Shown here: positions 1 through 64,000 of the stretch, piece by piece
Layout of the letters: each line of letters starts with the position of its first letter
Numbering within the stretch: position 1 is the first letter of the stretch
The notes under the pieces: generated by a model
What the model was told of the DNA's origin: nothing
Database searches by the model: none
The model's input: the letters and a program-made list of their open reading frames with translations, nothing else
NCBI GenBank assembly: GCA_025057955.1
Contig: JANXER010000002.1
Location: forward strand, 5,391 to 69,390
DNA: 64,000 nt
Direction of reading: 5' to 3'
Source: Candidatus Methanomethylicaceae archaeon
GTDB lineage: Archaea > Thermoproteota > Methanomethylicia > Methanomethylicales > Methanomethylicaceae
Program-made: the position numbers and the translations under genes

Positions 1-505
1 CAGATGATGTGCCAGTTGCTTGTTCTCTACTTATTTTACTTCTGAGATCAAGAGAGGAGAGAGCCTTGCATTTTGCCTCAGTTATAGTTGAAATAGCATT
101 AACCATGCAGCCCTCTGTTAGATCTCTATTGACAATAACTATAATGTTTATGGTGCCAATTTTGAAAAAATGCTTTCCATCTGTTATGGATGTAGTATTA
201 GATGTTCCAGCTGTAACTATTGCTAAAACTTTTATATTATTTCCAATTCCCTCCACAATACTAGCTTTGGTCACATCAGCACCAGTCATTAAACATACAG
301 AATCCTTTAAAAGATTCTCCTTAATCTTTAAGAGTTCAAAAGGATTATCATAGAATTCTTTAGGCACATGGAGATTTATTATCTTTGTAGAAAATTTAAA
401 ACCACCATTAAATGGAGCTGAGCTCAAAATCTTAAGTGTCTTTTTACTTTCTACTATAATTGCCTCTGAATTGATATCTATTTTTAAATCCTTAAAATAC
501 TCCAT
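1..505 (-). CDS. cbiZ: Adenosylcobinamide amidohydrolase CbiZ-like protein (partial; continues beyond window start)
   Basis: Minus-strand frame not in the ORF track because it is partial. Translated by hand it reads MEYFKDLKIDINSEAIIVESKKTLKILSSAPFNGGF...TAGTSNTTSITDG, which is CbiZ-like. The ATG at 505-503 overlaps the cbiB stop by about 22 nt. It sits in a cobalamin-salvage cluster. Confidence 0.45.
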   Translation of the reverse strand, partial: MEYFKDLKIDINSEAIIVESKKTLKILSSAPFNGGFKFSTKIINLHVPKEFYDNPFELLKIKENLLKDSVCLMTGADVTKASIVEGIGNNIKVLAIVTAGTSNTTSITDGKHFFKIGTINIIVIVNRDLTEGCMVNAISTITEAKCKALSSLDLRSKISREQATGTSS

Positions 506-1395
506 TTTATCACCTCAATTAAGATTAATGTGATAATAACAATAATGGCTGAGGCTATGAAAATATTTAAAGCCTCTTTAATCTTTTCAAGAGAAGGAGG
601 ATTTTCACCACCTTCAATAAAATAATATCCGCATTTATTCAACCATATTCCCAGAGAGCCTGCCATCGTAGACATTGGCCATCCCGCATTTTTACTCTCA
701 GTAATACTATGATATCTCTTAGTAGTAGCAATTGCTCCCTTCCAATTTTTATTCAATATAAAGGAGGAAATAATGAATATTAATGATGTTAATCTTGCAG
801 GAATATAATTTGCCAAAGTATCAAGTTTTGCTGAAAACCAACCAAAGTGAAAATAGCGCTCATTCTTATAGCCAACCATGGAATCTAGTGTATTGATTAC
901 TCTATATGCCACAGCACCAGGAAGGCCAAAAATGGCATAGTAAAATATTGGTGAAAGAAAACCATCAACAAAGCCCTCTGCAATTGTTTCTATTGCAGCG
1001 GATGCTATTAAAGGAGGGGGGAGGGAGGAGGTATCTCTTCTTACAACCATTGATAGAAACCTTCTTGATTTTTCAATATTAGAATGAAAATTTTCCATTA
1101 TAGGATTAATATGATCAACCATACTCCTAAAGGCAAAAGTCATTTTAAGTATAATAGGAATTATGATTATTTGAATAAAGAAAATATCTATAGTTGTTAG
1201 AAAATATGCTGGTAAAACAAATAAAACTATTGATGATATGGCTAAAAGAGTTCCAGCCAATTTTTCATTGTTTATTTTCCTGAAAAATCTTTCTGCTTTT
1301 TCTATAAATTTCCCAATCCACACCGTGAGATGAAATTTATTTGGAGGTTCTCCAAACGTTATATCTATTAAAAATGCTAGTAATATTTGAATCAA
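484..1395 (-). CDS. cbiB: Adenosylcobinamide-phosphate synthase CbiB/CobD family membrane protein
   Basis: 303 aa. N-terminus MIQILLAFLIDITFGEPPNKFH is typical of the CbiB family. Multi-TM protein in a cobalamin gene context. Confidence 0.8.
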   Translation of the reverse strand: MIQILLAFLIDITFGEPPNKFHLTVWIGKFIEKAERFFRKINNEKLAGTLLAISSIVLFVLPAYFLTTIDIFFIQIIIIPIILKMTFAFRSMVDHINPIMENFHSNIEKSRRFLSMVVRRDTSSLPPPLIASAAIETIAEGFVDGFLSPIFYYAIFGLPGAVAYRVINTLDSMVGYKNERYFHFGWFSAKLDTLANYIPARLTSLIFIISSFILNKNWKGAIATTKRYHSITESKNAGWPMSTMAGSLGIWLNKCGYYFIEGGENPPSLEKIKEALNIFIASAIIVIITLILIEVIKWSILRI

Positions 1396-2765
1396 GGTTG
1401 AAATTCCTCCATTATTTGCCTTTTAATTCTTAAAATTGCTTCTGGATCAACTTTCTTAATATCAATGTCAGCTAATTCCTCTAATATTTTATCTGCAACT
1501 TCAACTCTATGTACCCATGTACAATCAATACAAGACCATACAATACCTTCAGTTTCTCTTTCAATAAATTTTCCACCAGTCGTCTCATCCAAGCATGGAT
1601 AGAAGGGACAGAAGCAAAGCCTACAATCGAAGACATATTTGTGACATTTCCTTTCCATACATATGGGATTGTTTGGATAAATTTTTTTCATAGAATTGAT
1701 TATATTATCTAGAGCCTCCAATAGTAGTAAATTTTCCTCTTCTCTTCTCGTGGCCACTCTTATGTATATATTAGGGAGGCCCTTCACTGAAGTCAAATCT
1801 CTTATGAGGAGGGCATAGGAAAGAAGTCTCCATTTTAGATTCCTTGGAGAAAAACCACTATTGCTAATGTCAATCATAAAAAAATTGGCTCCAGAATCTA
1901 TGGGTTTAAGACCATCAATAGATTTCAGAGATTCAAAAAACCTCTTCTTTGCTGATGTTAACCTCTCCTTTGAAAATTTAAGGAAATCCTTATCATTAAT
2001 TGCAGAAATTGCAGCAATTTCTTCTAAAATCCCCACCCTCCAACTTATTGCTGTGGCTTCAAACTTCTTAGCAAGATTTGGATGGCATATACAATATCCA
2101 ACCCTCAAACCAGGGAAACCAAATGGTTTTGTTAGCGATCTTAAAACAAATAAATTTGAAAACTCAAATGACCGTTTTATAAGTGATTCTGCTTCTTCTG
2201 ATAGCTCATGATATGCTTCATCAAGTATAACAATTATACCCTTATCTTCTGCTCTCTCAATGACTTCAATAATTTTTTTTGATTCTAAAACCTCTCCAGT
2301 TGGATTGTTTGGATTGCAAAGGACTATTGCTCCATGAGGCGATGCTTTATCAATAAAGTTAATCAAGTCATTAAAGTTTATCTTTATTCCATAAGGATGA
2401 ATGAAAATTGTGTTCAAATCCAAAGCTTTTGCAGCAGCTTCATATTCGCTAAAATTAGGGAGGGGAATTATAACTTCATTTCTTACGAATCTAGCAAGTA
2501 TGGAATGAATTAACTCAGTTGTACCACAACCAACTATAATTCCATCTGAAGATATTTCCAAATAGTTGGCTAAAGCCTCTCTTAATTTCGAATATTTTCT
2601 ATCAGGATACAGTTTTATGAGGTCAAGATGGTTCTTTATAGAATCAATAACATTGGAAGGGGGACCAAAAGGATTAATGCTTGAGCTAAAGTCAATTATT
2701 CTATTTGCTGGAATTTTAATTAAGTTTGAGATCTCAAAAACATTACCTCCATGATCAGCGATCAT
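1392..2765 (-). CDS. cobD: L-threonine-O-3-phosphate decarboxylase-like class I/II aminotransferase (CobD) fused to a C-terminal Cys-rich small domain
   Basis: 457 aa. N-terminus MIADHGGNVFE...INPFGPP matches CobD/HisC-like PLP enzymes. The last ~95 aa carry 9 Cys (CMERKCHKYVFDCRLCFCPFYPC...CIDCTW). Confidence 0.7.
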   Translation of the reverse strand: MIADHGGNVFEISNLIKIPANRIIDFSSSINPFGPPSNVIDSIKNHLDLIKLYPDRKYSKLREALANYLEISSDGIIVGCGTTELIHSILARFVRNEVIIPLPNFSEYEAAAKALDLNTIFIHPYGIKINFNDLINFIDKASPHGAIVLCNPNNPTGEVLESKKIIEVIERAEDKGIIVILDEAYHELSEEAESLIKRSFEFSNLFVLRSLTKPFGFPGLRVGYCICHPNLAKKFEATAISWRVGILEEIAAISAINDKDFLKFSKERLTSAKKRFFESLKSIDGLKPIDSGANFFMIDISNSGFSPRNLKWRLLSYALLIRDLTSVKGLPNIYIRVATRREEENLLLLEALDNIINSMKKIYPNNPICMERKCHKYVFDCRLCFCPFYPCLDETTGGKFIERETEGIVWSCIDCTWVHRVEVADKILEELADIDIKKVDPEAILRIKRQIMEEFQP

Positions 2766-3444
2766 AAAATCTCACCAAATCGAATTCCTCTATTTTCAGC
2801 ATACGGCGATTCCATTTCTCAATTATTTTACATTTTTTTGGCACGATCTTGCCCTTCATTATAGGGGATTCCAAAACCAATGTATGATATTCGCCCATCT
2901 CTCCACAAAATCCCACTTGAGCGAGATCATTAATAATTTCCATATCAATTATTCTTCCTAGCATATTTCTATTTAGCTTTGAAATATCTAAGTCACATAT
3001 AATTGCCTTAATTCCTGCTTTAATTTCCTCCAAAATAATGCGATTATCTTCCTCTTCACTATAAAGAGGAGCATGAAGCTTTACGCCAATTTTATTACAT
3101 AAATTCATGTACCAATTTAATTGATCTTTAGCATTTATATTACCTACAACTATCCACTCAATATTACGTGAGGAAAGAAACTCATAAAGCTGAATATATT
3201 CTAGGCCACTTTTGAGATGAAGCTTATACAAGGGTATGCCAATTAAGGAAGCAATGGCTTCAACTACATTTTGATTAATTTCATGGATATTTGGTCTTGG
3301 GAAATCATGTGTATTGAAAAGCAAATAGTCTATATTAATTCCGCTTTCTTTTGCTTTCATAATGGAGAAAACAGAGTCCTTTCCACCTGAAAAGAAGGCT
3401 AATCCTTTAGATTCCATTAATAATACCTCCTCACATACCCACAA
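2755..3444 (-). CDS. PP-loop ATP pyrophosphatase, ATP_bind_4 / MJ0570 (diphthine-ammonia ligase Dph6-like) family
   Basis: SGGKDS PP-loop lies a few residues after the probable start, M at 3417 (MESKGLAFFSGGKDS). Length about 220 aa. Confidence 0.6.
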   Translation of the reverse strand: MWVCEEVLLMESKGLAFFSGGKDSVFSIMKAKESGINIDYLLFNTHDFPRPNIHEINQNVVEAIASLIGIPLYKLHLKSGLEYIQLYEFLSSRNIEWIVVGNINAKDQLNWYMNLCNKIGVKLHAPLYSEEEDNRIILEEIKAGIKAIICDLDISKLNRNMLGRIIDMEIINDLAQVGFCGEMGEYHTLVLESPIMKGKIVPKKCKIIEKWNRRMLKIEEFDLVRFYDR

Positions 3445-4343
3445 TATTTACACTTATATTGGCTGAGAGGAGAACCGCAATAAGGACAACCATTTTCTGC
3501 CCTAGGAGGAGGCCCAAACATTTCTTTGAATAGTTTATAAAAGTAAATTTGTTCTTTACTCCAAAATTTCACTCCATCCTTAAGAGCTTCCTTTTCTATT
3601 TTTTCAGCTTCCTCTCCAAGCATTTTCAGAAATATTTGTGTTATAATTGAGCTTCCACTTCCCATTTCAATGGGCTCCTTATTTCTCCATGCTATCTCCG
3701 GAAAACCCATGGCATCAAGTAATTTTCTCAAAATCCACTTTCCATATGGTCGCTTTACTTTCCACTCGTAAGGCAAACTTCTTGCAAAATTAATTATTTC
3801 CTCTCTTAAGAAGGGGTGATAAACTTCTATTCCCAATTCCCTTCCAATTAGAGAGGAGGAGAAAAACCATTGTCCATAAAATTCATTGATGTATTTCTCT
3901 AGTTGATGCTCCTCCATTCTAACCATGAAATCATAGCCAGCAAAGAGTTCATCTCCCCCATCTCCAGTCATTACTTTTCTTATTCCCATCTCCTTACATT
4001 TTTTCAATGCAATGTAAAGAGTTATATCATTTCTTATTTCCACATGATCAAAAGTTCTAAATGTTCTAACTATTTCCCTTGAAGCATCTATAGCTTCCTC
4101 TATGTCATATCTTACAACTACACATGGCACACCAAGTTTTTTAGAAAGTATGAAGGAGTATTTTTCATCATTGCCAGTATTAAAAATTGCAGTAACATAT
4201 ATCACTGGTCTAATTTTTGATGTAAGTATGGCAATTAAACTACTATCAATGCCTCCAGAGAATAAAATAGCCTCAGCTTGAAAGGATTTTATAGAGTTCA
4301 TTAAAAGCTCCATTAAAATGGATTCATAGCTCATTTCAAACAC
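3417..4343 (-). CDS. Asparagine-synthetase-like PP-loop domain protein (no glutaminase domain) with C-terminal CxxC...CxxC zinc ribbon
   Basis: SGGIDSS PP-loop. The central region resembles the AsnB C-terminal domain. C-terminus CPYCGSPLSQYKCKYCG. Confidence 0.55.
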   Translation of the reverse strand: MFEMSYESILMELLMNSIKSFQAEAILFSGGIDSSLIAILTSKIRPVIYVTAIFNTGNDEKYSFILSKKLGVPCVVVRYDIEEAIDASREIVRTFRTFDHVEIRNDITLYIALKKCKEMGIRKVMTGDGGDELFAGYDFMVRMEEHQLEKYINEFYGQWFFSSSLIGRELGIEVYHPFLREEIINFARSLPYEWKVKRPYGKWILRKLLDAMGFPEIAWRNKEPIEMGSGSSIITQIFLKMLGEEAEKIEKEALKDGVKFWSKEQIYFYKLFKEMFGPPPRAENGCPYCGSPLSQYKCKYCGYVRRYY

Positions 4344-5134
4344 ATCACTACTTCATTTTTCAATTTTTTAGTCTTTGGAATTATAATAGGGCCATCTCCC
4401 TCCCACTTTACAATAGCCTCTATGCCATAAACTTCTCTCAAAAGATCTTCATTAATTACATCCCTTGGTCTACCATAAGCTATAATTTTTCCCCTATTTA
4501 GAACAAGAATTTTATCACAATAACTACAAGCCAATTCTATTTCATGAATTGAAATTATAACGGTTTTTCCAAGCTGTGTTAATGCCTTCAATATATCCAT
4601 GACTTCGATCTTATGTTTTAAGTCTAAATAAGCCACTGGTTCATCTAGTAAGATGATATCTGTTTTTTGTGCCAGAGATTTTGCTATTAAAATTTTTCTT
4701 TGTTCTCCGCTACTTAATGTATCAAAATCTCTATTAGAAAGATGATAAATCCCCATCAGATTTAGAATTTCCTCAACAAGCTTAATATCTTCATCTCTTT
4801 CCCACCATAAGCTACAGGCTCTATTTCTACATCCCATAAGCACAACTTCATAGCTCTTCATACTAAAGCCATTAGGCCAATTTGGCAACATTGAAGATAC
4901 AATCTTCGCATATTCTTCGTTAGTGTATTCTTTTGAGGATCTTCCTAATACTATTATAGCGCCCTCTGGATCTATACTTCTTGCAATACATTTCAAAAGT
5001 GTAGTCTTTCCTGAGCCATTTGGTCCTATTATACCAAGCATTTCCCCCTTTTTTACAACAAATTCTATATCATTCAATATTGTAGAGGAGGCAAAGCAAA
5101 CTCTTATGCCATTTACTATTATACTAAATGTGAT
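4331..5134 (-). CDS. ABC transporter ATP-binding protein, BtuD/FecE (cobalamin/siderophore) type
   Basis: Walker A GPNGSGKTT, LSGGE signature, Walker B ILLDEP. The ORF-track TTG start at 5077 leaves only 12 aa before the Walker A segment. The conserved N-terminal strand (..ITFSIIVNGIRVCFASSTI) continues in frame up to a stop at 5150-5152 with no ATG/GTG/TTG, so the 5' boundary is uncertain. Confidence 0.75.
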   Translation of the reverse strand: MTFSIIVNGIRVCFASSTILNDIEFVVKKGEMLGIIGPNGSGKTTLLKCIARSIDPEGAIIVLGRSSKEYTNEEYAKIVSSMLPNWPNGFSMKSYEVVLMGCRNRACSLWWERDEDIKLVEEILNLMGIYHLSNRDFDTLSSGEQRKILIAKSLAQKTDIILLDEPVAYLDLKHKIEVMDILKALTQLGKTVIISIHEIELACSYCDKILVLNRGKIIAYGRPRDVINEDLLREVYGIEAIVKWEGDGPIIIPKTKKLKNEVVMCLK

Positions 5135-6134
5135 ATCTCTCCCCCCTCCTCAATAATAGATATATGAAAAAAGGAGCGCCCATCATTGAAGTTATAACCC
5201 CCACAGGAATTTCACCTATAGGATTGAATGGACTTTTAACTATATTATCAGATACTAACAATAAGAAGGCGCCAGTAAGTCCAGCTAGTGGTAAAACAAA
5301 CCTATTATCTGAGGAGACTATCAATCTAACCATGTGTGGAGCCACAAGCCCTATGAAGCCAATTATTCCACTGAAGGCCACACATGTTGAAACAGATAAA
5401 CTTGAAACCAATAACATTAAGTTCCACAATCTCTTAGCATTAATCCCAAGCTGAGAGGCATGTTCCTCTCCAAGCAAGAGAATATTGAGATCTCTTGCAT
5501 TTATTAGTAGAAAAATAAATGAAGGAATTACTATGGGAAGGATTACTTGAAATTTATTCCAATTTGATGTAGAGAAGGATCCATATATCCAATAAAGTAT
5601 GCCATGAGCTCTTTCGGCAGCAATCACTAAAATAAACATTAATACAGCACTAAATATCGTGCCTACAGCTATTCCAGCAAGTATGAAGCCTATAGGACCC
5701 GCTCTGGATTTTCTAGCCAAAAACATAGTCAATAAAATTGAAGATAATCCTCCAGCAAAGGCAAAGAATGGAATCATAAAAATATTTAATGGTGCAATAA
5801 ATGCTATTGCAGCACCAAGAGCAGCACCAGAAGACATGCCAGTAATATATGGATCGGCTAATGGATTTCTTGTCAAAGATTGAATCACCCCTCCAGCCAT
5901 GCCTAGGGAGAATCCAGTAACAATTGCTAAGAGAGCCCTGGGAACTCTATAATTATTAACAATTATGCTTCCAGCATCATTGCTTGGACTTATTAGAGCA
6001 TTTATAACTTCAATAGGGGAAAGAGGATAAGCCCCTATCATTAATGAGGATAGAAAAGCAGTAAATAAGAGAATAAATAAAAAAGAAATATAGACTATTA
6101 GGCGAATTTTTCTTCGCTTGATAACCCCCAGCAT
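5124..6134 (-). CDS. ABC transporter permease, FecCD/BtuC family
   Basis: 336 aa polytopic protein with typical FecCD features. Operonic with the ATPase and the substrate-binding protein. Confidence 0.8.
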   Translation of the reverse strand: MLGVIKRRKIRLIVYISFLFILLFTAFLSSLMIGAYPLSPIEVINALISPSNDAGSIIVNNYRVPRALLAIVTGFSLGMAGGVIQSLTRNPLADPYITGMSSGAALGAAIAFIAPLNIFMIPFFAFAGGLSSILLTMFLARKSRAGPIGFILAGIAVGTIFSAVLMFILVIAAERAHGILYWIYGSFSTSNWNKFQVILPIVIPSFIFLLINARDLNILLLGEEHASQLGINAKRLWNLMLLVSSLSVSTCVAFSGIIGFIGLVAPHMVRLIVSSDNRFVLPLAGLTGAFLLLVSDNIVKSPFNPIGEIPVGVITSMMGAPFFIYLLLRRGERYHI

Positions 6135-6136
6135 TA

Positions 6137-7222
6137 TTATCGCCTAATTAAGCTCTCATATTCATTGATGAAGTTTGGCATAATAACACCAAATATATTT
6201 GGATGAAGAATGCTTGCAAGTATCAAAGTTGCATCAGCAACTCTAGGGCCTGGTCTCTCCAAGGCGTTAGCTGCACTTCCATTAAGAATATAAATTCTAT
6301 TGTTCTTAATAGCATTTATTTGATCAAATCCTGGAAGTCCTTTTAAATAATTGATCAATTCATCAGGAGGTCTTGGAAGTGACATAGAACTCATTATGAG
6401 CACATCAGGATTAGCAGCTACAATTTGCTCTGGATTCACTACAATCCATCCACTTTTATCACTAAATACATTTTCTCCACTTGCAATTGAAATTAACTCA
6501 TGTAAGTAGGTTCCATTACCTGTAGCCCACATTGGATTAGGCCAGACCAAGAAGACTACTTTTTGCTTGTTTACATTAGATAGCTTAAATTGTACCTCTC
6601 TTATTGTAGATTCTATTTTACTAATAGTGGCCTCTCCTTCCTTGAATTTAGAGGTAATTTTTGCAATTAATTTTATGTTATTCAAAACATCTGAAAGACT
6701 GCGAGACTCCAATGCTACTACTGTAAGTCCAAATCCCTCTAAGGTTGAAAGGAATTTTTTCTGTAGACTTGCATCAATTAAAACAAGATCAGGTTTTAAG
6801 GCAGCAACTCTCTCAGGGCTAAGCGTGGTGACGCCACCAACAGTCTTAATTTTACCAGTATTTATAAGATCCAGTAATTCTTTAGGATAATTGGAAAATT
6901 GATCAACCCCTACAATTTTATCTGAAAGTCCAAGGGCGAAGAGCATTTCAGTTATGGAAGGCGTGCATGAGACTATTCTATTTGGCTCTGATTTTATACT
7001 CACCATCCTTTCAAGAGCATCCCTTATGAAGAGAGGATAATGAAGTTCCTGAATAGCGCCTAGTTCTTTTTTGAGTAATTTTAGTTCATTTGATACCTCA
7101 GTGAGTGAAGCATTTAGCTGTCTAAGGTTATTTATGATTGTATTATTTGTGTAAGCAATAAAAATGCTATTGGCTAGCCCAATTAATATGGCAATTATTA
7201 CAATGACAAACAATTTTTTCAT
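6137..7222 (-). CDS. Periplasmic-binding-protein-type substrate-binding protein (BtuF/FepB class) with N-terminal TM anchor and coiled-coil spacer
   Basis: N-terminal TM segment, then a Peripla_BP_2-like domain. First gene of the BtuFCD-type operon. Confidence 0.7.
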   Translation of the reverse strand: MKKLFVIVIIAILIGLANSIFIAYTNNTIINNLRQLNASLTEVSNELKLLKKELGAIQELHYPLFIRDALERMVSIKSEPNRIVSCTPSITEMLFALGLSDKIVGVDQFSNYPKELLDLINTGKIKTVGGVTTLSPERVAALKPDLVLIDASLQKKFLSTLEGFGLTVVALESRSLSDVLNNIKLIAKITSKFKEGEATISKIESTIREVQFKLSNVNKQKVVFLVWPNPMWATGNGTYLHELISIASGENVFSDKSGWIVVNPEQIVAANPDVLIMSSMSLPRPPDELINYLKGLPGFDQINAIKNNRIYILNGSAANALERPGPRVADATLILASILHPNIFGVIMPNFINEYESLIRR

Positions 7223-7232
7223 TTTCTTTCAC

Positions 7233-7251
7233 TGGATGGATACTCCATCCA
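7233..7251 (-). promoter_or_regulatory. Perfect 8-bp stem / 3-nt loop hairpin in the 5' leader of the substrate-binding-protein gene
   Basis: TGGATGGA-TAC-TCCATCCA lies 10 nt upstream of the ATG. Confidence 0.2.
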
Positions 7252-7307
7252 TAGAAGAAGTAAAGCAGTTATATAAGGATTTTTATAAATAAGATGGGGA
7301 TGATTTA

Positions 7308-7460
7308 ATGAAGGTGAAATTGATCGTAGATAATGAAGAAATACAACTAAATGAATTTGTTAATAATATAATTGGAGAAATCATTGTAGGCGCAGTGAAA
7401 ACATTAAAAGGAGTAAATAAGGATTGGAAAGCTATAAGCATTGAGATAAAAAAGAATTAG
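7308..7460 (+). CDS. Small hypothetical protein (50 aa)
   Basis: Unannotated ATG ORF: MKVKLIVDNEEIQLNEFVNNIIGEIIVGAVKTLKGVNKDWKAISIEIKKN. No recognisable family. Confidence 0.2.
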   Translation: MKVKLIVDNEEIQLNEFVNNIIGEIIVGAVKTLKGVNKDWKAISIEIKKN

Positions 7461-7714
7461 ATTTTCAATTCTTCTTTGATTTTCCTTTTTATATCCTCTT
7501 TAGATGGAACCTTGCCAGAAATTACAACTTTATCATTTATTACTACAGCAGGTGTTATTAATACATCATATTTCTTCGCTTCTTCTGAATATATTGAAAT
7601 ATGTTTGACCTCTATATTTAAGCCAAGTTCTCTTACAGCCTCTTTTGCAATTTTTTCAGTTGTTTTACATCTTCCACATGGTGGATCGGTACCAATAACA
7701 ATTATCGATGACAT
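7457..7714 (-). CDS. Small thioredoxin-fold redox-active disulfide protein (CGRC motif)
   Basis: 85 aa with CxxC near the N-terminus. Thioredoxin_3-like pattern. Confidence 0.6.
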   Translation of the reverse strand: MSSIIVIGTDPPCGRCKTTEKIAKEAVRELGLNIEVKHISIYSEEAKKYDVLITPAVVINDKVVISGKVPSKEDIKRKIKEELKI

Positions 7715-7756
7715 AAGATCGTTTAAAAGAAAAATTTATTTAAATTTTATGTGAAA

Positions 7757-8317
7757 TTACTTGACAGTTGTAATTCTTAAAAAGGTCTTATATGTAACTC
7801 CAATTTTTCTTAAGCGTACCACTATGAAATTGCCTATTGGAAAACCAATAGTGTTAGCACAAAATGATATAAAGAAGAACATGGCACCTAAAATTTCTGC
7901 TTGTCTTGGAAAGAATAAGGGGGCAAAAACTAATGCTGCTATTGTTCCACCAATTAATCCAGTGCCTATGAATTCCCCAAAGCCTGCAATATATTCATGC
8001 TTTGGTTTCATGTTGGGATAAAAGTACCAATATATCATCCCAACAAGAAATGATCCTATGAGTGAGCCAGGATAAGCAAATATTGTCCCCACGCCCAATA
8101 TGTTTCTAATAGTGGATACTATAAAGGCTTGAGTCACCGCCCAAAATGGCCCAAGTAAGATTCCAGCTATTACATTTAGAGCAGATTGAATGGGATATAG
8201 CTTTATTGGACCTACAGGTATGAATATTGGTGAAAGTATAACACCTAAAGCAGCTATGATACAAACTGCAGCAATTCTTCTTGAGTTTAAATTCATAATA
8301 GCTTTTAATCTATTCAT
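7757..8317 (-). CDS. Small polytopic membrane protein, ECF-transporter S-component-like (ThiW-like)
   Basis: 186 aa with 5-6 TM segments. Overall resemblance to substrate-capture components. Weak call. Confidence 0.35.
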   Translation of the reverse strand: MNRLKAIMNLNSRRIAAVCIIAALGVILSPIFIPVGPIKLYPIQSALNVIAGILLGPFWAVTQAFIVSTIRNILGVGTIFAYPGSLIGSFLVGMIYWYFYPNMKPKHEYIAGFGEFIGTGLIGGTIAALVFAPLFFPRQAEILGAMFFFISFCANTIGFPIGNFIVVRLRKIGVTYKTFLRITTVK

Positions 8318-8388
8318 AGAATTTCAAAAAATGAATTAATAATAGTTTTATATAAAGGTTTATATAACTTATTTATAATATCAAAATT

Positions 8389-9042
8389 ATGGTCTTGGTT
8401 AAAAAAATAGAAGATAAATATATAGAGAAAGACTTAGATAAAATCCTTGAAGATCTTAACAAACTTTTAGAATATGCAAAGGAATTAGGTGCAACTGATG
8501 CAAAAATAATAACAACAGATAAAATTGTTATTGATGAAAGAGTGCGTTGGAAATGCTTAGTGCCAACATGCCGCTGGTATGGTAGCAGTATACATTGTCC
8601 TCCCTATCAACCAATAACGCCTAGAATTATGAAAAGAATAGTTAACAAATATAAATATGGAATCATAATAAGGCTTGATGCACCAAAAATTGAAGATTTT
8701 GCTGGTCCAGATTGGGTTAGAGCTCACATTCCAATAGAGCTAAAACATAAGGAAATCGTAGGAAAAATAGAGGCAGCTGCTTTTGATATGGGCTATCATT
8801 TAGCAATGGGATTTACAGCTGGAGAATGTTCACTTTGCTTAAGTAAAAATATGAAGTGCACTGTATTGGAAGGAAATCCATGTAGATATCCACTACAAGC
8901 TAGACCGGCAATGGAGGCTGTAGGCATAGATGTGTTTTTAACAGCAAGGAATGTAGGTTGGGATTTATATACCATTGGTTCTTCTTCAGATCCAAAATTT
9001 ATTCCAAGAGCATCATTGATAGGATTGATATTAATTTATTAA
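8389..9042 (+). CDS. DUF2284-like predicted metal-binding protein (multiple conserved Cys)
   Basis: 217 aa with Cys clusters (CLVPTCRWYGSSIHCPPY, GECSLCLS, CTVLEGNPCRYP). Confidence 0.4.
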   Translation: MVLVKKIEDKYIEKDLDKILEDLNKLLEYAKELGATDAKIITTDKIVIDERVRWKCLVPTCRWYGSSIHCPPYQPITPRIMKRIVNKYKYGIIIRLDAPKIEDFAGPDWVRAHIPIELKHKEIVGKIEAAAFDMGYHLAMGFTAGECSLCLSKNMKCTVLEGNPCRYPLQARPAMEAVGIDVFLTARNVGWDLYTIGSSSDPKFIPRASLIGLILIY

Positions 9043-9086
9043 AACCATAAGGCATAAATTTTTCCGAATATTTACTTTTTTCATGA

Positions 9087-9161
9087 GGGCCCGTAGCTCA
9101 GCTCGGTCAGAGCGGCAGGCTCATAACCTGTTGGTCGAGGGTTCAAATCCCTCCGGGCCCA
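9087..9161 (+). tRNA. tRNA-Met(CAU) elongator-type, or tRNA-Ile2 (CAU to be modified); no encoded CCA
   Basis: Clean cloverleaf: acceptor GGGCCCG/CGGGCCC, anticodon loop CTCATAA, T-loop TTCAAAT, discriminator A. Confidence 0.85.
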
Positions 9162-9205
9162 TCATTAATAATCTTTTTAATTCTTTAAAATCCATATAGT
9201 TAATT

Positions 9206-10309
9206 ATGATTCCAATCAATAAACCGATATTGGACAATGAAGAAAAAGAGGCTGTAATGAAAGTCTTAGAAAGTGGTGTGCTCACTGATCCATCAATGAA
9301 CGGAGGACCATTTGTAAGAGAGTTTGAAAGAGAATTGGCTAAATTTGTAGGAGTAGGGGAAGCAGTTGTAGTTAATTCTGGAACTTCAGCCCTACAAGTA
9401 GCACTCATGGCATTGAACATAGGACCAGGTGATGAAGTCATAATACCATCATTTACATTTGCAGCAACAGCTGGTGCAGTGATGCTTGTAGGCGCAAGGC
9501 CAATTTTTGTGGATATTGATTTAAAAACATATAATATGATACCAGAGGAGTTTAAGAAGGCAATAACTGAAAAGACAAAAGCAGTAATTCCTGTGGATTT
9601 GTATGGTCTTCCAGCAGAGATGGATGAAATAAAAGAAATTGCAGAAAATCATGGAATAGTAGTTATAGAGGATGCTTGTCAATCCCAAGGAGCAAAATAT
9701 AAGGGGAAAATGGCTGGAGGGCTTGGAGATATTGGTTGCTTCAGCTTCTATCCAGGTAAAGTAATGACTACAGGAGAAGGAGGAGCTATATTAACAAATG
9801 ATGAAAAACTTGCTGAAAAAATGAGGATGATAAGGACTCATGGACAAATAAGGGGATATGATTCTACACTACTTGGAGGAAACTTTAGAATGAATGAAAT
9901 TAGTGCAGCTATAGGTATTGTTCAATTAAAAAAGCTTCCAAAATTTTTGGAAATTAGAGCAAAAAATGCAAAAATTCTATTAGAGCTCTTGGAAAACTCC
10001 AAAATCATTCTTCCAGAAGTTCCAGAGTATTCTGTGCATAATTGGTATCTCTTTACTATAAGATTAAGAGGGCAAAAAGAAAGAGAAGGCTTAAAGACTA
10101 AACTCAGAGAGAGTGGATTTGGAGCCACTGTATATTATCCATCACCAATTCATAAACTTCCATATTATGCTTCCATAGGTTATGGAGGGCTTAGCTTGAA
10201 AAATAGCGAAATAGCCTCACAAACTGTACTTTCAATTCCAGTTCATCCATTAGTTAAAGAAGAAGATTTGAAAAGAATGGCTGAAATAATATTAAGCTCT
10301 TCCAACTAA
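9206..10309 (+). CDS. DegT/DnrJ/EryC1/StrS family PLP-dependent sugar aminotransferase
   Basis: 367 aa with a characteristic N-terminus (EKEAVMKVLESGVLT) and a family-wide match. Confidence 0.85.
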   Translation: MIPINKPILDNEEKEAVMKVLESGVLTDPSMNGGPFVREFERELAKFVGVGEAVVVNSGTSALQVALMALNIGPGDEVIIPSFTFAATAGAVMLVGARPIFVDIDLKTYNMIPEEFKKAITEKTKAVIPVDLYGLPAEMDEIKEIAENHGIVVIEDACQSQGAKYKGKMAGGLGDIGCFSFYPGKVMTTGEGGAILTNDEKLAEKMRMIRTHGQIRGYDSTLLGGNFRMNEISAAIGIVQLKKLPKFLEIRAKNAKILLELLENSKIILPEVPEYSVHNWYLFTIRLRGQKEREGLKTKLRESGFGATVYYPSPIHKLPYYASIGYGGLSLKNSEIASQTVLSIPVHPLVKEEDLKRMAEIILSSSN

Positions 10310-11461
10310 TGTAGAAGCTATTTTCTTAGACTTAGCAATTATTGTAAGCATTGGAGGCATTCCTAAAGGTCCTTTCAATATGCTTGCATCAGCAACATAT
10401 AGAGACTCTAAGATGGGAGTATATCCATCCGTAATTGAGCTGCAACTTCCTCCTGGATGTGCCCCCCTCAAATGAGTGTAAACTATAGTATTTGGATTTA
10501 CACCAGAGTGTATTAAAAGTTCCTCAGCCTCTTTTTTCCCTCTCTCCAATAAATCAAAATCTCTTCTAGTGATGGATTTTTCCACGGAATCTAGCTTTAC
10601 AATACCATTTGGTTCATCTGCTATCTTAACCATTATTCCTAAGATTTCCTCTTTATTTGCCCTTATGCCTTTACTTAGGATCTTAGGAAGAAGGAATATA
10701 GAATAATGTGGAGATAATAAATACCCCTCTCTATTTATGAAGATGGCCATATTCAATTCTCTATCGAAGCATAATTTCTTATTTTCAACTATTCCACCTA
10801 CAGTTATAAAAATATCCACGAAAAACCCACTTCCAACGTCCTCTATTCCAGATTTAATTAATATTCTAGGGGTATCAATAGCTCCTGCACAGAGGATTAC
10901 TGCATCACCCATTATTTCTCTGCCATTTATAAGTCTTACACCTATGGCCTTTTCTCCTTTGATTATTACTTTATCCACAGGAGATTCTGGCAATAGCTTA
11001 GCACCCTTTGAAATAGCATAATTTATATAGTGAATAGCAGTCCATTTTGCATCATAAGGACAGCCAAATGCACATTTTCCGCAGGATCTGCATTTAGAGA
11101 AATCAATGGATTTTGGCATTTTTTTCCACTCTGAAGATGTTTCTAGTAGTAATCTAGTGCCATTTCCAATATGTGAATCAGGAGGTTCATTTACTCCTAG
11201 TTCCTTCTCAGCCTCCAAATAATAATCCTTAAGCTCATTATCCAACCTTAAAGAATTTCCTAATGTTGTAACTGTTGATCCACCAATGCATATATTTTGA
11301 AGGATTTCTATATCATGAGAAGTTATAGTTCTATATGTTGTTGCAGCCTTTTTAACATCCACAATACTTCCACATTCCAATATTAGAACTTCCTTTCCTA
11401 ACGATGCTAGCTCCTTTGCAATAGTAGCTCCACTAGCCCCAGAACCTACTACTATAAACAT
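10292..11461 (-). CDS. FAD-dependent oxidoreductase, GMC-like short form
   Basis: N-terminal GSGASG dinucleotide motif, CRSCGKCAFGCPY segment, and a C-terminal GMC-like region. Last gene of the 7-gene operon. Confidence 0.55.
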   Translation of the reverse strand: MFIVVGSGASGATIAKELASLGKEVLILECGSIVDVKKAATTYRTITSHDIEILQNICIGGSTVTTLGNSLRLDNELKDYYLEAEKELGVNEPPDSHIGNGTRLLLETSSEWKKMPKSIDFSKCRSCGKCAFGCPYDAKWTAIHYINYAISKGAKLLPESPVDKVIIKGEKAIGVRLINGREIMGDAVILCAGAIDTPRILIKSGIEDVGSGFFVDIFITVGGIVENKKLCFDRELNMAIFINREGYLLSPHYSIFLLPKILSKGIRANKEEILGIMVKIADEPNGIVKLDSVEKSITRRDFDLLERGKKEAEELLIHSGVNPNTIVYTHLRGAHPGGSCSSITDGYTPILESLYVADASILKGPLGMPPMLTIIAKSKKIASTLVGRA

Positions 11462-12378
11462 CTTTCATCACTTAATCTAACTGCTTCATCTGGATTCTCC
11501 ACATATGGTATAGCAGCAAGTGCACCTATTAATCCTCTTTCACCTTTTACTTTTAGTAATTTTACATCACATTGTGATGCTACTTCATAGGTTTCTTGAA
11601 TTTCTATCATAGAAGTTTTAGCTTTCTTAGCATAATTCATAAGTCTTTCATTGAAAATTATTCCTTCGAATATAGCCATTCCCGTATAATCCGATAATGA
11701 GAAATCTCTCAACATCTCTTCGAAATTATTTATTAATTTAGCTTTTTTATTCGGGGATGCTGCAAATGAAACTGATATGGCTACACAATTTTGAGTTTTA
11801 TATGGATTACGAGGATAGAGTTGAACTATGGAATGTTCCAAATAATCCACATCCATTTCAAGAGAAATTCTATAGGAAATTTCATTAACTAAGGACCATG
11901 TAGCTCCTTCATCCTTTCTATCAGTATCATCCACACCAATTATAATTTTTTCCTTTTTTGGAAGTGTTATTATTACTCTTCCTAGTCTTTCTCCTCCTCC
12001 TCGTTCTATTATTTCTACATTTTCAACCCCCTTTGCCATAGTTCTCCCTAGAGCAGCTACTCCAGCTCCAGCCAAACCAGAATAACTTACCTTAATTTTA
12101 TCATTTTCAACAATTACAAAATCTATGGAAGCAGGGCTATAGCTTGGTTTTAAAGTTGTGGATTGAAAAATTGATGGTTTTATTTTATAAAAAATGCGAG
12201 TTCCTTCCCTTTTGGACCAAAAAATACAGGGACTATTCTTAGTATAGTGATATAAAGACCAAGCAGAACCTCCAATACATGTTCCTCTGGCGTGATCTTC
12301 TACAAGCTCCACTACATTATTTTTATCATCAAACATTGCCACTATTTTATTATGAGGAGAAATCCAAGGTTTATACAT
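11452..12378 (-). CDS. Hypothetical protein with central GVDDTD...T motif reminiscent of the N-terminal kinase domain of TiaS (DUF1743)
   Basis: 308 aa. The motif IIGVDDTDRKDEGATW sits mid-protein. The TiaS similarity is recalled, not aligned. Confidence 0.4.
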   Translation of the reverse strand: MYKPWISPHNKIVAMFDDKNNVVELVEDHARGTCIGGSAWSLYHYTKNSPCIFWSKREGTRIFYKIKPSIFQSTTLKPSYSPASIDFVIVENDKIKVSYSGLAGAGVAALGRTMAKGVENVEIIERGGGERLGRVIITLPKKEKIIIGVDDTDRKDEGATWSLVNEISYRISLEMDVDYLEHSIVQLYPRNPYKTQNCVAISVSFAASPNKKAKLINNFEEMLRDFSLSDYTGMAIFEGIIFNERLMNYAKKAKTSMIEIQETYEVASQCDVKLLKVKGERGLIGALAAIPYVENPDEAVRLSDERCL

Positions 12379-12381
12379 ATG

Positions 12382-13926
12382 TTAATCCTCTAAAATTCTC
12401 GGCTTTGTAAGTTCCACTCCTTCCTCTCTGCTAACTGGAATCTCAATCAAAATCGGTTCCTTTATAACTTCAAGTGCTTTACTTACATCCTCTGGATTTC
12501 TTGCAGATATGGCATTAATTCCATAGGCTTCTGCAAGTTTTAAATAATCTGGTGGATATTCATAATCCACTCCAAAAATCTTCTTATATACAATGCTTTG
12601 AACTTGTCTTATCAATCCAAGCGATTTATTGTTGAATAGACAAACAGCTATTGCTAGATTATTTTCCCTTATGGTAGATAACTCCGAAGAACTCATTTGA
12701 AAACCACCATCTCCTACAGCTACAATTACTTTTCTATTTGGAAGAGCAAATTTAGCTCCAATAGCAGCAGGAATGGAAAATCCCATGGAAGACATTCCAC
12801 CGGAGAATATTAATTGTCTTGGATGCTCAATCCTCAAAGCCTTTAGAAGCCATATAGCATGTTGGCCTATATCTAATGAAAAAATAGCATCCTTTGATTT
12901 TGCTATTGCTTTTGCGTAGGGCATAATATCATCAGTATATTTATCAACAATTCTGCTTTTAATTTTACCTAATTTTTTAATGATTAACTCTAAGAAAGCA
13001 GATACATCTCCTCTTATTTTAATATTAGAGATAGAAGAGAAGTTCCTTGGTTCTATATCTACTTGAATGATTTTGCATTTCAAATCCATTTTTCCAATAG
13101 TCATATTTGAAAGTCTACATCCTAAGACCAAAAGTAAATCACAGCTTAATAATGCTTCATTAGCCTCTTTGAAACCTCTTCTTCCCACTGGACCTAGACA
13201 GAGGGGATGAGACTCAGGCACAATGCCCCTTCCCATCATGGATGTAACCAATGGTATTTCTGTAGTTTCTATAAAACGAAGCATTAGATCAGATGCATTT
13301 GAGAATACTGCTCCTCTTCCTGCTAATATCAATGGAAATTTAGAATTGAAGATTTCTCTTAATACTAATTCAATAGATTCAGAATTGGGGATTATTTTGC
13401 TTGGAGTTGGAGAATAATTTAACATTATAGATGGTTTTTTCTGAATATCCCCGGGGATGATTATACATGATGGTCCAGGACATCCCTCTAGACAAGATAA
13501 ATAAGCTCTACATACCATATTATAGGCTTCATATGGATCATTTATTTGAGTGCAGAACTTTGTTACTTGAGAGAATATTGCAGTTAAATTAACATCTTCA
13601 ATCCATCCCTTTCCTTGTTCATATGTAGGAACTTGACTTATTATGGAGATTATTGAAGAGTTATCCTTGAAAGATGCTGCAAGACCTGCAGCTAGATTAA
13701 CAGCCCCTTGTCCTGCACTTCCAATACATAATCCAATTCTTCCAGAGGCTCTTGTGAATCCATCTGAGGCATAAGCAGCAAATTGCTCATTTCGCATTAA
13801 TATATGTTTTATTTTTGAATTGGATAAAGCCTCATATATTGGTAGTGACCACATTCCAGGCATTCCAAAAGCAATATTCAATCCAAGCCTCTCTAATGTA
13901 GAGATTATTACTTCTGCAGCGTTCAA
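12382..13926 (-). CDS. Thiamine-diphosphate-dependent enzyme of the acetolactate-synthase/pyruvate-oxidase family (short, 514 aa)
   Basis: N-terminal Pyr domain and a C-terminal PP domain with a GDGGF...N ThDP motif. No adjacent small regulatory subunit. Confidence 0.8.
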
Positions 13927-14420
13927 GGGGCACTACCCTTTATCTTCTTCTTATAATATTCTACTAATCCTCCAGAATTAAGTATTTCCTGAAGGAATTG
14001 AGGCAAGGGTTTGTATTTTAAAATTCCTCTTTTAGTTTTTATAATGCCTTCGTTTAAATTTATTTCAATTACATCACCATTATCCACAGCATTAGAAATT
14101 CCCTTACACTCTATAAGCAGTAATCCATTATTAATTCCATTTCTAAAGAATATACGAGCAAATGATTCTGCTACAATAGCACTTATTCCTGCCCACTTTA
14201 TAGCAAGAACAGCTTGCTCTCTACTTGATCCACAGCCAAAATTTTTTCCAGCAACAATTATATCTCCTGATTTAACTTTAGAGCTGAATGTTGGATCTAT
14301 CCCTTCAAGAACATGCTTTGGCCATATTGATTTATCCACAGATCGCAAGTATTTAGCAGGTATTATAACATCAGTATCAATATCATCACCAAATTTCCAA
14401 ACTCTTCCGCTTATTATCAA
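13923..14420 (-). CDS. leuD: 3-isopropylmalate/homoaconitate dehydratase small subunit (LeuD family)
   Basis: 165 aa. [21 protein letters not shown] matches the family. Confidence 0.8.
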
Positions 14421-15667
14421 TCCAAATACCTCCTTGGATCGGTTATTTTTCCCTCTATGGAAGAGGCTGCAGTTGTTTGAGGTGAAGCAAGATAAACTTT
14501 TGAAGATCTTGCGCCCATTCTTCCAATGAAATTTCTATTAGAAGTAGAAATACAAACTTCATCCTCACCAAGAACGCCCATGTGAACGCCTAAACATGGA
14601 CCACATCCAGGGACGCCAATTATCGCCCCAGAATCCATGAGGATATCTATTATTCCATCCTTCATAGCCTTTACTAATGTAGTTTTAGATGCAGGAACTA
14701 CAATTAACCTTGCACGAACTTTTCTCCCCTTTAATATTTTAGCAGCCTCCAAAAGATCTTCGTATCTTCCATTAGTACAAGATCCTAAGAATGCTTGATC
14801 TATTGGTTCTCCTTCTACCTCAGTAACTGACTTTACATTAGAGACTTTATATGGAATGGCTACTTTTGGATCTATGTATTGAGAATCTATGGATATTATC
14901 TCAGCCACACCATCATCTGTACTATAAATCTTGCCTTCTCTTCCAAGAAATTCCATGGTCTTATCATCTGGCTCTATGAAAGCCGTCTTTGCGCCCATTT
15001 CAACTGCCATATTGGCTAAAGTCATTCTTGATGATTGAGACATTTTTTTTACAGTTTCTCCAGTGAACTCTAAAACTTTATAAGTAGCACCATCTGTGCC
15101 TAGAATTCTTGCTACTTCCAATATTAAATCCTTTGAAGATACTCCTTTTTTCAAAAATCCTTTAAATTCTATCCTAATAGTCTCTGGAACTTTAATCCAT
15201 GTTTTTCCAGTTGCTAATATATAAGCCATATCCGTAGCGCCCATTCCAAGAGCCATTAAACCAAAGGCTCCAATAGTGCATGTATGTGAGTCTGCACCAC
15301 ATACTATCATACCAGGAGCAACATAGCCTTTTTCAGGAACTACTTGATGACATATGCCCTCTCCTATTTCATGAAATTTTGTAATATTCTGCTCCCTTAT
15401 GAATTTCCTCACCTTAGCTTGTAATGTAGCAGCTTGATCATTATATGGAGGAGCAGCATGATCAAATATTACAGCTATTTTTTCTGGGCTAAATACTCGA
15501 TTCACTTCCATTTCCTTAAGTACATCAATTATAAGCGGTCCAGTACCATCATGGAAGTAGGCAAAATCCACTGGTACTTCTACAAAGTCTCCTGAATAAA
15601 CTTTCCTTCCTATAGCGCTGGATATTATTTTTTCAATTGCCGTTGCCATATAAACCCCAAAAATCAT
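14417..15667 (-). CDS. leuC: 3-isopropylmalate/homoaconitate dehydratase large subunit (LeuC family aconitase)
   Basis: 416 aa. Aconitase-family Cys ligand motifs (GSCTNGR and others). Confidence 0.85.
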
Positions 15668-15699
15668 AAATTATATTGAAGTATTTTTATTTGTCGGAA

Positions 15700-16488
15700 T
15701 CATTTTGCCAATGCACTAGCAAATATAATTGGTAAAAGAAAACCAGTTCTAGCCCTTGATGTATCAATATATACTTTGGGTAGCGCTGATGCATATGCTC
15801 CAAAGCTATCAATATTTGCAATAAGCACTAATGATCTAAAAATTAAATTACCAATTATTCCATCTGGAGCAATAATTATATTGGAAGATTCTATTGCTCG
15901 CTCAATCTCTATTCCAAAGTTCTCAACTTCCAATCCAATTTCTTCTATTTTTTTTGTAAGAATTTCTGATTGTTCCAACATTTCATCAACTTTCTTACTT
16001 CTTCCTTTATCCTCATGTCTTCCACCAGATATCACTCCTACTTTATAATCAAGTCCAAATTTTTCTGCAATTTTTTTCCCTCTAAGTGCAAATTCTATGA
16101 GATCTTCCAATGTATCTCCTTCATCTATTCCAACAGGAGCAAGCATTATTGGTCTATTTGTTATTTCCATCATGGTTATTCTATATAGATTTTTACATCC
16201 AAAGATAGACTTCATAATATGAAGAAGAGATCTTGCGCTCAAATTTCCTCTTATTGCAGCTTCTACTTCTCCACTTGCTAGTAGATGGATTAGCCTCTCC
16301 TCAATATTGTTAGAAACAATACAAGGAACTTCTGTAGTAATTTTCTTATTACAAACAATTATTGGATTTGCATAACCATGCTTCTTAGCAAATATTGCAG
16401 AATTTATAATATTATCAGCAGATGGCTTCTCTGAATCAACTCCAATGGCTACAATTGCTTTATTCGCTTTTGCAAGAGAGTAAATCAT
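15700..16488 (-). CDS. PTA_PTB (phosphate acyltransferase)-like domain protein
   Basis: 262 aa. DGIIGNLIFRSL resembles the phosphotransacetylase C-terminal motif. Weak. Confidence 0.4.
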   Translation of the reverse strand: MIYSLAKANKAIVAIGVDSEKPSADNIINSAIFAKKHGYANPIIVCNKKITTEVPCIVSNNIEERLIHLLASGEVEAAIRGNLSARSLLHIMKSIFGCKNLYRITMMEITNRPIMLAPVGIDEGDTLEDLIEFALRGKKIAEKFGLDYKVGVISGGRHEDKGRSKKVDEMLEQSEILTKKIEEIGLEVENFGIEIERAIESSNIIIAPDGIIGNLIFRSLVLIANIDSFGAYASALPKVYIDTSRARTGFLLPIIFASALAK

Positions 16489-17651
16489 TTCTTCTCCTCC
16501 AACACTTTCTTAGCAAAGTCTATAAGCTCAGAATTTTCAATTATCTTATGACCTATTGGTAAGCTCTTTAACCTTCTAACAATTTCAGCAATTTCTTCAT
16601 CACTTAAATTCAGTCCACTTGAAAGAAGTTTTTCTTTAACGCCTTCTGTGCCAGAATGTCTTCCAAATACAAGCTTTCTCTCTTGTCCAACTAACTGAGG
16701 ATCGTATGGTTCATAGGTAAAGGGATGTTTTAAGACTGCTGCTACATGTATGCCAGATTCATGTCTAAATGCATTTTCTCCTACAATGGCTTTATTTACA
16801 GGTATTGGAATTCCAGAGAATTTTGAAACTAGTAGAGAGAGATCACGAAGTTTTTCAATACGAAAGTTTAAATCTACTCCATATAATGCATATAAGCACA
16901 TGACAACTTCTTCCAATGCTGCATTACCACATCTTTCTCCAAGACCATTAACAGATACTGATATAGCATCTATTCCTGCTTCATAAGCAGCTAAAGAGTT
17001 TGCAACAGCTAGACCAAAGTCATTGTGACAATGAACAGACATCTCTATATCAAAGTTTCTTCTTATTTGTCCAACTAAGTAAGCCATTCCCTTCGGTCTT
17101 ATACAACCAGCGGTATCAGCTATTCCAATTCTTTCTGCACCATGATCTATAGCAGCTTTATAAAGAGATAATAAAGAATCTAATGTGGTTCTTGTAGCAT
17201 CTTCTGCAGTCAATTGTACAAATAAACCATGATCCTTAGCATATTCCACTGCCCATAAGGCCATATCTATAGCGTTCTTCAAGTCCATTTTCAATTTATA
17301 CTTCAAATGTAAATCGGATACTGCCAAGAATATTATTACCCCTTCAACCTCTGCCCTCAATGCAGCATCAATATCCTTCTGCTTAGGTCTGCATAGAGCA
17401 AGTATTCTAGCATTAAGTCGCTCCATGACCACCGCTTTAACAGCCTCTTCATCATAGGAAGAGATTACAGGAAAACCTGCCTCTATTTCATGAATACCAA
17501 CTTCATCCAATTTCCTGGCAATTTCCACCTTTTGTTCTTTTGTGAATTTCACTCCAGGAGTTTGTTCACCATCTCTTAGTGTAGTATCATATATCTTAAC
17601 CTTTCTATTCTCTCGATATACAAAATTATATGGACTTGTGAAATATCTCAA
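16485..17651 (-). CDS. 2-isopropylmalate / homocitrate / citramalate synthase family enzyme (short form without LeuA regulatory domain)
   Basis: 388 aa. N-terminus ...YDTTLRDGEQ. HMGL-like TIM barrel. Confidence 0.8.
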   Translation of the reverse strand: MRYFTSPYNFVYRENRKVKIYDTTLRDGEQTPGVKFTKEQKVEIARKLDEVGIHEIEAGFPVISSYDEEAVKAVVMERLNARILALCRPKQKDIDAALRAEVEGVIIFLAVSDLHLKYKLKMDLKNAIDMALWAVEYAKDHGLFVQLTAEDATRTTLDSLLSLYKAAIDHGAERIGIADTAGCIRPKGMAYLVGQIRRNFDIEMSVHCHNDFGLAVANSLAAYEAGIDAISVSVNGLGERCGNAALEEVVMCLYALYGVDLNFRIEKLRDLSLLVSKFSGIPIPVNKAIVGENAFRHESGIHVAAVLKHPFTYEPYDPQLVGQERKLVFGRHSGTEGVKEKLLSSGLNLSDEEIAEIVRRLKSLPIGHKIIENSELIDFAKKVLEEKK

Positions 17652-17686
17652 ATCTATTCATCCTCAAATTAATTCTAAGTATTCCG

Positions 17687-18430
17687 CTATATTTGATCTT
17701 TGTATGAAAGTTTCTTGAATGCTTCTTTAGCCAAATTATACATCTCATAATCTCCAATATCATACCAATATCCCTTGAATTTAAAGCCATAAACTTTCTC
17801 TCGATTTACTAACCATTCGATAAATTTACCTATAGGATCTGGAGGATTAGATTTCAAATAATCTTCCATTAATATCATGCTCCTCCAAGGCAGCATATAG
17901 ATACAAGTGGAGATTAAACAACTCTTTGGACTCTTTGGCTTTTCTTCAAATTCAATTATTGATCCATTATCATCAAGAATTACACATGCATAGTTTTTTG
18001 CTGATTCTAATTTATCAATCTCAAATAATGCAACAACAGGTAATTTCACTTTATAGAAAAATGATGCCATTTCTCTTAGATCAAGTGAAAATACATTATC
18101 TCCAGCAACTATTAAATAATCATCTCTTACATTTTTAGCAATATTCCATACAGCAATTATTGGACCTGGCTTTTCCTCTTCCTTCATGGATGGTTCAGTT
18201 ATAACAGTTAAATTTTTATAACCTCTCTCTTTAATCCATTCCAAGAAGTTTTTTTCAAATTTTTTATTTGTAGAAATTATAATCTCACTCAAATTTTCTA
18301 TTTTCATAATTTTAGGAATTATATAATCCAATATACAACCATCTCCTAATGGAAGTAAGGGCTTTGGTTTTTCCAAAGTAAGAGGCCATAACCTCTTAGC
18401 ATAACCTCCAGCTAGTACAATTGTTCGCAT
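17687..18430 (-). CDS. Sugar-phosphate nucleotidyltransferase (NTP_transferase family)
   Basis: N-terminus MRTIVLAGGYAKRLWPLT. GxGxR(L) motif. Confidence 0.75.
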   Translation of the reverse strand: MRTIVLAGGYAKRLWPLTLEKPKPLLPLGDGCILDYIIPKIMKIENLSEIIISTNKKFEKNFLEWIKERGYKNLTVITEPSMKEEEKPGPIIAVWNIAKNVRDDYLIVAGDNVFSLDLREMASFFYKVKLPVVALFEIDKLESAKNYACVILDDNGSIIEFEEKPKSPKSCLISTCIYMLPWRSMILMEDYLKSNPPDPIGKFIEWLVNREKVYGFKFKGYWYDIGDYEMYNLAKEAFKKLSYKDQI

Positions 18431-18484
18431 TCTCTCACCATAAATAATATAAAGAATAGAGTATTTTAATTATTTCACTTAGCC

Positions 18485-18928
18485 ATGAATCCTTACATCA
18501 ATGTAATAATAATATCATTAATGCCAATAGCAGAATGTAGAGGAGCAATACCTTACGGTTTAATAAACGGCATGGATGTAACAACTGTAGCCATTTTATC
18601 ATTTCTTGGAAACATTATTCCTGTTCCTTTTATTTTATTATTAATGAATAAGCTTGAGGCTATTATCTTGAGACATAATAATCTTAAAAAAATTTATGTA
18701 AAGTACATTAATAATCTCAGAAAGAGAAGTAGTAATGTTGTAGAAAAATATGGATTTTATGGGCTCATCATTTTCATAGCTTTGCCACTGCCAGGAACTG
18801 GAGCATGGACTGGAAGCATTGTAGCACATATTTTTGGCATTAAGTTAATAAAAGCCCTTTTTGCAATATTCATAGGTGTTGCAATTGCAGTCGTAATAGT
18901 AACAATTACTACAATAATAATATTATGA
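18485..18928 (+). CDS. Small membrane protein (COG2426-like)
   Basis: 147 aa with 3-4 TM segments. Confidence 0.35.
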   Translation: MNPYINVIIISLMPIAECRGAIPYGLINGMDVTTVAILSFLGNIIPVPFILLLMNKLEAIILRHNNLKKIYVKYINNLRKRSSNVVEKYGFYGLIIFIALPLPGTGAWTGSIVAHIFGIKLIKALFAIFIGVAIAVVIVTITTIIIL

Positions 18929-20011
18929 GATTTTATCTATAATTTCAATCCATAATCTCATCTTAGTAATTTGAATTTCCATAAATTTTTTCAAATGATC
19001 ATCAAGTTCTTTCAGTTTTAACTCCAACAAATCAGCTAAAGAAAGATAGGCATCGCTGTAATTATTTCCGGAGATTCCTTCGTCCACAGCCCTCCAAATC
19101 CATTCATTTATTATCATTCCATCCAATTCCTTCTTCAAGTCTTTAAATACACTTCTCGGCCTCTTATCATGAAAGCCAATGGGCTTTCCTATGGAAAGTT
19201 TATCTCCTAAGTGATCAGCTATGCGTTTTAGGAAAATTCCAGACCATATATCATCAAATCTATCAATTCCCATGAAATTCATATATAGTTGATAAAAGGC
19301 AGGAACTATTTTAGTAAGAAAGGAAGTATTCATGCTACAAAGGGCAAAATAAGTCCCCTCACCAATTATTACCTTTTCTTTTCTTATTCCTCTTCCCTTT
19401 ATATCACATTTACCATTAAACCCCCCATAGTAGAGAATGGTTAAGGCATCTAAATCCGGATCTCCTATCCAATGTCCCATATTTAATACAGTTTTTCCCC
19501 CTTTATTTATCCAAGAGTACTCTTCTAATCTTGTCTCAGGCGCATATGGATGGCCTCTTGGAAATAATCTTTTATCTATTATGAGTAGATCTATAGTATT
19601 ATACCATTTATGTTTAGAGTATACAGTCTCCCCATCATCATTAAAGAGATTGGCCCTATGAGCCTCTATAAATCCATCATTAATATAAACATCATCATCC
19701 AATTCTATTATAAAATCAGCATCCTCTTCATAAGCTATTAAAAAGCCAAAGCTGGTCTCAGCATGAGCTCTTTCAGGTATAACAGAAGAATATCTTTCAT
19801 AGGATGAACCAAATCTTGCTTTAAACCAATCCAACCTCTCTCTTGGACCATAAAACTTTTTATCTATATCCTTGAGTAGATTCTCATTCTCTCTTCTTAT
19901 TTGTTCATCACCCTCATCCACCACTATTAATTTTACATCATTTTTAATCAATTCATTAACCTTGAGATTAGATAATCTATTTATTGTTGCCATAATAAGA
20001 TATGGGGGCAT
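18923..20011 (-). CDS. Reversibly-glycosylated-polypeptide / UDP-arabinopyranose-mutase (RGP, GT75) family protein
   Basis: DDDVYI, GHPYAPETR, GHWIGDPDLDA and FDDIWSGIFLKRIADHLG all parallel recalled plant RGP/UAM motifs (DDDCFV, GYPFSLR, HGLWLNIPDYDA, YDDMWAGWCVKVICDHLG). Confidence 0.55.
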   Translation of the reverse strand: MPPYLIMATINRLSNLKVNELIKNDVKLIVVDEGDEQIRRENENLLKDIDKKFYGPRERLDWFKARFGSSYERYSSVIPERAHAETSFGFLIAYEEDADFIIELDDDVYINDGFIEAHRANLFNDDGETVYSKHKWYNTIDLLIIDKRLFPRGHPYAPETRLEEYSWINKGGKTVLNMGHWIGDPDLDALTILYYGGFNGKCDIKGRGIRKEKVIIGEGTYFALCSMNTSFLTKIVPAFYQLYMNFMGIDRFDDIWSGIFLKRIADHLGDKLSIGKPIGFHDKRPRSVFKDLKKELDGMIINEWIWRAVDEGISGNNYSDAYLSLADLLELKLKELDDHLKKFMEIQITKMRLWIEIIDKIS

Positions 20012-21170
20012 TCATTCCACCTCTCATAAATTCTACAAACACATTCCTAACGTTTTCTAAATCCCTTATATATACAAATTCATCTGCTCCATGAAAATTA
20101 GTATCATCGGCAATTACACCATAACTTATTATAGGTATTGATTTACTTGTGAGAAATCTTCCATCATTGCCACCTAAAGAGGCGCAAAGGGGGAGGGGAG
20201 ATCCAAATACCTTAGCTGTAGCTTCAATAAATAATCTTACGAATGGATTGGAGGGATTAGTTAAATAACCTCTATCTGGTTTATCCAAAGAGGCTATTAT
20301 TTTTCCTTTGATATTGATTTTATTCAAAAACTCAAAAAATTCCCTTTTTGCTTCTTCAGGATCTTCTTCTGGTATTAAGCGCATATCAAACTTCGTCCAA
20401 GCTTCCTCAGGTATTATATTTTCCTTTATTCCTCCTCCAATCATTGTAAAGGAAAATCTCCCCCATACCTTCTCCTTTGGTGATCCAGGTGGAGCAGCTG
20501 CTATAGAATGCTTTCTCTCTCTGAACCTTATAAATTCCTCAAATTTGCTTATTATGAAAGATAGCTCATGTATTGGATTAATCGCCAAATGTGGATAGCC
20601 AGCATGCCCCTGCCTTCCCTTCACCCTTATTTCCCCTCTTATAATTCCGCTTGCTCCTATGCCAATCATATTAGGGGAGGAATCTACAATTATACCAAAG
20701 TCCGGTTTTATATCATAATTTTCCATTAAATAACCCAGTCCTAACTCTCCTCCTACTTCCTCCTCAGGAGTTATAATCACCATAACATTGAATTTAGTAG
20801 AATTTTTAGCCAATCTCATAGCACCTAGTATTGTAGCAATACCTCCCTTATCATCTGAGGCGCCTCTTCCAAATGCCTTATTTCCTTCAATCGTAAGCTT
20901 AAAGGGCGATTTACTCCAATTTTCACCTGGTGGTACAACATCATAATGAGCAAAAAAGGCTATTGTAAATTTAGATGAGGCATCTATTTTTCCTATCACA
21001 CTAGGTCTTGGTATTCCATCCTGAAATTTTGGACTAAAAAAATCAACCTCTAAACCCAAATTTTCCATAATCTCTTTTATTATCAATGCACAATCATAAT
21101 ATCCAGATTTTTTAGTTACATCAGTATTTATTTCAACAAGTCTCTTGAGTATAGATAATTCGTAATCCAT
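19977..21170 (-). CDS. Peptidase M20 family (ArgE/DapE/CPG2-like) metallohydrolase
   Basis: 397 aa with HYDVV, GASDDKGG and EEEVGG motifs. Confidence 0.8.
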   Translation of the reverse strand: MDYELSILKRLVEINTDVTKKSGYYDCALIIKEIMENLGLEVDFFSPKFQDGIPRPSVIGKIDASSKFTIAFFAHYDVVPPGENWSKSPFKLTIEGNKAFGRGASDDKGGIATILGAMRLAKNSTKFNVMVIITPEEEVGGELGLGYLMENYDIKPDFGIIVDSSPNMIGIGASGIIRGEIRVKGRQGHAGYPHLAINPIHELSFIISKFEEFIRFRERKHSIAAAPPGSPKEKVWGRFSFTMIGGGIKENIIPEEAWTKFDMRLIPEEDPEEAKREFFEFLNKINIKGKIIASLDKPDRGYLTNPSNPFVRLFIEATAKVFGSPLPLCASLGGNDGRFLTSKSIPIISYGVIADDTNFHGADEFVYIRDLENVRNVFVEFMRGGMNAPISYYGNNK

Positions 21171-21220
21171 AAAACAAGAATGTAAAAGCTCTAAATATTA
21201 ATCTTTTTATGATGGAAAAA

Positions 21221-21778
21221 CTATGATAGAAAAACCATAATCCAAGAGATTGCTGCAAAAATCAACCAAATTAATTTGGACCAAGCAAATACTTTTGATC
21301 CATCCAATGGATGAAAAGGAATTAAATTGAAGGCAGCAAGCCAAGCGTTTATCTCATAGCCAATGTATAATATTCTCATCCAATTACTCATAATGAGAAA
21401 GATAAAAGCCAGGAGTAAGTTCATAAATGGTCCGGAAAGTGCTATTTTACCATAGGATTGTTTTTCTCCTTGCATAAAAATAGGAATTATATAAACAGCT
21501 CCAAGTGCAGCAAATACAAAGCTTCCTTTACTCAAAATAGAAATTGCTAAAGCCATTATTACACCTAGAGGCCAGATTTTATAATATGCTCTATATCCCG
21601 ATCTTTCTGCTGAAATTTTATGTGCTATTTCATGAAAAAGAAAACCAATGCCAGCAGTTCCAGCACATATGAGGAAGATCATTGGAAATTGTGAGAAATT
21701 ATAGAATATTGATGAAATGGAGAAGCATAGGCTTATTATCAACCAAGATACAACTATATCAAACAATTCCCTATTCAT
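21221..21778 (-). CDS. Membrane zinc metalloprotease, M50/site-2-protease-like
   Basis: 185 aa polytopic with a HEIAHK (HExxH) motif in a TM segment. Confidence 0.55.
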   Translation of the reverse strand: MNRELFDIVVSWLIISLCFSISSIFYNFSQFPMIFLICAGTAGIGFLFHEIAHKISAERSGYRAYYKIWPLGVIMALAISILSKGSFVFAALGAVYIIPIFMQGEKQSYGKIALSGPFMNLLLAFIFLIMSNWMRILYIGYEINAWLAAFNLIPFHPLDGSKVFAWSKLIWLIFAAISWIMVFLS

Positions 21779-22199
21779 TCTTCATTCCTCTAATGAATTT
21801 TTCTGCACTAATTACTAAATCCTTCAAGTTCTCATATTTCAATTTAGAGAGAGCTTCATCCTTGTTCATCCATATATATCCATCATGCTCTTCAGATATG
21901 ATTATATTTTCTCTATCTATCTCTCCAAGGAAATAAACAACTTCCTTTTTTATACTTTCACCAGCCCATTTATAATGATATTCTGCTTTTTTCCTGAAAA
22001 ATGGTATTATCTTTACATCCTTTATACCTGTTTCCTCCTCAAGCTCTCTCAATGCAGTCTTAAGCTCATCCTCTTCCGGCATCTGTAATCCCTTGGGAAT
22101 ATCATATTTGCCCTTGTTTATTAAGAAGAGGTATTTTATGTCATCTCCCTGTCTTCTGAATATTAAGAAGCCAGCAGATTTTTCCCTCTTCAAATACAT
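21771..22199 (-). CDS. NUDIX hydrolase
   Basis: Nudix box GLQMPEEDELKTALRELEEETG. Confidence 0.8.
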   Translation of the reverse strand: MYLKREKSAGFLIFRRQGDDIKYLFLINKGKYDIPKGLQMPEEDELKTALRELEEETGIKDVKIIPFFRKKAEYHYKWAGESIKKEVVYFLGEIDRENIIISEEHDGYIWMNKDEALSKLKYENLKDLVISAEKFIRGMKNE

Positions 22200-22234
22200 C
22201 GCCTCGTTAATCTATTTCAAATAGTGTTTTTAAA

Positions 22235-22672
22235 TCATTTGAATTTATTTTTTAAGTAGATTCTCTCCTCACAACTCTCCTTATATGGACGAATATAATT
22301 GTAATTTCTCTCAAATACTAAATTGGGATTTAATTTCTTCAAAAAATATTTACATACTGGTTCTGAGATCTCTTTGCAAACATTTCTTGTATCCAGCCCT
22401 AAGCGAATAGATAGCCAAAGTATAGGACAGGGATTTCTACATCTAGTTATCAATTCTCCATTACTAATCCTAATTACTTTCAAATTATCAATGCCAACCC
22501 TCAAAAAATCTAAATAGAAAAGTTTTAGAACTTCGTTCAAAGAATTTGCACTTTTGGGAACTATTTGCCATATAAAGGCATATGTAAAGAATATATATTT
22601 CATCAAGATTATTAAGATCTTCGCCAAAATCATACAATATTTCATTAATATTCTTACAAAAACTTTAAACAT
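22235..22672 (-). CDS. Hypothetical protein (N-terminal hydrophobic segment, several Cys)
   Basis: 145 aa with no recognisable family. Borderline protein-like. Confidence 0.3.
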   Translation of the reverse strand: MFKVFVRILMKYCMILAKILIILMKYIFFTYAFIWQIVPKSANSLNEVLKLFYLDFLRVGIDNLKVIRISNGELITRCRNPCPILWLSIRLGLDTRNVCKEISEPVCKYFLKKLNPNLVFERNYNYIRPYKESCEERIYLKNKFK

Positions 22673-22779
22673 ATCGATAGAAAATAATTTATTAGCTATG
22701 ATGTGCCATTGCAGAACTGATGAATGATGTATGACTCCAATACTGAGCTCTTTTTTAAAATATTAATTTCCATTATAAT

Positions 22780-23085
22780 TTAAATAGCCTCAATAACATG
22801 TTTCATAAGTGAATTAAGTAAATTTTCATCAATAGCATCGATCACATTAAATATAGCTTGATCAGTTACAGAATAGAGCCTTTTGTTCCCAACGTGTCTA
22901 TCTTTTAAAATACCACAGTTTTTCAATAGTTTAAGATGCTTAGAGACAATCGGTTGAGGAAGACCTATTTGGGGGGTTATCTCACAAACACATTTTTCCC
23001 CATCTCTTAAAAGCTCCAATATATTAAGCCTCACTGGATCAGCAAGGGCTTTAAATATTTTGGCTTTTTTTCTAAAAATAGACAT
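22780..23085 (-). CDS. arsR: ArsR/SmtB family metalloregulatory transcription factor
   Basis: 101 aa. ALADPVRLNILELL helix and CVCE metal site. Confidence 0.85.
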   Translation of the reverse strand: MSIFRKKAKIFKALADPVRLNILELLRDGEKCVCEITPQIGLPQPIVSKHLKLLKNCGILKDRHVGNKRLYSVTDQAIFNVIDAIDENLLNSLMKHVIEAI

Positions 23086-23106
23086 ATAGCATTATTTGAA
23101 AATGTA

Positions 23107-23120
23107 AATATTTAAATATT
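23107..23120. promoter_or_regulatory. Perfect 14-nt palindrome AATATTTAAATATT in the divergent ArsR/permease intergenic region, a candidate operator
   Basis: Seen in the sequence. AT-rich palindromes also arise by chance. Confidence 0.2.
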
Positions 23121-23139
23121 ACTATATTCTATTTAGCTT

Positions 23140-24207
23140 GTGATTATTATGAACATATTGGAAATAGTTATGGGGGGAATTGAAGCACTTCAAGATTATG
23201 TAGCATTTCATGTAATCACTTGCTTAATTCCTGCTTTCTTGCTTGCTGGAGCTATAACTACATTTCTCTCTAGAGAGAGTATCCTCAAGTATCTGGGATC
23301 TGAAACTAAGAAAATCATATCCTTTCCACTAGCTGCAATATCCAGCATGGCATTAGCAGTATGTTCATGCACAGTAATACCAATTGCCTCGGGATTATAT
23401 AGAAAAGGAAGCAGCATTGGTCCAGCCTTTATAATGTTATGGACTGCTCCTGCCATGAATATACTCGCCTTAGTCTACACTGGAGCTATTATAGGAATAG
23501 ACATGGCCATAATGAGAATTCTAGCCGCACTTTCCACATCTCTAATAGTAGGTTTAATAATGGTACTTGTATTTAAGAAAGAGGAAATAATGAGATTGAG
23601 GCAATCTTCCAATAAAAAATTGTCTGAAACAAAAATCATTAGTAAAAATGCATTTATATTAATAATCCTTTTAGTTGTTACACTATTACTACCAAATTAT
23701 CTATTAGCAAATAGACCTTACATTGAAAAAGTTGCATTATTCTCTATGCTAATGTTAATAACGATAATATACACTTGGCAATCAATAGACATTGATTCAA
23801 TAAAAGCTTGGTTAAATGAAACTCTATGGTTCGTTAGAATGATCTTCCCTCTACTTCTCGCAGGTGTGTTTATTGTAGGAATGGTAGGAGAAATACTACC
23901 AAGGGATTGGATAGCCACATGGTTTGGAGGAAGTGGATTATTAGCAACTTTTTTAGCCACTCTCATAGGAGCCGTAAGCTATTTTGCAACTCTAACTGAG
24001 GCTCCATTCGTTCATACACTAATGGGATTAGGCATGGGGAAAGGACCTGCCTTAGGATTGCTTCTAGCGGGACCTGGATTGAGTCTACCTAATATGCTTG
24101 CAATAGCTAGAATCTTCGGAACAAAGAAGGCTATAGTTTATATTATGACAACAATTGCTCTAGCTACAATTATGGCATTCATTATAGGAAACTTATTCTG
24201 GATTTAA
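23140..24207 (+). CDS. COG0701-type permease (ArsP-like, CSC motif)
   Basis: 355 aa polytopic. AVCSCTVIP recalls the ArsP TPFcSCS motif. Divergent from arsR. Confidence 0.55.
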   Translation: MIIMNILEIVMGGIEALQDYVAFHVITCLIPAFLLAGAITTFLSRESILKYLGSETKKIISFPLAAISSMALAVCSCTVIPIASGLYRKGSSIGPAFIMLWTAPAMNILALVYTGAIIGIDMAIMRILAALSTSLIVGLIMVLVFKKEEIMRLRQSSNKKLSETKIISKNAFILIILLVVTLLLPNYLLANRPYIEKVALFSMLMLITIIYTWQSIDIDSIKAWLNETLWFVRMIFPLLLAGVFIVGMVGEILPRDWIATWFGGSGLLATFLATLIGAVSYFATLTEAPFVHTLMGLGMGKGPALGLLLAGPGLSLPNMLAIARIFGTKKAIVYIMTTIALATIMAFIIGNLFWI

Positions 24208-24301
24208 TTTTTTATTAGTTTTTTAATACAATTATAAAATGCCTTTTAAGAGTCTAAAATTATATAAGTAAGGTTTATATAACTCGGTTATAATTAATAA
24301 C

Positions 24302-24724
24302 ATGGTGATTGATATATCAAAGATATCTATAATAGTGGCTTCTGAAAAATTAGATAAATTATTTCCAGCAGTTACTTTGGCAACAACAGCTACTATGATG
24401 GGCTGGGAGGCAGAAATTTTCTTCACATTTTGGGGATTATTAGCTTTAAAAAAGGACTATGAGCCAAAAGAGGTAAGCACAGATTATAAAATTTATGAGG
24501 ATAATTTGAGAAAAGCAATGAGTAGTGGTGCTATGCCAAATTGGAAAGAAATACTAGAACAGGGAAAAAAGACCGGAAAATTGAAGGTTTATGCTTGCTC
24601 CACAACAATGAATCTTTTCAATATAAAAGCTGAGAATTTAGCAGAATATGTTGATGATGTTGTCGGTGCAGCATTCTTCCTAAGTAGGTCAAAGGATTCA
24701 AATATTACTCTTTTCATATCCTAG
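24302..24724 (+). CDS. DsrE/DsrF-like sulfur-relay family protein
   Basis: 140 aa with a DsrE-like fold pattern. First gene of the sulfur-trafficking operon. Confidence 0.55.
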   Translation: MVIDISKISIIVASEKLDKLFPAVTLATTATMMGWEAEIFFTFWGLLALKKDYEPKEVSTDYKIYEDNLRKAMSSGAMPNWKEILEQGKKTGKLKVYACSTTMNLFNIKAENLAEYVDDVVGAAFFLSRSKDSNITLFIS

Positions 24725-24732
24725 GTGATTTT

Positions 24733-24963
24733 TTGAAAGTAGATTTAATTGTTGATGCAAGACATAAGTCCTGTCCAGGGCCACTTATGACATTAGTTGA
24801 AGCTATTAGAAAAGCTGTTCCAGGACAGATTGTTATGCTTCTATCAACCGATCCAGCATCTCCAAAAGATGTAGAAGAGTGGGCTTCTATTGTTGGGCAT
24901 AAAGTTATAAAAGTTGAAAAAATCGACGACACTTATCAAATATATTTGGAGGTTAAAACTTGA
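24733..24963 (+). CDS. tusA: TusA-like sulfurtransferase
   Basis: 76 aa with CPGP (CPxP) active site. Confidence 0.8.
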   Translation: MKVDLIVDARHKSCPGPLMTLVEAIRKAVPGQIVMLLSTDPASPKDVEEWASIVGHKVIKVEKIDDTYQIYLEVKT

Positions 24964-26198
24964 TTTATAGCGATTTATCAAAATCAATAAAAGAGCTCAT
25001 AGAATTTCATGGAATACCAAAAAGAGAAGTATATTTGGATTATGAGAACTCCGGCTTAATAATTCCAGAGGCTTTAAGGGCTATGGAGGAGGCGTATAAG
25101 TTTAATGGAAGAGGACATCCATCCATAACCCATTTGCCAGGTTGGCTTAGTTATGAGAGCTTGTTCAAAGCTACTTCAATTTTTGCTTCTATAATTAATT
25201 GCAATCCTGAGGAAATAGTTTATACTCATAGCGGATCAGAAGCAAACAATTTAGCAATATTGGGTTCTGCAGTAATTTCACCTAAAGGAAGAAGAAAGAT
25301 ATTTGTTTCTAGCATTGAACACTTAAGCGTAATATTTCCAGCTGAGAGATTAGAAGAAAGAGGCTTTAAACTCATAAAAATACCAGTTGATAAAGAGGGA
25401 TACATTGATTTGGATTTTATATCTGAGCATGTAGATGATGAGACTTTAATGATTAGTGTAGGAATAGTAAATCATGAAATAGGAACTATACAGGATATAA
25501 AAGCATTAAGAGATATTACTAAAGATAAAAATAAAGAAGTCTTAATCCACACAGATGCATGTGCTGCTTTAGGAAGAATAAAATTGGATATGAAGGAACT
25601 TGATGTCGACTTAGCATCATTTAGCAGTCATAAAGTCTATGGACCCAAGGGAGTAGGAGCACTATATATTAAGGAAGGTGTAAAACTGGAGCCAATAATT
25701 TATGGACAATTAAGTACGCAAAAGCTTTGGCCAGGAGTTGAAAATGTTCCTGGCATACTAGGCTTCTCAAAGGCAGTTGAAACAATATATTCAAATTTCA
25801 CTGAATACAAGTCTAAAATGATTGAACTGAGGGATATGTTAATAAACAGCATACTTAATAACATAGATCATACTTTACTAAACGGTCCATATGGTGATAA
25901 GCGTTCTCCAGACAATATAAATATAAGCTTCATATATTGTGAGGGGGAAGCTTTAACTGTTGAACTAAGTATGAATGGAATTTACGTTTCCAGCGGAAGT
26001 GCTTGCACTAGTCGAGTTTTAGAGCCTAGTCATGTTTTATTAGCAATTGGTAGAAGATATGAAGAGGCGCATGGAAGTTTGTTAATGAAAGTTACACCCT
26101 TTCATACAAAATCAGATATGGAATATGTTTTGGAGGTTCTACCAAGAATTGTAAATAGATTAAGATCCATAAGCCCAGTCAAACCATCCAATAGGTGA
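24960..26198 (+). CDS. iscS: Cysteine desulfurase (class V aminotransferase, IscS/NifS)
   Basis: SSHKVYGPKG PLP-lysine motif and SSGSACTS active-site Cys loop. Confidence 0.9.
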   Translation: MIYSDLSKSIKELIEFHGIPKREVYLDYENSGLIIPEALRAMEEAYKFNGRGHPSITHLPGWLSYESLFKATSIFASIINCNPEEIVYTHSGSEANNLAILGSAVISPKGRRKIFVSSIEHLSVIFPAERLEERGFKLIKIPVDKEGYIDLDFISEHVDDETLMISVGIVNHEIGTIQDIKALRDITKDKNKEVLIHTDACAALGRIKLDMKELDVDLASFSSHKVYGPKGVGALYIKEGVKLEPIIYGQLSTQKLWPGVENVPGILGFSKAVETIYSNFTEYKSKMIELRDMLINSILNNIDHTLLNGPYGDKRSPDNINISFIYCEGEALTVELSMNGIYVSSGSACTSRVLEPSHVLLAIGRRYEEAHGSLLMKVTPFHTKSDMEYVLEVLPRIVNRLRSISPVKPSNR

Positions 26199-26695
26199 GA
26201 AATTTGTCAAGTAGAGTTCCTCTCACTTATGGAAAGAAAGTTATTGAATTATTCAAAAATCCAAAAAATGTTGGTAAAATTGAGGGTGCTAATGCTGAAG
26301 CGCTTGCAGGAAGTTTAGCATGTGGAGATATGATTGCAATTTATTTAAAAGTGGATGAAACTAGTGATAAAATAATTGATGCTAAATTTGAAAGTTACGG
26401 TTGTGCAGCAAATATAGCTGCAGCAAGCATATTGACTGAAATGATAAAGGGAAGAAATTTGAGCGAAGCATGGAAGATCTCTTGGAAAGATGTATCTGAT
26501 GAGCTTGGTGGACTTCCTCAAGTAAAATATCATTGTGGTGTTCTTGCAGTTGGAGCGCTTAGAAGAGCCATAAGAGCCTATTATGAAAAAAGGCAAAAGC
26601 CAAATTGGTTACCAAAAGAGCTATCACAAGAAGAGAGGCATGCATTAGAAGAGGAAAAGTTGATGGAAATTTTAGCCAAGAGGTCTCAAAAGTAG
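26195..26695 (+). CDS. iscU: IscU/NifU-like Fe-S scaffold
   Basis: FKNPKNVG...ACGD...GCAANI...HCGVLAV. The start is GTG or TTG (no ATG precedes the conserved N-terminus). Confidence 0.8.
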   Translation: MRNLSSRVPLTYGKKVIELFKNPKNVGKIEGANAEALAGSLACGDMIAIYLKVDETSDKIIDAKFESYGCAANIAAASILTEMIKGRNLSEAWKISWKDVSDELGGLPQVKYHCGVLAVGALRRAIRAYYEKRQKPNWLPKELSQEERHALEEEKLMEILAKRSQK

Positions 26696-26701
26696 TACTA
26701 G

Positions 26702-26819
26702 TGCGGGGGGTGGGATTTGAACCCACGAAGGCCTACGCCACAGGATTTCTTAGTCAGATCTTAAGTCTGGCATGCCAAAATGGCAGCCTGCCCCTTTGAC
26801 CTGGCTTGGGAACCCCCGC
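26702..26819 (-). tRNA. Intron-containing tRNA, class II architecture; candidate tRNA-Leu(UAA) with non-canonical intervening sequence(s)
   Basis: 118 nt. Acceptor GCGGGGG/CCCCCGC with A73, 3-bp D stem, T arm GTGGG-TTCAAAT-CCCAC, 13-nt variable arm. An internal CAGA-CUUAAGA-UCUG hairpin presents UAA. A GCAGG/CCUGU helix encloses about 42 nt. Confidence 0.6.
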
Positions 26820-26926
26820 ATAAAAAAATATTTCCTCGGAAATATTTAGAGTTTATCAGTGGACAATATCGATATAAATAAATGAAACAAAAAAATTATA
26901 ATTTACTTGATAGGTTTTTGAATGGG

Positions 26927-27001
26927 GGGCCCGTAGCGCAGCATGGATAGCGCACCGGCCTTCTAAGTCGGTGGTCCCGGGTTCAAATCCCGGCGGGCCC
27001 G
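26927..27001 (+). tRNA. tRNA-Arg(UCU)
   Basis: Acceptor GGGCCCG/CGGGCCC. Anticodon loop CTTCTAA. T-loop TTCAAAT. Discriminator G. Confidence 0.9.
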
Positions 27002-27182
27002 CTTATTGCTTTATAAACTGCTTAATTCGAATTTTATAAATTTTTAATATTAATTAGCAATGTAAAATTTCGATTAGAGATCGCTTATCATTATTTAGGT
27101 TTCATGGTTTTATTTAATTCTTTTAATTTTCATGAGTAAAATTATAAATAGAAAAGCTAGGATTTAAAATTTTAACATTGAT

Positions 27183-28115
27183 ATGAGTGCTAGAAGGTTG
27201 CTTGCAGAAATAAATAACGAACTCTATGAAAGATTAAGAAAGATTGATGATACTGATGAATTCTTTGAATTCTTAGTAAAGCCATTGAAAAATACCATTA
27301 GAATAAATACTTTAAAGGTGAGGTTGGAATATGCTATAGAGAGGTTGCGCAATTATATAATAGGAAGAGTACCATGGTGTAAAGAAGGCTTCTATTTTTC
27401 CATAAGCGAATTTGGAGGTTTGCCTGAATATAAACTTGGAATTATATTTTCGCAAGAGGCGGCTTCCATGATTCCTCCACTAATTATGGAATTGCAACCA
27501 GGTATGACTGTATTAGATATAGCAGCCGCTCCTGGAGCTAAGACCACTCAAATAGCGCAATATATGGAAAATAATGGTTGTATAATTGCAAATGATATAA
27601 ATCCTATTAGAGCAAATATTTTAATATCCAATATACAGAGATGTGGAGTTATTATAGCAGCAGTAACAGTGAAGGATGGGAGATTCTTTAGGAAATTGAG
27701 AAATAAATTTGACTCAGTGCTTGTGGATGCTCAATGCAGCAATATTGGGATGATTAGGAAGAGTTATAAACATGCTAAGCTTTGGAGGCTAAAAAGTGTA
27801 TACTCTCTTTCAAAGCTTCAAAAGGATTTATTGGCCTCTGGAATTTATGCTGCAAAGCCAGGAGGGGTGATCGTATATTCCACATGCACCGTAGATCCTA
27901 TAGAGAATGAGGAAGTAGTTGATTATGCCTTGAGTAATTTCGAAGTAAAAATTGAAAAAGTGGAAGGATTGCCGATAAAAACTAGTGGAGCAATATTAGA
28001 GTTTGAGGGAAAAAAATATAGCGAAGAGGTGAGAAAATGCTTGAGAATACATCCACAGAACAACGACACCGAGGCATTCTTCATCGCCAAACTGAGAAAA
28101 TTAGAGAGTTATTGA
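27183..28115 (+). CDS. NOL1/NOP2/Sun-family RNA (cytosine-C5)-methyltransferase, catalytic part
   Basis: AdoMet motif DIAAAPGAKT, catalytic DAQCSNIG and STCT motifs. Terminates inside an A-run. Confidence 0.8.
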   Translation: MSARRLLAEINNELYERLRKIDDTDEFFEFLVKPLKNTIRINTLKVRLEYAIERLRNYIIGRVPWCKEGFYFSISEFGGLPEYKLGIIFSQEAASMIPPLIMELQPGMTVLDIAAAPGAKTTQIAQYMENNGCIIANDINPIRANILISNIQRCGVIIAAVTVKDGRFFRKLRNKFDSVLVDAQCSNIGMIRKSYKHAKLWRLKSVYSLSKLQKDLLASGIYAAKPGGVIVYSTCTVDPIENEEVVDYALSNFEVKIEKVEGLPIKTSGAILEFEGKKYSEEVRKCLRIHPQNNDTEAFFIAKLRKLESY

Positions 28116-28480
28116 AAACTCAATTTTATGCTGATGTAGATTTAGAATTTTATATAACTAGTAGAAGAGTTTATGCTTTCAAAGGGTGTAATTTAGAATT
28201 GAATTTTGTAAGAATGGGAATTCATTTTGGTACTTTGGAAGAGGATGGACTAAGGCTTTCCATAGAAGGGAGCTTTATAGTCGGTAAGGTTGCAAAGAAG
28301 AATATTATAGAATTGAGTGATGAAGATGCAATCAAATGGTTAAAAGGGGAGAATTTAGAAGTTAATAAAGAATTGAAAGGCTATTATATAATAAAATGGA
28401 TGGAATACTTTTTAGGATGTGGAAAGGCTTTAAATGGAAAATTAATAAATTTTGTTCCAAAGGATAGAAGGATCTCTTAA
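28037..28480 (+). CDS. RsmF-type C-terminal domain, apparently the frameshifted continuation of the NSUN gene
   Basis: Overlaps the upstream ORF by 79 nt in another frame. The conserved part begins IRELLKTQFYADV and ends GYYIIKWMEYFLGCGKALNGKLINFVP (RsmF C-terminal pattern). Confidence 0.5.
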   Translation: MLENTSTEQRHRGILHRQTEKIRELLKTQFYADVDLEFYITSRRVYAFKGCNLELNFVRMGIHFGTLEEDGLRLSIEGSFIVGKVAKKNIIELSDEDAIKWLKGENLEVNKELKGYYIIKWMEYFLGCGKALNGKLINFVPKDRRIS

Positions 28481-28515
28481 TTCATTCCGTCAAGTATTTA
28501 ACCATAAAAAATAAT

Positions 28516-29844
28516 TTGATTGATATGATTGAAAAATTTGAATGGTATGATGTTTTTGTAAAGAGGGACTATAAACCAGATTTAGAGAATGATGTAGTAG
28601 TTATATTTAAAGTAACACCATCTGAAGGTTTTAAAATTGAAGATGTAGTTGGAGCAGTAGCATCGGAGAGCAGCGTAGGCACATGGACAACATTATCCAT
28701 ATTACCCGATAGAATTTGGAAACTCATGGGGAAGGCTTATGAAATAATAAAGTTAGAAGGAAACTCTCTAATAGCAAAGATAGCTTATCCCATTGAATTA
28801 TTTGAAGAAGGAAATATGCCTGCGTTTCTTGCATCAATTGCCGGAAACATATTTGGAATGAGAAGAGTGAAAAGCTTAAGGATTGAAGATGTATACTTCC
28901 CTTATTCTTTCATGAAATTCTTCAAGGGACCATTGAAAGGAATAGATGGTGTAAGAAATATCTATAAGATATATGGAAGGCCAATTTTAGGAACTGTTCC
29001 AAAGCCTAAAGTAGGATATACTCCAGAGGAGCTTGAAAAAATATCCTATGATATTCTTTCGGGAGGAATGGATTATATTAAGGATGATGAAAATTTAGCC
29101 TCTCCTCCCTTCTGTCGTTTTGAAGAGAGAGCTAAGGGAATTATGAGAGCAATAGATAAAGCTGAGAAGGAAAGTGGAGAGAGAAAAGTTTGGCTTGCTA
29201 ATATAACAGCTGATGTAAAGGAAATGGAGAGAAGGCTTAAACTAATAGCAGATTATGGAAATCCATTTATTATGATAGATGTAGTAATAATTGGTTGGTC
29301 CTCACTTAATTATATAAGAGATCTCGCAGAAGAGTATAATCTAGGAATACATGCCCATAGGGCATTTCATGCTGCATTTACAAGGAATAGAGATCATGGA
29401 ATGTCTATGTTCGCTCTATCAAAGCTCCTCAGATTAATGGGGGTCGATCAACTTCATATTGGCACTCCTGAAGTTGGTAAATTAGAGGCGAAAACCGAAG
29501 AAGTTATAGAATATGCAAAAGTTTTAAGAGAAAGCATTTATAGGTCAAATGAAGTAAATCGCATGGAACAACCGTGGTATCATATAAAGCCAGTTTTACC
29601 AACATCCTCTGGAGGCTTGCATCCTGGAACCTTGCCTGAGGTTATTAAATCGCTTGGAGTTGATTTAGTGATTCAAGTTGGCGGTGGAGTATTAGGACAT
29701 CCAGATGGCCCTAGGGATGGAGCAGCTGCAGTTAGACAAGCAGTGGAAGCAATAACTAAGGGCATTCCTCTGAAGGATTATGCTACGCAGCATAAGGAGT
29801 TAAGAAGAGCGCTTGAAAAATGGGGAATTCTAAGAATTTCATAA
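28516..29844 (+). CDS. rbcL: Ribulose-1,5-bisphosphate carboxylase/oxygenase large subunit, archaeal form III
   Basis: 442 aa. GGMDYIKDDEN (GGxDFxKDDE), HAHRA, Gly-rich C-terminal region. Confidence 0.9.
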   Translation: MIDMIEKFEWYDVFVKRDYKPDLENDVVVIFKVTPSEGFKIEDVVGAVASESSVGTWTTLSILPDRIWKLMGKAYEIIKLEGNSLIAKIAYPIELFEEGNMPAFLASIAGNIFGMRRVKSLRIEDVYFPYSFMKFFKGPLKGIDGVRNIYKIYGRPILGTVPKPKVGYTPEELEKISYDILSGGMDYIKDDENLASPPFCRFEERAKGIMRAIDKAEKESGERKVWLANITADVKEMERRLKLIADYGNPFIMIDVVIIGWSSLNYIRDLAEEYNLGIHAHRAFHAAFTRNRDHGMSMFALSKLLRLMGVDQLHIGTPEVGKLEAKTEEVIEYAKVLRESIYRSNEVNRMEQPWYHIKPVLPTSSGGLHPGTLPEVIKSLGVDLVIQVGGGVLGHPDGPRDGAAAVRQAVEAITKGIPLKDYATQHKELRRALEKWGILRIS

Positions 29845-29854
29845 CTCTTTCATT

Positions 29855-29880
29855 CTTAATTTTCCGACTTAATTTTCCGA
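29855..29880. repeat. Perfect 13-nt tandem duplication (CTTAATTTTCCGA x2) directly downstream of RuBisCO
   Basis: Seen in the sequence. Confidence 0.6.
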
Positions 29881-30065
29881 TTCATTAGCTTTTTGCTTAA
29901 AAGGAATGGAATTCAAGCTTTAATGATCAAATTATCAGCTTATGCTTAAAGGATTTTGGTATGTTCTATAGGGAAATAAGAAATTTAAGAAATTTCATTC
30001 AAACACCTCTATTGATGATATTCCATAGGCATTTCTTCTATATATACCAGTACTTTTAGATAATA

Positions 30066-31064
30066 TTGATTATGGAAATTGGTAAAAGTGTAATTTTCAT
30101 AGCAGTGGGGGGAGGAGGAGATGTTGCATCAGCCTCTATGCTTGCACTTGCTGCTAGAAGAATTGGCCTTAAATCTCACATAGCAAGCATAGTTTGGGAA
30201 AGATTTTCAATTGATAGAGTACCTGGTCCTGTGAAATTTAATGAAATCTTAAATGCTATACGCATAGGAGATTATTCAATGTTAGTTTCTGAAGAATCAA
30301 GAGCATTAAGAGGAGGAAGAGAAATATCATTTCAATCTGCAAATGTTTCAAGAGCCATTGGAGAGAAAATTGGTATTGTAGATATTACTAGAGGAACAAT
30401 TGGTATGGAAAAAGGCATAAAAGAACTTGCTGAATTCTTTGGATGTGATACAATTATAGGAGTGGATGTAGGAGGGGATATACTTTCGAATGGATTTGAA
30501 AAAGATTTGTGGAGTCCTTTGGCTGATTTCATAAGTTTAGCGGCAATATCTAAATTGGATGGTATAATCTACGTCCACTCTATTGGAAGCGATGGAGAAC
30601 TTTCACAAAGTTATCTCTTAAGAAGAATTGCACTTATAGCAGAGAGAGGGGGATTATTAGGAGCCAGGGGAATGATGAAGGAGGATGCTGAGGTTTTAGA
30701 GAAAATTTTAACGTATGTGGAAAGTGAAGCTAGTAAAGTGGCGCTTCTTGCATTTAGAGGATATTATGGATATTTAAATTTAAGAAATAACTCCAGAAGG
30801 ACTTTCGTAACTCCACTCAATACATTAACTTTCTTTTTCAAAGCTAAGATTATTTCAGAATTAAATCCATTAGTACCAGAACTATTAAATGTTACAAGTA
30901 TTGAAGAAGCTAAACATAAGCTTAATGAGAGAGGTGTTTTTACAGAGTTGAACCTTGAGGAGAATCTCTTTGAGATTTTAAATAAGGGAGGAAAAATTAC
31001 GGGAAAAATTATCAGAGAAATAAAGAGATCTTTCTTAAAAAATAGGAATAACCAGTCTAAGTAA
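30066..31064 (+). CDS. Archaeal DUF1152-like protein
   Basis: 332 aa. N-terminus FIAVGGGGDVASASMLA. Confidence 0.4.
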   Translation: MIMEIGKSVIFIAVGGGGDVASASMLALAARRIGLKSHIASIVWERFSIDRVPGPVKFNEILNAIRIGDYSMLVSEESRALRGGREISFQSANVSRAIGEKIGIVDITRGTIGMEKGIKELAEFFGCDTIIGVDVGGDILSNGFEKDLWSPLADFISLAAISKLDGIIYVHSIGSDGELSQSYLLRRIALIAERGGLLGARGMMKEDAEVLEKILTYVESEASKVALLAFRGYYGYLNLRNNSRRTFVTPLNTLTFFFKAKIISELNPLVPELLNVTSIEEAKHKLNERGVFTELNLEENLFEILNKGGKITGKIIREIKRSFLKNRNNQSK

Positions 31065-31082
31065 AAAATTTTAAATATCTTC

Positions 31083-31520
31083 CTAAATATCAAGAAGGTT
31101 TAGACCGGTAATTGGATCATATTTTCTATTTAGCACTGGAGAAATCTCCTTGAGATGAACCTCACACGCAAAAACTTTAGATCCTTCAGTTAAATGACCT
31201 CCATAACATCTTCCTTCTCTATCTGAAAGTACTAAATGAGCATGCACCATTATCTCTTCATTTAGCATGGCAATATTGCCAATACCAGATACAATTTCAA
31301 CAGGAAAATCAAATGTAATTTTCACATATCTTTTCTCACTCTGAATATAGTAGAATAGGGATGCATTCTTAAGTCCACCCAACAATGTAAATACTGCAGT
31401 TTTCACATTGAGCTTTTTTGCTAAATCCTTCAGCGCTAGCAGTAGATCAGAGTCGTAGGGAAGTTTGCATATGAATTCCCTTTTTGGTTCAACTTCTAAA
31501 TAGCTCATAAGATCAGCCAT
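31083..31520 (-). CDS. PPC/DUF296 domain protein
   Basis: 145 aa. Pattern fits the plants-and-prokaryotes-conserved domain. Weak. Confidence 0.45.
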   Translation of the reverse strand: MADLMSYLEVEPKREFICKLPYDSDLLLALKDLAKKLNVKTAVFTLLGGLKNASLFYYIQSEKRYVKITFDFPVEIVSGIGNIAMLNEEIMVHAHLVLSDREGRCYGGHLTEGSKVFACEVHLKEISPVLNRKYDPITGLNLLDI

Positions 31521-31564
31521 AAGAATTATGTAGGAATAAATTTAAAACTTTTTGTGGTGAAAGC

Positions 31565-32605
31565 TTGCTTTTCTTTATCATCACCACAGGAATGTGTAAT
31601 TTAAATTGTAAATATTGTGGAGGGAGTTTTCCTGAAAAATACGTTCCATATAGAATAAAATATGAACTAAATCGATTAAGAGATTTCATTGAACAAGATA
31701 AGGATGCTGTAATAGCATTTTATGGAGGAGAACCCCTTCTAAACTATCAATTTATAAAAAATGTTATGGATAAAGTTGAAGCAAAAAAATTTGTAATTCA
31801 AACCAATGGTCTTCTCTATGAAAAGCTCAGCATGGATTATTGGCAAAAATTCGATGCAGTTTTGCTCTCCATAGATGGAAGGAGGGAGGTTACTGATTAT
31901 TATAGAGGGATGGGAGTTTATAATAAAGTAATTAAGGCAGCACTATGGTTAAGAAAGAATGATTACAGAGGTGATCTAATAGCAAGGATGACTGCATCAG
32001 AAAGAACTGATATCTATAAGGATGTTGTTCATTTGCTTAATCTCAAGATTTTCGATCATATACACTGGCAATTGGATGTGGGTTGGAGCGATTTATGGAA
32101 AAATTTCGATAATTGGTGTGAATACAATTATAAGCCGGGATTAAGAGCTCTTGTAAAATTATGGATAGAAGATCTTAAGAATGAATCGGTATTAGGAATT
32201 GTTCCATTCCTTGGCATAATTAAGAGATTACTTTACAATGGGCCAAAGCCTCCATGTGGTGCAGGAATCGAGTCTTTTACAGTTCTACCCAATGGTAAAA
32301 TATTAGCATGTCCAATAGCTTATAATGTAAAATGGGCGATCGTTGGAGATTTAGAAAATAACTCCCCTTCGAATATTAAGAAAGTGGAAATAGGCGGATT
32401 CTGTAACAATTGTAAATACTTCGAAATCTGTGGAGGGAGATGCCTATATGTGAATAGAGAGGGATTATGGAGAGATAAAATTAAAAAAGTTTGTGATGTT
32501 ACAATATTTACTATTAATCTAATTAAAGAAAACATTAAGTATATAAAAAATTTTGAAAAAGTCATTTATCCTAATTTTAATAATTCAACAGAGATTATAC
32601 CATAA
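31565..32605 (+). CDS. Radical SAM / SPASM-domain protein (peptide/protein maturase-type)
   Basis: CNLNCKYCGG (CxxxCxxC) at residues 11-18, FYGGEPLL, and C-terminal auxiliary-cluster motifs CGAG...ACP and CNNCKYFEICGGRC. Confidence 0.8.
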   Translation: MLFFIITTGMCNLNCKYCGGSFPEKYVPYRIKYELNRLRDFIEQDKDAVIAFYGGEPLLNYQFIKNVMDKVEAKKFVIQTNGLLYEKLSMDYWQKFDAVLLSIDGRREVTDYYRGMGVYNKVIKAALWLRKNDYRGDLIARMTASERTDIYKDVVHLLNLKIFDHIHWQLDVGWSDLWKNFDNWCEYNYKPGLRALVKLWIEDLKNESVLGIVPFLGIIKRLLYNGPKPPCGAGIESFTVLPNGKILACPIAYNVKWAIVGDLENNSPSNIKKVEIGGFCNNCKYFEICGGRCLYVNREGLWRDKIKKVCDVTIFTINLIKENIKYIKNFEKVIYPNFNNSTEIIP

Positions 32606-32607
32606 AA

Positions 32608-32964
32608 CTATCTTCTCCATCTCATTCTAAAAATAGTAATTAAGAATGTAGAAAAAATTACCATAAAAATAATAGCCAAATTAAATAAATCAAAACCAAA
32701 AAAAATTCCCATTATTATCGATCCTATTAAATAGCCTATTGCATACATTAGCCCCCAATGTTTCATTAGTTCTATTATGGCAATTGCTCCAATTAGGATT
32801 ATTAACTTGCAAAGAACAATAATAGAAGGATCATACGCTGACCAATATCCTATCATATGAGGGGCATTTAATATAATAGCTCCAGAGATCTCAAGTGGAA
32901 TAGATAGAGAAAGGCCAAGCAATATATCATTAATAGCCATTGCCAAATCGTTAACTTCGTTCAT
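32608..32964 (-). CDS. Small polytopic membrane protein
   Basis: 118 aa with 3 TM segments. Last gene of the minus-strand operon. Confidence 0.4.
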   Translation of the reverse strand: MNEVNDLAMAINDILLGLSLSIPLEISGAIILNAPHMIGYWSAYDPSIIVLCKLIILIGAIAIIELMKHWGLMYAIGYLIGSIIMGIFFGFDLFNLAIIFMVIFSTFLITIFRMRWRR

Positions 32965-33022
32965 TAAAAGTTTATTCTACTTTAATTATTATAAACTTTA
33001 TTATTAAAAAAACACATAACTT

Positions 33023-33655
33023 TCACCATATTATCAAATAATTAACAACAGTATCATTAAAGTCAATATGATATCTCGATCTATCGAAAAATAATCTTCC
33101 AATACTTATCTCAACAATGCTATCATCCTGAGGCTCTATAAATATAAGGCCTCTATCCGTGGTATTGAAGCAAACAATAGCATGCCCCCCATTTGGAAAG
33201 TATATCAAAACGAATCCACATCTATAACCTCTATTAAAAGCATTATTCTTAACATCTGAGGCAAAGTGAACACATTCATATTTTCCTCTGATGTATTGAT
33301 TTTTATCAGTTTGATCCATGGCTATGAAACTAAGCATCTCTTGATATGTGGGATCGCGAATTGTATAGCCTCTTCCAGCACCATCTTTAACTCCCTTTAA
33401 ATATCCAGAGGTATAACCATCATTATATCCTGATGAATAACCATCATTATAGCCAATTCCTCTTCCATGATTAAATCCCAAGATGTATCCAGTTTCATTT
33501 CCAATATTAAAACCATGAATATATCCTGATGAATTCCCATCCTTAAGTCCAGCATAATAGCCTGTCTGAAATCCTTGTGTTGTTCCAATGCTTAAGCCAA
33601 TGATATAACATAATATACTCATAATAATTAAGATAAATATTCCATAAAATTTCAT
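33023..33655 (-). CDS. Membrane-anchored/secreted Gly-Tyr-Asn-rich repeat protein with Cys-containing C-terminal domain
   Basis: N-terminal TM/signal segment, then degenerate G(Y/F)xxG repeats over about 70 aa, then a globular C-terminal domain. Confidence 0.5.
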   Translation of the reverse strand: MKFYGIFILIIMSILCYIIGLSIGTTQGFQTGYYAGLKDGNSSGYIHGFNIGNETGYILGFNHGRGIGYNDGYSSGYNDGYTSGYLKGVKDGAGRGYTIRDPTYQEMLSFIAMDQTDKNQYIRGKYECVHFASDVKNNAFNRGYRCGFVLIYFPNGGHAIVCFNTTDRGLIFIEPQDDSIVEISIGRLFFDRSRYHIDFNDTVVNYLIIW

Positions 33656-33841
33656 ATTATATTTAATTAAAAAAAAATTATAGAAAAATATTTCTATACG
33701 TTAAAGATAAATTTAAAGGGTGGATTATGACTAATAGGAAAAAAATTAAGAATTTGTTTAATCATATTGAGAAAGTCTGTGAATGGGCAGAGAGGCATAG
33801 CTTTCCTTCTTGCTAAAAAATATTAATTGTTAATTTAGCTT

Positions 33842-34087
33842 CTAGATAAAAATATCTTTTTTCCATAATATTTTCGAGATTATGGATCTTATTTTTCTTC
33901 CAAACTTGATAATCATAACTAAAAAAATAATTATTGGATAAGGACAAAAACCCCCTAGAGGACATGAAAGGCATGTAAGATTGCAATAGATAAGATAGTT
34001 CATTGGAGCATAGGATGCTGCTAAGATAAAAGTCAACATAATTCTAAGCTTTTTAAGCATTTTGATCCCTAGTTGATTTCTCGCCAT
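33842..34087 (-). CDS. Small Cys-containing membrane protein
   Basis: 81 aa. CNLTCLSCPLGGFCPYP. Overlaps the polyferredoxin gene by 19 nt. Confidence 0.3.
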   Translation of the reverse strand: MARNQLGIKMLKKLRIMLTFILAASYAPMNYLIYCNLTCLSCPLGGFCPYPIIIFLVMIIKFGRKIRSIISKILWKKDIFI

Positions 34088-34938
34088 ACCATTGTAAATG
34101 CATTATTTGGACATCTTTTAACACACTCTTTGCAGTTTATACATAACGTTCTATCTATTGACTTATTGGAATCTATTGCCCACATTGGACAAACCTTCAT
34201 ACATATATCACAGTTATTGCATTTTACGTTGTTTCTTCTAATGGTTCTATAGAAGCCAAGCTTTGCACCAAGACTATGAAATAGACCTGACATAGCTCCT
34301 AATGGGCAGAACATTATACACCATGCCCTTCCACCCACTGTGAAAACTCCTCCTATAATAAGCCAAAAAATTAACACTATTATTGATCCACTGTGCCAAT
34401 ATAGCACGGTTGAAGAGGAGATTGCATCTACTAAGCTTTGAAGAACTGAAGATGCACAATATCTACAGCAAATACTACTTATACCAATATAACCAAGCCC
34501 AATCAATAACGATATTACTATCCAACCAGCAAGGAAACCATATCTCAAACTTCTGGTGATGCTAGTATCCTTTATTCTCAATCTATAAGGAAACGGTATA
34601 ATTCTACTTAATGCTTCACTCACTGCTCCCACTGGGCATAACCATCCACAGAATATTGGACCAAGCACAAAGGCTATTATTAGAGCAAGAATCACTGTAC
34701 CAAACATTATCGGATATTGAAATAAATAGAAGATTCGACCTGAAAATATCCATTCGAATGGCATTCTAAAGCATATTCCATGTAAATCTGGTGGATAAAT
34801 ATTGCCAATTGTAAAGTAAATCAATCTAGTTAAAAGGGCGAAAGGAGCAACAAACATTATGAGGCCAATAATCCAGAAAATATACCTCCATTTGTTAATT
34901 GATAATTTCTTAAAAGCATTTATTAATCTCAACAACAT
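34069..34938 (-). CDS. Membrane-bound polyferredoxin, NapH/MauN/NosR-like (two 4Fe-4S motifs plus FCGWLCP loop)
   Basis: TM helices, FCGWLCPVGA, CIMFCPLGA, CNNCDICMKVCP, CINCKECVKRCP. Confidence 0.7.
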   Translation of the reverse strand: MLLRLINAFKKLSINKWRYIFWIIGLIMFVAPFALLTRLIYFTIGNIYPPDLHGICFRMPFEWIFSGRIFYLFQYPIMFGTVILALIIAFVLGPIFCGWLCPVGAVSEALSRIIPFPYRLRIKDTSITRSLRYGFLAGWIVISLLIGLGYIGISSICCRYCASSVLQSLVDAISSSTVLYWHSGSIIVLIFWLIIGGVFTVGGRAWCIMFCPLGAMSGLFHSLGAKLGFYRTIRRNNVKCNNCDICMKVCPMWAIDSNKSIDRTLCINCKECVKRCPNNAFTMVWREIN

Positions 34939-35507
34939 TCACCTCCTATATACGAATGGTAACTTCTTATGATCATTATTGGAATAAAAGTCAAAAGTTC
35001 ATTAGAGTTTGCATCATAAATTAATAGTCCACCATCATATATAATTTTTTCATCCATGTAATATTCAGGAATAATGAAGTACCAGTCAATACTAAGAAGA
35101 TCAATTCTTCCACCCGGGGGTATTGGTGCTGTAAAAGTACGCGTAGATGAATTATATGGCCAATTTGCTTTTACTTCCCATACTATAGGAATATCACTTT
35201 CAATGAGTTCCAAGCGAATATTTATAGGCCTTTTACCTACATTATAAATCCAATGTGTGGATATTGCCTCTATATTGGGCTGAAGCAATTTCTTGAGAAA
35301 TCCTCTTCCATCTAAGTCAATTATCAAAGGAGTCACCCTTATTGGAGGGCCTGCGTCACGAATAATCTTCTCATGTGTTATATTTCCAGCAGGTACAGCT
35401 ACCCAAAAGTGCACAATCTCTGATTTTCTAATCTCCGCTGAATAAGCGCCTGAGTATATTGTTAAGAGAAAAGCCACCATAAATCCTATTATAACCTTAT
35501 AGCGCAA
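34929..35507 (-). CDS. Secreted protein (signal peptide, C-terminal GGECC), first gene of the operon
   Basis: 192 aa with N-terminal signal-like segment. No family recognised. Confidence 0.4.
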   Translation of the reverse strand: MRYKVIIGFMVAFLLTIYSGAYSAEIRKSEIVHFWVAVPAGNITHEKIIRDAGPPIRVTPLIIDLDGRGFLKKLLQPNIEAISTHWIYNVGKRPINIRLELIESDIPIVWEVKANWPYNSSTRTFTAPIPPGGRIDLLSIDWYFIIPEYYMDEKIIYDGGLLIYDANSNELLTFIPIMIIRSYHSYIGGECC

Positions 35508-36470
35508 TTATAAACACCAAATTAATGAGGTTTCTCTTGAAGAATTAAGAATTATGGAATTGATCTCATAAAATCCCAATTAGAAGGAGATCAATTACGA
35601 AAAATTTAAAAGAAAAATTTATGATGGAATTTAAAATAATCTGTGCATTAAATTTGAAGCTTTATAAAGTGGAGTCAAAATCATTCATTTAATAATTATA
35701 AATAGTATCCACCACTATTTATAATCCACAGAGGACTCATAAGGACAAAGTATTAGTATTGTCTAAAATATTACCTAAAATATGCTAGAGGATTCTTGAA
35801 AGAGAGGATTCTTCAAGTATTGTAGAATGCTTGTAGCATTGATTTTAGAGAAAAATAGTAAAATGTTATAACTATTGGCCTATTGAGATCTATAACAATA
35901 TCATCAATATAAGAGGCAATAACATTAATATGTGAGAGTCTGATAAATAATATCATTATTAGCCCAAGGAATTTTTATTAAATAGAATTTTGATGTTTTT
36001 TTCACCATATTTCTAGCATATCCTTTATCGCGGTTAGAATGAAAAGAGTTTATGATGGTTAGAACAGTTATATCATTAGTTATATCATTATCTAAATAAT
36101 TTTATTGGATTGTTCTCAGATTATGAGTAATGGATTTATTTTATGTTTTCATGTTTGTACCATTCTAAGTTGCTATGGACAATATTGTAAAATACCTCAC
36201 CTATAATGATTCTGCTATAGTTCTACTATAGTAAGGAAGATAGGATATGGCTTCATAGTAGTAATCAATCTCTTGCCCAATAATGCGGATATCAAGCGCA
36301 TTCCAATTTAAATTAAGTAACTTTATTGAAGAGTAAAACTAAGAGCATTTAATGTGCTCTTTGTTAGAGATTTGAATTGATTGATTTAAAGATACAATGA
36401 GATTGTAAAATATTTTATTGCTTGATAATTCTGATTAGAATTTCATGAGCACTTTATAAATGATTTCTAA

Positions 36471-36547
36471 TGGTGGGCCGAGCCGGACTTGAACCGGCGA
36501 CCCCCGCCGTGTAAGGGCGGTATCCTACCGGGCTAGACCATCGGCCC
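36471..36547 (-). tRNA. tRNA-Val(UAC) with encoded CCA
   Basis: Acceptor GGGCCGA/TCGGCCC, anticodon loop CTTACAC, T-loop TTCAAGT, 3' ACCA. Confidence 0.9.
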
Positions 36548-36570
36548 AGAAGATTCTATATCTAACAAGC

Positions 36571-37083
36571 TTAAAGATTTTGCGCACCCATCAGATTTCT
36601 CTCTATTTCTTCAATTTTAATTTTAAGCGTCTCAATAATATATTCATTCTTAACATTCTCAAGTCTTTTACCACACTCTGGACATTGAAAATTTAATTCC
36701 ATAGCTTCTTCAAAAGTATATTTAACTTTGTTATGTTCAGAACATGAAAAGAAGATATTGCTCATTTCATATTCAAGGCGCTCTTTTAGTTTTAATAAGA
36801 CCTTCTTCTTCCTCAAATTTAATAAAACATTTATGGCTGTTGGATTAATCCTCCAATAATATTTATACCATCCCACATCCTTATCTCTAACTCTTCTGTA
36901 TGAAATGAATTGATTATCAAAGAGCTGATATAATACCTTTCTAAGGTTATTTAGTTTCATTCCAGTCTTTTGAATTAATTCATCATCAGATACTTCATTC
37001 TTTTCCATCAATATTTTCATAATCTTAGCGGCCTCCTCGCCTAGCAAGGCTTCAACTATATTAACTAGAGCCTCGCTGGACAT
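36571..37083 (-). CDS. tfe: Transcription factor E, alpha subunit (TFE/TFIIE-alpha)
   Basis: N-terminal winged helix plus FSCSEH...CPECG zinc ribbon. 170 aa. Confidence 0.8.
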   Translation of the reverse strand: MSSEALVNIVEALLGEEAAKIMKILMEKNEVSDDELIQKTGMKLNNLRKVLYQLFDNQFISYRRVRDKDVGWYKYYWRINPTAINVLLNLRKKKVLLKLKERLEYEMSNIFFSCSEHNKVKYTFEEAMELNFQCPECGKRLENVKNEYIIETLKIKIEEIERNLMGAQNL

Positions 37084-37089
37084 AAGTGT

Positions 37090-37614
37090 TCACCCATTTA
37101 TTTGAAGCACTTTTTTACCCTTCTCTGATGGTATAATTACTAATTTAGCATTTTGAAATTTTAAGTATTCCCAAGTTCCATTCGTTATTCTATCAAGAAA
37201 TATGGCAAGTGCAGCTACTTCGGAGTGAGGCTGATTTCCAATAGCTATATTATAATCAGATTCATAATAATACTCTATGGGTACTTTTTCCCCTCCTACA
37301 ATTATTAAAACATCCTTTTCTAAGTTAATATTACGTAAAGCTTGATTTATTGGAATGCCATACATAGTCAAATGAACTATAATAGCTCCCCTTTTCTTCC
37401 AATTCCTCATCAAAGCTAAAGGGCTTTCGATAAATTCTATCCAAAAATCCCCTCCCCAAATTTCACAAATCTTACTAATGGTTTTTAAAATTCTTTCATC
37501 CCTCACGCCAGATACATATATGCCCTCTGCACCAAAAGCTCTAGCAACTAAACAAACATGAGTAGTTATTCTCTTATCCCTTTCAGGCCTATGTCCCAGT
37601 CTTAGGACAGCAAT
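37090..37614 (-). CDS. trm56: tRNA (cytidine56-2'-O)-methyltransferase aTrm56 (SPOUT)
   Basis: Extended frame reads IAVLRLGHRPERDKRITTHVCLVARAFGAEG...GNQPHSEVAALAIFLDR. The conserved N-terminus lies upstream of the ORF-track GTG (37504) with no ATG/GTG/TTG before the in-frame stop at 37636-37638. The 5' boundary is approximate. Confidence 0.8.
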   Translation of the reverse strand: MAVLRLGHRPERDKRITTHVCLVARAFGAEGIYVSGVRDERILKTISKICEIWGGDFWIEFIESPLALMRNWKKRGAIIVHLTMYGIPINQALRNINLEKDVLIIVGGEKVPIEYYYESDYNIAIGNQPHSEVAALAIFLDRITNGTWEYLKFQNAKLVIIPSEKGKKVLQING

Positions 37615-38867
37615 TCTTCTCGTATAACAACCTCCTTATGAGAGAGAGGTTTGATAGCATTTAAATAATCTGGATGGGCGATTACTTCTATATAGGTTCC
37701 ATCATTATCATATTTAATAGAGGCTATATCGAATCTATTATTAATTAATCTTAATATAGATGATAGATCGCTAGATTTTGGTACAAATATCTTGATTTTT
37801 CTATAGTTTGGAAGTCTCAAAGAAATAGCATTGATTAATTCATTTATCCCTTCACCAGTAAGAGCTGAAATTTTTATTGGCTTAATTCCAATAGTATGAT
37901 TGACAATTTTTTCATACTCTTCCAAGCTGCTATTTGCAACATCTATTTTATTCATTACTGGTAATATGGAACCATTAAATATGCCTATGGAATTAAGTAT
38001 GGATATGGATGTATGTAATTTTCTAAGGAATTCATCTCTTGAATCTGAGGCATCTAATATTAGCAAAACTAAATCAGCTAAAGTTACCTCTTCTAAAGTT
38101 GAATAGAAGGCCTCAATTAACATTGGTGGGAGATCGTCTAAAAATCCCACAGTATCAGAGATTAATACCTTCCTTCCAGAAATTAACATTGCTCTAGTTG
38201 TTGTAGATAGAGTTGTAAATAACAAACTTCCAACCTGAAGATTCTCCTTTGTAAGACGATTGAATAGAGCAGTTTTTCCAGCAAAAGTATAACCAGTTAG
38301 AGCAATACTAAAGAGAGGATATCTGCTTCTACGATGCATGGATTTTCTTATTCTAATCTCCTCAAGCTTCTTTCTTAAATAAGATATTCTTCTCTTTATC
38401 ATGGATTCATATACATCTAAAGCATATTTTCCAAGCCCATGAAAACCAGGAAGTTCACCAAGTTTAGCTAATCTTATATTCTCTCTTATCATAGGCAGTT
38501 CATATTGAAGTTTTGCAAGTTCTATTTGATACTTTGCCTCTAAAGTTCCCGCTCTTTTTGTGAAAATTTCTAAAATTAATTGAAATCTATCTATAACTTC
38601 TATACCAAACAGCTTAGTTAAATTATATCTTTGTATTGGCTTAAGCTGATTGTAAAATATAACTTTAATGGGATTTAGTTCTTTTATTACCTTAGCAACC
38701 TCTCTAGCCTTTCCTTTACCCATACAAAAGGATGAATCAATAGGCCTATTTTGTTGAAAAGTTTTTATTACTTTATAACCGGCAGCCTCAGATAATGATA
38801 TAAGTTCATGTAATTTTGATGATTGCTTTCTATTTTTTACTTCAATAAGTACTACATTGCTATTTAT
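37602..38867 (-). CDS. hflX: GTPase HflX
   Basis: GKGK, G1-G4 GTPase motifs, HflX N-domain. The conserved N-terminal domain (..VVLIEVKN...LSEAAGYKVI..) extends upstream of the first ATG (38723) without a canonical start. Boundary approximate. Confidence 0.8.
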   Translation of the reverse strand: MNSNVVLIEVKNRKQSSKLHELISLSEAAGYKVIKTFQQNRPIDSSFCMGKGKAREVAKVIKELNPIKVIFYNQLKPIQRYNLTKLFGIEVIDRFQLILEIFTKRAGTLEAKYQIELAKLQYELPMIRENIRLAKLGELPGFHGLGKYALDVYESMIKRRISYLRKKLEEIRIRKSMHRRSRYPLFSIALTGYTFAGKTALFNRLTKENLQVGSLLFTTLSTTTRAMLISGRKVLISDTVGFLDDLPPMLIEAFYSTLEEVTLADLVLLILDASDSRDEFLRKLHTSISILNSIGIFNGSILPVMNKIDVANSSLEEYEKIVNHTIGIKPIKISALTGEGINELINAISLRLPNYRKIKIFVPKSSDLSSILRLINNRFDIASIKYDNDGTYIEVIAHPDYLNAIKPLSHKEVVIREELLS

Positions 38868-39315
38868 TTTGCTTGCCCTCCTTAACTATTGCAACATCAC
38901 CCAGGGTGAGATTGAAATTTGGTATTTTTTCCTCAATAACTTTTTCTACCTTCATCCTTAAAGAGATTTTCAATAGACGCTCAATTTTCAATAATAAATC
39001 TCGTGAAGGATACATCTCCTCACTTTCTATTCTCCTAATAACAGATTCCTTTTCCCCTAATTTTTTAGCAAATTCTTCTCTTGATATTCCAAGCTCTTCT
39101 CTCCTTTTCTTGATTATTTCACCAAAATTTTCTATAAGCTCCTCTTCTTCATCTTGAATTCTAGGAGGCTTTGGTATTTTCAAGCTTTTAACAGCTTTCT
39201 CTTTTCTTACAATTGTACCAAAACGTGAACATTTAGAACAAACTGTTAATATGGATTTATCAATCTCAATTTTTACTAGCTTAGAAATTTTTTGTCCGCA
39301 TATTTCACAATTCAT
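38860..39315 (-). CDS. Archaeal multiprotein bridging factor 1 (aMBF1): zinc ribbon plus HTH-XRE
   Basis: N-terminus CEICGQ...CSKC. Central HTH (ISREEFAKKLG). Confidence 0.8.
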   Translation of the reverse strand: MNCEICGQKISKLVKIEIDKSILTVCSKCSRFGTIVRKEKAVKSLKIPKPPRIQDEEEELIENFGEIIKKRREELGISREEFAKKLGEKESVIRRIESEEMYPSRDLLLKIERLLKISLRMKVEKVIEEKIPNFNLTLGDVAIVKEGKQNK

Positions 39316-39375
39316 AAAAGCACCTATTAATATTCTATTCTTAAGAGAAATATATGTAATTATGGGAAGGAGATT

Positions 39376-40533
39376 ATGAGCGCTGAGGATAATATACTAT
39401 TGAAGAAGCTTGAGGAGAGAATATCCACTTTGGAAAATGAAAGAAGGGAATGGCATTTTGAAAGGGATAGATTGCTTAGAGAGATACAGTTCTTAAGAGA
39501 GGAAATAGAGAGATTAATTAGTCCACCATATATTGAGGGTTATGTTACAGATATATTAGAGGATGGAAGAGCAATAGTAAAGAGCTCAACAGGTCCATCT
39601 CTTATAGTAAGTATTTCTAGGAATGTAGATATTAGTAAGCTAGTACCAGGAAAGAGGGTGGCATTAAGTCAGAGAAATTTTGCCATAGTAGAGCTTTTGC
39701 CAGACATAACCGATACTTATATAAAAGCTATGGAAGTTTTAGAAGCTCCAAAAGTAAGCTATGAAGAGATTGGAGGACTTCATGAGCAGATAAAGGAGTT
39801 AAGAGAGCTAATAGAAATACCCCTACTTAGACCAGATTTATTTGAAAAAGTAGGAATAGATCCACCAAAAGGAGTTCTTCTCTATGGTCCTCCTGGCTGT
39901 GGAAAAACGCTACTTGCAAAGGCTGTTGCTAGTCAGACTAGAGCAACTTTTATAAAAGTTGTAGCCTCTGAACTAGTTCAAAAATATATAGGAGAAGGAG
40001 CAAGACTTGTTAGAGAATTATTTCAATTTGCAAAATCAAAAGCGCCATCAATAATTTTCATTGATGAAATAGATGCCATAGGAGGAAGAAGAATCGATTT
40101 AGGTGTTAGTGGTGAGAGAGAGGTTTATAGAACAATGCTTCAATTATTAAGCGAAATGGATGGATTCAATCCAAGAGGAGATGTTAAAATTATTGGAGCA
40201 ACTAATAGAATAGATCTTCTAGATCCTGCGCTCCTTAGACCGGGGAGATTTGATAGAATCATAGAAGTTCCAGCTCCAAATATGCAAGGAAGAGAGGAAA
40301 TTTTCCGAATACATACATCTAAGATGAATTTAAAGGAGGTTAATTTAAGCGAACTTGCAAGAATTACAGAAGGAGCTACTGGAGCACAAATAAAGGCCAT
40401 ATGTACGGAGGCAGGTATGTTCGCTATTAGAGAGGGAAGAGACTATGTTGTTAGAGAAGATTTCATTAAATCAATAGATAAAATCTTGAAAAAAGGAGGA
40501 ATTAAAATTGTACAAAGTGGAACCTATTTATGA
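39376..40533 (+). CDS. pan: Proteasome-activating nucleotidase PAN (AAA+ ATPase)
   Basis: Coiled-coil N-terminus, Walker A GPPGCGKT, second region of homology. Confidence 0.9.
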   Translation: MSAEDNILLKKLEERISTLENERREWHFERDRLLREIQFLREEIERLISPPYIEGYVTDILEDGRAIVKSSTGPSLIVSISRNVDISKLVPGKRVALSQRNFAIVELLPDITDTYIKAMEVLEAPKVSYEEIGGLHEQIKELRELIEIPLLRPDLFEKVGIDPPKGVLLYGPPGCGKTLLAKAVASQTRATFIKVVASELVQKYIGEGARLVRELFQFAKSKAPSIIFIDEIDAIGGRRIDLGVSGEREVYRTMLQLLSEMDGFNPRGDVKIIGATNRIDLLDPALLRPGRFDRIIEVPAPNMQGREEIFRIHTSKMNLKEVNLSELARITEGATGAQIKAICTEAGMFAIREGRDYVVREDFIKSIDKILKKGGIKIVQSGTYL

Positions 40534-41020
40534 GTTAATAACAAAGGAGGAATTGATAAGAATCAGAGCAGTTGCAAACATTCAATTTGGAAGAGGCTGT
40601 GGAAAGGTGCTATTTCCGGAGGATGAACTTATGGTTACTAGATCTAAAAGGACTGGGAAAGTCAAAAATATATATCATAATGGAAAATTGATTGCAACTT
40701 TAAGGCCAAGGGATGGATTTCTTGCCCTCAGCTTAGAAGGAGCTAGAAGGCTTGCCTCTTTTCTTCCAAATGATAAATACAAAGTTATTGTAAAGGATGA
40801 GGCTGTGGAATTCGTAAAAAAAGGAAGAAATCTTTTCTCTAAACATGTAATAAGTTGTGATAAAGAAATAAGACCAGGAGAGGAAGTTATAGTAATGGAT
40901 TGTAGAGGAAATGTTATAGCAGTAGGCAAAGCAATATTAAATGGAAAGGAAATGGGAAGGTTCATGAATGGAATAGCAGTTAAAATTAGGAGTGGTATAG
41001 ATGAAGAAAATGAGTCCTAG
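40508..41020 (+). CDS. PUA-domain protein
   Basis: 170 aa with a C-terminal PUA-like pattern. Overlaps the PAN 3' end by 26 nt. Confidence 0.55.
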   Translation: MYKVEPIYELITKEELIRIRAVANIQFGRGCGKVLFPEDELMVTRSKRTGKVKNIYHNGKLIATLRPRDGFLALSLEGARRLASFLPNDKYKVIVKDEAVEFVKKGRNLFSKHVISCDKEIRPGEEVIVMDCRGNVIAVGKAILNGKEMGRFMNGIAVKIRSGIDEENES

Positions 41021-41354
41021 GGAAATTAGAAGATTAATGCAAAGAATGGGAATGGAGCTTGAAGAGATGCAAGGGGTGGAGAAAGTAGTCATAATAATGA
41101 GTGGAAAAAATATAGTAATTCAAAGTCCACAGATAATGGTAATGAAGATAGGAGGACAAAAGGTCTATCAAATTACTGGAGAGGAGAAGGAGGAACAAGT
41201 AAAGATGGAAATAAAGATGGAAATACCCGAGGAGGATGTTCAATTAGTAGCATCACAAACAGGGGTAAGCATGGAAGAAGCAAGAAGAGCACTTGAAGCT
41301 ACAAAGGGAGATTTGGCACAAGCCATAATTCTATTAACTTCAAAAAGCTCTTAA
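41001..41354 (+). CDS. Nascent polypeptide-associated complex alpha subunit (NAC + UBA)
   Basis: NAC domain and C-terminal UBA (EEDVQLVASQTGVSMEEARRALEATKGDLAQAI). Confidence 0.8.
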   Translation: MKKMSPREIRRLMQRMGMELEEMQGVEKVVIIMSGKNIVIQSPQIMVMKIGGQKVYQITGEEKEEQVKMEIKMEIPEEDVQLVASQTGVSMEEARRALEATKGDLAQAIILLTSKSS

Positions 41355-43630
41355 AGAATATAGTGAATCGCTGAAGTAGCAAAATCTCTTTCCTCAGTGG
41401 TCCAAAAGATTGAAGGTTTAATCTTTCCAAAAACCTTGGTATACAACATTAATTTTTCTCCATCATATTCACATGATGGGCATTTAGAATAGAAGCCATA
41501 TGATATTTGCCTACATCTAGGACAATAAACATAATTCCTCGTAAAAGTAAACAATCCAATTTCTAAGGTTTCAATAATTCTTTTAACATAATTTGCAAAT
41601 ACTTCTTCCGTAGGAGCTGGTTCCTCCAATCTGAAGTCGAATAGATGTCCTCCTCTTGTTAATTTTTGAAATTCCTCCTCTATTTTTAACCTCTTTTTGA
41701 GCTCTATTGCAATATTTAGTGGTAGATTTGAATATTCAGTATAATATTTAAATTCCCTAGACTTAATATAACCGCTCTTAATATCCAAATCAGTCAATCT
41801 CTTTGAAACAGGTTCAAATGTTATACTTGAAGGAAATATTTTCATTTTTATTTTATTGGAATATTGATTAATTAAATTCATAATACTTTTTGCTAAATTT
41901 AATGAATCATTATTTTCCCATATATCATTGCCAGTGTGATATTTTATTGCCTCTGGTAAACCTATATAGCTTATAATTCCCAATGATTCATTTAATCTAA
42001 GATAGCTACTACCATCAACTTTCTCTCTAAATAGAGGAGCTAAATTGTTAGAAAATATACGCTCTTCCATTACTTGCCTTTTAATATTTAAAGCTTCAAT
42101 TGATAGTTCAATAAGCTCAGAAAGTCTCTCCTTCAGCTTATCATCATCTCCCTTAGCTTCATAGACTACTCTAGGCAAGTTTATAGTTATATTATCCAAA
42201 ATGCTAACCCTAAGCGTACTACGTTCCCAATCCTTTGAATTTGTTTCAATTCTAGATAAATCCAGATTATATACTGCATTATCAGTTTGCCATTGTGCTT
42301 CTTGATTTATAAAATAGATATTTCCAAATTTCCTCAATAGACTATAAATTTTCATTAAGCATTCTTGTGTTTCACTTAATATCAAACCCTTTTTCCTAAT
42401 CTTTATAAAGAGTGCAGGATTGAGTAATGGTTTTGAAATTCCATCAGTTTCCATTAGTGCTTCAACTAATGCTTCAAGTATTATTAAAGACTCTTTAAAG
42501 AAATCTCCATAAACATATTTATTTCCATCTGGCCCAATGAATTTCATATTTTCAAGAAAGTTTGGTACTCCAAGCTCTAAATCCAATGCCACGCGATATC
42601 TATGAGAGCCATTCAACAATAAATTAAGATAGAATATAAATTCTTTAATAGTTTTAACAACTTCCTCTTTTTGTAAACCTTTGATAAATGGCGCAAGAAA
42701 AACATTAAAAAGAGGGATTGATTGAGAAGTAGAAATATAATTGAGCGAATTCTTCAATAGAGAAGTTATAATGAGAAGGGCTCCTTTTAAGCTTGTGGAA
42801 GGCCTTGGATAGGGAAGTATTAAGCCACTTCCATCTGGATAAATCTTTCCATTAATGAAGGGCCTTATATCATGGAAAATATTTGCTGGTCTTAGAACCC
42901 AATAATTTGCATTATTTATATGAATGGCTCCACTTAGGTGTGCATCTGCAATAGTTCTTGGAATTACTTTCAAGAGCATATATTCCTCAAATACAGCATC
43001 TCCAGCTGTTGAATGTACAGCCTCTGGTGATGGATTTCCATGAAGGGCTGCATTTTTTATTGTTTGAGTAACATCATATACTGGTTGACCAAGCCTAGTA
43101 AGTACATGTCTATATTCCTCCAAACCCCTCTCAAGAAGTATGGCATTAACAAATTCTCTAATAAGAGCCGCAGTAAGATAGTGAATTTGAGATTTCTTTA
43201 ATCGTTCCTCCGCCTCCTTTGATATTACATCAGCCAGTCTTCTTGGCATATTTGCCTCACGAACTAATGCTTCAACTATTTTTCTTCTATCAAAGGGCTC
43301 TATAGTGAGTCTAGAAGTCCTTACAAGCATTTCATTCTTTTTTCTTCTCATAATATCTTCAATGCTATATACTAGATTAGAGACCTCCTGCCCTAGTGGA
43401 GTTAAATAATATTTTCCCGTGGTTTCATCTGATTTCACTAAATCAGCTTCAATCAACATTCTTAAATGATAGCCAAATTTTCCAGCATGTACTTTTGGAT
43501 CCATTTGAAGCTTTTCCATTATCTCAGTAAATGAAAGAGGGCCCTCTCTATTTATCAATTTAAGAACTTCTACTCTTATCTCATTTGAGATTGATGATAG
43601 TATAAACTCTAATGATCCTTCAAATTTCAA
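41351..43630 (-). CDS. NrdD (class III ribonucleotide reductase)-family homologue, apparently non-catalytic, with N-terminal wHTH and ATP-cone and C-terminal zinc ribbon
   Basis: 759 aa. ATP-cone (MLVRTSRLTIEPFDRRKIVEAL...). NrdD-like motifs SGAIHINNANYW, INLPRVV, SLGIISYIGLPE. Zinc ribbon CPRC..CPSC. Only one Cys outside the ribbon and no RxxGY glycyl-radical motif. Confidence 0.5.
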   Translation of the reverse strand: MKFEGSLEFILSSISNEIRVEVLKLINREGPLSFTEIMEKLQMDPKVHAGKFGYHLRMLIEADLVKSDETTGKYYLTPLGQEVSNLVYSIEDIMRRKKNEMLVRTSRLTIEPFDRRKIVEALVREANMPRRLADVISKEAEERLKKSQIHYLTAALIREFVNAILLERGLEEYRHVLTRLGQPVYDVTQTIKNAALHGNPSPEAVHSTAGDAVFEEYMLLKVIPRTIADAHLSGAIHINNANYWVLRPANIFHDIRPFINGKIYPDGSGLILPYPRPSTSLKGALLIITSLLKNSLNYISTSQSIPLFNVFLAPFIKGLQKEEVVKTIKEFIFYLNLLLNGSHRYRVALDLELGVPNFLENMKFIGPDGNKYVYGDFFKESLIILEALVEALMETDGISKPLLNPALFIKIRKKGLILSETQECLMKIYSLLRKFGNIYFINQEAQWQTDNAVYNLDLSRIETNSKDWERSTLRVSILDNITINLPRVVYEAKGDDDKLKERLSELIELSIEALNIKRQVMEERIFSNNLAPLFREKVDGSSYLRLNESLGIISYIGLPEAIKYHTGNDIWENNDSLNLAKSIMNLINQYSNKIKMKIFPSSITFEPVSKRLTDLDIKSGYIKSREFKYYTEYSNLPLNIAIELKKRLKIEEEFQKLTRGGHLFDFRLEEPAPTEEVFANYVKRIIETLEIGLFTFTRNYVYCPRCRQISYGFYSKCPSCEYDGEKLMLYTKVFGKIKPSIFWTTEERDFATSAIHYIL

Positions 43631-43657
43631 TTCTCACACCAAAAACAAATTAGAGGA

Positions 43658-44059
43658 CTAAAATTTTAGATATTTTGGTCTAAATTTAATTCCATATTGT
43701 ATTATTCCAGAGTCTCCATCTTCAGAAATTCTTCTGAATGTTTGTTCAAGTTCCATGCCAATTTTTATTTCATCAATATCTACATCAGTTATTTGAGTTA
43801 ATAGTTTTGTTCCATCCTCAAGTTCCACTAAACCAATAACATAGGGTGTTGTTTTCTCAAAGCCGGTTGGAGGATTTCTAATTATGCTAAAGGATAGAAG
43901 TATTCCTCTTTGCGGTAAATAGTATTTTTCAAATTCCGAGGCCCCACATTTATAACATTTAGTTCTTGGAGGATAATTTACATAATTACATAGCTTACAT
44001 TTCCTTGCCTCAAGTCTTATTCTATATGGCATTTCCCTCCAATATCTTGGAACTGACAT
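43658..44059 (-). CDS. DUF35 OB-fold / zinc-ribbon protein, the thiolase-HMGCS scaffold subunit
   Basis: CKLCNYVNYPPRTKCYKCG zinc ribbon plus OB-fold. Directly downstream of thiolase. Confidence 0.75.
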   Translation of the reverse strand: MSVPRYWREMPYRIRLEARKCKLCNYVNYPPRTKCYKCGASEFEKYYLPQRGILLSFSIIRNPPTGFEKTTPYVIGLVELEDGTKLLTQITDVDIDEIKIGMELEQTFRRISEDGDSGIIQYGIKFRPKYLKF

Positions 44060-45225
44060 TATCTTGCCCTCCTCATTATACTAACATACACATTCGATCC
44101 TACTCCACCCATATTATGGGTTAATCCTATTTCTGAATTAGGCACTTGCATTTTACCAGCTTCTTCAAGCAATTGCATGGTTATTTCTGCAGCTTGATAT
44201 ACCCCAGTGGCACCAACTGGATGTCCTCTTGATTTCAATCCACCACTTGGATTAACTGCTACAATTCCTCCTGGTTCAAATGCCCCTTCATTGAGCAATT
44301 TATCAAATTTTCCCCTTTCACAAAATCCAAGATCCTCTAATGAAATTGCTGCAGTAATAGTAAATGTATCATGTATTTCTACTATATCAACATCTGCTGG
44401 AGTTATCCTAGCCATTTTATAGGCATTATTTGCTGCAGTAATAGTAGCTCTTAAGGAGAGTAAATCATCCCTTGAACCTAAGTTAATTGTATCACTAGCA
44501 CCAGCAATTCCCATGATTTCAACAAAACTATCACTATATTTTGAAGCTACTTCCAAAGGACATAAGATAACAACAGCTGCACCATCACCAATAGGAGCAC
44601 AATCGTATAGTCTTATTGGATCAGCTATAAACTCAGAATTAAGCGCAATTTCTCTATTTATTTCAAATGGTAATTGAGCGTAAGGATTTTTCGAGCCATT
44701 CCTATGCATTAATACTGCGAAATCTGCAAAAGCCTCCCTTGGAGTACCATAAACATGCATATATCTATTCATAAGCAATGCATTTAAACTTGCAAATGTT
44801 GCTCCATAGAATAATTCATATTCTGCATCAGCAGCCTTGCCAAGGGAGAATGTTGCCATTTTTCCTATATTGTCTGTTAATTTCTCAACTCCTCCCACCA
44901 TAACTACTTCAAACATTCCAGATGAAACCAAGGAAAAGCCAGTGAGTAGTGCTGCTCCACCTGATCCACAAGCAGCTTCAACTCTATATGCAGTAATTGG
45001 CGTTAATCCAAGCTCATCTGCTACAATTGTTCCAATATTATTTTGATCTGATAAATCGGAGGCACACATATTGCTAACAATAATAGCATCTATCTTTGGA
45101 ATATTTACTTTATTCATAGCCATTAAAGCAGCTTCTCCAAATAAGCGCCTTAAAGATTTATCCCAATGTTTATCCACCTTTGTCATTCCATAGCTTATTA
45201 TAGCCACTCTTTTCAAGAGATTCAC
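44059..45225 (-). CDS. Acetyl-CoA C-acetyltransferase (archaeal thiolase)
   Basis: 388 aa with thiolase active-site regions. Confidence 0.85.
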   Translation of the reverse strand: MNLLKRVAIISYGMTKVDKHWDKSLRRLFGEAALMAMNKVNIPKIDAIIVSNMCASDLSDQNNIGTIVADELGLTPITAYRVEAACGSGGAALLTGFSLVSSGMFEVVMVGGVEKLTDNIGKMATFSLGKAADAEYELFYGATFASLNALLMNRYMHVYGTPREAFADFAVLMHRNGSKNPYAQLPFEINREIALNSEFIADPIRLYDCAPIGDGAAVVILCPLEVASKYSDSFVEIMGIAGASDTINLGSRDDLLSLRATITAANNAYKMARITPADVDIVEIHDTFTITAAISLEDLGFCERGKFDKLLNEGAFEPGGIVAVNPSGGLKSRGHPVGATGVYQAAEITMQLLEEAGKMQVPNSEIGLTHNMGGVGSNVYVSIMRRAR

Positions 45226-45226
45226 C

Positions 45227-46294
45227 TCAAATTTTCCTTCTTAATTTACAATAGAGGGCATAATCGATAATCTTCTTATGTTTTATATAGTCGAATACTT
45301 TAGGAGCATTATCTCGCTTTGCTAATATTCCATTTTCCACAATAAAGCTGAAGGCATCACTTCCAGCACCAGAGCCATAGCTTGTGAGCAATATTCTATC
45401 TCCTGGCATTGCTAAATCCAATATAGCAGAAAAGCCAGTAAGTGAAGAACCAGAATATAAATTTCCAACATAGGGTACAATTAAACCTGGCTCAATTTGC
45501 TCTTTCTTAAAACCTAAAATTCTAGCGGCTCTTATTGGAAATTTTCCATTAGGTTGATGAAATACCACATACTTAAAATCCGATGGTCTTAATGAGAGCT
45601 CTTCCATTAATAATTTTGTGGCTGAAATTACATGTCTAAAGTATGCAGGATCTCCTGTAAATGCTTCTGCATGGCTAGGATAGTCCTTTTTCGGCCTTCT
45701 CCAAAAATCAGGAGTATCGCTTACAAAGGAAGTGGATCCTTCAAGAAGAGCCACGGGTTCTCTCTCTTGATTTCTACTTGCAACTATTATTGCTGTTCCA
45801 CCGCTGCCTGCAGAATATTCCAATGGATCTGATGGAGCTCCTTCAGCAATATCAGCTCCAATAGCCATTCCATATTTTATCATATTTGAGCCAACAAGAG
45901 CTATACAACATTGAAGACATTCCGTACCAGCTTTACATGCAAATTCAAAATCCGCAGCTAATATTTTCTTAGAAGCACCAATAGCCTCTGCAACAATCGT
46001 TCCAGTTGGCTTAACAGCATAGGGCTTAGATTCTGTTCCAACAAATATAGCTCCAATTTCCTCAGGATTTATTTTAGCTCTAAGTAGAGCATTTTTAGCA
46101 GCCTCCACTGAAATTGTAGCCACATCTTCATCCAATCCTGCTACTGCTTTTTCATCAATTAGAAGATCTCTCTTGAAATGATCTGAGGAAGCTCCCCAAA
46201 CTCTAGCAATTTCTTCCACTGGTAATCTATAAATAGGAATATAAGAGCCCCAACCAGATATTACAACATCAATTATTGGCCTCATTAAAATCAC
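45227..46294 (-). CDS. Hydroxymethylglutaryl-CoA synthase
   Basis: 355 aa. Archaeal HMGCS pattern. Operonic with thiolase and DUF35. Confidence 0.85.
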
Positions 46295-46362
46295 TTTTTA
46301 ATCGGCTATCTATTTTAATTTTTCGTTTTTTGACTATTTTTTAAACGACAAAAAACGAAAAA

Positions 46363-47070
46363 TCAAGTTTTAACAAAGTTATGAAGAGATTTGATTAAAT
46401 TCTCTAAGCTCTCTTTCCTTGAAATAATTAAAGGTATTTTTTCCAAATTAGCAAGATCAATAGCAAGTCTATCCAAATTCTTTACACCATGAAGTACAAC
46501 TGCAGCTGGTTTTAGTGGAGTAACTCTTATAGCAACCATCGGTGATCTTCCAGTGGTGGTATTAGTAAATATTAAAGCTCTTTCGCTTGTTGAGCCAATA
46601 AGTTGTAAAAATTCTGAGCCAGACATGGAGATTATTGCTTTTATGCTATCTATGATGGTATATCCAAATATTAGCTTTGATGAAGCATGCTTACAAGTTA
46701 TTAGCTCACCATCTAAAGCATCAATAAGTTCCTTCAATGTAATTGGTATGGGGAATTCTCTTAAATCCAATACTGCTTCTGAATAAGATCTAGAGAAGGG
46801 TGAGAAACGCTTGATTATTTTAGCTCCTTTTTCTTCATCCAATTCCAAAAGAGCTTTAACAAAACGCTTTATGAATATAGCACCAGGAGATTTGCGCCTT
46901 CCTCCTTCATAATCACTTATTACTGAAGGAGATATACCAAGCTTTTCTGCTAATTCTAATTGAGTTACTTCAAAAATTTCTCTCCATCGACGCATAGTAT
47001 GCCCTGGAGAATCTGACAGAATTATCTCCCCAACAATTCTTTTCATTATATAATCCTTAACGGACTCCAA
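46363..47070 (-). CDS. HTH-XRE transcriptional regulator with C-terminal COG1395-like domain
   Basis: HTH (VTQLELAEKLGISPSVISDYEGG). Confidence 0.55.
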   Translation of the reverse strand: MESVKDYIMKRIVGEIILSDSPGHTMRRWREIFEVTQLELAEKLGISPSVISDYEGGRRKSPGAIFIKRFVKALLELDEEKGAKIIKRFSPFSRSYSEAVLDLREFPIPITLKELIDALDGELITCKHASSKLIFGYTIIDSIKAIISMSGSEFLQLIGSTSERALIFTNTTTGRSPMVAIRVTPLKPAAVVLHGVKNLDRLAIDLANLEKIPLIISRKESLENLIKSLHNFVKT

Positions 47071-47134
47071 AAATATTTAACCTCGCTATTTCGATCTTCA
47101 AGTAAGAATATTAAAAATCTCCATATTTAAAAGT

Positions 47135-47209
47135 GGGGCTGTAGGCTAGCTTGGTCTAGACTGCGAGGCTCGGGCCCTCGTGACCCCGGTTCAAATCCGG
47201 GCAGCCCCA
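47135..47209 (+). tRNA. tRNA-Pro(CGG), D-arm irregular
   Basis: Acceptor GGGGCTG/CAGCCCC. Anticodon arm CGAGG-CTCGGGC-CCTCG. T arm CCCGG-TTCAAAT-CCGGG. The D region has one extra nucleotide and a G.A pair. Confidence 0.75.
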
Positions 47210-47511
47210 TCAAAGAGGGGCATAAATTCATGGAAAGAAATTATTTGAATCTCGAGGATTGTATGAAATATATAATGGAAAAGTATACAAATTGCTCAAG
47301 CAATGATCTATCATTAAATAAGTCTCTTCATTTTAGCATAGCCAAATATAGTGAATATAGCGTGTACTATATAGCGTGCTATAGAGAAAATAGAATTACT
47401 ATGACAAAGCTTGCCACTGAACATTAGTTCTAATTTGGTTTGTAGATAACCCTACGTGCTATCTCCTCATATATCGGTTATATCTACATTATAATAACAT
47501 GAGAGCGAAAT

Positions 47512-47541
47512 ATTAATGTTCAATCTATTAATGTTCAATCT
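47512..47541. repeat. Perfect 15-nt tandem duplication (ATTAATGTTCAATCT x2) downstream of the tungstate/molybdate ABC operon
   Basis: Seen in the sequence. Confidence 0.6.
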
Positions 47542-47583
47542 CTGAAAATATTATAATAAAAAACCCTACCTAAAATAGAGTAA

Positions 47584-48639
47584 TCACTCAAGTAATTGAA
47601 CAGATGAGGCTTTAAAGGCTAAGAATATTCTCTCTCCTACTTTCAAATTCATATCTTCAAGAGATTTTCTTGTTATTTGAACATAAAAATCTCTTATTGA
47701 ATTTACTTTAATTCTAACCAATGATCCCATATCTATTATTTGTACAATTCTTCCCTCTAATGAATTTCTTGCACTTGAAATTATTGGATTTAGAGATAAT
47801 ATTATATCCTCAGGAGGAATGAAAATTGTAACATATCCCTCTTTCTTGAAGGTTGCTTCTATTTGTAATCCACCTATGTCTATTATAGAAGTTCCATATG
47901 GTGAAATTCTAGATATCCCATGAAAAACATTTTCCCCTCTACTAAAAATAGGAATATTTGATTTATTAAAAATTTCATTAAAACTACCAATTCTTTCAAT
48001 TTTACCCATATTTAATACAGCAATTCTATCAGCAAGCTTCTCTACTTGAGAGATATTATGGGTGGACATTATGATTGTAGTATTTCTCTCATCATTAATT
48101 CTTAATAACACTTCCTCAATTATGGATGCATTCCTTGGATCGAGATTTGATGTAGGTTCATCCAATAATAATAAATTTGGCTCATAAACTAATGATTGAG
48201 CCAAGGCGACTCTTTGAGCCTCACCACCAGACAGCCCAAGCGCATTCTTTTCTCCTAAATTTTCTATTTTTAAAAGTTTCATAACTTCTTCCACTTTATT
48301 TCTAATAAGATTTCTATCATAGCCTCTTACTTTTAATGGATAAGCAATATTATTAAATACACTCATATTAAAGAGTATGGGCTGCTGAAAAACTAGTCCG
48401 ATTTTTCTTCTCAAATTGAGGTTATCCCTTCCATAGTCTATGATTTCATCATTGAATATAACTAAACCACTTGTTGGAGATTCAATTAATCCAATTATTC
48501 TTAGGAGGGTGGTTTTTCCAGCTCCACTCGGTCCAACTATAGCAAAAAACTCACTTTTTCCAATCTTAAAACTAACTTTATCAAGTACTAATAATCCTGA
48601 GTATTCCTTTGATAACTCCCTTACTTCAATACTTATCAA
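47584..48639 (-). CDS. Molybdate/tungstate ABC transporter ATP-binding protein (ModC/WtpC type with C-terminal TOBE domain)
   Basis: Walker A GPSGAGKTT, LSGGE, and a C-terminal TOBE-like domain. Confidence 0.8.
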   Translation of the reverse strand: MISIEVRELSKEYSGLLVLDKVSFKIGKSEFFAIVGPSGAGKTTLLRIIGLIESPTSGLVIFNDEIIDYGRDNLNLRRKIGLVFQQPILFNMSVFNNIAYPLKVRGYDRNLIRNKVEEVMKLLKIENLGEKNALGLSGGEAQRVALAQSLVYEPNLLLLDEPTSNLDPRNASIIEEVLLRINDERNTTIIMSTHNISQVEKLADRIAVLNMGKIERIGSFNEIFNKSNIPIFSRGENVFHGISRISPYGTSIIDIGGLQIEATFKKEGYVTIFIPPEDIILSLNPIISSARNSLEGRIVQIIDMGSLVRIKVNSIRDFYVQITRKSLEDMNLKVGERIFLAFKASSVQLLE

Positions 48640-48640
48640 A

Positions 48641-49312
48641 TTATCTTCTCACCCATTTAAGTTGAACTATTGTAAGGGATAGGTTTATTACAAAAGCTAT
48701 TGTTAATAAGATTGCTCCTAATGTGAGCGCCATGCTGAAGTTTCCTAATTCCGTCTCTACAATTATTGCTGTAGTTAATGTGCGAGTGAGCCATCTTATA
48801 TTTCCTCCAGTTATAATTATTCCACCAACTTCAGATATTGCTGCACCAAATGCGGTTATTATAGAAGTTAATATGCCTATTTTAGCCTCTCTTAATACTA
48901 GAAATAATGTTTGCCATTGAGTGGCTCCAAGAGAAAGCGCTCTCTCCCTTATCGTTTTTTCAATACTACTGACTGATGACATTGTAATTCCAATTATAAT
49001 TGGAATTACTTCAATTAATTGTGTTAATATCATAGCGCTTGGAGTATATAATAAATTGAGCCAACCTAATGGACCAGTAGGCGCTAATAGTAAATATACA
49101 ACTAAACCAACAATAACAGGGGGCAGCCCCATAAATGTATTTACTATGCTCTTTATCATAACATCAATAAGGCGAATCAATGTCATTTTACCTCTGAATT
49201 GTTTAAGGCCTAGAAAGGCACCTATTGGTATTCCTATTAGCGATCCTATAATAACGGAAGTTCCAGAGACCCTTAAGGATAGAAAAGTTATATTAAGAAT
49301 TTCCTCCATCAT
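48641..49312 (-). CDS. Molybdate/tungstate ABC transporter permease
   Basis: 223 aa with an EAA-loop-type permease pattern. Confidence 0.8.
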   Translation of the reverse strand: MMEEILNITFLSLRVSGTSVIIGSLIGIPIGAFLGLKQFRGKMTLIRLIDVMIKSIVNTFMGLPPVIVGLVVYLLLAPTGPLGWLNLLYTPSAMILTQLIEVIPIIIGITMSSVSSIEKTIRERALSLGATQWQTLFLVLREAKIGILTSIITAFGAAISEVGGIIITGGNIRWLTRTLTTAIIVETELGNFSMALTLGAILLTIAFVINLSLTIVQLKWVRR

Positions 49313-50202
49313 TCAGCCTCCATTTCATACCAAATTATTTCTTCCTCTTGATTTGGATAGCCCAATTTTCGAGCTAAATCTAAGTCTCTAGCAAAGGGAA
49401 TAAATAAGGATTGATTAAATTTTTTAAAGGATGCTATAAGGCTTTGCCCTTCATCTGAAATCAACCATTTGACTAACATTACTGCGCCTTTGAAATTTCT
49501 ATTTGGATAAACCTCTGGATTTACAAGAATGCAAGAGTATGGATTTATGAGATCTTTGTCCCTCTCAACAAGAACTCTCAAGTTCTTAAATTCAAATGAT
49601 AACCAAGTTGCTCTATCAGTAAGCGTATAAGCATGCTTATTATCCGCCATTCTTAGGACTGTTCCCATATCTGCTCCAGTTTCAAAATACCATGTACTAT
49701 TTGATGGATTTATTCCCAATTTCTTCCATAGTTTTAACTCTAAAATATGTGTACCTGATCTATCAGCCCTTGAGATGAAAATTGCGCCACCCTTGGAGCC
49801 CTCTAGTGCAATTCTTCTAAAGGCCTCAGTGGCATTATTAAGATCGCTTATATTTGCTGGATCATTAATTGGACCGACAATTATAAAATCATTATACATT
49901 ATTCCTATTCTATGAACTCCATAGGATGAATTCAAAAAATCGAATTCAAGTTCCTTTGAATGTACTAATATTAAATCCACAGCTCCTCTTTTTGCCATCT
50001 CCATAGCCCTTCCAGTTCCAACAGGAATGACATATACCTTAATACCATATTTTGATTCAAAATTTGATAATAAATAATCAAAAATTCCAGAATTATATAC
50101 ACTTGTTGTAGTTGCAATAAAAATTGAATTTGAACTTTTTTCAAATAAGTTAATGGAAATTATAATTAGAGCTATTAAGGTGAAAATTAAAAGCTTTTTC
50201 AT
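49309..50202 (-). CDS. Tungstate/molybdate substrate-binding protein (WtpA/ModA type)
   Basis: N-terminal TM/signal segment. PBP-like. Confidence 0.65.
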   Translation of the reverse strand: MKKLLIFTLIALIIISINLFEKSSNSIFIATTTSVYNSGIFDYLLSNFESKYGIKVYVIPVGTGRAMEMAKRGAVDLILVHSKELEFDFLNSSYGVHRIGIMYNDFIIVGPINDPANISDLNNATEAFRRIALEGSKGGAIFISRADRSGTHILELKLWKKLGINPSNSTWYFETGADMGTVLRMADNKHAYTLTDRATWLSFEFKNLRVLVERDKDLINPYSCILVNPEVYPNRNFKGAVMLVKWLISDEGQSLIASFKKFNQSLFIPFARDLDLARKLGYPNQEEEIIWYEMEAE

Positions 50203-50221
50203 GGTAAAATATTTTAAATCT

Positions 50222-51598
50222 TTATGAAATCCCTTCCTTCTTTAGAATGCCTCTACCAGCGAGTACACCAGTTGCTGCAGCAGTTACCAATCCTCTTGAT
50301 AATCCAACACCATCTCCAGCCACGAATATTCCCTCAATAGGAGTTTCAAAGTTTTCATTTATTTGAAATCTATTAGCTGAAAACTTAACCTCAGGAGCAT
50401 AGAGAAGTGTAGACGAAGAGGCCACACCGGGTATTATTTCATCTAATTTCTCCAAAGCCTCAAGTATATCGGAAACAATTCTATGAGGCATAGCCATTGC
50501 TATATCTCCAGGGGTGGCTGATCTAAGCGTTGGAACAACATGACTATGAGATATTCTGTTCCAAGTAGATCTTCTACCCATTCTCAAATCCCCCAATCTT
50601 TGTATTAATGGCTCTCCACCACCAAGTATAGTAGTTTGTTGAACCACAGACATACCATATGCAGTAGTATCTTCAGCTGGTTCTGTAAGCTCAACACGTA
50701 CAAGAAAGGCAAAATTAGTATTTTCAGAAAGTCGATCTGACATAGAATGTCCATTTACCCCCACAAATCCATCATAGACTTCCTTAACCACAAAGCCACG
50801 ATGATTAACACAAAAGGTTCTTACAAAATCATCATATGTATCAGTATATATGTGAAACTTTGGATCTCTATTAACTGCAATTATTGGATCCATTACAAAT
50901 GCTGGTACTTCAACTCTTACACCTATGTCAATTGGCTCTGGTTTCGTGGGAATATTAAGTCTTTGAGCTATCTTTTTTGCCCAATCCACGCCAACTCTAC
51001 CAGGGGCTAAAAGAATATATTTTGCTAAAACTATACTATTACCTTCAATTATTACTTGATTCTTCCTTACATCTTCTACTTTGGTTCCCAATAGAAAACT
51101 TACACCCTTCATCTCTAAATCTTTTTTAAAATTATTAATAACCATTGGTGCTCTATCAGTGCCTATATGACGTTGAGTTATTGGAATGAACTTTATTCCT
51201 ACAGATGCAGCCTTTCTCTGAAGCTCTAGAGCTTCCTCAGTATTTCCACTATAGATTTCATTTGGAGCACCATATTTTAGAAATATTGAGTCAACATAAT
51301 TAACCAATTCCCTTGCCTTATTTTCATCTTTGATAAATTCTGTTAAATTTCCACCAATATCAGGCCTTAAATTCAAAAGACCACTTGATAGAGTGCCAGC
51401 GCCACCTACACCACACATAATGCTACATACTCGACATCTAGTGCACATCTTGTAATTTTGTACTGGACATACTCTCTTATCTACATCATATCCTTGATCT
51501 ATTATTAAAACAGATAGATTGCTCTTGTTTATAATTTCATATGCTGCAAACATTCCAGCCGGTCCTGCACCAACTATAACAACATCATAATATTTCAA
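50222..51598 (-). CDS. Uncharacterised FAD-dependent dehydrogenase (COG2509-like) with Cys cluster
   Basis: VVIVGAGPAG dinucleotide motif and CPVQNYKMCTRCRVCSIMC. Confidence 0.55.
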   Translation of the reverse strand: MKYYDVVIVGAGPAGMFAAYEIINKSNLSVLIIDQGYDVDKRVCPVQNYKMCTRCRVCSIMCGVGGAGTLSSGLLNLRPDIGGNLTEFIKDENKARELVNYVDSIFLKYGAPNEIYSGNTEEALELQRKAASVGIKFIPITQRHIGTDRAPMVINNFKKDLEMKGVSFLLGTKVEDVRKNQVIIEGNSIVLAKYILLAPGRVGVDWAKKIAQRLNIPTKPEPIDIGVRVEVPAFVMDPIIAVNRDPKFHIYTDTYDDFVRTFCVNHRGFVVKEVYDGFVGVNGHSMSDRLSENTNFAFLVRVELTEPAEDTTAYGMSVVQQTTILGGGEPLIQRLGDLRMGRRSTWNRISHSHVVPTLRSATPGDIAMAMPHRIVSDILEALEKLDEIIPGVASSSTLLYAPEVKFSANRFQINENFETPIEGIFVAGDGVGLSRGLVTAAATGVLAGRGILKKEGIS

Positions 51599-51670
51599 TT
51601 ATACTACCCCACAAAAATTGAATTAATACTACAGAAGTATTTATTTTTCTTTCGCATAGATTTTAATTAA

Positions 51671-52063
51671 ATGCTTATTGAAGAAATCTTAATGTATATA
51701 GAGAAAAATGGATTGGATGAATTTATAAAAAAGAGATTAGAGGAGCATTATGGAGCAAAATATATTAAGGCAATGGAAGCTTTGGAGTCCTTTTCTGTTA
51801 AAAAATATGTGTTCTTACCTAGCAATAGAGTAGTTTGGATAGTAGTAGGAAAGAAGAGAGAATATTTTGTTATACCAAGGATTTATTGTCAATGTAATGA
51901 ATTTTATATAAATGTAGTAATAAAGAGAAAGAGCGATCTTTGCTATCATATATTAGCTCAAGCCATAGCAGAGAGAATTGGAAAATATGAAACATATAAA
52001 GTATCAGACAGTGATTTTATAAGACTTAATACTGAATGGAAAAGGGAGGAGGTAGAAGATTAA
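51671..52063 (+). CDS. SWIM-type zinc-finger protein
   Basis: 130 aa. CQCNEF...CYH (CxC...CxH). Confidence 0.45.
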   Translation: MLIEEILMYIEKNGLDEFIKKRLEEHYGAKYIKAMEALESFSVKKYVFLPSNRVVWIVVGKKREYFVIPRIYCQCNEFYINVVIKRKSDLCYHILAQAIAERIGKYETYKVSDSDFIRLNTEWKREEVED

Positions 52064-52164
52064 TGAACATTTGGGATATATTATTTTACATATCAATTGG
52101 AATGGCATATCTAATATTAGTATTAATATTTCTGGCATTCATTTTGGAGAAGAGTGAATCATAA
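52063..52164 (+). CDS. 33-aa hydrophobic micro-protein
   Basis: Hand-found ORF MNIWDILFYISIGMAYLILVLIFLAFILEKSES, below the ORF-track size cutoff. TAATG overlaps on both sides. Confidence 0.3.
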   Translation: MNIWDILFYISIGMAYLILVLIFLAFILEKSES

Positions 52165-53204
52165 TGGAAGATTTGCTATTAGCAATTAAAAAATTGGGAA
52201 TTAGTGAGGAGGAAATAGAACATCTTATAGAGGAGAAAAGAAGGAGCTTGGGATATTTAATAGATGAGGATGTAGCCCTTCGTTTAATAGCTAGAGATTT
52301 GGGAATATTAATTCATGAAGGCATATTCCTTACTGAAGTGAAGATAAAAGATCTTGTACCAAACATGCGAAGTGTGACTTTGAATGTGACTTTGGAGAAA
52401 AATTTTGGTGTGAGAGAATTTGATAGGAAAGATGGAAGTAAAGGAAAGTTTGGCAGAGGATTGGTAAAGGATGATACTGGATCAGCTTTTTTAGTACTCT
52501 GGAATGATAAAGCAGAGGTTCTACATAAGCTCAAGTCCGGAGCACAAATTGTTATAAAACAAGGATACACTAGAGAGGGAATGGATGGCTCATTGGAAAT
52601 TCATGTTGGAGAGAGAAGTGAGATAGAAATTGTAAGAGAAGGAGGAGTGAAAGGTAGAATTTTGAAAATTTATGATCCTTTGGAATATATAAGAGATGAT
52701 GGAAGTAAAGTAAGATTACTATGCTTCTTAATTAAAGGAGAGGAAGATGAAAAGAGGGCATTTCTATGGAATCCTTCAGAGGAATTCTTGAAAAAATTAA
52801 TTGAAGGAATGGAAGTTGAAATTATTGAAGGGCAAATTAGGGAGAAGGAGATTTATATCAAAAAAGAGTCTCATATTAGAGTAACTTCACAGGATATTAT
52901 ATCAATTAATAATAATGTGAAGAGATTTAATGAAATTGAGCCAAATATGAAAGATTTTGCCATAGAAGGCATTATAGAAAGTGAACCTGAATTTGGAACT
53001 GCTCAAAGCGGTAGCAAATTTGCAAAAATAATCTTAAGAGAAGGTGATGTAATTATTCCTGTAATATTTTGGAATGAAAAAGTAGAATTCATAAAAAATC
53101 TGAAAAGAGGAGATTATTTATTCATAGATGGATGCCGTTCAAGGGCTGGTCCAAATGGATTGGAAATTATTGTGAATAAATGGAGTAAGATAAGAGTTAA
53201 ATAA
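52164..53204 (+). CDS. Replication protein A (ssDNA-binding, multiple OB folds)
   Basis: 346 aa with an N-terminal helical domain and OB-fold repeats. Confidence 0.75.
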   Translation: MEDLLLAIKKLGISEEEIEHLIEEKRRSLGYLIDEDVALRLIARDLGILIHEGIFLTEVKIKDLVPNMRSVTLNVTLEKNFGVREFDRKDGSKGKFGRGLVKDDTGSAFLVLWNDKAEVLHKLKSGAQIVIKQGYTREGMDGSLEIHVGERSEIEIVREGGVKGRILKIYDPLEYIRDDGSKVRLLCFLIKGEEDEKRAFLWNPSEEFLKKLIEGMEVEIIEGQIREKEIYIKKESHIRVTSQDIISINNNVKRFNEIEPNMKDFAIEGIIESEPEFGTAQSGSKFAKIILREGDVIIPVIFWNEKVEFIKNLKRGDYLFIDGCRSRAGPNGLEIIVNKWSKIRVK

Positions 53205-53225
53205 TAAATAATAAATTCATAAAAA

Positions 53226-53492
53226 TTGGTGCTTGTTTTGGGAGGAAGAAAGAGGAAGAAAGTAGTAAAGCGAATGAAAAAGACAATTCCAAAGATTTTC
53301 GCATGTCCAAATTGTGGAGAGAAGAGCTTAAGCGTAACTATAGATAAAGAAAATAAGATTGCAGTTATAAAGTGTGGTAGATGTAGCATCTCAGATAGTG
53401 TTGAAGTTGTAAGCATTGAGGATATTGTGGATGCATATGGAAAGTTTATAGATAGATATTATGGAGGGGTTAAGATTGAGGAAAAAAGTTGA
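53226..53492 (+). CDS. Elf1-like transcription elongation factor (zinc ribbon)
   Basis: Basic N-terminus, then FACPNCGEKSLSVTIDKENKIAVIKCGRCS...DAYGKFID, which closely parallels Elf1. The probable start is the internal M at MKKTIPKIF. Confidence 0.7.
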   Translation: MVLVLGGRKRKKVVKRMKKTIPKIFACPNCGEKSLSVTIDKENKIAVIKCGRCSISDSVEVVSIEDIVDAYGKFIDRYYGGVKIEEKS

Positions 53493-54243
53493 AAATTATC
53501 TATTATCAAAAATCAAGGAAAAGGGTTGTATTCACTTATCATTATTGGATCCTGATAAAATTAAAATTGAAAGAGCAAAAGAAGTTGCAAGAACCATAGA
53601 AAGCATTGGCTCATCAGCTATAATGGTTGGAGGATCGACATGTACTGGAAAATTTTCATTTGATGATTTAATAATAGAATTAAAATCTGGATCTAATCTT
53701 CCAATTATAATATTTCCTGGGAATATTGCTAGTATTTCTAAACATGCTGATGCAATATGGTTTCTATCAGTGCTAAATTCATCCAATCCATATTATATAA
53801 CGGGGGCACAAGCATTAAGCGCCCCAATAATAAAATCATGTAATTTGGAGGCCATCCCTCTAGGCTACATAATAATTAGCCCAGGAGGAGCTGCTGGTTT
53901 TGTAAGCCAAGCAAATGTAGTTCCACCAGATAAACCTGAAATTGCAGCTATGTATGCGCTTGCAGCTCAATACATGGGAATGAGGTTTATTTATCTTGAA
54001 AGAGGTTCAGGTAGTAATGAGCCCGTCCCTGTAAAAATGGTGGAAAAAGTAAGAAGCATATTAGATGAAAGCCACTTAATAGTTGGAGGAGGGATTAAAA
54101 GTAAAGAACAAGCTAGAGAAATTGCAAGAGCTGGCGCAGAAATCATTGTAACGGGCACACTTCTGGAGAATGAAAATTATGAAGAGCGTATGAAGAATAT
54201 ATTAGAAGGTATAGAGGAAGGGGTTGATGAGAGAAGATCTTAA
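53461..54243 (+). CDS. Geranylgeranylglyceryl phosphate synthase (PcrB/GGGPS)
   Basis: 260 aa with GGGPS/PcrB pattern (LLDPDK...GGS...GGGI). Confidence 0.85.
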   Translation: MEGLRLRKKVENYLLSKIKEKGCIHLSLLDPDKIKIERAKEVARTIESIGSSAIMVGGSTCTGKFSFDDLIIELKSGSNLPIIIFPGNIASISKHADAIWFLSVLNSSNPYYITGAQALSAPIIKSCNLEAIPLGYIIISPGGAAGFVSQANVVPPDKPEIAAMYALAAQYMGMRFIYLERGSGSNEPVPVKMVEKVRSILDESHLIVGGGIKSKEQAREIARAGAEIIVTGTLLENENYEERMKNILEGIEEGVDERRS

Positions 54244-54802
54244 GAGGGAACTTCTTAGGAAATCTCTACATATTATAGGTATTTCAATCCCCATGGTCTA
54301 TTTGTTTTTTGAAAGAGATTTCACAATTCTTTATATATCATTATTAATTATTTCTTCAATATTTATAGAGCTATTGAGAATAAGAGCTCCAATTCTATTT
54401 CCAATAAATAAAGTCATAGAAGGCATCTCAAGAAAGTATGAAAAAACTGCATTAGCTTCCTATGTTTATTTTTTTATGGCAGCATTAGTAGTAACTTTTC
54501 TATTCTCAATGGAGGCAGTTATTATTGGATTAACAACAGCTCTAGTAGGAGATGCCATGGCAGCTATTCTAGGGAGAATTATTGGAAAGCATAACATAAG
54601 AAATAAGACCATAGAAGGTAATTTAACAGGAATGATTACTGTAATTGTAATTTCATTTCCCCTTACCAAAAATCTAATTATTTCTATAATGCTTGGAGTT
54701 TGTTTTTCAATATTGGATCTTATAGATTTTAGATTTGATGATAATTTTGTGCTTCCATTTGGAATGAGCTTAATGTATGAACTTCTAGAGGCGATATTAT
54801 GA
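54224..54802 (+). CDS. CTP-transferase-1 superfamily membrane protein (CDP-archaeol synthase CarS-like or polyprenol kinase-like)
   Basis: 192 aa with 5 TM segments and GDAMAAILGRIIGKH. Confidence 0.5.
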   Translation: MMREDLKRELLRKSLHIIGISIPMVYLFFERDFTILYISLLIISSIFIELLRIRAPILFPINKVIEGISRKYEKTALASYVYFFMAALVVTFLFSMEAVIIGLTTALVGDAMAAILGRIIGKHNIRNKTIEGNLTGMITVIVISFPLTKNLIISIMLGVCFSILDLIDFRFDDNFVLPFGMSLMYELLEAIL

Positions 54803-57800
54803 TTTGTGATTTTGAAACTGAAATTTACTTCAAAGAATTGAATAAACATATAGATAGAATCTATGAAATAGCCAATACTGCTAGAAGGATGGGAATAGAT
54901 CCTGAGGATTTTGTAGAAATTTATAAAGCAAAGGACTTAGCAGCCAGGGTTGAAGGGTTAATTGGTATAAAGGGAATAGCTGAAAGAATAAGAGAATTTA
55001 AAGATAAGATTTCAAGAGAGGAGATAGCATTTAAAATAATTGAGGATATAATAAATGGAAGATTTGGAAAATATGATGAAAGGAGCGCAGCAGATAAGGC
55101 AATAAGAGCAGCTCTAGCGATAATGACTGAGGGCATAACTGCTGCACCATTACAAGGAATTGAAAAAGTGGAAATTAAGAAGAATCCTGATGGAAGTAAA
55201 TACTTGGCCATATACTATGCTGGACCTATTAGATCAGCGGGGGGAACAGAACAAGCGCTTACAGTTGCCTTTGGAGATTATATAAGAATTTTATTGCATT
55301 TAGATCGCTATAAAATAACTGAGGAAGAAGTTGGAAGATTCATTGAGGAGCTTAGATTGTATGAAAGAAAAGTTGCAAGATTTCAATATCACCCATCAGA
55401 TGAGGAATTAAGAAGGATTCTTCACTATATACCCGTAGAAGTCACAGGACCTCCTACGGATAAATATCAAGTTTCAGTGTATAGAAACTTGGAGAGAATA
55501 GAGACAAATTATGTAAGAGGAGGAGCTTTAAGGGTAATAAATGATGGAATATATGGAAAAGCTGAAAAATTGAGAAAAATAACTGAGAAAATTGGACTTG
55601 ATTGGGGTTGGCTTAATATAAAACATAAGGCTGAGGAAAATTCTAGTGATAAAATTCTTCCAGATTATAAATATTTAGTAGATGTAGTAGGTGGAAGGCC
55701 AATTTTTTCCTATCCATCAGTATTTGGTGGATTCAGATTAAGATATGGTCGTGCGAGAAATACTGGACTTGCAGCTGTTGGAATTCATCCAGCTACAATG
55801 ATTATATTGGAGAGCTTCATTGCAATAGGAACTCAGTTAAGAATTGAGCGACCAGGAAAGAGTGCTACAATAACTCCTGTGGATGGTATAGAAGGTCCAA
55901 TAGTTAAACTAAAATCAGGTAGCGTTATAAGAGTGGAAGATGAAGAAACTGCGAAATCAATTGAAAAAGAAATTGAGGAAATTTTATTCTTAGGAGATAT
56001 GCTAATTGCCTTTGGTGAATTTCTAGAAAATAATCATAGATTAATGCCAGCGGGATATTGTGAAGAATTCTGGTCAGAGGAGTTAAAAAGAGCCATAAAT
56101 GAAAATTTTGAGGAAATTTCAAGAATAACTGGAATACCCATAGAAAGATTGGAGAAATTTATTAAAGAGCCCTTAGCCTTTAGACCAAATGAAGATGAGG
56201 CTTTAATAATTTCAGAAAAATTAAAAGTTCCACTTCATCCATATTATACTTACTTCTGGGAGAATATTAGTATTAAAGAAATAGAAATACTACAGGAATG
56301 GTTGAACAAGGAAAGCAGAATGGAAGAAGTATTTCTTCCAAATATTGCCCTTAAGAAAATATTGGAAAAAGCATGTATTCCACATAGATTCATAAAAGAT
56401 AAAAACATAATAATATTCGAAGATAAAAAAATAATAAAAGCGCTTTTTTCAAATAAAAAACCATCCAGTGAAACTAATGATAGTTTAAAGTTCTTATCAG
56501 AATGCTCAGGAATAAGGATGCGCCATAAAGGGAGAACATTCATAGGTGCTAGAATGGGAAGACCTGAAAAAGCAAAGGAAAGATTAATGAAGCCTCCAGT
56601 TCATGTACTATTTCCCGTTGGACTTGTAGGAGGATCACAAAGAAACATTGTTAAGGCTGCACAATATGAAGGTTTTGAAGCAAGTTTAGTTCTTAAACTA
56701 TGTCCAAATTGTAATAATATAACTTATGAAAACCTTTGTGGTTCTTGTAATTCTAGAACCATTCAAATATTTCATTGCCCAAATTGTAATTCCTATTATA
56801 ACAATCAAGAATTTTGTAGAAAGTGTAATACAAAAACTCTTCCATATAAGAGTAGACTAATTTCTATTAATAATTTCTGGAAAAGGCTTACTAAATTTGG
56901 TCTAAGTAAAAATAGCATAATAAAAGGAGTAAGAGGATTATCCAATCCAAAGAGAATACCGGAGCCATTAGAAAAGGGAATCTTAAGATGTAAACATAAA
57001 GTCTTCGTTTATAAGGATGGAACGATAAGATATGATATTACAAATGCTCCTCTAACTCACTTTAAACCACTAGAGATAGGTACAAGCATAGAAAAACTAA
57101 AGGAGCTAGGTTATAGGAGAGATTATAAGGGAGCGGAGCTCACTTCCTCAGATCAATTATTAGAGCTAAAGGTACAAGATATAATAATACCAGAGGATTG
57201 TGCTAAGTACTTATTCAGAGTGGCAAATTATGTGGATGATTTATTAAAAGATGTATATAATATGGAGCCTTATTACAATTTAAAATCCCCTGAAGATCTC
57301 ATAGGTCATTTAGTTATCGGCCTAGCACCTCATACATCTGCTGGAGTTATAGGAAGAATTATTGGTTTTACAAAGGCATCAGTTTGTTATGCTCATCCCT
57401 TTTGGCATGCAGCAAAGAGAAGAAATTGTGATGGAGATGAAGATGCAATTATGCTGGCTTTACAAGCTTTTTTAGATTTTTCAAAGCATTACTTACCAGA
57501 AAAAATAGGTGGATTAATGGATGCTCCACTTGTTCTTACAACGATAATAGATCCATCTGAGGTGGATGATGAATGCCATAATATGGAAATTGAGGAAAGG
57601 CTTCCTCTAGAATTTTATATGCTCTGTGAGAAATATAATGAGCCAAAAGAAGCATTGAAGGTAATTAAAATTGTTAAAAACAAGCTAGGAGCCCAAGATC
57701 AATATATAAACATAAACTTTTCCATACCAACGGAAAATATTGTTAAAGGACCTCTAATGACTGAATATGATAGAATAAAGACAATGATGGATAAAGTGAA

Positions 57801-58188
57801 AAAGCAATTAGAATTAGCAAAAAAAATACGCTCTGTAAATGCAAAGGATGTAGCAGAAAGATTGTTGAAACATCATTTCATACCAGATTTAGCTGGTAAT
57901 ATGAGGGCATTTTTAACTCAACAATTCAGATGTACAAAGTGTGGTACAAAGTATAGAAGAATTCCATTAAGTGGTAAATGTAGAAAATGTAATAATAACA
58001 TAGTACTAACAGTTCATGAGGGGAATATAAGTAAATATTTGGATGCAATATATATATTGGCAAGAGATTTTCAAGTAGATCCATTAATACAACAACAGAT
58101 TAAGCTTATCGAAAGAGGACTTAAGGAGTTAATTAATATCACAAATAAGGGAGATACTTCATTAGATAGATTTTTCACATCACAGTGA
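54799..58188 (+). CDS. DNA polymerase II (PolD) large subunit DP2
   Basis: 1129 aa with DP2 hallmarks including C-terminal zinc-finger Cys clusters. No intein. Confidence 0.9.
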   Translation: MICDFETEIYFKELNKHIDRIYEIANTARRMGIDPEDFVEIYKAKDLAARVEGLIGIKGIAERIREFKDKISREEIAFKIIEDIINGRFGKYDERSAADKAIRAALAIMTEGITAAPLQGIEKVEIKKNPDGSKYLAIYYAGPIRSAGGTEQALTVAFGDYIRILLHLDRYKITEEEVGRFIEELRLYERKVARFQYHPSDEELRRILHYIPVEVTGPPTDKYQVSVYRNLERIETNYVRGGALRVINDGIYGKAEKLRKITEKIGLDWGWLNIKHKAEENSSDKILPDYKYLVDVVGGRPIFSYPSVFGGFRLRYGRARNTGLAAVGIHPATMIILESFIAIGTQLRIERPGKSATITPVDGIEGPIVKLKSGSVIRVEDEETAKSIEKEIEEILFLGDMLIAFGEFLENNHRLMPAGYCEEFWSEELKRAINENFEEISRITGIPIERLEKFIKEPLAFRPNEDEALIISEKLKVPLHPYYTYFWENISIKEIEILQEWLNKESRMEEVFLPNIALKKILEKACIPHRFIKDKNIIIFEDKKIIKALFSNKKPSSETNDSLKFLSECSGIRMRHKGRTFIGARMGRPEKAKERLMKPPVHVLFPVGLVGGSQRNIVKAAQYEGFEASLVLKLCPNCNNITYENLCGSCNSRTIQIFHCPNCNSYYNNQEFCRKCNTKTLPYKSRLISINNFWKRLTKFGLSKNSIIKGVRGLSNPKRIPEPLEKGILRCKHKVFVYKDGTIRYDITNAPLTHFKPLEIGTSIEKLKELGYRRDYKGAELTSSDQLLELKVQDIIIPEDCAKYLFRVANYVDDLLKDVYNMEPYYNLKSPEDLIGHLVIGLAPHTSAGVIGRIIGFTKASVCYAHPFWHAAKRRNCDGDEDAIMLALQAFLDFSKHYLPEKIGGLMDAPLVLTTIIDPSEVDDECHNMEIEERLPLEFYMLCEKYNEPKEALKVIKIVKNKLGAQDQYININFSIPTENIVKGPLMTEYDRIKTMMDKVKKQLELAKKIRSVNAKDVAERLLKHHFIPDLAGNMRAFLTQQFRCTKCGTKYRRIPLSGKCRKCNNNIVLTVHEGNISKYLDAIYILARDFQVDPLIQQQIKLIERGLKELINITNKGDTSLDRFFTSQ

Positions 58189-59010
58189 CTTGAGAAGATC
58201 TATATCAAAAATTATTCCTTGGACTTCATTTTTTGCATTAACTACAATAAGCTGATCAACATCATGTTTTTTCATTTTGATGGCGCACTCATTAATACTA
58301 GCATTCTCTCTGATGGTAATACAGGGAGTAACCATCGCTTGATGTAGTGGTATCTTGGGCAAAATTATTCTATCCTTAGTAATAAATAAGAAGGAAGTAG
58401 TATTCCAATCCCATTCTTGTCCTTCAGAACCTGATTTTAAAACCGCCTTCTTCTCCTCAATCTTTATCTCAACATATTTCATTAAATCGGTAAGCGAAAG
58501 AATTCCAACTATCTGTTCATCATCATTAAGTGCTATTATAACATTAGATCTCGTCAAAATCATTATTCTTCCAGCGATATTGAGTGGAGTATTATGCCAA
58601 CATGCTATAATGCTTGGGCACATTAAATCTTTAACTTTAATATTAGATGATGACCTAGAAACTACTTTATGCACTATATCTCCAATTGTAATTATTCCAA
58701 CAAGCTCCTTATTTACAACAACAGGCAATCTTCTATATCCTTTATTAAGCATTATTTTTATACAATTAGATAATTCATCATCAGGTGTAATAGTAACAAC
58801 ATTTGAATTCATTATAAGGGCAATTTGTTCTTCATCAATATGCTTTAAGAAATCCTCTCTCGTTATAATTCCAATAACTTGCCTTGTTCCCTTTTTTACT
58901 ACAGGAAAACCAGATACTTTTTTTTCATAAAATTTTTTCAATATTTGCTCTCTATTTCCAGGGGCTTCTACATATACAACATTAGAATTCATAACATCCT
59001 TAACAAGCAT
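58180..59010 (-). CDS. Four-CBS-domain protein
   Basis: 276 aa with tandem CBS pairs. Confidence 0.8.
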   Translation of the reverse strand: MLVKDVMNSNVVYVEAPGNREQILKKFYEKKVSGFPVVKKGTRQVIGIITREDFLKHIDEEQIALIMNSNVVTITPDDELSNCIKIMLNKGYRRLPVVVNKELVGIITIGDIVHKVVSRSSSNIKVKDLMCPSIIACWHNTPLNIAGRIMILTRSNVIIALNDDEQIVGILSLTDLMKYVEIKIEEKKAVLKSGSEGQEWDWNTTSFLFITKDRIILPKIPLHQAMVTPCITIRENASINECAIKMKKHDVDQLIVVNAKNEVQGIIFDIDLLKSL

Positions 59011-59013
59011 AAT

Positions 59014-59039
59014 CTATCACTCTATACTATCACTCTATA
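59014..59039. repeat. Perfect 13-nt tandem duplication (CTATCACTCTATA x2) spanning the MazG-like 3' end and the CBS-gene promoter region
   Basis: Seen in the sequence. Confidence 0.6.
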
Positions 59040-59314
59040 CATATACAAGGAATATTCTTACATCTTGGACAGATGTAATACTTTTCAAAAAAGCATTTTG
59101 ATAAATCTATATTCAATACATTTGCAAGTGAAAAGAGCCAAGCTAATACATCAGCCATCTCTTCCCTAGTTTTTTTCTCATCCCTCTTCCTTATAGCCTC
59201 AGAGAGTTCTCCTATTTCTTCCACCAACCAAATAAATGTGCCTTCTACTCCTCGCTTTATATCCCGCCTTCCATAAAGTTTCATCATAAGATCCTGTACA
59301 TCCTTCAAATCCAT
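59030..59314 (-). CDS. MazG-like nucleotide pyrophosphohydrolase domain protein with C-terminal Cys cluster
   Basis: 94 aa. EEIGELSEAI...EEMADVLAW and CPRCKNIPCIC. Confidence 0.55.
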   Translation of the reverse strand: MDLKDVQDLMMKLYGRRDIKRGVEGTFIWLVEEIGELSEAIRKRDEKKTREEMADVLAWLFSLANVLNIDLSKCFFEKYYICPRCKNIPCICIE

Positions 59315-59330
59315 ACATAATAATATAATT

Positions 59331-60680
59331 TTATCTTATTTTTATATATTCATATGCATCATTAATGGAGGAGAAGCAATAATTTACCTTTTGAAAGCTC
59401 TTGCGTAATTCTATAACTTTCTCCTTAATCTCTTTTGAAGGTGTTCTATCTATTATTGCTTTTTTCATTATATCAGCAATTTCAATCATTTCAGATTTTC
59501 CCATTCCCAACCTAGTGAGTTCTTGTACACCTATTCTAATTCCACCTGGAGCCCTATAGTCTCTTCCCATGCGCTTATCATATGGTAGTAGATTTCTATT
59601 CACAAGTATATTACATTCTTCTAATTTCTTCTCAACCTCAAATCCATTACCATAGGCTGATACATCAATTAAGATCATATGTGATTCTGTAAATCCTCTA
59701 TTATCATATAGTACATTAAAGCCTCTTTCATATAGAGCTTGACCAAGAGTCTTTGCATTAGTTACTATAGCTTTTGCATAATCCTTATAGAACTCTAATG
59801 CTTCAGCAAAAGCTATAGCAACTCCAGCTACTGCATGAAGATGATGATTGCTTGTAAGGCCAGGAAATACTATGCGCTTTATTGATTCTGCGTATTTCGA
59901 CCAAGAAACTATTGCACCATGTTGTGGTCCTGCTAATGTTTTATGAGTGCTTAATGTGAAAATATCAGCACCCTCAACCAATGGATCTTGAAATATTCCA
60001 CCTGCAATCAATCCAGCTACATGAGCTCCATCATAAACTATCTTAGCATCATAGTTTTTTGCTAAATCTGCTATTTCCTTAACTGGATGTGGAAATAAAA
60101 ACACACTAGCACCTAATATGAACATTTTCGGTTTTTTCCCTGAGGAATCCATCTCTTTGATCATTGCTTCTGTTTTATCTACGTCTATATTGAAGTTCTT
60201 TTCATCAAATGGATAGTTGTAGACATCCAATTCCCTTATTGCTCCTGCAGTTCCACCAATAGTTTTTTTAGCATGACTAATATGACCGCCTGTGGGCACA
60301 GAGCATGAAAAAACCACATCTCCAGGCTTGGTGAATGCTGTGAAAGCAGCTAAATTTGCAACCACTCCAGAAATTGGTCTAACATCCACAAATTCAGCAT
60401 GAAATAGCTTTTTCCCAAGCTCGATTGCAATTGATTCAACCTCATCAATATATTGGCAACCAGCATATAATCTTTCTCCAACCCAACCTTCAGCATATCT
60501 ATTTCCAAAATCGCTTGCTAAAGCTTCTCTTACAGCAGGACTTGGAATATTTTCACTTGCAATCATGGGTAGAGAAAATCTCATCATTTCATGATGCTTC
60601 TCTAAACTCCTAAGAATGGCTTCATAGGCCTCTCTAGCATTTAGACTTTTAATGGACATGTTTAACCCCAATATTATCAA
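59331..60680 (-). CDS. glyA: Serine hydroxymethyltransferase
   Basis: 449 aa with SHMT motifs (TTHKTL-like STHKTLAGP). Confidence 0.9.
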   Translation of the reverse strand: MIILGLNMSIKSLNAREAYEAILRSLEKHHEMMRFSLPMIASENIPSPAVREALASDFGNRYAEGWVGERLYAGCQYIDEVESIAIELGKKLFHAEFVDVRPISGVVANLAAFTAFTKPGDVVFSCSVPTGGHISHAKKTIGGTAGAIRELDVYNYPFDEKNFNIDVDKTEAMIKEMDSSGKKPKMFILGASVFLFPHPVKEIADLAKNYDAKIVYDGAHVAGLIAGGIFQDPLVEGADIFTLSTHKTLAGPQHGAIVSWSKYAESIKRIVFPGLTSNHHLHAVAGVAIAFAEALEFYKDYAKAIVTNAKTLGQALYERGFNVLYDNRGFTESHMILIDVSAYGNGFEVEKKLEECNILVNRNLLPYDKRMGRDYRAPGGIRIGVQELTRLGMGKSEMIEIADIMKKAIIDRTPSKEIKEKVIELRKSFQKVNYCFSSINDAYEYIKIR

Positions 60681-60722
60681 AATAGAAAAAGTTAATAAAT
60701 GAATCGCAAATAATTTGATATT

Positions 60723-60893
60723 ATGCCAAAGAAGGAGAAGAGAAGAGCACCAATGCCATTAAGTGGCGCTGGGTTAATTCGATTCTTTGAAGAAGAGATT
60801 CATGGAATAAAAGTAAAGCCAGTTTATGTAGTTATAGCTAGTCTGATGTTAATTTTAAGTGTAATATTAGCACACTTGTTAACAGGAATATAA
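60723..60893 (+). CDS. Preprotein translocase subunit Sec61-beta (archaeal SecG)
   Basis: Hand-found 56-aa ORF MPKKEKRRAPMPLSGAGLIRFFEEEIHGIKVKPVYVVIASLMLILSVILAHLLTGI: basic N-terminus, SGAGL-R-FFEE motif, single C-terminal TM. Confidence 0.65.
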   Translation: MPKKEKRRAPMPLSGAGLIRFFEEEIHGIKVKPVYVVIASLMLILSVILAHLLTGI

Positions 60894-60895
60894 GC

Positions 60896-61870
60896 TTATA
60901 TGGGATGGGCTTCAATTCCCATCTTGGTCAATCTTGATGCAAATTCCCTAGCATATCCATGAATTGTAAATACTTTTTTTGGTCGACAGCTTAAAGTAAA
61001 ATCAATGAGTTGAGGATAGTCAGCATGAGAACTTAATGGAAAACATGCATCAAAATTGATGAATTTATAAACTGCTGCCCATCCAGTGACTATTGCAATT
61101 TTGGAATTTGGATATTTTGATTTTAATAAACTAATATTGTAATTTGAGGGAAATAAACATACACAATCACCACTTTTAATAATTTCATCACCATAATTCA
61201 AAATATCGTAATATATTAAATCATTACCAAATTCTCTAAAAATGAAGTTGATTCTTGAGATGCTAGGATGAGAGACCACAGGTATTGAAGTATAAAGATT
61301 GAATAATTTTGTAATCTCTTGAGCTTTTCCCAATGGATATACTAGTAAAATGGGCAGGTGTTTTTCTGTAATAGTCTTTGCAGCCCATTGAATTATATCC
61401 AAGTAAATTTGCTCTCGAGGAGGAAAAACTATACCAGGCCTTCCATATGTTGTTTCAATTATTAGAATATCACATTCATGTGGAGATATTGCCTTTTGTA
61501 TCAAACTATCGGTGAAATTTAAATCCCCTGTATAGAGAAGTGTCACATCTCTATCTTTGAGAATTAATGATGCTGATCCAAATACATGTCCAGAATTTAT
61601 GAGTTGAAGTTCCAATTCATGAAAATCTATAGGCTCACCATAATTGCATGGTATTGCATTTTTTATTTTCTTTTTCAATATTAACTCGCCTATGGAAATT
61701 GTCGGTATGGTGGAAATTTTAATACAATAATCGCTTCTAAGTCCACATATATGATCTCTATGAGCATGAGAAACAAAGGAAGGAAGTTCACTTTCTTTAA
61801 TAGGATCAAGAATTAGCTCAATATTGTCTGTTTTTATTGATATTCCATTATTCCAAGAAGCTTTTAGCAA
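60896..61870 (-). CDS. Metallo-beta-lactamase-fold beta-CASP-type hydrolase
   Basis: HAHRDH motif. 324 aa. Confidence 0.55.
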   Translation of the reverse strand: MLKASWNNGISIKTDNIELILDPIKESELPSFVSHAHRDHICGLRSDYCIKISTIPTISIGELILKKKIKNAIPCNYGEPIDFHELELQLINSGHVFGSASLILKDRDVTLLYTGDLNFTDSLIQKAISPHECDILIIETTYGRPGIVFPPREQIYLDIIQWAAKTITEKHLPILLVYPLGKAQEITKLFNLYTSIPVVSHPSISRINFIFREFGNDLIYYDILNYGDEIIKSGDCVCLFPSNYNISLLKSKYPNSKIAIVTGWAAVYKFINFDACFPLSSHADYPQLIDFTLSCRPKKVFTIHGYAREFASRLTKMGIEAHPI

Positions 61871-61983
61871 TCTCCTTTCCCTCGATCACTTTTTTAGCTA
61901 GATAAAGCTCCAATATAAAAGATATATCATAATTAAGCTTATAAAAAGTAATTTAGCATTGTATAATAAAGCAGGGGGTATTC

Positions 61984-63768
61984 TTGTCATTCACTGACAA
62001 ACTTATTGAGAAGTATAAATATACATTTAGTCTACCAAAGAGTAGTTTGATAATTTTCACCATATTTATTTCAGGATTATTTTTTGGAATTTTCATTTAT
62101 GGAATTTTTCCCTATGGCATAGATCCTTTATCATACGTCTTAAAGATTATTATTATTTTCACAACTTCGCCAATAATAGGTGCATATATAATAGATACCA
62201 TAATGAATGATGCTTTTTTAAATAGAAGAAGATTGATGGGCTTGTTGCTATTCGGGATGTTGATTTTTGGGATTATAGAGATAATAGGAGCACTATTATC
62301 AAGAATTTTTAACAATTATTTAATTCTAGAAAAAACCTATGCTATAACTGCAGGAGCATTAACAGCGCTTTATGCTATTGTAATTGGATCTATTACTAAC
62401 ATAAATACAAAAAAACTTTTAATATTAAGCATTATACATCCATTAATAATAATTTCTTTTTTAAGTTTTTTTATGATGTTTAGTAATTTATCATATAATT
62501 TACTAATATTTCTATTAATGAGTGGAATATCATTTTTCATTACTAAACAATATTTGATGTATATTGAAAGAGTTGGAAGAGAAATACTTGGTTATGGGAG
62601 CATAGCATTATTGAAGGCTTTTATAGAGGCAATGATGATAGATAGAACTGGGTTATTGGAAAAAGTTCTAAAAATGATTGCAACTGTAGATAATGCCATT
62701 ATTAGAATCTTAGATTTTAAAGGAAATAATATACTAGGGCGCATGGTAGCACCGGAAATTCACTCTGGACCATTTAAAAATGTAGGAAGTAGTAGCTTAC
62801 CAACGATATTAGCTGAAAGATTTAGAGAAAGAGGGATAAATCCATTAATTTTTCATGTACCATCGAATCATGAAAGAGATTTAATACTTTCTAAAGAATG
62901 TGAAATGGTTGTGAAAACCATTCTTTCATTAGAAATAAAAGAAGGTAAAGCTCTTGCAACTAAATCTGTAAATGTCAAGAGAGGAAGAATCACTGTAACT
63001 TGTCAAGCATTTAATGGAACACCATTAATTGTGATAAGTAGAGCGCCAATTCCTACAGAAGATTTACCAAGTGAAATTAATGAGCTCTGTTTGAAAAAAT
63101 TATTGGAAAAAGGCTTCTCTGATGGAATTATAGTGGATGCACATAACGCAATGGACGGCAATCATTTTGAATTTGGAGAGAATGATAAAGCAGACTTATT
63201 AGAGGCTTTAAATTTCTGCCTTGATGAATTAAAGAAGGATTCTGGAGCTAGACCTCTTATAGGCTTTGCAAATTCTAAGCTTGAGGGATATACAGTAAAG
63301 CAGGGCTTTGGTGATGGAGGAATAATGGTAATGGTAGTTGAAGTGAATGGACAAAAGACAGCTTATATAGTATTTGATGGAAATAATATGATAAGTGGTT
63401 TAAGGGAGAAAATAATCAATGCAGTGAAGAGGGAGGGATTTGAAGTCTCAGAGGTTGCTACGACGGATACACATGTGGTTGTTGGCTGGAGAGCTAAAGA
63501 GGGGTATACACCGATAGGTAAGAATGTAGATAGTGAAACCATAGTAAATAAGACTATAGAGTTAATAAAGGAGGCTGACTCAAAAAAAGAAGAGTGTTCT
63601 ATTAATTTTTCTAAAATAACTTTAGAAAAATTACACTTTTTGGGCTATGAAGGGATGGAAAGGCTGTGGTTCGTGACCGATGTTAGTATAAAGAGAGCAA
63701 AAAGAGGAGGATGTATAGCCTCCATATTGATAACCATATTAGGTCTTATCATAGGATTGATTTTCTAG
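61984..63768 (+). CDS. Large polytopic membrane protein with cytoplasmic C-terminal domain (DUF2070-like)
   Basis: 594 aa with about 8 N-terminal TM helices. Confidence 0.4.
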   Translation: MSFTDKLIEKYKYTFSLPKSSLIIFTIFISGLFFGIFIYGIFPYGIDPLSYVLKIIIIFTTSPIIGAYIIDTIMNDAFLNRRRLMGLLLFGMLIFGIIEIIGALLSRIFNNYLILEKTYAITAGALTALYAIVIGSITNINTKKLLILSIIHPLIIISFLSFFMMFSNLSYNLLIFLLMSGISFFITKQYLMYIERVGREILGYGSIALLKAFIEAMMIDRTGLLEKVLKMIATVDNAIIRILDFKGNNILGRMVAPEIHSGPFKNVGSSSLPTILAERFRERGINPLIFHVPSNHERDLILSKECEMVVKTILSLEIKEGKALATKSVNVKRGRITVTCQAFNGTPLIVISRAPIPTEDLPSEINELCLKKLLEKGFSDGIIVDAHNAMDGNHFEFGENDKADLLEALNFCLDELKKDSGARPLIGFANSKLEGYTVKQGFGDGGIMVMVVEVNGQKTAYIVFDGNNMISGLREKIINAVKREGFEVSEVATTDTHVVVGWRAKEGYTPIGKNVDSETIVNKTIELIKEADSKKEECSINFSKITLEKLHFLGYEGMERLWFVTDVSIKRAKRGGCIASILITILGLIIGLIF

Positions 63769-63879
63769 TCTTTACAATAATCACATAATAGTAGGTTGGA
63801 AAGGATCACCATAGAATAATGTCATCTAAAGTAGAATTCATTTAATTCAATAAAGTATTGAAAATACAAAATCTGTGAC

Positions 63880-64000
63880 TTAGTCACATTGTGATGCAAC
63901 AGCACATTGACCTGTGGAGATACAACCATCTCCTGGTGGTAAAATTATATGTTGTAAAAATCTTTTTCCATGTTTAATTGATTCTTCTTTTATATACTTT
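63880..64000 (-). CDS. C-terminal fragment of a gene continuing beyond the window end
   Basis: Open frame ending ...HIILPPGDGCISTGQCAVASQCD with a stop at 63880-63882. Partial and unidentified. Confidence 0.2.
   Translation of the reverse strand, partial: KYIKEESIKHGKRFLQHIILPPGDGCISTGQCAVASQCD

Follow-up and report, generated by a model that had tools for sequence, protein, structure and literature searches.

Coenzyme B (7-mercaptoheptanoyl-L-threonine phosphate) is the thiol required by methyl-coenzyme M reductase in the last step of methane formation. In M. jannaschii, the aks genes encode AksA (MJ0503), AksD-AksE (HacA-HacB; MJ1003/MJ1271) and AksF (MJ1596), and are scattered in the genome. 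Enzymes are missing for four coenzyme B steps, those acting on 2-oxosuberate, 7-oxoheptanoate, 7-mercaptoheptanoate and 7-mercaptoheptanoylthreonine (PMC10384328, PMC12068725). In Methanosarcina, MMP16 and L-ASST have been proposed as thiol-forming enzymes and may also serve coenzyme B (PMC12068725). The operon analyzed here carries, beside aks-type genes, four extra enzymes that are testable candidates for the coenzyme B steps whose enzymes were never found.

The window, a 64-kb stretch of DNA, lies on a contig from a MAG of Ca. Methanomethylicaceae; the organism is a methyl-reducing methanogen within the Thermoproteota. As a methanogen, the host must make coenzyme B, which is therefore the obvious product; a preliminary description of the locus had not made this point. 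Seven tightly packed minus-strand genes occupy positions 10292-17651 (Table 1). All seven ORFs and their junctions were as described: four junctions overlap, one by 10 nt and three by 4 nt, and the other two leave gaps of 3 and 32 nt. The overlaps of aksA with mmp4 (4 nt) and of mmp11 with the flavoprotein gene (10 nt) point to translational coupling, and so to co-translation. No prior functional assignment for the operon was found in the literature searched.

Table 1. Genes of the operon and its immediate neighbors
Feature	Position	Strand	Length	Remark
Sugar-1-phosphate nucleotidyltransferase	17687-18430	-		NTP_transferase 124.5 bits; 35 nt upstream of the run
aksA-like (R)-homocitrate-type synthase, short form	16485-17651	-	388 aa	
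mmp4/mtxX, PTA / decarboxylating-dehydrogenase fold	15700-16488	-	262 aa	
hacA (aksD)-like aconitase-family large subunit	14417-15667	-	416 aa	
hacB (aksE)-like small subunit	13923-14420	-	165 aa	homoaconitase-type loop YLRS
ALS-like ThDP enzyme	12382-13926	-	514 aa	candidate 2-oxosuberate decarboxylase
mmp11	11452-12378	-	308 aa	N-terminal ferredoxin-like half + TiaS-type kinase/ligase domain
Short GMC-type FAD / iron-sulfur oxidoreductase	10292-11461	-	389 aa	
DegT/PseC-like aminotransferase, convergent	9206-10309	+		DegT_DnrJ_EryC1 408.7 bits

The preliminary description had ended the run at aksA, although the same-strand nucleotidyltransferase gene is close upstream. That adjacency is not conserved: the gene is parted from aksA by an opposite-strand gene in related genomes and is absent at three divergent loci (L082, L089 and L034), and it is probably outside the pathway. 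At its other end the run converges, as claimed, on the DegT gene, which overlaps its 3' end by 18 nt. This neighbor is present in L002-L012, L015 and L018, conserved only within the Methanomethylicales and absent at L082, L089 and L034, and is probably unrelated to the operon. A plus-strand ORF inside hacB/hacA (14011-14529) is a mechanical antisense ORF. Elsewhere in the window there is no leuB, ilvC or ilvN, in agreement with the earlier account, and no paralogue of the seven genes; aksF is absent from both the operon and the window.

The full gene set is co-conserved in order across Methanomethylicia, down to 36-50% identity. The ThDP gene lies within aks operons of four divergent groups: Methanomethylicales (17 loci), L082 (mmp4-aksA-hacA-hacB-aksF-ThDP-mmp11...FADox; 36-50% identity), L089 (aksA-hacA-hacB-aksF-ThDP-FADox) and L034 (mmp11-rSAM-DUF7714-aksA-hacA-hacB-aksF-ThDP-Fe/S protein). 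The aksF gene missing here is thus in line at the last three. This recurrence of ThDP and aks genes in one operon supports the earlier proposal of a dedicated cofactor pathway in which 2-oxoacid elongation precedes a ThDP step. With confidence a little above even, we propose a coenzyme B operon, in which AksA/HacAB elongation and ThDP-dependent decarboxylation would be followed by thiol formation, threonine ligation and phosphorylation by the flavoprotein, Mmp11 and Mmp4.

Four of the families fall within the LeuA, LeuC, LeuD and IlvB superfamilies and no second copy occurs in the window, as might be expected if these were ordinary housekeeping leuA/leuCD/ilvB genes, used to make leucine, isoleucine and valine, into which unrelated genes had been inserted. 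The synthase, however, is short as described, with HMGL-like (284 bits) and HCS_D2 (87 bits) domains and no LeuA C-terminal regulatory domain. It scores 486.6 bits against LEU1_arch (cut-off 484.75), and its closest solved relative is homocitrate synthase 6ktq (268 bits; LeuA 3rmj, 254 bits). One site is Arg (VRF) in homocitrate synthases 6ktq and 3ivs and Glu (VEF) in LeuA structures; it is Gln in all aks-linked homologues except that of L026 (Asn). The LeuC and LeuD family calls were borne out by aconitase large- and small-subunit domains. HacA is above the cut-offs for IPMI_arch (558 bits) and hacA_fam (550 bits) and below those for HacA_Meth (522 bits; cut-off 550) and LEU2 (453 bits; cut-off 610). 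HacB scores 222.6 bits against LEUD_arch and falls under the cut-offs for HacB_Meth (206 bits; cut-off 230) and leud (191 bits). For each subunit the methanogen Hac model thus outscores its Leu counterpart (HacA_Meth over LEU2, HacB_Meth over leud), which favors the homoaconitase reading. Overall, HacB is nearer to the M. jannaschii LeuD, MJ1277 (193 bits), than to its HacB, MJ1271 (165 bits), which again suits the housekeeping genes. Against them, the recognition loop of HacB (AKYLRSVD) is of the homoaconitase type, resembling GPYLRTTD of MJ1271 (2pkp) rather than ARYLVYT of the isopropylmalate isomerase MJ1277 (3vba), and YLR[S/T] is preserved at L082, L089 and L034 as well as at every Methanomethylicia locus. 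The LeuA/LeuCD-like genes thus appear, by sequence, to be of homocitrate synthase/homoaconitase type.

The fourth of these families argues in the same direction. The predicted ALS-like enzyme does have three ThDP domains, and resembles IlvB in its three-domain ThDP fold, GDG-x25-NN cofactor motif and catalytic Glu47, but it is ~50-70 residues shorter and has no IlvN partner. Its identity to aligned ALS-annotated proteins is 33-36%, and it stays under all of the ALS equivalog cut-offs (TIGR00118, for one, gives 362 against 538). In AHAS the motif RFDDR binds FAD and the acceptor keto-acid; here it is replaced by RLSNM. The enzyme and its relatives form a distinct clade in a NJ tree, and an identity gap separates homologues at 49% or above from those at 41% or below. 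Identity as an acetolactate synthase was rejected on these grounds together with the lack of an ilvN or ilvC partner. The gene is immediately downstream of hacB or aksF in Methanomethylicales, L082, L089 and L034, and its product is a candidate 2-oxosuberate decarboxylase; its architecture is unrelated to that of the split sulfopyruvate decarboxylase ComD/ComE. Given also that the supposed insertions are co-conserved in order throughout the class, we consider housekeeping genes with inserts highly improbable. The earlier view that this is not a standard branched-chain amino acid operon therefore holds, resting on the homoaconitase-type loop, the non-ALS ThDP enzyme and the co-conserved set.

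Two proteins left without identity in the preliminary description proved, on profile searches, to be the methanogenesis markers Mmp11 (TIGR03280) and Mmp4/MtxX (TIGR03270). The Mmp11 assignment includes a predicted TiaS-type kinase domain. The TiaS TCKD/FLD domain call was confirmed, but the motif noticed earlier has the spacing GVDDTD-x6-T (D153 to T160), not x7. Mmp11 scores only 55 bits against TiaS, tRNA(Ile2) 2-agmatinylcytidine synthetase (3amt), whose cut-off is 600; its N-terminal ferredoxin-like half differs, and it forms a separate family. TiaS (~420 aa) carries OB-fold and zinc-ribbon tRNA-binding domains in its C-terminal part, for which Mmp11, at 308 aa, is too short. The other protein had been called PTA_PTB-like; the Pfam match is below threshold (21.4 < 24 bits), but the fold is PTA-like and the protein firmly Mmp4/MtxX (195 bits; cut-off 190), matching PDB 9nzy (MTH_231) with E = 9e-36. 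The fold of this family is common to PTA and decarboxylating dehydrogenases, with a conserved, basic, anion-binding cleft. The MtxX crystal structure study reported this cleft and left the function unassigned, and methanogens with MtxX have no known PTA activity (PMC12978539).

The distribution of these proteins allows a division of labor in which the C7 aldehyde for coenzyme B comes from AksA/HacAB together with the ThDP enzyme, while Mmp4, Mmp11 and the flavoprotein are only co-regulated and serve, for example, sulfur trafficking, methyl-coenzyme M reductase maturation or another cofactor. Homologues of Mmp11 (41-47% identity) occur in Archaeoglobi and in genuinely bacterial Actinomycetota MAGs; there, as in Bathyarchaeia and Methanocellales, mmp11 is paired with a MSMEG_0568-family radical SAM gene without aks genes. 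MtxX is also found in some archaea without MCR, and in other orders its gene adjoins mmp2 or mmp12 (PMC12978539). A strict link to coenzyme B therefore holds for neither family. The flavoprotein gene is away from aks genes in Methanobacterium, Methanomicrobia and ANME-1, in the last beside YcaO-TfuA, ThiF, rhodanese and NifU. Other neighborhoods are less telling: the genes beside mmp11 are uninformative in Methanocaldococcus, and the Methanobacteriaceae synteny (hacA-like, hacB-like, aksF2-like, sufS, ribH, mmp11) can be read in more than one way, its small subunit having a hydrophobic YLV/YLI loop. On the other hand, mmp4 and mmp11 are neighbors in Methanocellales and Bathyarchaeia, and in L021 and L028, where a radical SAM gene is beside them; mmp4 adjoins aksA in 10 Methanomethylicales loci and L082, and aksA is next to mmp11 in the Thermoplasmata contig L026. 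All three genes stay with the aks and ThDP genes at 36-50% identity in L082, FADox directly follows the ThDP gene in L089, the gene overlaps suggest co-translation, and the reactions predicted for their products correspond to the coenzyme B steps that lack enzymes. We regard such a division as unlikely.

The flavoprotein was correctly described as an FAD oxidoreductase: it has GMC_oxred_N (65.6 bits) and a Fer4 motif (23.9 bits, residues 119-138), with invariant C124, C130, C134 and RGAHPGG. Its AF2 model (pLDDT 89.9) is closest in fold to the fructose dehydrogenase large subunit and the FAD-glucose dehydrogenase alpha subunit (TMq 0.81-0.85). The C-x5-C-x3-C motif is placed equivalently to those of the Burkholderia cepacia (6a2u) and Gluconobacter (7w2j) FAD/3Fe-4S enzymes, and their HPGG His is kept. 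It differs from them in being ~150 residues shorter and in having no cytochrome or small-subunit partner gene, and the usual GMC catalytic Asn/His pair appears substituted (GMPP). The named homologues among its best 120 matches are all from methanogens, ANME archaea or other archaeal MAGs. As a cytoplasmic protein of strict anaerobes, it is likely ferredoxin-linked and may run reductively. The order suggested earlier, phosphorylation, acyl transfer and oxidation, is chemically plausible; the reductive direction is at least as likely as the oxidative.

GMC enzymes normally oxidize alcohols and aldehyde hydrates, and the pairing of a kinase with a PTA-like protein is reminiscent of Ack/Pta-type formation of an acyl-CoA. 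The elongated 2-oxoacid could thus yield another product: pimelate or pimeloyl-CoA for biotin, if 2-oxosuberate were decarboxylated, the aldehyde oxidized by the flavoprotein and the acid activated by kinase and phosphotransacylase; the 2-oxoadipate arm of alpha-aminoadipate lysine synthesis, common in Thermoproteota; or another metabolite. A homocitrate synthase as the nearest solved relative and a YLR loop would suit lysine-pathway enzymes too. However, gene-call Pfam tags and family searches revealed no bioF/A/D/B or lysW/X/Y/Z/J/K among annotated neighbors, and the Mmp4, Mmp11 and flavoprotein families, unlike biotin and lysine synthesis, are concentrated in methane-metabolizing archaea. 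Lysine synthesis, moreover, has no place for a ThDP decarboxylase, and its synthases have Arg where this one has Gln. We judge a different product quite unlikely.

Returning to coenzyme B, the four missing steps could fit the four extra enzymes: ThDP enzyme, redox flavoprotein, TiaS-type kinase/ligase and phosphate-acyltransferase fold. From family membership and established biochemistry, AksA would condense acetyl-CoA with 2-oxoglutarate, then 2-oxoadipate, then 2-oxopimelate; HacA/HacB would isomerize the (homo)n-citrates; and AksF, the homoisocitrate dehydrogenase, its gene placed elsewhere in the genome, would end each round, leading to 2-oxosuberate. The later steps are proposed from gene context and fold. 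Non-oxidative decarboxylation by the ThDP enzyme would give 7-oxoheptanoate, and the FAD/Fe-S protein, passing electrons via its cluster, would reduce the thioaldehyde or thiohemiacetal sulfide adduct to 7-mercaptoheptanoate. By analogy with TiaS chemistry (ATP-derived phosphorylation of an oxygen, then amine attack), Mmp11 might activate the carboxylate so that it forms an amide with L-threonine, phosphorylate the threonine hydroxyl, or both. Mmp4/MtxX might handle an acyl-phosphate or phosphorylated intermediate, for example in acyl-phosphate transfer to threonine; ligation and phosphorylation could be split between the two either way round.

The proposed thiol-forming step has a counterpart in MMP16 (ComF) and L-aspartate-semialdehyde sulfurtransferase, which serve coenzyme M and homocysteine synthesis. 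The task is the same (aldehyde, sulfide and two electrons to thiol), but the families are unrelated (COG1900 plus ferredoxin versus a GMC flavoprotein), and the operon holds no MMP16/L-ASST homologue. The published mtxX synteny survey, which covers Euryarchaeota only, found no aks link, whereas in the present operon mtxX and aksA overlap. The M. jannaschii system has the same three enzyme families: the synthase here is short and without regulatory domain, like AksA; the small-subunit loop is YLR[S/T], like that of MJ1271; and the LeuB-type dehydrogenase that matches AksF is in line at the related L082, L089 and L034. The present locus departs from that system in its synthase Gln, where solved homocitrate synthases carry Arg, in subunits scoring just under the NCBIfam methanogen homoaconitase cut-offs, and, aksF being missing, in the joining of its aks genes with four further enzymes in one operon.

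The synthesis of coenzyme B begins with three rounds of chain elongation by the Aks enzymes, which carry 2-oxoglutarate to 2-oxosuberate, and continues through 7-oxoheptanoate, 7-mercaptoheptanoate and 7-mercaptoheptanoylthreonine to the phosphate (PMC3087415). The enzymes of the last four conversions are unidentified (PMC10384328, PMC12068725). Beyond its Aks module, the seven-gene cluster encodes four enzymes: a ThDP enzyme, a redox flavoprotein, a protein with an ATP-dependent kinase/ligase domain and a protein with a phosphate-acyltransferase fold. Because the chemistry of these four could serve the four late steps, the cluster is read as a coenzyme B operon. A less likely rival is a different product derived from 2-oxosuberate, such as pimelate; the correspondence of four extra enzymes to four late steps speaks for coenzyme B.

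The ORF list contains all seven minus-strand reading frames of the preliminary description, exactly where that description had placed them, and its family call for each gene is borne out by Pfam and NCBIfam. The genes are closely packed. The flavoprotein gene (FADox) overlaps mmp11 by 10 nt, and 4-nt overlaps join the ThDP gene to hacB, hacB to hacA, and mmp4 to aksA; the remaining junctions are gaps, 3 nt wide between mmp11 and the ThDP gene and 32 nt wide between hacA and mmp4. At the 3' end, FADox shares 18 nt with the convergent gene for a DegT aminotransferase. A nucleotidyltransferase gene lies 35 nt upstream of the operon on the same strand, so that the transcription unit may be longer here; this adjacency is not kept in relatives. 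An Rfam scan of the window returned five tRNAs only, with no riboswitch or leader near the operon. Four of these are ordinary, and the fifth, a 118-nt match of only 35 bits, is probably an intron-containing tRNA.

Locations of the features discussed, in the window or in the loci compared with it
Feature	Sequence	Position	Strand
aksA	window	16485-17651	-
mmp4/mtxX	window	15700-16488	-
hacA	window	14417-15667	-
hacB	window	13923-14420	-
ThDP enzyme gene	window	12382-13926	-
mmp11	window	11452-12378	-
FADox (GMC-type flavoprotein gene)	window	10292-11461	-
CobD/HisC-like aminotransferase	window	1392-2765	-
Ordinary tRNAs	window	at 9087, 26927, 36474, 47135	
118-nt tRNA match	window	26702-26819	-
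Type III RuBisCO	window	28516-29844	+
AF0577-family radical SAM/SPASM protein	window	31565-32605	+
DUF7714/XcbA-family protein	L034	11841-12794	
DUF362 protein	L034	18169-19299	
hacA-like to mmp11 run, Methanobacteriaceae	L056	4942-10879	
Full-length Mmp11 homologue	L062, L071, L076	about 10001-10890	
Full-length Mmp11 homologue	L077	311-1201	
Thi4 and E1 genes	L082	3592-5153	
ThDP clade with motif GCRFSERT	L083	8001-11285	
ThDP clade with motif GCRFSERT	L084	8001-10990	
ThDP clade with motif GCRFSERT	L090	2728-6675	
ANME-1 flavoprotein locus	L087	4949-9200	
Methanomicrobia flavoprotein locus	L088	8001-16132	

The absence of leuB, ilvC and ilvN, claimed earlier, holds within the 64-kb window, the rest of which also lacks paralogues of the seven operon genes. 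The other window genes scanned are housekeeping (type III RuBisCO, PolD, NrdD, PAN, NifS, HMG-CoA synthase, thiolase and tungstate transport). The RuBisCO (TIGR03326, 604 bits against a cut-off of 497) is that of a methyl-reducing methanogen. A radical SAM/SPASM protein belongs to the AF0577 family (TIGR04084, 424 bits), and no precursor gene for it is recognisable among the ORFs looked at. A 457-aa aminotransferase with a C-terminal zinc-finger-like extension is nearest to CobD (threonine-phosphate decarboxylase; 263 bits, cut-off 290) and HisC, and probably serves cobamide synthesis; it deserves mention here since coenzyme B, too, contains threonine phosphate.

Conservation of the set across genomes argues for a common function. 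The window proteins were mapped onto 80 genome loci around Mmp11 homologues. The nearest Mmp11 homologues all belong to Ca. Methanomethylicia (Verstraetearchaeota), a group of methyl-reducing methanogens within the Thermoproteota, and an identical sequence lies on JAVQRL010000001.1 (GCA_033582615.1, labelled Ca. Methanomethyliaceae archaeon at NCBI). Of the 18 other Methanomethylicia loci, 17 have the core hacA-hacB-ThDP-mmp11-FADox in one unbroken run, and the remaining one is a 2-kb contig with ThDP-mmp11 only; in 10 of these loci aksA-mmp4 lies directly upstream of the core.

The key result came from the contexts of more distant ThDP homologues. In a deep Methanomethylicia lineage (L082; 51% GC; identities of 37% for the ThDP enzyme, 50% for Mmp11, 36% for FADox and 37% for Mmp4), the order is mmp4-aksA-hacA-hacB-aksF-ThDP-mmp11, followed by an opposite-strand methyltransferase gene and then FADox. 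A second divergent locus (L089) has aksA-hacA-hacB-aksF-ThDP-FADox up to the contig end, and an unclassified archaeon (L034) has mmp11, a radical SAM gene, DUF7714 and aksA-hacA-hacB-aksF-ThDP, then a DUF362/Fe-S protein gene. An aksA-mmp11 pair occurs in a Thermoplasmata contig (L026), and in Methanocellales and Bathyarchaeia mmp4 adjoins mmp11 with a radical SAM gene alongside. These orders show that the seemingly inserted genes travel with the aks module. The neighbourhood check that had been proposed thus found the set co-conserved both in Methanomethylicia and at divergent loci. AksF, the dehydrogenase of the elongation cycle, is found neither in the operon nor in the 64-kb window, and stands in line in L082, L089 and L034. 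The simple idea that Mmp4, by virtue of a shared fold, replaces the missing AksF was rejected, because L082 has both in one operon.

Two of these loci have further genes of some interest. Directly upstream of mmp4 in L082, on the same strand, are genes for Thi4, a thiazole synthase that depends on sulfide, and for an E1 enzyme of the ThiF/MoeB/UbaA type; their products could provide the ThDP enzyme with thiamine or belong to a sulfur relay. The DUF7714 protein of L034 is of the XcbA family, named after a bacterial coenzyme M cluster, and the DUF362 protein has two 4Fe-4S motifs.

The Methanobacteriaceae (L025-L081, about 35 species/loci) have a same-strand run of hacA-like, hacB-like, aksF2-like, sufS-like, ribH and mmp11 genes. 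The large subunit passes HacA_Meth (588 against 550), leud and HacB2 both fail, and the small subunit has an isopropylmalate isomerase-type YLV/YLI loop. With a HacA-like large subunit and a Leu-type small-subunit loop, annotation as Aks or Leu is uncertain, and this ambiguous synteny was not counted as independent support.

The alternative that these are plain branched-chain amino-acid genes draws on the overall resemblance of the Leu-like proteins. The window HacB is overall closer to the isopropylmalate isomerase MJ1277 than to the homoaconitase MJ1271, and the NCBIfam methanogen homoaconitase cut-offs are narrowly missed (HacA_Meth 522 against 550; HacB_Meth 206 against 230); the equivalog models for LeuC and LeuD give lower scores (453 and 191) and likewise fall short of their cut-offs. 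The recognition loop of the small subunit speaks against this alternative. It reads AKYLRSVD in the window, against GPYLRTTD in MJ1271 and ARYLVYT in MJ1277, so that it has the arginine and not the hydrophobic YLVY, and a YLR[S/T] loop is shared by every Methanomethylicia locus and by L082, L089 and L034. According to Jeyakanthan et al. (2010; cited in PMC7308503), it is this loop that determines specificity. The homoaconitase-type loop, the non-ALS ThDP enzyme and the co-conserved neighbours uphold the earlier view that this is not a standard branched-chain amino-acid operon.

The synthase is likewise a short, homocitrate-type form. The 388-aa aksA product has HMGL-like and HCS_D2 domains only, without the LeuA/CimA regulatory domain, and among solved structures it is closest to homocitrate synthase 6ktq (268 bits), with LeuA 3rmj at 254 bits. 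Residues ~146-153 read FVQLTAED. The Gln is found in aks-linked synthases (Asn in L026), at a position occupied by Arg (VRF) in homocitrate synthases 6ktq and 3ivs and by Glu (VEF) in the LeuA enzymes of known structure; it could mark enzymes able to use substrates of several chain lengths. By sequence, then, the Leu-like genes of the window are of the homocitrate/homoaconitase type. Genes of this type could also be taken for lysine synthesis, but family membership and gene context support the assignment of aksA, hacA and hacB to the Aks module, with 2-oxoglutarate, 2-oxoadipate and 2-oxopimelate as the predicted substrates through three rounds.

The ThDP enzyme falls below all of the ALS equivalog cut-offs listed (387 against 866 for the best; 362 against 538 for TIGR00118), and no ilvN- or ilvC-like gene partners it in the window. 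In AHAS, the RFDDR motif forms the FAD and acceptor keto-acid site, its Arg binding the acceptor keto-acid. The whole aks-linked ThDP clade has RLSNM at this place, and loss of the Arg fits a simple decarboxylase. Identity among homologues drops from at least 49% (all Methanomethylicia) straight to 41% or less, and a rough NJ tree places the aks-linked enzymes in their own clade, apart from true ALS and from a Methanobacterium clade. On these motif and profile differences the enzyme is not an acetolactate synthase, and its context strongly suggests a role as candidate 2-oxosuberate decarboxylase.

The nearest ALS-like proteins of Methanobacterium (P0178, P0186, P0199) were rejected as kin of the aks-linked enzymes, since they have no aks neighbours and lie in a separate clade; their genes adjoin genes for a B12-radical SAM protein, an aminotransferase and an MptE-like protein. 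A separate ALS-like clade with the motif GCRFSERT, in Methanobacterium-type genomes (L083, L084, L090), adjoins genes for a B12-binding radical SAM protein, a class V aminotransferase and an MptE-like protein, and looks like another ThDP pathway of its own.

The flavoprotein is a 389-aa GMC-type protein (GMC_oxred_N, 65.6 bits) in which C124, C130 and C134 (C-x5-C-x3-C), H335 and RGAHPGG are invariant among homologues. Among solved GMC proteins, its Cys region aligns only with the catalytic subunits of FAD-glucose dehydrogenase and fructose dehydrogenase, which carry a 3Fe-4S cluster (6a2u residues 212-305 to flavoprotein residues 124-212). By sequence, the FAD domain, the HPGG His and a Cys triad at the equivalent site place the protein with the GMC enzymes of 3Fe-4S type. 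The same subunits are the best matches of the predicted fold, with a TMq of 0.81-0.85 and a TMt of only 0.61-0.63. They differ in being ~540 aa long and in having partner cytochrome/small subunits, whereas the operon has no partner genes for its much shorter protein.

Named homologues of the flavoprotein come from Methanomethylicia, ANME-1, Methanospirare, Methanomicrobia and Methanobacterium; those of Methanobacterium, ANME-1 and Methanomicrobia were rejected as support, there being no aks linkage at those loci. The ANME-1 gene lies among YcaO-TfuA (McrA thioglycine formation), ThiF, rhodanese and NifU genes, and the gene on a Methanomicrobia contig near those for a radical SAM/ThiS protein, thioredoxins and rhodanese. 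These neighbourhoods are a weak hint of sulfur chemistry.

The 308-aa protein is Mmp11 (TIGR03280, 340.4 bits against a cut-off of 255.8; residues 9-302 on profile positions 2-292 of 292). It has a TiaS-type TCKD kinase domain with the DDTD motif, and the motif proposed earlier as GVDDTD-x7-T is actually spaced GVDDTD-x6-T. The TiaS equivalog scores only 55 bits against 600 and is matched over positions 2-152 of 422 alone; Mmp11 ends at residue 308, and the C-terminal part of TiaS is not matched. That part comprises the tRNA-binding OB-fold and zinc-ribbon domains. Structural papers on TiaS reportedly describe O-phosphorylation followed by attack of an amine.

The 262-aa protein is Mmp4/MtxX (TIGR03270, 195 bits against 190; MTH_231 structure 9nzy, E = 9e-36). 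It had been called PTA_PTB-like; the relation to a PTA-like fold stands, but the Pfam match is below threshold (PF01515, 21.4 against 24 bits), and the kinship with phosphate acetyl/butyryl transferase is at the level of the fold only (PMC12978539). The crystal structure of MtxX from 2026 (PDB 9nzy) shows a basic cleft that is conserved, and a fold also found in decarboxylating dehydrogenases and phosphate acetyltransferases; its authors state that the function is unresolved, and their synteny survey covered Euryarchaeota only (PMC12978539).

Two observations count against the coenzyme B reading, and the second would suit a split function, in which the operon genes do not all serve one pathway. 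MtxX also occurs in some MCR-less archaea (PMC12978539), and Mmp11 homologues of 41-47% identity occur in Archaeoglobi and Actinomycetota MAGs, paired with an MSMEG_0568-family radical SAM protein and with no aks genes nearby. Against such a split stands the joint conservation of the genes with the aks module.

Full-length Mmp11 homologues of 41-42% identity are encoded on four contigs labelled Actinomycetota/Acidimicrobium (L062, L071, L076, L077), where the gene directly after mmp11 encodes a radical SAM protein from the family of the MSMEG_0568-type gene of L021 (331 bits against TIGR04043, cut-off 303.7). A sigma-70 gene in L076 shows that these four high-GC loci (62-65% GC) are bacterial, so that bacteria, too, have relatives of this "methanogenesis marker", within a two-gene module. 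The DnaK, DnaJ and GrpE families that L034 has in common with the high-GC loci were dismissed as a housekeeping coincidence, and the mmp11 neighbours in Methanocaldococcus (GTPase, TrpC, CBS protein) as uninformative. The same radical SAM family adjoins mmp11 in Archaeoglobi, Methanocellales and Bathyarchaeia (L020, L021, L024, L027, L028, L032, L048, L061, L068, L070). In Methanomethylicales, the FAD/Fe-S protein in the position of the radical SAM protein beside mmp11 may be a non-orthologous replacement.

In the proposed pathway, the ThDP protein would be the 2-oxosuberate decarboxylase and the mini-GMC FAD/Fe-S protein the reductive, thiol-forming enzyme. Mmp11 and Mmp4/MtxX would act as the ATP-dependent 7-mercaptoheptanoate:threonine ligase and as a phosphorylating or acyl-phosphate-handling pair. 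For FADox, Mmp11 and Mmp4 these roles are hypothetical, and the full proposal, that these proteins make up all four missing coenzyme B enzymes, is possible but on balance doubtful. Full-text literature searches found no paper that connects coenzyme B with Mmp11, MtxX, this ThDP clade or this flavoprotein; absence is not proof here, because most subscription journals lie outside the coverage.

The coenzyme B pathway has stood incomplete since the late 1980s. Coenzyme B is indispensable to all methyl- and alkyl-coenzyme M reductases and therefore underlies all biological methane formation, as well as anaerobic methane and alkane oxidation. The operon supplies four specific candidates that can be cloned, and with them the first hypothesis on what Mmp4/MtxX and Mmp11 do. 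If the proposal is true, two universal "methanogenesis marker" proteins gain their first functions and the pathway is closed. Confirmation would also make it possible to produce coenzyme B in other hosts, as work with recombinant methyl-coenzyme M reductase requires, offer new methanogen-specific inhibitor targets and improve metabolic calls for uncultured archaea with mcr genes.

Because the coenzyme B genes of the classical model methanogens are scattered, comparative genomics offered no way of finding them, whereas Methanomethylicia appear to have gathered them in a single operon. A cofactor operon is of a known kind. What is new is its content, a compact pathway with named candidates for four missing steps.

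Follow-up and report, generated by a model that had tools for sequence, protein, structure and literature searches.

Locus and gene features

The DNA analysed here is a stretch of 64,000 nucleotides (the window) whose proteins are labelled Candidatus Methanomethyliaceae archaeon, which current taxonomy assigns to Thermoproteota, class Methanosuratincolia. Its sequence matches NCBI contig JAVQRL010000001.1 of GCA_033582615.1. A 118-nt tRNA gene lies on the minus strand of the window and occupies exactly 26819..26702, with G1 at 26819 and the discriminator A73 at 26702; CCA is absent from the gene. Its G+C content is 58%, compared with a window average of about 33%. The gene, its predicted exons and introns, and two flanking features are listed below, with the basis of each assignment in brackets.

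26840..26848, minus strand: A/T-rich box TAAATATTT, 21-29 nt upstream of G1, a candidate archaeal TATA box (position and composition)
26702..26819, minus strand: whole tRNA-Leu(UAA) gene (Rfam match end to end; ARAGORN on the spliced product)
26787..26819, minus strand: exon 1, tRNA positions 1-30 (sequence, intron solving)
26767..26786, minus strand: predicted intron 1, 20 nt, CUGCCAUUUUGGCAUGCCAG, at tRNA 30/31 (pre-tRNA 34-53) (full hBHBh' motif)
26760..26766, minus strand: exon 2, 7 nt, ACUUAAG, tRNA positions 31-37 (intron solving, ARAGORN)
26747..26759, minus strand: predicted intron 2, 13 nt, AUCUGACUAAGAA, at canonical 37/38 (pre-tRNA 61-73) (central helix H in the canonical register)
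26702..26746, minus strand: exon 3, tRNA positions 38-73 (sequence, ARAGORN, intron solving)
26688..26691, minus strand: short T run (CUUUUG), 11-14 nt past A73

The RNA sequence of the unspliced gene is GCGGGGGUUCCCAAGCCAGGUCAAAGGGGCAGGCUGCCAUUUUGGCAUGCCAGACUUAAGAUCUGACUAAGAAAUCCUGUGGCGUAGGCCUUCGUGGGUUCAAAUCCCACCCCCCGCA. It contains a 7-bp acceptor stem (GCGGGGG/CCCCCGC), a 3-bp D stem (CCC/GGG) with the Leu-type D loop AGCCAGGUCAAA, a 13-nt variable arm (GGCGUAGGCCUUC) and the T arm GUGGG-UUCAAAU-CCCAC. Two further helices are seen in the unspliced sequence, an outer one formed by GCAGG and CCUGU, whose strands stand 42 nt apart, and an inner hairpin, CAGA-CUUAAGA-UCUG. A sequence-only reading of the locus had described a class II, Leu-type body on the strength of the acceptor, D stem, T arm, 13-nt variable arm and A73; all of these were found, as was every other element that it named, including the interval of about 42 nt, the outer helix and the inner hairpin. 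The cloverleaf, long variable arm, 3-bp D stem and A73 place the gene among archaeal class II tRNA-Leu(UAA) genes. It is neither a split nor a permuted gene, as its three exons are colinear within 118 nt.

Common tRNA finders overlook the gene or misread it. The Rfam tRNA model RF00005 matches 26819..26702 end to end with 35.0 bits (gathering score 29, E = 0.0013; model positions 1-71), and its alignment places a single 38-nt insert in the anticodon loop. With default settings, ARAGORN reported no tRNA at 26819..26702. In the E-value mode of Rfam, 26699-26819 on the minus strand was labelled tmRNA at 19.4 bits, with a gathering score of 47. This label is spurious and results from clan competition in Rfam, and it could mislead automated annotation.

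A convergent NifU-like gene ends 6 nt from A73; its protein, read from a GTG start, has no exact counterpart on record, where the gene call differs. A divergent tRNA-Arg(UCU) gene (26927-27002, plus strand) lies 107 nt upstream; other neighbours encode an RsmB-like methyltransferase and a form III-like RuBisCO. By their Pfam labels, the products encoded in 23140-29844 include an ArsP-type permease, DrsE-like and TusA-like proteins, a cysteine desulfurase and a NifU-like scaffold, along with an RsmB/NOL1-like methyltransferase, a separate PUA-domain ORF and a RuBisCO large-subunit homologue. No introns were found in the other four tRNA genes of the window, and a sub-threshold Rfam scan of the window revealed no further hidden or disrupted tRNAs. 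At 22694-22748 (plus strand) there are sub-threshold matches to C/D-box sRNA families, namely sR9 (28.5 bits, gathering score 36, E = 0.11) and sR1 (19.7 bits), and this segment may be an unannotated C/D-box guide RNA.

A tRNA-Arg gene also adjoins tRNA-Leu(UAA) in two of the related loci described below, a Bathyarchaeota record (L005; tRNA-Arg(CCU), 6494-6568) and a Thermoproteota metagenome-assembled genome (L014; 410-495). The L014 tRNA-Arg gene is 86 nt long, with an apparent short insert past the anticodon. The pairing of Leu and Arg tRNA genes may be an old gene neighbourhood.

Predicted exon-intron structure

The splicing motif used in the analysis consists of two 3-nt bulges with a 4-bp helix between them, located at the exon-intron boundaries, which is the strict hBHBh' form of the bulge-helix-bulge (BHB) motif (PMC6379350, PMC3239211). 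The relaxed form, hBH or BHL, retains the central helix, one bulge and the outer helix (PMC3239211). All possible introns (a,b) within the 118 nt were enumerated for the BHB register. Cleavage falls after the second bulge nucleotide, a register that is self-consistent for the canonical 37/38 case, and for 19 of 20 homologues, cutting in this register produced a valid mature tRNA.

A central helix with all four pairs in register arose by chance in 119 of the enumerated cases, as expected (about 2% of pairs). The complete hBHBh' motif had a sole candidate, the intron spanning pre-tRNA positions 34 to 53. A blind search that admitted any solution with one or two introns, provided that it had at least three of four pairs in the central helix H together with a valid class II cloverleaf, returned the combination of introns 34-53 and 61-73 as its top solution.

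Intron 1 displays the strict motif in its 3-4-3 form. Its central helix pairs G25-A28 (GGCA) with UGCC, all Watson-Crick; the bulges are GG|C and AG|A; the inner helix h' is 5 bp long (UGCCA/UGGCA); and the outer helix h joins A22-G24 (AGG) to C32-U34 (CUU) with 3 bp. Intron 2 fits the relaxed hBH/BHL form. Its central helix pairs C32-A35 (CUUA) with UAAG through four Watson-Crick pairs in the canonical 37/38 register, the anticodon stem serves as its outer helix and the 3' bulge is AA|A; a 9-nt loop contains the 5' splice site, and there is no h' helix. The sequence-only reading had placed inserts at non-canonical positions on both sides of the anticodon and proposed their BHB-dependent removal. 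Two inserts with motifs of four Watson-Crick H pairs each support the proposed removal, and the modelling of bulge-helix-bulge motifs called for there gave the full motif at (34,53) and the relaxed one at (61,73). As for position, the expectation holds for intron 1, at 30/31, and fails for intron 2, which sits at canonical 37/38.

In shuffle tests, the letters of each intron were permuted and Watson-Crick H helices in the required register were counted. For intron 1, such a helix together with an inner helix of at least 4 bp appeared in 2.4e-4 of trials; for intron 2, the H helix appeared in 0.011 of trials. A search of the window allowing up to three mismatches found no further copies of intron 1.

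The exons divide the tRNA as follows. Exon 1 carries the 5' strand of the acceptor stem, the D arm, G26 and C27-G30 of the anticodon stem; exon 2 carries the anticodon UAA at 26763..26761 on the minus strand; and exon 3 comprises A38, the UCCUG stem strand, U44, the variable arm, the T arm, the 3' strand of the acceptor stem and A73. Removal of both introns in silico yields an 85-nt RNA, GCGGGGGUUCCCAAGCCAGGUCAAAGGGGCAGGACUUAAGAUCCUGUGGCGUAGGCCUUCGUGGGUUCAAAUCCCACCCCCCGCA. The ARAGORN check that the sequence-only reading had called for was clear in its outcome: silent by default on the gene, the program called tRNA-Leu(taa) with all stems intact once both introns were removed. The mature anticodon arm, CAGGA-CUUAAGA-UCCUG, has a 5-bp stem and a 7-nt loop with U33 and a purine at 37, and the minimum-energy fold of the 85-nt product at 37 C is the cloverleaf.

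A sequence-only profile was built from the mature tRNAs of 14 homologues. The two-intron product scored highest, at 88.2 bits, compared with 67.5 for the unspliced gene. By the criterion of tRNAscan-SE 2.0, removal of an intron raises the score of the tRNA model (PMC8450103). Measured with these substitutes, intron removal had that effect on the present gene, as ARAGORN passed from no call to a clean call and the profile from 67.5 to 88.2 bits.

Other outputs of ARAGORN were rejected. Run with the -i option on the unspliced gene, the program proposed a 'tRNA-Leu(aag)' of 95 nt by treating 23 nt at 32/33 as an intron; this product has a poor anticodon arm and scores 68.3 bits, compared with 88.2 for the two-intron product. 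When only intron 1 or only intron 2 was removed, the calls were malformed or a Gly(gcc) call was forced.

The folding of the full precursor is less favorable to the model. Its minimum-energy fold has -48.9 kcal/mol, and the BHB conformers, at -37.9 to -39.7 kcal/mol, do not coincide with that minimum. Precursors of tRNAs with non-canonical introns commonly have a minimum-energy fold other than the BHB form. The departure of the precursor fold from the BHB conformers is a weak point of the thermodynamic argument.

Related genes in other archaea

Species-representative genomes were scanned for tRNA-Leu(UAA) genes in which the part 5' of the anticodon loop was longer by 10 nt or more. This yielded 19 archaeal loci, and a metagenome scan added one more (L021). 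Automatic intron solving placed an intron at pre-tRNA position 34 (tRNA 30/31) in eight homologues, which are the following (lineage names here and below are the labels of the records).

L009, Thermoproteus: 30/31 intron of 20 nt
L015, Pyrobaculum: 30/31 intron of 28 nt
L006, Vulcanisaeta: 30/31 intron of 15 nt
L005, Bathyarchaeota: 30/31 intron of 20 nt
L010 and L020, Odinarchaeota: 30/31 intron of 23 nt
L014, Thermoproteota metagenome-assembled genome: 30/31 intron of 11 nt
L021, metagenome contig: 30/31 intron of 25 nt

The sequence-only reading had regarded non-canonical introns of this kind as a lineage marker of Thermoproteales, Korarchaeota and some other uncultivated groups. That view proved too narrow, since the 30/31 intron occurs in Thermoproteales, Bathyarchaeota and Odinarchaeota records and in the window, labelled Ca. 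Methanomethyliaceae.

Across the 30/31-intron genes, the central helix varies in a compensatory manner (GGCA/UGCC, GGCG/CGCU, GGGC/GCCC, GGCG/CGCC, CGCC/GGUG and GGCA/UGCU). In a 20-column extract of the motif from nine sequences, 98% of the cells of h and H were paired, a percentage inflated by the script that set the intron boundaries of the homologues, which favours paired H helices; the need for a valid mature tRNA limits each homologue junction to 1-4 registers. None of 500 shuffles reached the observed score, and sliding the 3' partner by 1-3 columns reduced pairing to 54% or less. Both-sided changes occurred in three of the four H pairs, so that compensatory change, as expected of a BHB intron, is found in these nine genes. 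The outer helix of AGG with CUU is invariant in all nine and consists only of conserved exon sequence.

The exons of the metagenome contig L021 equal those of the window gene except for a compensatory change of C27-G43 to G27-C43, and L021 has no intron 2. The outer stem and the junction of exons 2 and 3 are thereby confirmed. The window gene shares its D arm, T arm and acceptor stem unchanged with L021 and L016, the last being a tRNA-Leu(UAA) gene (6223-6327, minus strand) of the Nitrososphaeria metagenome-assembled genome DRTY6_bin.138 with a single 17-nt insert in the D loop. Comparison of L016 with the window gene shows that near-identical exons carry introns at different sites. Besides the 30/31 intron, the Odinarchaeota tRNA-Leu(UAA) genes (L010 6442-6575 and L020 3551-3684) have another one, about 26 nt long, within the variable arm. 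The Odinarchaeota tRNA-Leu(GAG) genes (133 and 130 nt; L010 2692-2824) have two inserts each, and the identity between the exon ends of the tRNA-Leu(GAG) gene and the window gene is 95-97%.

A closer relative of the window was reached through a 90%-identity relative of the neighbouring methyltransferase. This contig (L022, GCA_026414045.1) is 91-96% identical to the window around the tRNA-Leu gene. Its own tRNA-Leu gene is likewise 118 nt long and has four substitutions, at pre-tRNA positions 53, 64, 73 and 85. Positions 53 and 73 are second bulge nucleotides, at the 3' ends of introns 1 and 2 respectively; position 64 falls within the loop of intron 2 and position 85 within that of the variable arm. 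The two-intron model leaves each of these positions unpaired. Of the inner hairpin's four pairs, two are lost through two of the substitutions, so the hairpin is not conserved.

Alternative interpretations

Three other accounts of the locus were weighed against the two-intron model, and two of them concern the position of the inserts. The sequence-only reading had offered one 35-nt insert at canonical 37/38, with the helix GCAGG/CCUGU and the anticodon GCC; the rival as weighed here allows an insert of roughly this length at that site or close to it, with GAA or GCA as anticodon in other registers. Such an arrangement is what the Rfam alignment implies by putting one 38-nt insert in the anticodon loop, and ARAGORN -i can be made to force a tRNA-Gly(gcc) after removal of intron 2. 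However, none of the five 35-nt registers (36-70, 37-71, 38-72, 39-73 and 40-74) has a 4-bp BHB central helix, a Gly, Phe or Cys anticodon is at odds with the long variable arm and Leu-type D arm, and the CUUAAGA loop is carried by all homologues. The products of this splicing score 63.4 and 69.6 bits in the profile versus 88.2 for the two-intron product, and the 63.4 bits of the version with a 35-nt insert and GCC are the lowest of all. With no BHB register and a misfitting anticodon, a tRNA with a single canonical intron can be given virtually no credence here. The other proposal, taken strictly, makes the inner hairpin the anticodon arm of the mature tRNA, with a non-canonical intron on either side, near 26/27 and 43/44. 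Its perfect 4-bp stem, (C)CAGA-CUUAAGA-UCUG(A), encloses the correct Leu(UAA) loop, and its product scores 84.3 bits in the sequence-only profile, close to the best. Yet the junctions (30,49)/(29,48) and (67,79) have no BHB, the stem would have C and A mismatched at its fifth pair, and two of the four hairpin pairs are lost in L022 through its substitutions at pre-tRNA 53 and 64. Outer strands of the CAGG/CCUG type are moreover the only anticodon stem in L021 and L009, and the outer stem of L021 shows a compensatory change. Most of the hairpin is intronic: CAG is the 3' end of intron 1, UCUG lies in the 5' part of intron 2, and only A31 and the 7-nt loop (32-38) belong to exons. This arrangement is highly improbable as it stands; the anticodon UAA and the presence of two inserts were correctly recognized, and the mature stem is CAGGA/UCCUG, not the inner hairpin.

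The third account is that the locus is a tRNA-Leu pseudogene or a relic disrupted by insertions, which yields no functional tRNA. The low Rfam score (35 bits), the silence of ARAGORN at default settings and a precursor whose minimum-energy fold is not the cloverleaf are what one would expect of such a relic. Against it, each insert has a perfect central helix in exactly the register needed for splicing, no stem of the spliced product is broken, and the L022 gene has kept the same length with substitutions confined to bulges and loops. Genes with the same intron score similarly low in Rfam (L009, 37 bits; L014, 38.3 bits), and no second tRNA-Leu(UAA) was seen within the window. Decay of the gene is thus very unlikely. 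Very probably, the gene is a functional class II tRNA-Leu(UAA) with a predicted strict-BHB intron at 30/31 and a predicted relaxed-BHB intron at 37/38.

Comparison with known systems

Multi-intron tRNA genes are well documented in archaea: they have two or three introns, whose sites may be canonical or non-canonical and whose BHB motifs may be strict or relaxed. The groups that have them include Thermoproteales, Thaumarchaeota, Korarchaeum, ARMAN and, recently, Asgard archaea (PMC4033280, PMC4090602, PMC3239211, PMC8450103, PMC11291895). Two or three introns may be spaced so tightly that a BHB forms only after a neighbouring intron has been excised, and tRNAscan-SE 2.0 iterates for this reason (PMC8450103). 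The gene described here adds to this well-documented type of archaeal multi-intron tRNA, and every sequence-level character of the type that we examined is present in it. We found no literature on tRNA introns or EndA in Verstraetearchaeota/Methanomethylicia.

Multiple-intron tRNAs of Thermoproteales/Thermoproteota were reported by Sugahara et al. in 2007 and 2008, as cited in PMC4033280, PMC4090602 and PMC8450103. Like these, the window gene would have two short BHB-type introns, one canonical and one non-canonical, spaced so that one must be removed before the outer helix of the other is intact (PMC8450103). The likeness to the Thermoproteus gene L009 extends to a 20-nt intron at 30/31, a GGCA/UGCC central helix and an AG| bulge. 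In contrast to Thermoproteales, the source of the window is labelled Ca. Methanomethyliaceae and only one of the five tRNA genes in the window has introns; the recovered Thermoproteus and Pyrobaculum genes also differ in having the 30/31 intron alone, without the canonical one.

The gene at L014 512-619 (Thermoproteota archaeon INS_M20_B145) has introns at both 30/31 and 37/38, a tRNA-Arg neighbour, and a second intron of 13 nt at 37/38 whose sequence resembles that of the window (AUCUUUUAAAGAA, compared with AUCUGACUAAGAA). It differs from the window gene in that its first intron is only 11 nt long, lacks the h' helix and has the central helix CGCC/GGUG, and in that the H helix of its second intron has three of four pairs; its tRNA-Arg gene is on the same strand as tRNA-Leu and has an insert of its own. 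The thaumarchaeotal tRNA-Leu(UAA) genes of Nitrosopumilales (L004, L007, L008, L011, L017 and L018) are also class II and combine a 13-17-nt intron at 37/38 with a non-canonical intron 5' of the anticodon. The latter interrupts the D stem in its 3' strand (pre-tRNA 27) instead of lying at 30/31, and the exons differ in sequence from those of the window gene, with an acceptor stem of the type GGAGG... Pre-tRNA-Cys(GCA) of ARMAN-2 has a 13-nt intron of the relaxed hBH (BHL) form that was cleaved in vitro by the broad-specificity EndA, epsilon2 (PMC3239211). The ARMAN-2 intron lies at 59/60 in another tRNA and lineage, whereas the relaxed intron of the window is at the canonical site.

Proposed processing of the precursor

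Cleavage by EndA and joining by an RtcB-type ligase are established for archaeal tRNA splicing (PMC4090602, PMC3239211, PMC6379350). For the present gene, we infer transcription, the enzymes, the order of cleavage and aminoacylation. Transcription of the minus strand would produce a precursor of at least 118 nt. The A/T-rich box upstream of G1 is a candidate archaeal TATA box from its position and composition. The T run past A73 lies within the 3' end of the convergent NifU-like ORF and could, as a tentative suggestion, be an oligo-T terminator.

In the precursor, intron 1 and exon nucleotides 22-28 and 32-34 would fold into the strict 3-4-3 bulge-helix-bulge, and UAAG of intron 2 would pair with C32-A35 into the relaxed hBH/BHL form with the anticodon stem as outer helix. 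The archaeal splicing endonuclease EndA would cut each bulge past its second nucleotide, an RtcB-type ligase would join the exons into the 85-nt tRNA product, and end trimming and CCA addition would follow. A rough tblastn search of the 64-kb window with an approximate Methanocaldococcus EndA query, a weak negative at best, gave no credible match to a splicing endonuclease gene.

Intron 1 is probably excised before intron 2 as a rule, since it interrupts the outer helix of intron 2 and since both motifs compete for C32-U34. The same order is suggested by folding, because after removal of intron 1 alone in silico the minimum-energy fold is the cloverleaf with the hBH motif of intron 2. It is unproven, given that a conformer with both central helices at once, at -39.7 kcal/mol, is comparable in energy.

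Significance and evolution

The value of this gene lies mainly in annotation, as it escapes ARAGORN at default settings and is given the wrong anticodon by the general Rfam model. Annotation of that kind would leave a genome seemingly without a tRNA for the UUA/UUG leucine codons. With this gene, a lineage labelled Ca. Methanomethyliaceae joins those with multi-intron tRNAs, and the two-intron model predicts a broad-specificity splicing endonuclease in the genome, of the (alpha-beta)2 or epsilon2 type, which the relaxed motif of intron 2 would need.

The recurrence of the 30/31 site in four distant groups has a modest bearing on the origin and persistence of non-canonical tRNA introns. One ancient orthologous intron, older than the split of the Thermoproteales, Bathyarchaeota, Methanomethylicia and Odinarchaeota lineages, is a speculative and rather unlikely explanation; an intron of that age could have been held in place by an outer helix made wholly of conserved exon sequence, A22-G24 with C32-U34. 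The alternative to ancient retention is repeated independent insertion at a favourable 30/31 site. Should the intron prove to be ancient, it would be a rare case of a non-canonical tRNA intron traceable across TACK and Asgard archaea.

Follow-up and report, generated by a model that had tools for sequence, protein, structure and literature searches.

The window, a stretch of 64,000 nucleotides from a metagenome-assembled genome (MAG) of a Candidatus Methanomethylicaceae archaeon, an uncultured relative of methanogens, is AT-rich (GC 33.6%) and carries the gene order mbf1-hflX-trm56-tfe on its minus strand. The upstream gene mbf1 (38860–39315, minus strand; zinc ribbon and HTH_3) was assigned from Pfam domains and synteny, and the downstream gene tfe (36571–37083, minus strand), encoding a TFIIE alpha homologue, from Pfam domains; both have a canonical ATG. 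This order, with pan next to mbf1, was common to the window and every relative fetched. The crenarchaeal mbf1 neighborhood, comprising pan, hflX, tgt, tfb, and tfe, has been described as conserved (Marrero Coto et al. 2011, PMC3062615); the portion of that paper used here concerns gene context and leaves start codons unmentioned, and pan, mbf1, hflX, and tfe are neighbors as in the window. MBF1 is a ribosome-binding factor, and HflX is a ribosome-associated GTPase.

The second gene of the cluster is, as judged from its domain order (GTP-bdg_N at residues 23–108 of the open frame, GTP-bdg_M at 111–188, and MMR_HSR1 at 194–290 in Pfam) and its structure matches (2qtf, E = 8.7e-56; 5ady, E = 9.6e-47), the gene for the HflX GTPase. 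Direct reading confirmed that its frame is open from an in-frame TAG (38888–38886), the upstream limit, to the first canonical start, an ATG (38723–38721) that lies 54 codons on, with no ATG, GTG, or TTG in between. After the TAG, the minus strand reads TTA AGG AGG GCA AGC AAA ATA AAT AGC AAT GTA GTA CTT ATT. The AGGAGG (38882–38877) is a Shine–Dalgarno (SD)-like motif within the final mbf1 codons and is conserved in relatives, and the ATA (38867–38865), which follows it by 9 nt, gives hflX an 8-nt overlap with mbf1; both were positioned as in the preliminary description of this DNA. The Pfam GTP-bdg_N domain begins at codon 23 of the open frame, upstream of any canonical start, and residue 14 of S. 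solfataricus HflX (2qtf) aligned to codon 26. A start at the ATA puts four residues ahead of strand beta1, and the methionine of ATG-starting orthologues (e.g., MQEGVFLIEV) lies 4–6 codons before this strand. The start annotated by NCBI is an ATT (38846–38844; P0001, 414 aa, beginning MEVKN), which has no SD motif and varies among ATT, ATA, and ATC in relatives, as an ordinary isoleucine codon does; initiation there would cut strand beta1. From these features, the ATA is most likely the start codon of hflX, giving a proposed full coding sequence of 421 codons from ATA to TAA (37602–38867, minus strand) that is consistent with Pfam, PDB 2qtf/5ady, and the length ahead of strand beta1 in ATG-starting orthologues.

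The product of the third gene matched PF01994 (Trm56; E = 1.5e-45) and the structure 2yy8 (PH0461; E = 1.9e-51, query residues 8–181 against chain residues 2–176), and on this homology the gene is that of aTrm56, the SPOUT-class tRNA Cm56 2'-O-methyltransferase. Its frame was read directly as open from an in-frame TAA (37638–37636), the upstream limit, through 43 codons without a canonical start to a GTG (37506–37504), which is the first canonical start in the frame and the NCBI start (138 aa, P0123). The minus strand after the TAA reads GGA GGT TGT TAT ACG AGA AGA ATT GCT GTC CTA AGA CTG GGA CAT. An SD-like GGAGG (37635–37631; GGAGGT at 37635–37630) lies within the final hflX codons, and the positions of GGAGGT and of the ATT at 37614–37612 agreed with the earlier reading. 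The SPOUT N-terminal motif IAVLRLGHRPERDKR, of the LRLGHRxxRDKR type, is encoded in frame at 37614–37570, upstream of the first GTG as had been claimed.

The proposal that this ATT starts trm56 held in part. Residue 2 of PH0461 aligned to its isoleucine, but it lies 16 nt after GGAGG, against 5–10 nt for the canonical starts of the window; it overlaps the hflX end by 13 nt. Because of this spacing, and because the ATT is replaced by CCC in the related species L087, the start site of trm56 is not fixed. An ACG (37623–37621), 7 nt after GGAGG and three codons upstream of the ATT, is an equally good candidate. The proposed coding sequence thus comprises 174 codons from the ATT (37090–37614, minus strand) or possibly begins at the ACG (37623). 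The overlap reads TTGA in L005, L169, and L171 versus TTAA or CTAA in the window, L003, L170, and L087, a single G-to-A change that was tolerated several times; therefore, the TTG is probably not the sole start of trm56, and a start upstream of it is probable.

Approximately 70 ORFs, counted from stop to stop and no shorter than 80 codons, tile the window, and the start-less open lengths across the listed ORFs are mostly 0–16 codons; those of hflX (54) and trm56 (43) are the longest among the real genes. Other long cases were normal on inspection: the first TTG of a LeuD-like ORF (13923–14534, 38 start-less codons) aligned to residue 1 of 2pkp, and SHMT (26 start-less codons) and MBF1 (27) were also checked and rejected. 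An FhuC-like ABC transporter ATPase gene (4331–5134, minus strand) was the third without a canonical start. Its frame is open from a TGA (5152–5150), with the first TTG at 5077, and FhuC residue 9 aligned to codon 5. The proposed start, an ATC (5134–5132), follows a GGAGG by 10 nt, overlaps the permease-side ORF by 11 nt, and aligned exactly with the methionine of the orthologues MVCSIVV and MACSIVV. The spacings of this ATC (10 nt) and the hflX ATA (9 nt) are within the range of the canonical SD-led starts in the window; the SD-like motifs of all three genes are themselves part of overlapping coding sequence.

The occurrence of ATA, ATT, or ATC in three of about 70 ORFs, in a genome this rich in AT, could reflect a lineage-wide change in start rules through a changed initiator tRNA or less stringent proofreading by aIF1, with ATH codons used routinely across the genome. 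We consider this unlikely, as canonical starts were in place for the other window ORFs checked and hflX also lacks a canonical start in unrelated lineages with 40–44% GC. The window has a single tRNA-Met(CAT) (9087–9161); with its G1:C72 pair, it is an elongator or Ile2 type and not an initiator, and it is therefore uninformative here. A lineage-wide change is compatible with, not opposed to, the explanation that we favor, namely initiation at near-cognate codons in intact genes.

The start-less stretches were examined as coding sequence by comparison among relatives. For trm56, the start-less codons gave pS of 0.56–0.79 versus pN of 0.05–0.12, and for hflX, pS of 0.50–0.95 versus pN of 0.14–0.30; this contrast was absent from the two shifted frames. 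The start-less stretches of both genes are coding and under strong purifying selection. That conserved N-termini lie upstream of the canonical starts was also evident from the orthologue and structure alignments and the Pfam matches, which begin inside the start-less stretches of both genes. Proteins truncated to the first canonical codons (HflX from ATG 38723 and aTrm56 from GTG 37506), as depicted in standard gene-caller models (e.g., P0123, P0005, P0011, P0023, P0157, and P0172), are thus very improbable: the 36–44 codons that they omit show purifying selection, and only in their own frame, and neither the internal ATG nor the internal GTG has an SD motif ahead of it. Truncated aTrm56 would lose the LRLGHRPERDKR motif together with the first strand and helix, all aligned to 2yy8, and truncated HflX would lose about one third of the GTP-bdg_N domain. 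The expectation that gene callers would truncate both proteins applied to trm56, which is cut to 138 aa, but not to hflX in the NCBI annotation of the window, which runs from the ATT described above.

Programmed frameshifting could instead produce MBF1-HflX or HflX-aTrm56 fusions, or let ribosomes initiate in the third frame, at a canonical codon there, and shift by +1 into trm56. All three frames are open across 37604–37635, a third-frame canonical start follows the SD motif in the window (TTG), L003 (GTG), and L088 (ATG), and the arrangement of an SD motif with a stop is reminiscent of prfB. However, the third-frame start is missing in three of the eight species (L005, L087, and L169), and a route to trm56 via the TTG at 37630–37628 (MLYEK, then +1 into IAVLRLGHR) was rejected, as it fits the window, L003, and L088 but fails in those three. 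A +1 slip at AAA TAG that would fuse MBF1 to HflX was likewise rejected, as the site is unconserved and the frame relation of mbf1 and hflX is inconstant (−1 in L172, +1 in the others). The two junctions would require opposite shifts (+1 from mbf1 to hflX, −1 from hflX to trm56), no conserved slippery site and no slippery heptamer occurred at them, and an Rfam scan of 36400–39500 returned tRNA-Val as its sole match and no frameshift element. There is little room for frameshifting on this evidence.

The relatives shared both the absence of canonical starts and the putative initiation signals. L086, another assembly of this species that differed by 2 mismatches in 21,245 bases, had the same start regions, and canonical starts were also absent in four MAGs of a sister species (L001–L004) and in L087, L170, and L171. 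The absence of canonical starts is genuine and ancient, being common to species with synonymous sites near saturation. Ahead of hflX, AGGAGG followed after 9 nt by ATA or ATT was found in seven of the seven clade species, including L088, in which an ATG lies three codons further on. GGAGG followed after 7 nt by ACG was found ahead of trm56 in all eight clade species, six of which also kept the ATT, although the overlapping mbf1 and hflX coding frames confound the conservation seen at both genes for the SD motifs and for ATA, ATT, and ACG. An ATH codon near the N-terminus of HflX is, moreover, expected from composition alone, as strand beta1 is rich in isoleucine. Sequencing or assembly errors hiding an ATG, GTG, or TTG of the true genome, or decay of dead pseudogenes, can practically be dismissed: the source is a MAG and a single base change turns ATG into ATA, but the local errors considered in the preliminary description are contradicted by the same start regions in L086 and the same state in the four sister-species MAGs and at least three further species, and the remaining frames are intact and under strong purifying selection, the start-less parts included.

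The best explanation, to which we assign a probability of roughly 70%, is SD-guided or termination-coupled initiation at near-cognate AUA, AUU, or AUC codons, with both genes intact. Of the two readings offered initially, this one (AUA/AUU initiation) gained support from the conserved SD and ATA/ATT layout at hflX and from the ATC of the ABC ATPase gene standing where orthologues have ATG. According to this scheme, hflX and trm56 would be intact and expressed on a single polycistronic mbf1-hflX-trm56-tfe message, having lost ATG, GTG, and TTG at their starts. Initiation would occur at the ATA for hflX and at the ATT or the ACG three codons upstream for trm56, with the ribosome positioned by the GGAGG that lies within the final codons of the gene before. 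Because each proposed start lies 8–13 nt before the upstream stop, terminating ribosomes could be handed over directly (termination-reinitiation). We infer that Met-tRNAi reads the near-cognate codon, and likewise which codon is chosen and how initiation is shared between the de novo and coupled routes. All three pairs have a layout that fits termination-reinitiation coupled gene pairs: mbf1 and hflX overlap by 8 nt, hflX and trm56 by 13 nt, and the permease-side ORF and the ABC ATPase gene by 11 nt, each with a GGAGG upstream. In E. coli reporter assays, near-cognate codons reach approximately 0.1–1% of the initiation efficiency of AUG, and very little protein would be expected unless coupling in archaea makes the choice of start codon less strict. 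If the mechanism holds, expression is likely to be low and tied to that of the upstream gene.

Near-cognate initiation is a rare but already known way of starting a protein, and the present genes are most likely a further case. E. coli infC, encoding IF3, and pcnB have AUU start codons, and for infC there is experimental proof of the AUU, which acts in autoregulation by way of proofreading by IF3. As in infC and pcnB, a conserved essential or housekeeping gene lacks AUG, GUG, and UUG, an Ile-type near-cognate codon stands behind an SD motif, and the state is long-lived in evolution; as with infC, a product is tied to translation (IF3 being a translation factor and HflX ribosome-associated). 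Unlike in infC, ATA and ATT vary among species here and the start is deduced from sequence comparison, and archaea use aIF1, aIF1A, and aIF2, not IF3. Experiments in H. volcanii and E. coli have demonstrated coupled translation of overlapping gene pairs, and in most of the prokaryote groups surveyed such pairs usually have an SD motif within the upstream gene (Huber et al. 2019, PMC6728339). The present pairs resemble those in being co-directed, with the start just before the upstream stop and an SD motif within the 3' end of the first gene, and ATAG in L172 and ATTAA in L087, L088, and L171 are analogues of the ATGA overlap. The pairs in that study have ATG, GTG, or TTG and overlaps of 4 or 1 nt, whereas those in the window have near-cognate candidates and overlaps of 8, 13, and 11 nt, with coupling only predicted. 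Ribosome profiling of Haloferax volcanii assigned approximately 30% of the putative alternative sites to near-cognate codons (Gelsinger et al. 2020, PMC7261190), which is evidence that archaeal ribosomes can initiate at such codons; those sites were alternative or novel and left out of further analysis there, and were not the sole starts of conserved genes. Our literature search found no paper on non-canonical starts of archaeal hflX or trm56.

The survey was extended to contigs beyond the clade. An aTrm56 search of metagenome contigs provided at least 80 loci as the background set for start-codon surveys, with one close relative (L089) among the matches listed; the matches listed from an HflX-alignment search of genome contigs were mostly bacteria and distant archaea, with none from the clade, and this set was left aside. 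A canonical start was missing from hflX at 13 of 32 distinct archaeal loci, as compared with 0 of 35 for mbf1 and 0 of 48 for tfe on the same contigs. NCBI annotations already include ATA starts for hflX in Bathyarchaeia (L172 and L173) and, for trm56, ATT in L003 and ATC in a Sulfolobaceae MAG; these were made on homology grounds.

A more speculative reading is that hflX owes its near-cognate start to selection for a regulatory device and not to tolerated decay. Across the TACK archaea, HflX would be made only via low-fidelity or termination-coupled initiation behind mbf1, and its output would serve as a readout of initiation fidelity or of how well MBF1 is translated, making the system an archaeal counterpart of the AUU circuit at infC. 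The enrichment at hflX supports this reading without proving it, and we regard it as doubtful at present.

Standard callers remove 36–54 conserved residues from HflX and aTrm56, and the truncated database models (138, 142, and 155 aa for aTrm56; 382, 393, and 400 aa for HflX) pollute protein databases and may give intact genes the appearance of damage. That hflX in particular has lost its canonical start repeatedly, in Methanomethylicia, Bathyarchaeia, and further lineages, is a hint that weak or coupled expression may have been selected for. Among conserved archaeal genes, those described here are natural and evolutionarily stable candidates for initiation solely at AUA, AUU, or AUC. Every near-cognate case lies where genes overlap within an operon, a setting relevant to the stringency with which archaeal ribosomes check the start codon during coupled translation.

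The window (GC content ~33%) is 99.99% identical over 21 kb to a contig of the NCBI MAG "Candidatus Methanomethyliaceae archaeon" (GCA_033582615.1). On its minus strand, mbf1 (39315-38860), hflX (ribosome-associated GTPase), trm56 (tRNA methylase aTrm56), and tfe (37083-36571) are tightly packed in one cluster, upstream of which lies the divergent proteasome ATPase gene pan. This neighbourhood was kept in every relative fetched, and an earlier study describes it for Crenarchaeota (PMC3062615). Elsewhere, the window of this Methanomethylicaceae MAG encodes a RuBisCO large-subunit homologue (28468-29844, plus strand; Pfam RuBisCO_large_N and RuBisCO_large).

The preliminary description claimed that hflX and trm56 lack a canonical start (ATG, GTG, or TTG), and direct reading of both frames bore this out. 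The hflX frame continues for 54 codons without a canonical start after TAG 38888-38886; it holds AGGAGG (38877-38882) and a candidate ATA start (38865-38867), and the first ATG is at 38721-38723 (all minus strand). In trm56, 43 such codons lie between TAA 37638-37636 and GTG 37506-37504, with GGAGGT at 37630-37635 and a candidate ATT start at 37612-37614 (minus strand). The homology of both proteins begins within these start-less stretches. The Ile encoded by the trm56 ATT was paired with residue 2 of PH0461 (2yy8), and in the open hflX frame, Pfam GTP-bdg_N begins at codon 23 and codon 26 was paired with residue 14 of S. solfataricus HflX; the comparison with orthologues thus placed the conserved N-termini upstream of the canonical starts, as the preliminary description had proposed.

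In a comparison of the window with four related species, the 36 trm56 codons upstream of GTG showed a pS of 0.56–0.79 and a pN of 0.05–0.12, and the 44 hflX codons upstream of ATG showed a pS of 0.50–0.95 and a pN of 0.14–0.30; this contrast was absent in both shifted frames. By this sequence measure, the start-less stretches are coding. The missing starts are not a sequence error, as L086, assembled separately from the same species, had two differences in 21,245 bases and identical start regions, all four sister-species MAGs (L001-L004; HflX 78% identical) lacked a canonical trm56 start, and among further clade members, L087 and L170 lacked both starts and L171 that of hflX. Of the two readings first offered, this favours AUA/AUU initiation. 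The database models of relatives are correspondingly short (HflX, 382, 393, and 400 aa; aTrm56, 138, 142, and 155 aa). The sister-species MAGs carry LRLNHR (about 4270-4290) in place of the otherwise near-invariant aTrm56 motif LRLGHR.

At hflX, AGGAGG followed after 9 nt by ATA or ATT was kept in 7/7 clade species (ATA in the window, L003, L005, and L170; ATT in L087, L171, and L088, the last with an additional ATG three codons downstream). Canonical SD-led starts in the window lie 5-10 nt after GGAGG. A start at ATA would leave four residues ahead of strand beta1, and ATG-started orthologues have 4-6. TTG in L003 and GTG in L005 coincide with beta1 Leu and Val codons and look incidental, as these codons vary synonymously among species. 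The NCBI model (P0001, MEVKN; 414 aa) begins at the ATT of Ile14, a codon with no SD that varies among ATT, ATA, and ATC, and a start there would remove half of beta1. Just within the N-terminal codons, an out-of-frame ATG TAG occurs in the window (38857-38852, minus strand) and L003, ATG TAA in L170, and a short out-of-frame ORF from ATG to TAA in L087 and L171; this ATG may be a chance product of Asp/Asn then Val/Gly codon pairs.

At trm56, GGAGG followed after 7 nt by ACG was kept in 8/8 clade species, and ATT follows three codons later in 6/8 (CCC in L087, ATA in L088). At the Leu of VLRLGHR, L005, L169, and L171 have TTG overlapping the hflX stop as TTGA, and GTG stands there in L088. The window, L003, L170, and L087 end hflX with TAA, which makes the overlap CTAA or TTAA. 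The change from TTGA to TTAA is a single G-to-A change, and its repeated tolerance argues for a working start upstream of TTG in the whole clade. This start would be ATT (16 nt from the SD) or ACG (7 nt), between which sequence alone cannot choose; both lie in codons that also encode the hflX tail. None of the three reading frames is interrupted by a stop in this overlap (37604-37635, minus strand), and the HflX C-terminal tail (V/I)-R-E-(E/G) was kept among relatives, possibly only through nucleotides shared with the trm56 N-terminus.

The window is tiled by ~70 ORFs that span 80 or more codons from stop to stop. Across the window, the start-less open length was mostly 0-16 codons, with hflX and trm56 the extremes among real genes. 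Of the other length outliers, SHMT and MBF1 were set aside as normal, their canonical starts being in place, and so was a LeuD-like ORF, whose first TTG pairs with residue 1 of its structure match 2pkp. An ORF at 22235-22762 (minus strand), without a Pfam match, is start-less for 30 codons up to its first ATG; it may represent a further non-canonical start or merely open non-coding sequence. A third gene without a canonical start encodes a FhuC-like ABC transporter ATPase (frame 5149-4331, opening at TGA 5152-5150, minus strand). Its first TTG (5077) corresponds to Pfam ABC_tran position 1, codon 5 of the frame pairs with FhuC residue 9, and ATC 5134-5132 lies 10 nt after GGAGG and pairs with the initiator Met of orthologues (e.g., MVCSIVV and MACSIVV); the model of a 90%-identical relative is truncated likewise. 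This gene overlaps its upstream ORF (5124-6143) by 11 nt, and all three genes are operon-internal, overlapping the upstream gene by 8-13 nt. ATA, ATT, or ATC thus appears to be the start codon in about 3 of the 70 ORFs.

A programmed frameshift could instead supply the hflX and trm56 N-termini from the upstream gene or a third-frame start, and a third-frame canonical codon follows the trm56 SD in the window (TTG 37630-37628), L003 (GTG), and L088 (ATG); however, L005, L087, and L169 have no such codon, opposite shifts would be required at the mbf1/hflX and hflX/trm56 junctions, the mbf1/hflX frame relation differs in the Bathyarchaeia MAG L172, and neither a slippery site nor an Rfam element was found at the locus.

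Among the metagenome loci in the matches listed, 13/32 distinct archaeal hflX loci had no ATG, GTG, or TTG at the N-terminus (codons -30 to +4 around beta1), compared with 0/35 for mbf1, 0/48 for tfe, and 8/93 for trm56, the last representing four species, one outside the clade. The start-less hflX loci include Bathyarchaeia (L131-L133, L150, L151, L172, and L173) and two other lineages (L130 and L168); there, hflX lies downstream of mbf1, its AIIV strand contains ATA or ATT, and mbf1 and tfe always have a canonical start. The NCBI-annotated hflX start is ATA in L172, overlapping the mbf1 TAG as ATAG, and in L173, 4 nt after the mbf1 TAA. In a Sulfolobaceae MAG (L094, ~2470), trm56 follows TAA ATT ATC GGA with no canonical start, and the NCBI protein (P0198) begins at ATC. 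In individual cases, the NCBI pipeline therefore already allows starts of this kind. A literature search on non-canonical starts of archaeal hflX and trm56 found no published description of this pattern.

Initiation at a near-cognate Ile-type codon is the best-supported reading of these sequences. From the lack of a canonical start, we infer that initiator tRNA reads this codon. The ribosome would be positioned by the GGAGG near the 3' end of the preceding gene, probably with help from ribosomes that finish that gene a few nt downstream. The window encodes a tRNA with anticodon CAT (9087-9161, plus strand), which is not an initiator because of its G1:C72 pair (elongator Met or tRNA-Ile2 precursor type). 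Bacterial infC, with its AUU start, is the closest proven analogue. Near-cognate initiation sites were observed by ribosome profiling of H. volcanii (PMC7261190), experiments in H. volcanii and E. coli showed coupling of overlapping gene pairs, and in most of the surveyed prokaryote groups, such pairs usually carry an SD inside the upstream gene (PMC6728339). These cases are new members of an already known phenomenon. The practical consequence concerns genome annotation, and that hflX has repeatedly lost its canonical start across TACK archaea is a lead of moderate interest.

Follow-up and report, generated by a model that had tools for sequence, protein, structure and literature searches.

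The window, a stretch of 64,000 nucleotides from a Candidatus Methanomethylicaceae archaeon, carries on its minus strand a gene which follows those for HMG-CoA synthase (HMGCS), thiolase and a DUF35 protein, and whose product resembles the class III ribonucleotide reductase (RNR) NrdD. The 759-aa open reading frame proposed in a preliminary description of this DNA is borne out by the ORF listing. It begins 27 nt past the stop codon of the preceding DUF35 gene, and a ribosome-binding site, GGTG, lies 7 nt 5′ of its TTG start. The gene is referred to here as pseudo-nrdD and its parts are the following.

41351..43630, minus strand: whole gene, encoding a winged helix-turn-helix (wHTH), an ATP-cone and a catalytically dead NrdD-fold protein (759 aa, TTG start)
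43631..43670, minus strand: short upstream region made up, in this order, of the TATA-like TCTAAAATTTTAG, which overlaps with the stop codon of DUF35, of CTCTAATTTG and of the GGTG ribosome-binding site
43373..43597, minus strand: ArsR/SmtB-like wHTH, residues 12-86 (Pfam DUF7347/HTH_20/HTH_5), with recognition helix H-AGKFGYHLRML
43112..43330, minus strand: ATP-cone, residues 101-173 (Pfam PF03477, 31.3 bits, cutoff 25.8)
41399..43036, minus strand: 10-stranded barrel core plus C-terminal domain derived from NrdD (residues 199-744; Pfam NRDD), catalytically dead
41471..41524, minus strand: CxxC...CxxC zinc ribbon (C703, C706, C717, C720), aligning with its counterpart in the NrdDs of E. coli and archaea

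The HMGCS-thiolase-DUF35 trio is found 27-80 nt upstream and on the same strand both in the window and in all close relatives. Related Methanomethylicia loci carry a comparable T-rich box, CCTACAYCTTTTTTAGAC, at the equivalent upstream position, and family loci of the Bathyarchaeia carry CTYTAATTTTTTAAAC there. Judged by its sequence, the box in the short gap between DUF35 and pseudo-nrdD appears to be the gene's own promoter-like box and may serve as its promoter. Matches in a sigma-70 promoter/terminator scan around the gene, a scan that is not applicable to archaea, were no commoner than in shuffles.

The three-part architecture put forward in the preliminary description was recovered by HMM search, Pfam dividing the protein into an ArsR-type wHTH, an ATP-cone and NRDD. 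The wHTH was matched by DUF7347 (1.5e-9), HTH_5 (27.6 bits, cutoff 22) and HTH_20 (29.8 bits, cutoff 27), and NRDD (PF13597) aligned over model positions 6-549 of 562 with an E-value of 1.9e-67. The NCBIfam equivalog model for NrdD, TIGR02487, scored 215 bits, under its 326-bit cutoff. Structure prediction, which had been proposed as a check, agreed with these assignments: the AlphaFold2 (AF2) model of the 759-aa protein reached a pLDDT of 86.9, and its top 36 Foldseek matches in the PDB were all NrdD, with target-normalised TM-scores of 0.67-0.77. When the N-terminal model was searched with Foldseek, the wHTH (H17-29, H34-40, H45-61, E65-68 and E73-76 in AF2) matched HlyU, BigR, CadC, CzrA and SmtB with rmsd 2.0-2.8 Å and TMt 0.66-0.76, and the best PDB match of the ATP-cone was ATP-loaded NrdR, 7p37. 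The motif parallels to NrdD drawn earlier hold when E. coli, in place of T4, is taken as the reference (IHINNANYW/IHYHDLDYS, INLPRVV/LNLPRIA and GIISYIGLPE/SLGYIGIHE). Over residues 89-748 the protein is 30% identical to L006b, a bona fide archaeal NrdD of the double-Cys (QCCR) type.

The residues on which catalysis and substrate binding by NrdD depend were located by alignment, and their counterparts in the window protein are these.

43046..43054, minus strand: N-A-A in place of the NxN substrate flap, residues 193-195 (alignment; codons checked)
42911..42922, minus strand: H-I-N-N in place of the HxHD triphosphate-binding motif, residues 237-240 (alignments; codons checked)
42881..42883, minus strand: Asn250 where NrdD has the beta-A catalytic Cys, C175 in E. 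coli and C125 in T. maritima (HMM, phmmer and MAFFT alignments)
42254..42256, minus strand: Ser459 in LDL-S-RIE, at the thiyl-radical Cys position of the finger loop, E. coli C384 (alignments to NrdDs)
41423..41437, minus strand: K-V-F-G735-K, a degenerate glycyl-radical motif, canonically R-V-x-G-Y (aligned with T. maritima and archaeal NrdD)

Cysteines occur in the protein only at 424, 703, 706, 717 and 720, so that Cys424 is the sole one outside the ribbon, as had been noted. The predicted loss of both catalytic cysteines is seen in the alignments, C175 of E. coli being replaced by N250 and C384 by S459, the latter within the finger-loop motif (MGCR/MCCR, with the thiyl Cys) as defined in the preprint of Burnim et al. 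Across the family the beta-A Cys position is E, D or N. The HxHD motif and the NxN flap serve recognition of the substrate triphosphate and ribose (PMC11226230); in HxHD the change of D to N240 is a switch fixed across the family, and the flap reads NAN (ENANL) in the bona fide NrdDs of neighbouring genes and in E. coli. All of the substrate-binding motifs HxHD, NxN, TPAES and YYTNS are lost in the family. The glycyl-radical motif had been described as absent, and this was right of the literal RxxGY but not of the radical Gly itself, which is kept as Gly735 in KVFGK and aligns with RIVG621Y of T. maritima NrdD and with archaeal RITGY/RVTGY; both the Arg and the Tyr that flank the canonical Gly are replaced. 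Throughout the Methanomethylicia clade this Gly is kept as [KR][VTI][FY]G[KR], and in most Bathyarchaeia members the position is Ala. As the protein has kept neither the thiyl nor the beta-A Cys, and neither HxHD nor the NxN flap, it is incapable of ribonucleotide reductase chemistry, in agreement with the original claim.

Relatives were confirmed in at least 583 stretches of a one-genome-per-species collection, from the Methanomethylicia, to which the window belongs, the Bathyarchaeia, the Culexarchaeia and the Asgard archaea. The complete set of catalytic residues (Cys/Cys/Gly) is kept together in none of 119 aligned relatives, and the thiyl Cys and Gly together in one of them. The clades differ in what has been lost, the catalytic Cys in the Methanomethylicia and, in the Bathyarchaeia, the Gly, the Cys there being mostly kept. 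Purifying selection is strong on all three domains: against the closest relative, L021, dN/dS was 0.106 overall, 0.123 in the core, 0.087 in the wHTH and 0.035 in the ATP-cone, where by this measure the protein is under its tightest constraint. Across phyla, 122 alignment columns are at least 95% conserved. Residues G50, F52, Y54 and H55 of the wHTH and the four ribbon cysteines, the latter within the close family, are invariant in the 119 homologues, as are V103, R104, S106, E111, F113, I118, R158 and E159 in the ATP-cone.

The recognition helix of the wHTH and the ATP-cone are nearly invariant, and the NrdD core is decaying. A search with the N-terminal module returned 869 clusters (50% identity) at E ≤ 1e-3, 127 of them at E ≤ 1e-30, and in the best 150 of the 869 the module is intact and the attached core decayed; many of these 150 no longer carry the Zn ribbon and glycyl-radical domain. 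NRDD is barely detectable in many family members. Short matches to the module, of 144-300 aa, were also present and could be contig-end fragments rather than stand-alone wHTH and ATP-cone proteins. Of 241 columns at least 90% conserved in the 55 closest real NrdDs, 66 (27%) are kept in the pseudo-NrdD family, and 74 further columns, many of them in the ATP-cone and the linker, are conserved in the pseudo-NrdD family only. The family is large, conserved and previously undescribed, and not a singular oddity. The author of the preliminary description knew of no account of this architecture, and we likewise found none in the searchable literature; nothing retrieved on RNR in Verstraetearchaeota, Methanosuratincola or Bathyarchaeota, on DUF7347, or on NrdD pseudoenzymes and NrdD-like proteins describes a pseudo-NrdD family. 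A Tn7 preprint and a chromo-domain paper mention nrdD in unrelated contexts only.

In 29 of the 59 informative loci, all 29 of which are labelled Bathyarchaeia or related Thermoproteota, pseudo-nrdD is followed directly, and in the same orientation, by a bona fide nrdD. These downstream genes were judged bona fide by the motifs RPFC, CC[RA] and R[VI][TV]GY, and the NrdDs they encode, the type to which the pseudo-NrdD family is most similar, have an ATP-cone-like N-terminus of their own. In the Bathyarchaeia a conserved 16-bp near-palindrome, ATACAGAATTTTATAC, precedes grx-nrdD beside a TATA-like box, and a Gibbs sampler recovered it as RTACA[GA]AATTTTATAC, 7-9 nt upstream of that box. In 1.26 Mb the corresponding position weight matrix (PWM) matched 23 times with at least 20 bits, once in each of the loci concerned and always at the nrdD-promoter position, loci outside the training set included; the shuffled control gave no match. 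The motif was absent 5′ of nrdD in three lineages without an adjacent pseudo-NrdD. Matches to this Bathyarchaeia motif were at noise level in the window (best 15.4 bits) and in the Methanomethylicia, Asgard and Culexarchaeia loci (at most 16 bits).

An adjacent nrdD is likewise missing from all 15 Methanomethylicia loci whose downstream sequence is available, and from the Asgard loci. The window holds no second RNR gene by tblastn with E. coli and two archaeal NrdDs, which matched pseudo-nrdD alone, and its only other RNR-sized ORFs are PolD and DUF2070. No NrdG activase (radical SAM) was recognised among the annotated ORFs of the window. Among the database matches to a real archaeal NrdD, most of which are without a name, none was assignable to the Methanomethylicia.

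The protein is most likely a nucleotide-sensing gene regulator rather than the enzyme that the databases name. That relatives are entered there as 'anaerobic ribonucleoside-triphosphate reductase' could also be expected of a decaying pseudogene, or of a real nrdD distorted in sequencing or assembly, but the probability of this is close to nil: the frame is intact over 759 aa, dN/dS is about 0.1 and identical substitutions recur in dozens of independent assemblies at 55-90% identity. The recurrence of these substitutions, the number of confirmed stretches and the dN/dS together refute it. A surviving enzyme, that is, a diverged glycyl-radical or nucleotide-processing one with an altered chemistry through Gly735 or the remaining pocket, would agree with the retention of Gly735 in the Methanomethylicia clade, the invariance of the Zn ribbon in the close family and the purifying selection on the core (dN/dS 0.12). 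We nevertheless regard it as very improbable, as Cys/Cys/Gly and the pair of thiyl Cys and Gly are found in none and one of the 119 aligned members, respectively, Ala replaces Gly in Bathyarchaeia members, the four substrate-binding motifs are lost, the K...K around Gly735 misfits the RVxG[YF] motif recognised by the activase, and in more distant members the N-terminal module persists without any of the C-terminal domain.

Two further explanations give the family a role beside real RNR or away from it, and each is unlikely in our judgement. The dead paralogue could be a prozyme which heterodimerises with catalytic NrdD via the dimer interface and modulates its activity or stability, the winged helix being an accessory not concerned with DNA. 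The tandem arrangement with bona fide nrdD in about half of the informative loci and the well conserved scaffold, with the LAPF, NLPR and GG motifs of real NrdDs, are in keeping with such a partner, and dead paralogues as subunits have a precedent in RNR, e.g. yeast Rnr4. It leaves unexplained, however, why what varies least in the family should be an ArsR-type wHTH, its recognition helix being nearly invariant, and the neighbouring NrdDs, with an ATP-cone-like N-terminus of their own, have no need for a borrowed one. A core so decayed that NRDD is barely detectable in many members is also ill-suited to a precise heterodimer interface, and in Methanomethylicia and Asgard loci the partner gene is not adjacent. 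Alternatively, the protein could bind DNA at targets other than RNR genes, candidates being the isoprenoid/mevalonate genes that precede it in the window and the pyrimidine genes (pyrB/pyrI) close by in Bathyarchaeia, and so tie lipid or pyrimidine synthesis to the adenine nucleotide pool. The constant position behind the HMGCS-thiolase-DUF35 trio points in this direction, as do the HMG-CoA reductase gene directly upstream in L006 and the pyrB/pyrI genes that come after nrdD or pseudo-nrdD in several Bathyarchaeia loci. Yet this gene order looks like inherited synteny, pseudo-nrdD has a promoter-like box of its own after DUF35, and the sole strongly conserved palindromic element that was found fronts grx-nrdD and not mevalonate or pyr genes.

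The explanation we lean towards, with slightly more confidence than doubt, is that the gene is a non-catalytic descendant of archaeal class III RNR turned into a nucleotide-sensing, DNA-binding regulator, its binding of DNA and nucleotide being predicted. NrdD is an obligate dimer, and because of this the dead core could act as a dimerisation scaffold, so that a palindromic operator would be occupied by two winged helices. Binding of ATP or dATP by the ATP-cone might then shift the oligomeric state or the domain geometry, as in NrdD and NrdR, so that the dATP/ATP ratio would govern DNA binding and, through it, the transcription of nrdD and perhaps of other nucleotide-metabolism genes. Pseudo-NrdD would in that case be an archaeal functional analogue of bacterial NrdR made from different parts. 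One may speculate further that a duplicated class III RNR lost catalysis, gained a winged helix, came to read dATP/ATP through its ATP-cone and now acts as a transcriptional switch for the real nrdD. Such a counterpart of NrdR in archaea would have evolved independently and from the very enzyme it regulates. This full course from origin to switch, which would make the family a previously unrecognised master regulator of dNTP synthesis in many anaerobic archaea (Methanomethylicia, Bathyarchaeia, Culexarchaeia and Asgard lineages), is put forward tentatively, and we give it somewhat less than an even chance. Against the regulator explanation as a whole, adjacency to nrdD may be a relic of tandem duplication: the family most resembles the neighbouring NrdD type, and the wider gene order of pyrB/pyrI, NAC and PUA is ancestral synteny. 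The near-palindrome could also be bound by a factor other than pseudo-NrdD. The window's own lineage showed neither an adjacent nrdD nor, above noise, the Bathyarchaeia motif, and the window has no second RNR gene. Furthermore, the near invariance of the recognition helix across phyla leads one to expect a shared operator, and none was found outside the Bathyarchaeia in the available DNA.

To our knowledge the regulation of archaeal RNR genes is largely unknown. A family that combines an ATP-cone with a DNA-binding domain in hundreds of archaeal species is a concrete and testable candidate for an RNR regulator, and for the Bathyarchaeia a candidate operator sequence is available in addition. 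If true, this would be a clear example of how an enzyme can become the regulator of its own paralogue, with different catalytic residues lost in different clades. Hundreds of database entries under the reductase name are probably not reductases, which affects metabolic reconstructions in which anaerobic dNTP synthesis is inferred from entry names.

With NrdD (class III RNR, PF13597; TIGR02487) the window protein shares the full-length fold, the N-terminal ATP-cone, the C-terminal Zn ribbon and the LAPF, NLPR and GG motifs. It differs in its extra N-terminal wHTH, in Ser for the thiyl Cys and Asn for the beta-A Cys, and in HxNN for HxHD, NxA for NxN and the glycyl motif KVFGK. Yeast Rnr4, the inactive R2 partner of Rnr2, is comparable as a catalytically dead paralogue of an RNR subunit kept under selection, but it is a beta (radical-generating) subunit, works by heterodimerisation and lacks a DNA-binding domain. 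The wHTH fold and an HL-containing recognition helix are common to the window protein and the ArsR/SmtB repressors; in contrast to these, it is without metal or redox sensor sites, so that the sensor would be the ATP-cone, and dimerisation would presumably proceed via the NrdD core and not via the ArsR alpha1/alpha5 helices. NrdR, the bacterial repressor of RNR operons, has an experimentally established function (PMC9110341, PMC12176259) and occurs, according to PMC9110341, in most bacteria but only some archaea. It has an N-terminal Zn ribbon and not a wHTH, is about 150 aa long without an RNR-fold domain, recognises NrdR boxes of other sequence and is homologous to the window protein in the ATP-cone only. 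The ArsR-like wHTH in place of that ribbon sets pseudo-NrdD outside the NrdR family and makes it only a possible analogue. What the two have in common is a DNA-binding module joined to an ATP-cone, a genomic tie (here in the Bathyarchaeia loci) to an RNR gene whose promoter has a conserved repeat element, and a logic, proposed for pseudo-NrdD, in which DNA binding would be set by the dATP/ATP ratio.

The preliminary description had read the pseudo-NrdD protein as a winged helix-turn-helix (wHTH), an ATP-cone and a core resembling the class III anaerobic ribonucleotide reductase (RNR) NrdD, and Pfam, an AlphaFold2 model and PDB matches show this three-part architecture to be real. A GGTG ribosome-binding site lies 7 nt 5′ of the start codon, and 27 nt separate the gene from the stop codon of the preceding DUF35 (zf-ChsH2/OB) gene.

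The pseudo-NrdD gene and the domains of its product
41351..43630, minus strand: pseudo-NrdD gene, ORF of 759 aa, TTG start
Residues 12-86: ArsR-type winged helix (Pfam DUF7347, 1.5e-9; HTH_20, HTH_5)
Residues 101-173: ATP-cone (Pfam, 31.3 bits, above the cutoff of 25.8)
Residues 199-744: NRDD domain (Pfam, E 1.9e-67, model positions 6-549 of 562)

The homology to NrdD is significant in the NRDD score and also in structure, since the 36 best PDB matches of the full model (61 input sequences, mean pLDDT 86.9) were class III RNRs only, with target-normalised TM-scores of 0.67-0.77, followed by pyruvate formate-lyase and class I/II RNRs. The NCBIfam NrdD equivalog gave the protein 215 bits, well below its cutoff of 326. 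When the N-terminal 200 residues were modelled separately (pLDDT 86.1), ATP-loaded NrdR, the bacterial repressor of RNR operons, was the top structural match for the cone part, and the winged helix matched the ArsR/SmtB repressors HlyU, BigR, CadC, CzrA and SmtB at an rmsd of about 2 Å.

Catalytic and substrate-binding residues were mapped by three alignments, of the family HMM to E. coli NrdD, by phmmer to T. maritima and P. copri PDB sequences, and by MAFFT including two bona fide archaeal NrdDs that adjoin family members.

Enzyme features and the aligned residues of the window protein
Beta-A Cys (E. coli C175, T. maritima C125): Asn250, three alignments
Thiyl-radical Cys (E. coli C384): Ser459, three alignments
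Triphosphate-binding motif HxHD: H-I-N-N, codons verified
Substrate flap NxN: N-A-A, codons verified
Glycyl-radical motif RIVGY / RITGY: K-V-F-G735-K

The roles of HxHD and NxN are those given in PMC11226230, and the thiyl-radical Cys is the third residue of the MGCR/MCCR finger-loop motif as defined in the preprint by Burnim et al. Loss of the catalytic Cys residues was borne out, as was the count of exactly one Cys outside the Zn ribbon. The claim that the glycyl-radical motif is absent has to be amended: the canonical Gly aligns with Gly735, which is conserved across the Methanomethylicia clade. RNR chemistry by a thiyl radical is nevertheless impossible because the thiyl Cys is missing, and we are highly confident that the window protein is not an RNR. 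Loss of HxHD, the NxN flap and the TPAES loop has probably put an end to substrate binding at the former active site.

The protein belongs to a large archaeal family. The best 120 of more than 1000 protein-search matches all combine wHTH, ATP-cone and NRDD, with 55-90% identity to the window protein in Methanomethylicia/Verstraetearchaeota and about 40% in Bathyarchaeia and one Freyarchaeota (Asgard) entry. When one genome per GTDB species was scanned, at least 583 family stretches were confirmed; some are in complete genomes (Ca. Methanosuratincola verstraetei, Ca. Bathyarchaeum tardum, Ca. Atabeyarchaeum), and others in Culexmicrobium, Jordarchaeia and Promethearchaeota. The window comes from a Methanomethylicia member of low GC content (about 33%). 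The locus closest to the window gene (L021, 83% amino acid identity) lies on a contig doubtfully labelled Aenigmatarchaeota, and a typical Bathyarchaeia-type locus (L055) on one labelled Krumholzibacteriaceae bacterium; mis-binning or mislabelling of the MAG contig is the probable explanation in both cases.

Across 119 aligned full-length homologues, conservation reached at least 95% in 122 columns, including the recognition helix (G50, F52, Y54, H55), the ATP-cone (V103, R104, S106, E111, F113, R158, E159) and the four ribbon Cys. None of the 119 has the full set of three catalytic residues, and the residues lost differ between clades. The Methanomethylicia clade has Ser at the thiyl position and keeps the radical Gly, a TGCR finger loop remains in most Bathyarchaeia, with Ala at the radical Gly position (RVSAK), and the only sequence with thiyl Cys and Gly together has Glu at the beta-A position. 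Compared with the 55 closest bona fide NrdDs, the family keeps 66 of the 241 columns that are at least 90% conserved in these enzymes; 171 are lost, including the NxN flap, HxHD, QCC finger loop, TPAES, YYTNS and SRxTGYYQ, and 74 columns conserved in the family only are concentrated in the ATP-cone and linker. The dN/dS ratio against the closest relative was 0.106 overall (ATP-cone 0.035, wHTH 0.087, core 0.123).

A search with the N-terminal 200 residues alone against 1.84 billion cluster representatives matched 869 clusters with E <= 1e-3, of which 127 reached E <= 1e-30. In the best 150 of these matches the module is intact and the attached NrdD core progressively decayed; the Zn ribbon and glycyl-radical domain are gone from many, and some give hardly any NRDD signal. 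An intact N-terminal module with a decaying core is what one would expect if a pseudoenzyme scaffold were attached to a functional regulatory module. Nine entries of 144-330 aa (P0134, P0154, P0157, P0187, P0191, P0194, P0198, P0201 and P0234) consist of wHTH and ATP-cone only; they may have been cut off at contig ends, or they may be true free-standing archaeal proteins resembling NrdR.

Gene order is conserved around the gene. In the window and all close relatives, genes for an HTH_3 protein, HMG-CoA synthase, thiolase, DUF35 and the pseudo-NrdD follow on one strand, with NAC, a PUA protein and the proteasome-activating nucleotidase PAN convergent beyond.

Other features of the window
46363-47070, minus strand: HTH_3 (XRE-type, N-terminal) protein, 235 aa, directly 5′ of HMG-CoA synthase/thiolase/DUF35
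47584-50202, minus strand: ABC transporter (TOBE-domain ATPase, permease, PBP_like_2 binding protein), molybdate/tungstate/phosphate-like
26702-26819, minus strand: Rfam tRNA match, 118 nt, 35 bits, without an ARAGORN call

The HTH_3 arrangement recurs in three other loci (L003, L005 and L016, the last from Ca. Methanosuratincola verstraetei LCB70), and its protein is a conserved, uncharacterised partner, possibly also a regulator, of the archaeal mevalonate-entry genes. The transporter, between tRNA-Pro and an FAD-dependent oxidoreductase gene, looks like a lineage-specific insertion since it is missing from the syntenic region of L003. The Rfam match adjoins tRNA-Arg (26927-27002) and is probably an intron-containing archaeal tRNA gene.

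The 64-kb window holds no second NrdD-like sequence and no other ORF of RNR size. In Bathyarchaeia a bona fide nrdD, encoding RPFC, a CC[RA] finger loop and R[VI][TV]GY, lies 3′ of the family gene on the same strand, often with a glutaredoxin-like gene (about 101 aa) in between, and in some pyrB/pyrI, NAC and PUA follow farther downstream. Of 80 species loci, 29 have the family gene followed by nrdD on the same strand and 30 have downstream room without nrdD, including all Methanomethylicia, Asgard and Culexarchaeia loci; 21 were too short downstream to judge. The window protein is 30% identical to one such neighbouring NrdD over residues 89-748. Most likely an archaeal double-Cys NrdD was duplicated in tandem to give the family, and the nrdD-pyrBI segment was afterwards lost from this site in Methanomethylicia. 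Adjacency alone is therefore weak evidence for a functional link. Several bona fide archaeal NrdDs of about 1140-1170 aa (P0331-P0346) carry intein/LAGLIDADG insertions (PF14528, PF14890); they sit close to the parent clade of the family, and some are from Archaeoglobales.

When the intergenic DNA separating the family gene from grx-nrdD was aligned for 13 Bathyarchaeum-group species, invariant blocks stood out within otherwise unalignable sequence. From 28 usable intergenic regions an unsupervised Gibbs sampler recovered a 16-17-bp near-palindrome, RTACA[GA]AATTTTATAC, comparable to GTAYAAAA|TTTTRTAC. At Bathyarchaeia grx-nrdD promoters it reads ATACAGAATTTTATAC and stands 7-9 nt 5′ of a BRE/TATA-like CTAAAAAATTAAATA, with a TGTYAATTT box 11-14 nt upstream.

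Examples of the near-palindrome (loci L004, L023-L082)
L071 (Bathyarchaeum tardum), 12349-12365
L004, 10494-10510

A PWM built from 24 sites was scanned over both strands of 1.26 Mb of loci and gave 23 matches of at least 20 bits, one per locus and all at the grx-nrdD promoter position, including loci outside the training set (L004, L049, L063, L076); shuffled sequence gave none. The element was missing at three nrdD loci without an adjoining family gene (Archaeoglobus, Hydrothermarchaeales and a third lineage), and from all non-Bathyarchaeia loci scanned; the best score in the window, 15.4 bits, is at noise level. A more symmetric copy, ATACAGAAATTTGTATA, lies downstream of the family gene in two Bathyarchaeia loci (L040, 2640-2760; L057, ~12349) and persists there although the adjacent nrdD is lost; in L040 it is ahead of an 85-aa Cys-rich ORF and convergent pyrB. 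In Bathyarchaeia a TAATTTTTTAAAC box precedes the family gene itself. The 15-mer TAATTTTTTA[AG]AC, about 40 nt 5′ of that gene (loci within L007-L086; e.g. L071 ~9925), occurs in 25 of the 80 loci, in every case immediately before the family gene and at no other place in these loci. This 15-mer may serve autoregulation, or the promoter may simply be conserved to an unusual degree. Judged from these patterns, the nrdD promoter beside the family gene is under unusual sequence constraint, of the kind that a dimeric wHTH protein would impose, and the family protein is a candidate binder.

The window protein is non-catalytic, its domains are under purifying selection and it carries an ArsR-like wHTH and an NrdR-like ATP-cone; in one large clade the family is linked to nrdD and a palindromic promoter element. 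We favour, with moderate confidence, a nucleotide-sensing DNA-binding regulator, and have less confidence in nrdD as its target in the window's own lineage. Given that class III RNRs are obligate dimers, the NrdD-derived core would provide dimerisation, two winged helices would sit on a palindromic operator, and a nucleotide-driven change at the ATP-cone would switch DNA binding.

A prozyme-type heterodimer partner of NrdD would fit the tandem arrangement with nrdD, but seems unlikely to us, leaving unexplained the invariant recognition helix, the core decay in distant members and the lineages without nrdD adjacency. Control of a different set of targets, for example mevalonate or pyrimidine genes, agrees with local gene order in the window and is also doubtful, given that no cis-element speaks for it. 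That the protein retains residual or novel enzymology is highly improbable and contradicted by the clade-specific loss of different catalytic residues, and the selection data make a pseudogene or artefact next to inconceivable.

The protein shares the fold of NrdD, but it lacks four features that define catalysis and substrate binding in that enzyme and stays below the curated equivalog cutoff, and listing it as an NrdD enzyme would be wrong; public names among the best 120 of the more than 1000 matches are 'anaerobic ribonucleoside-triphosphate reductase' or 'helix-turn-helix domain-containing protein'. The preliminary description knew of no account of this architecture, and a search of the full-text literature likewise found none of wHTH with ATP-cone and NrdD, nor any of a catalytically dead NrdD. 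In their large RNR phylogeny preprint, Burnim et al. sort class III enzymes by finger-loop motif, and a search of it turned up nothing on inactive or DNA-binding forms. NrdR would be the functional likeness, in a presumed mode of working, but the protein falls outside the NrdR family because a wHTH replaces the Zn ribbon and an RNR-fold domain of 550 aa is added. By kind, the family is a predicted ATP-cone-controlled regulator and a pseudoenzyme paralogue.
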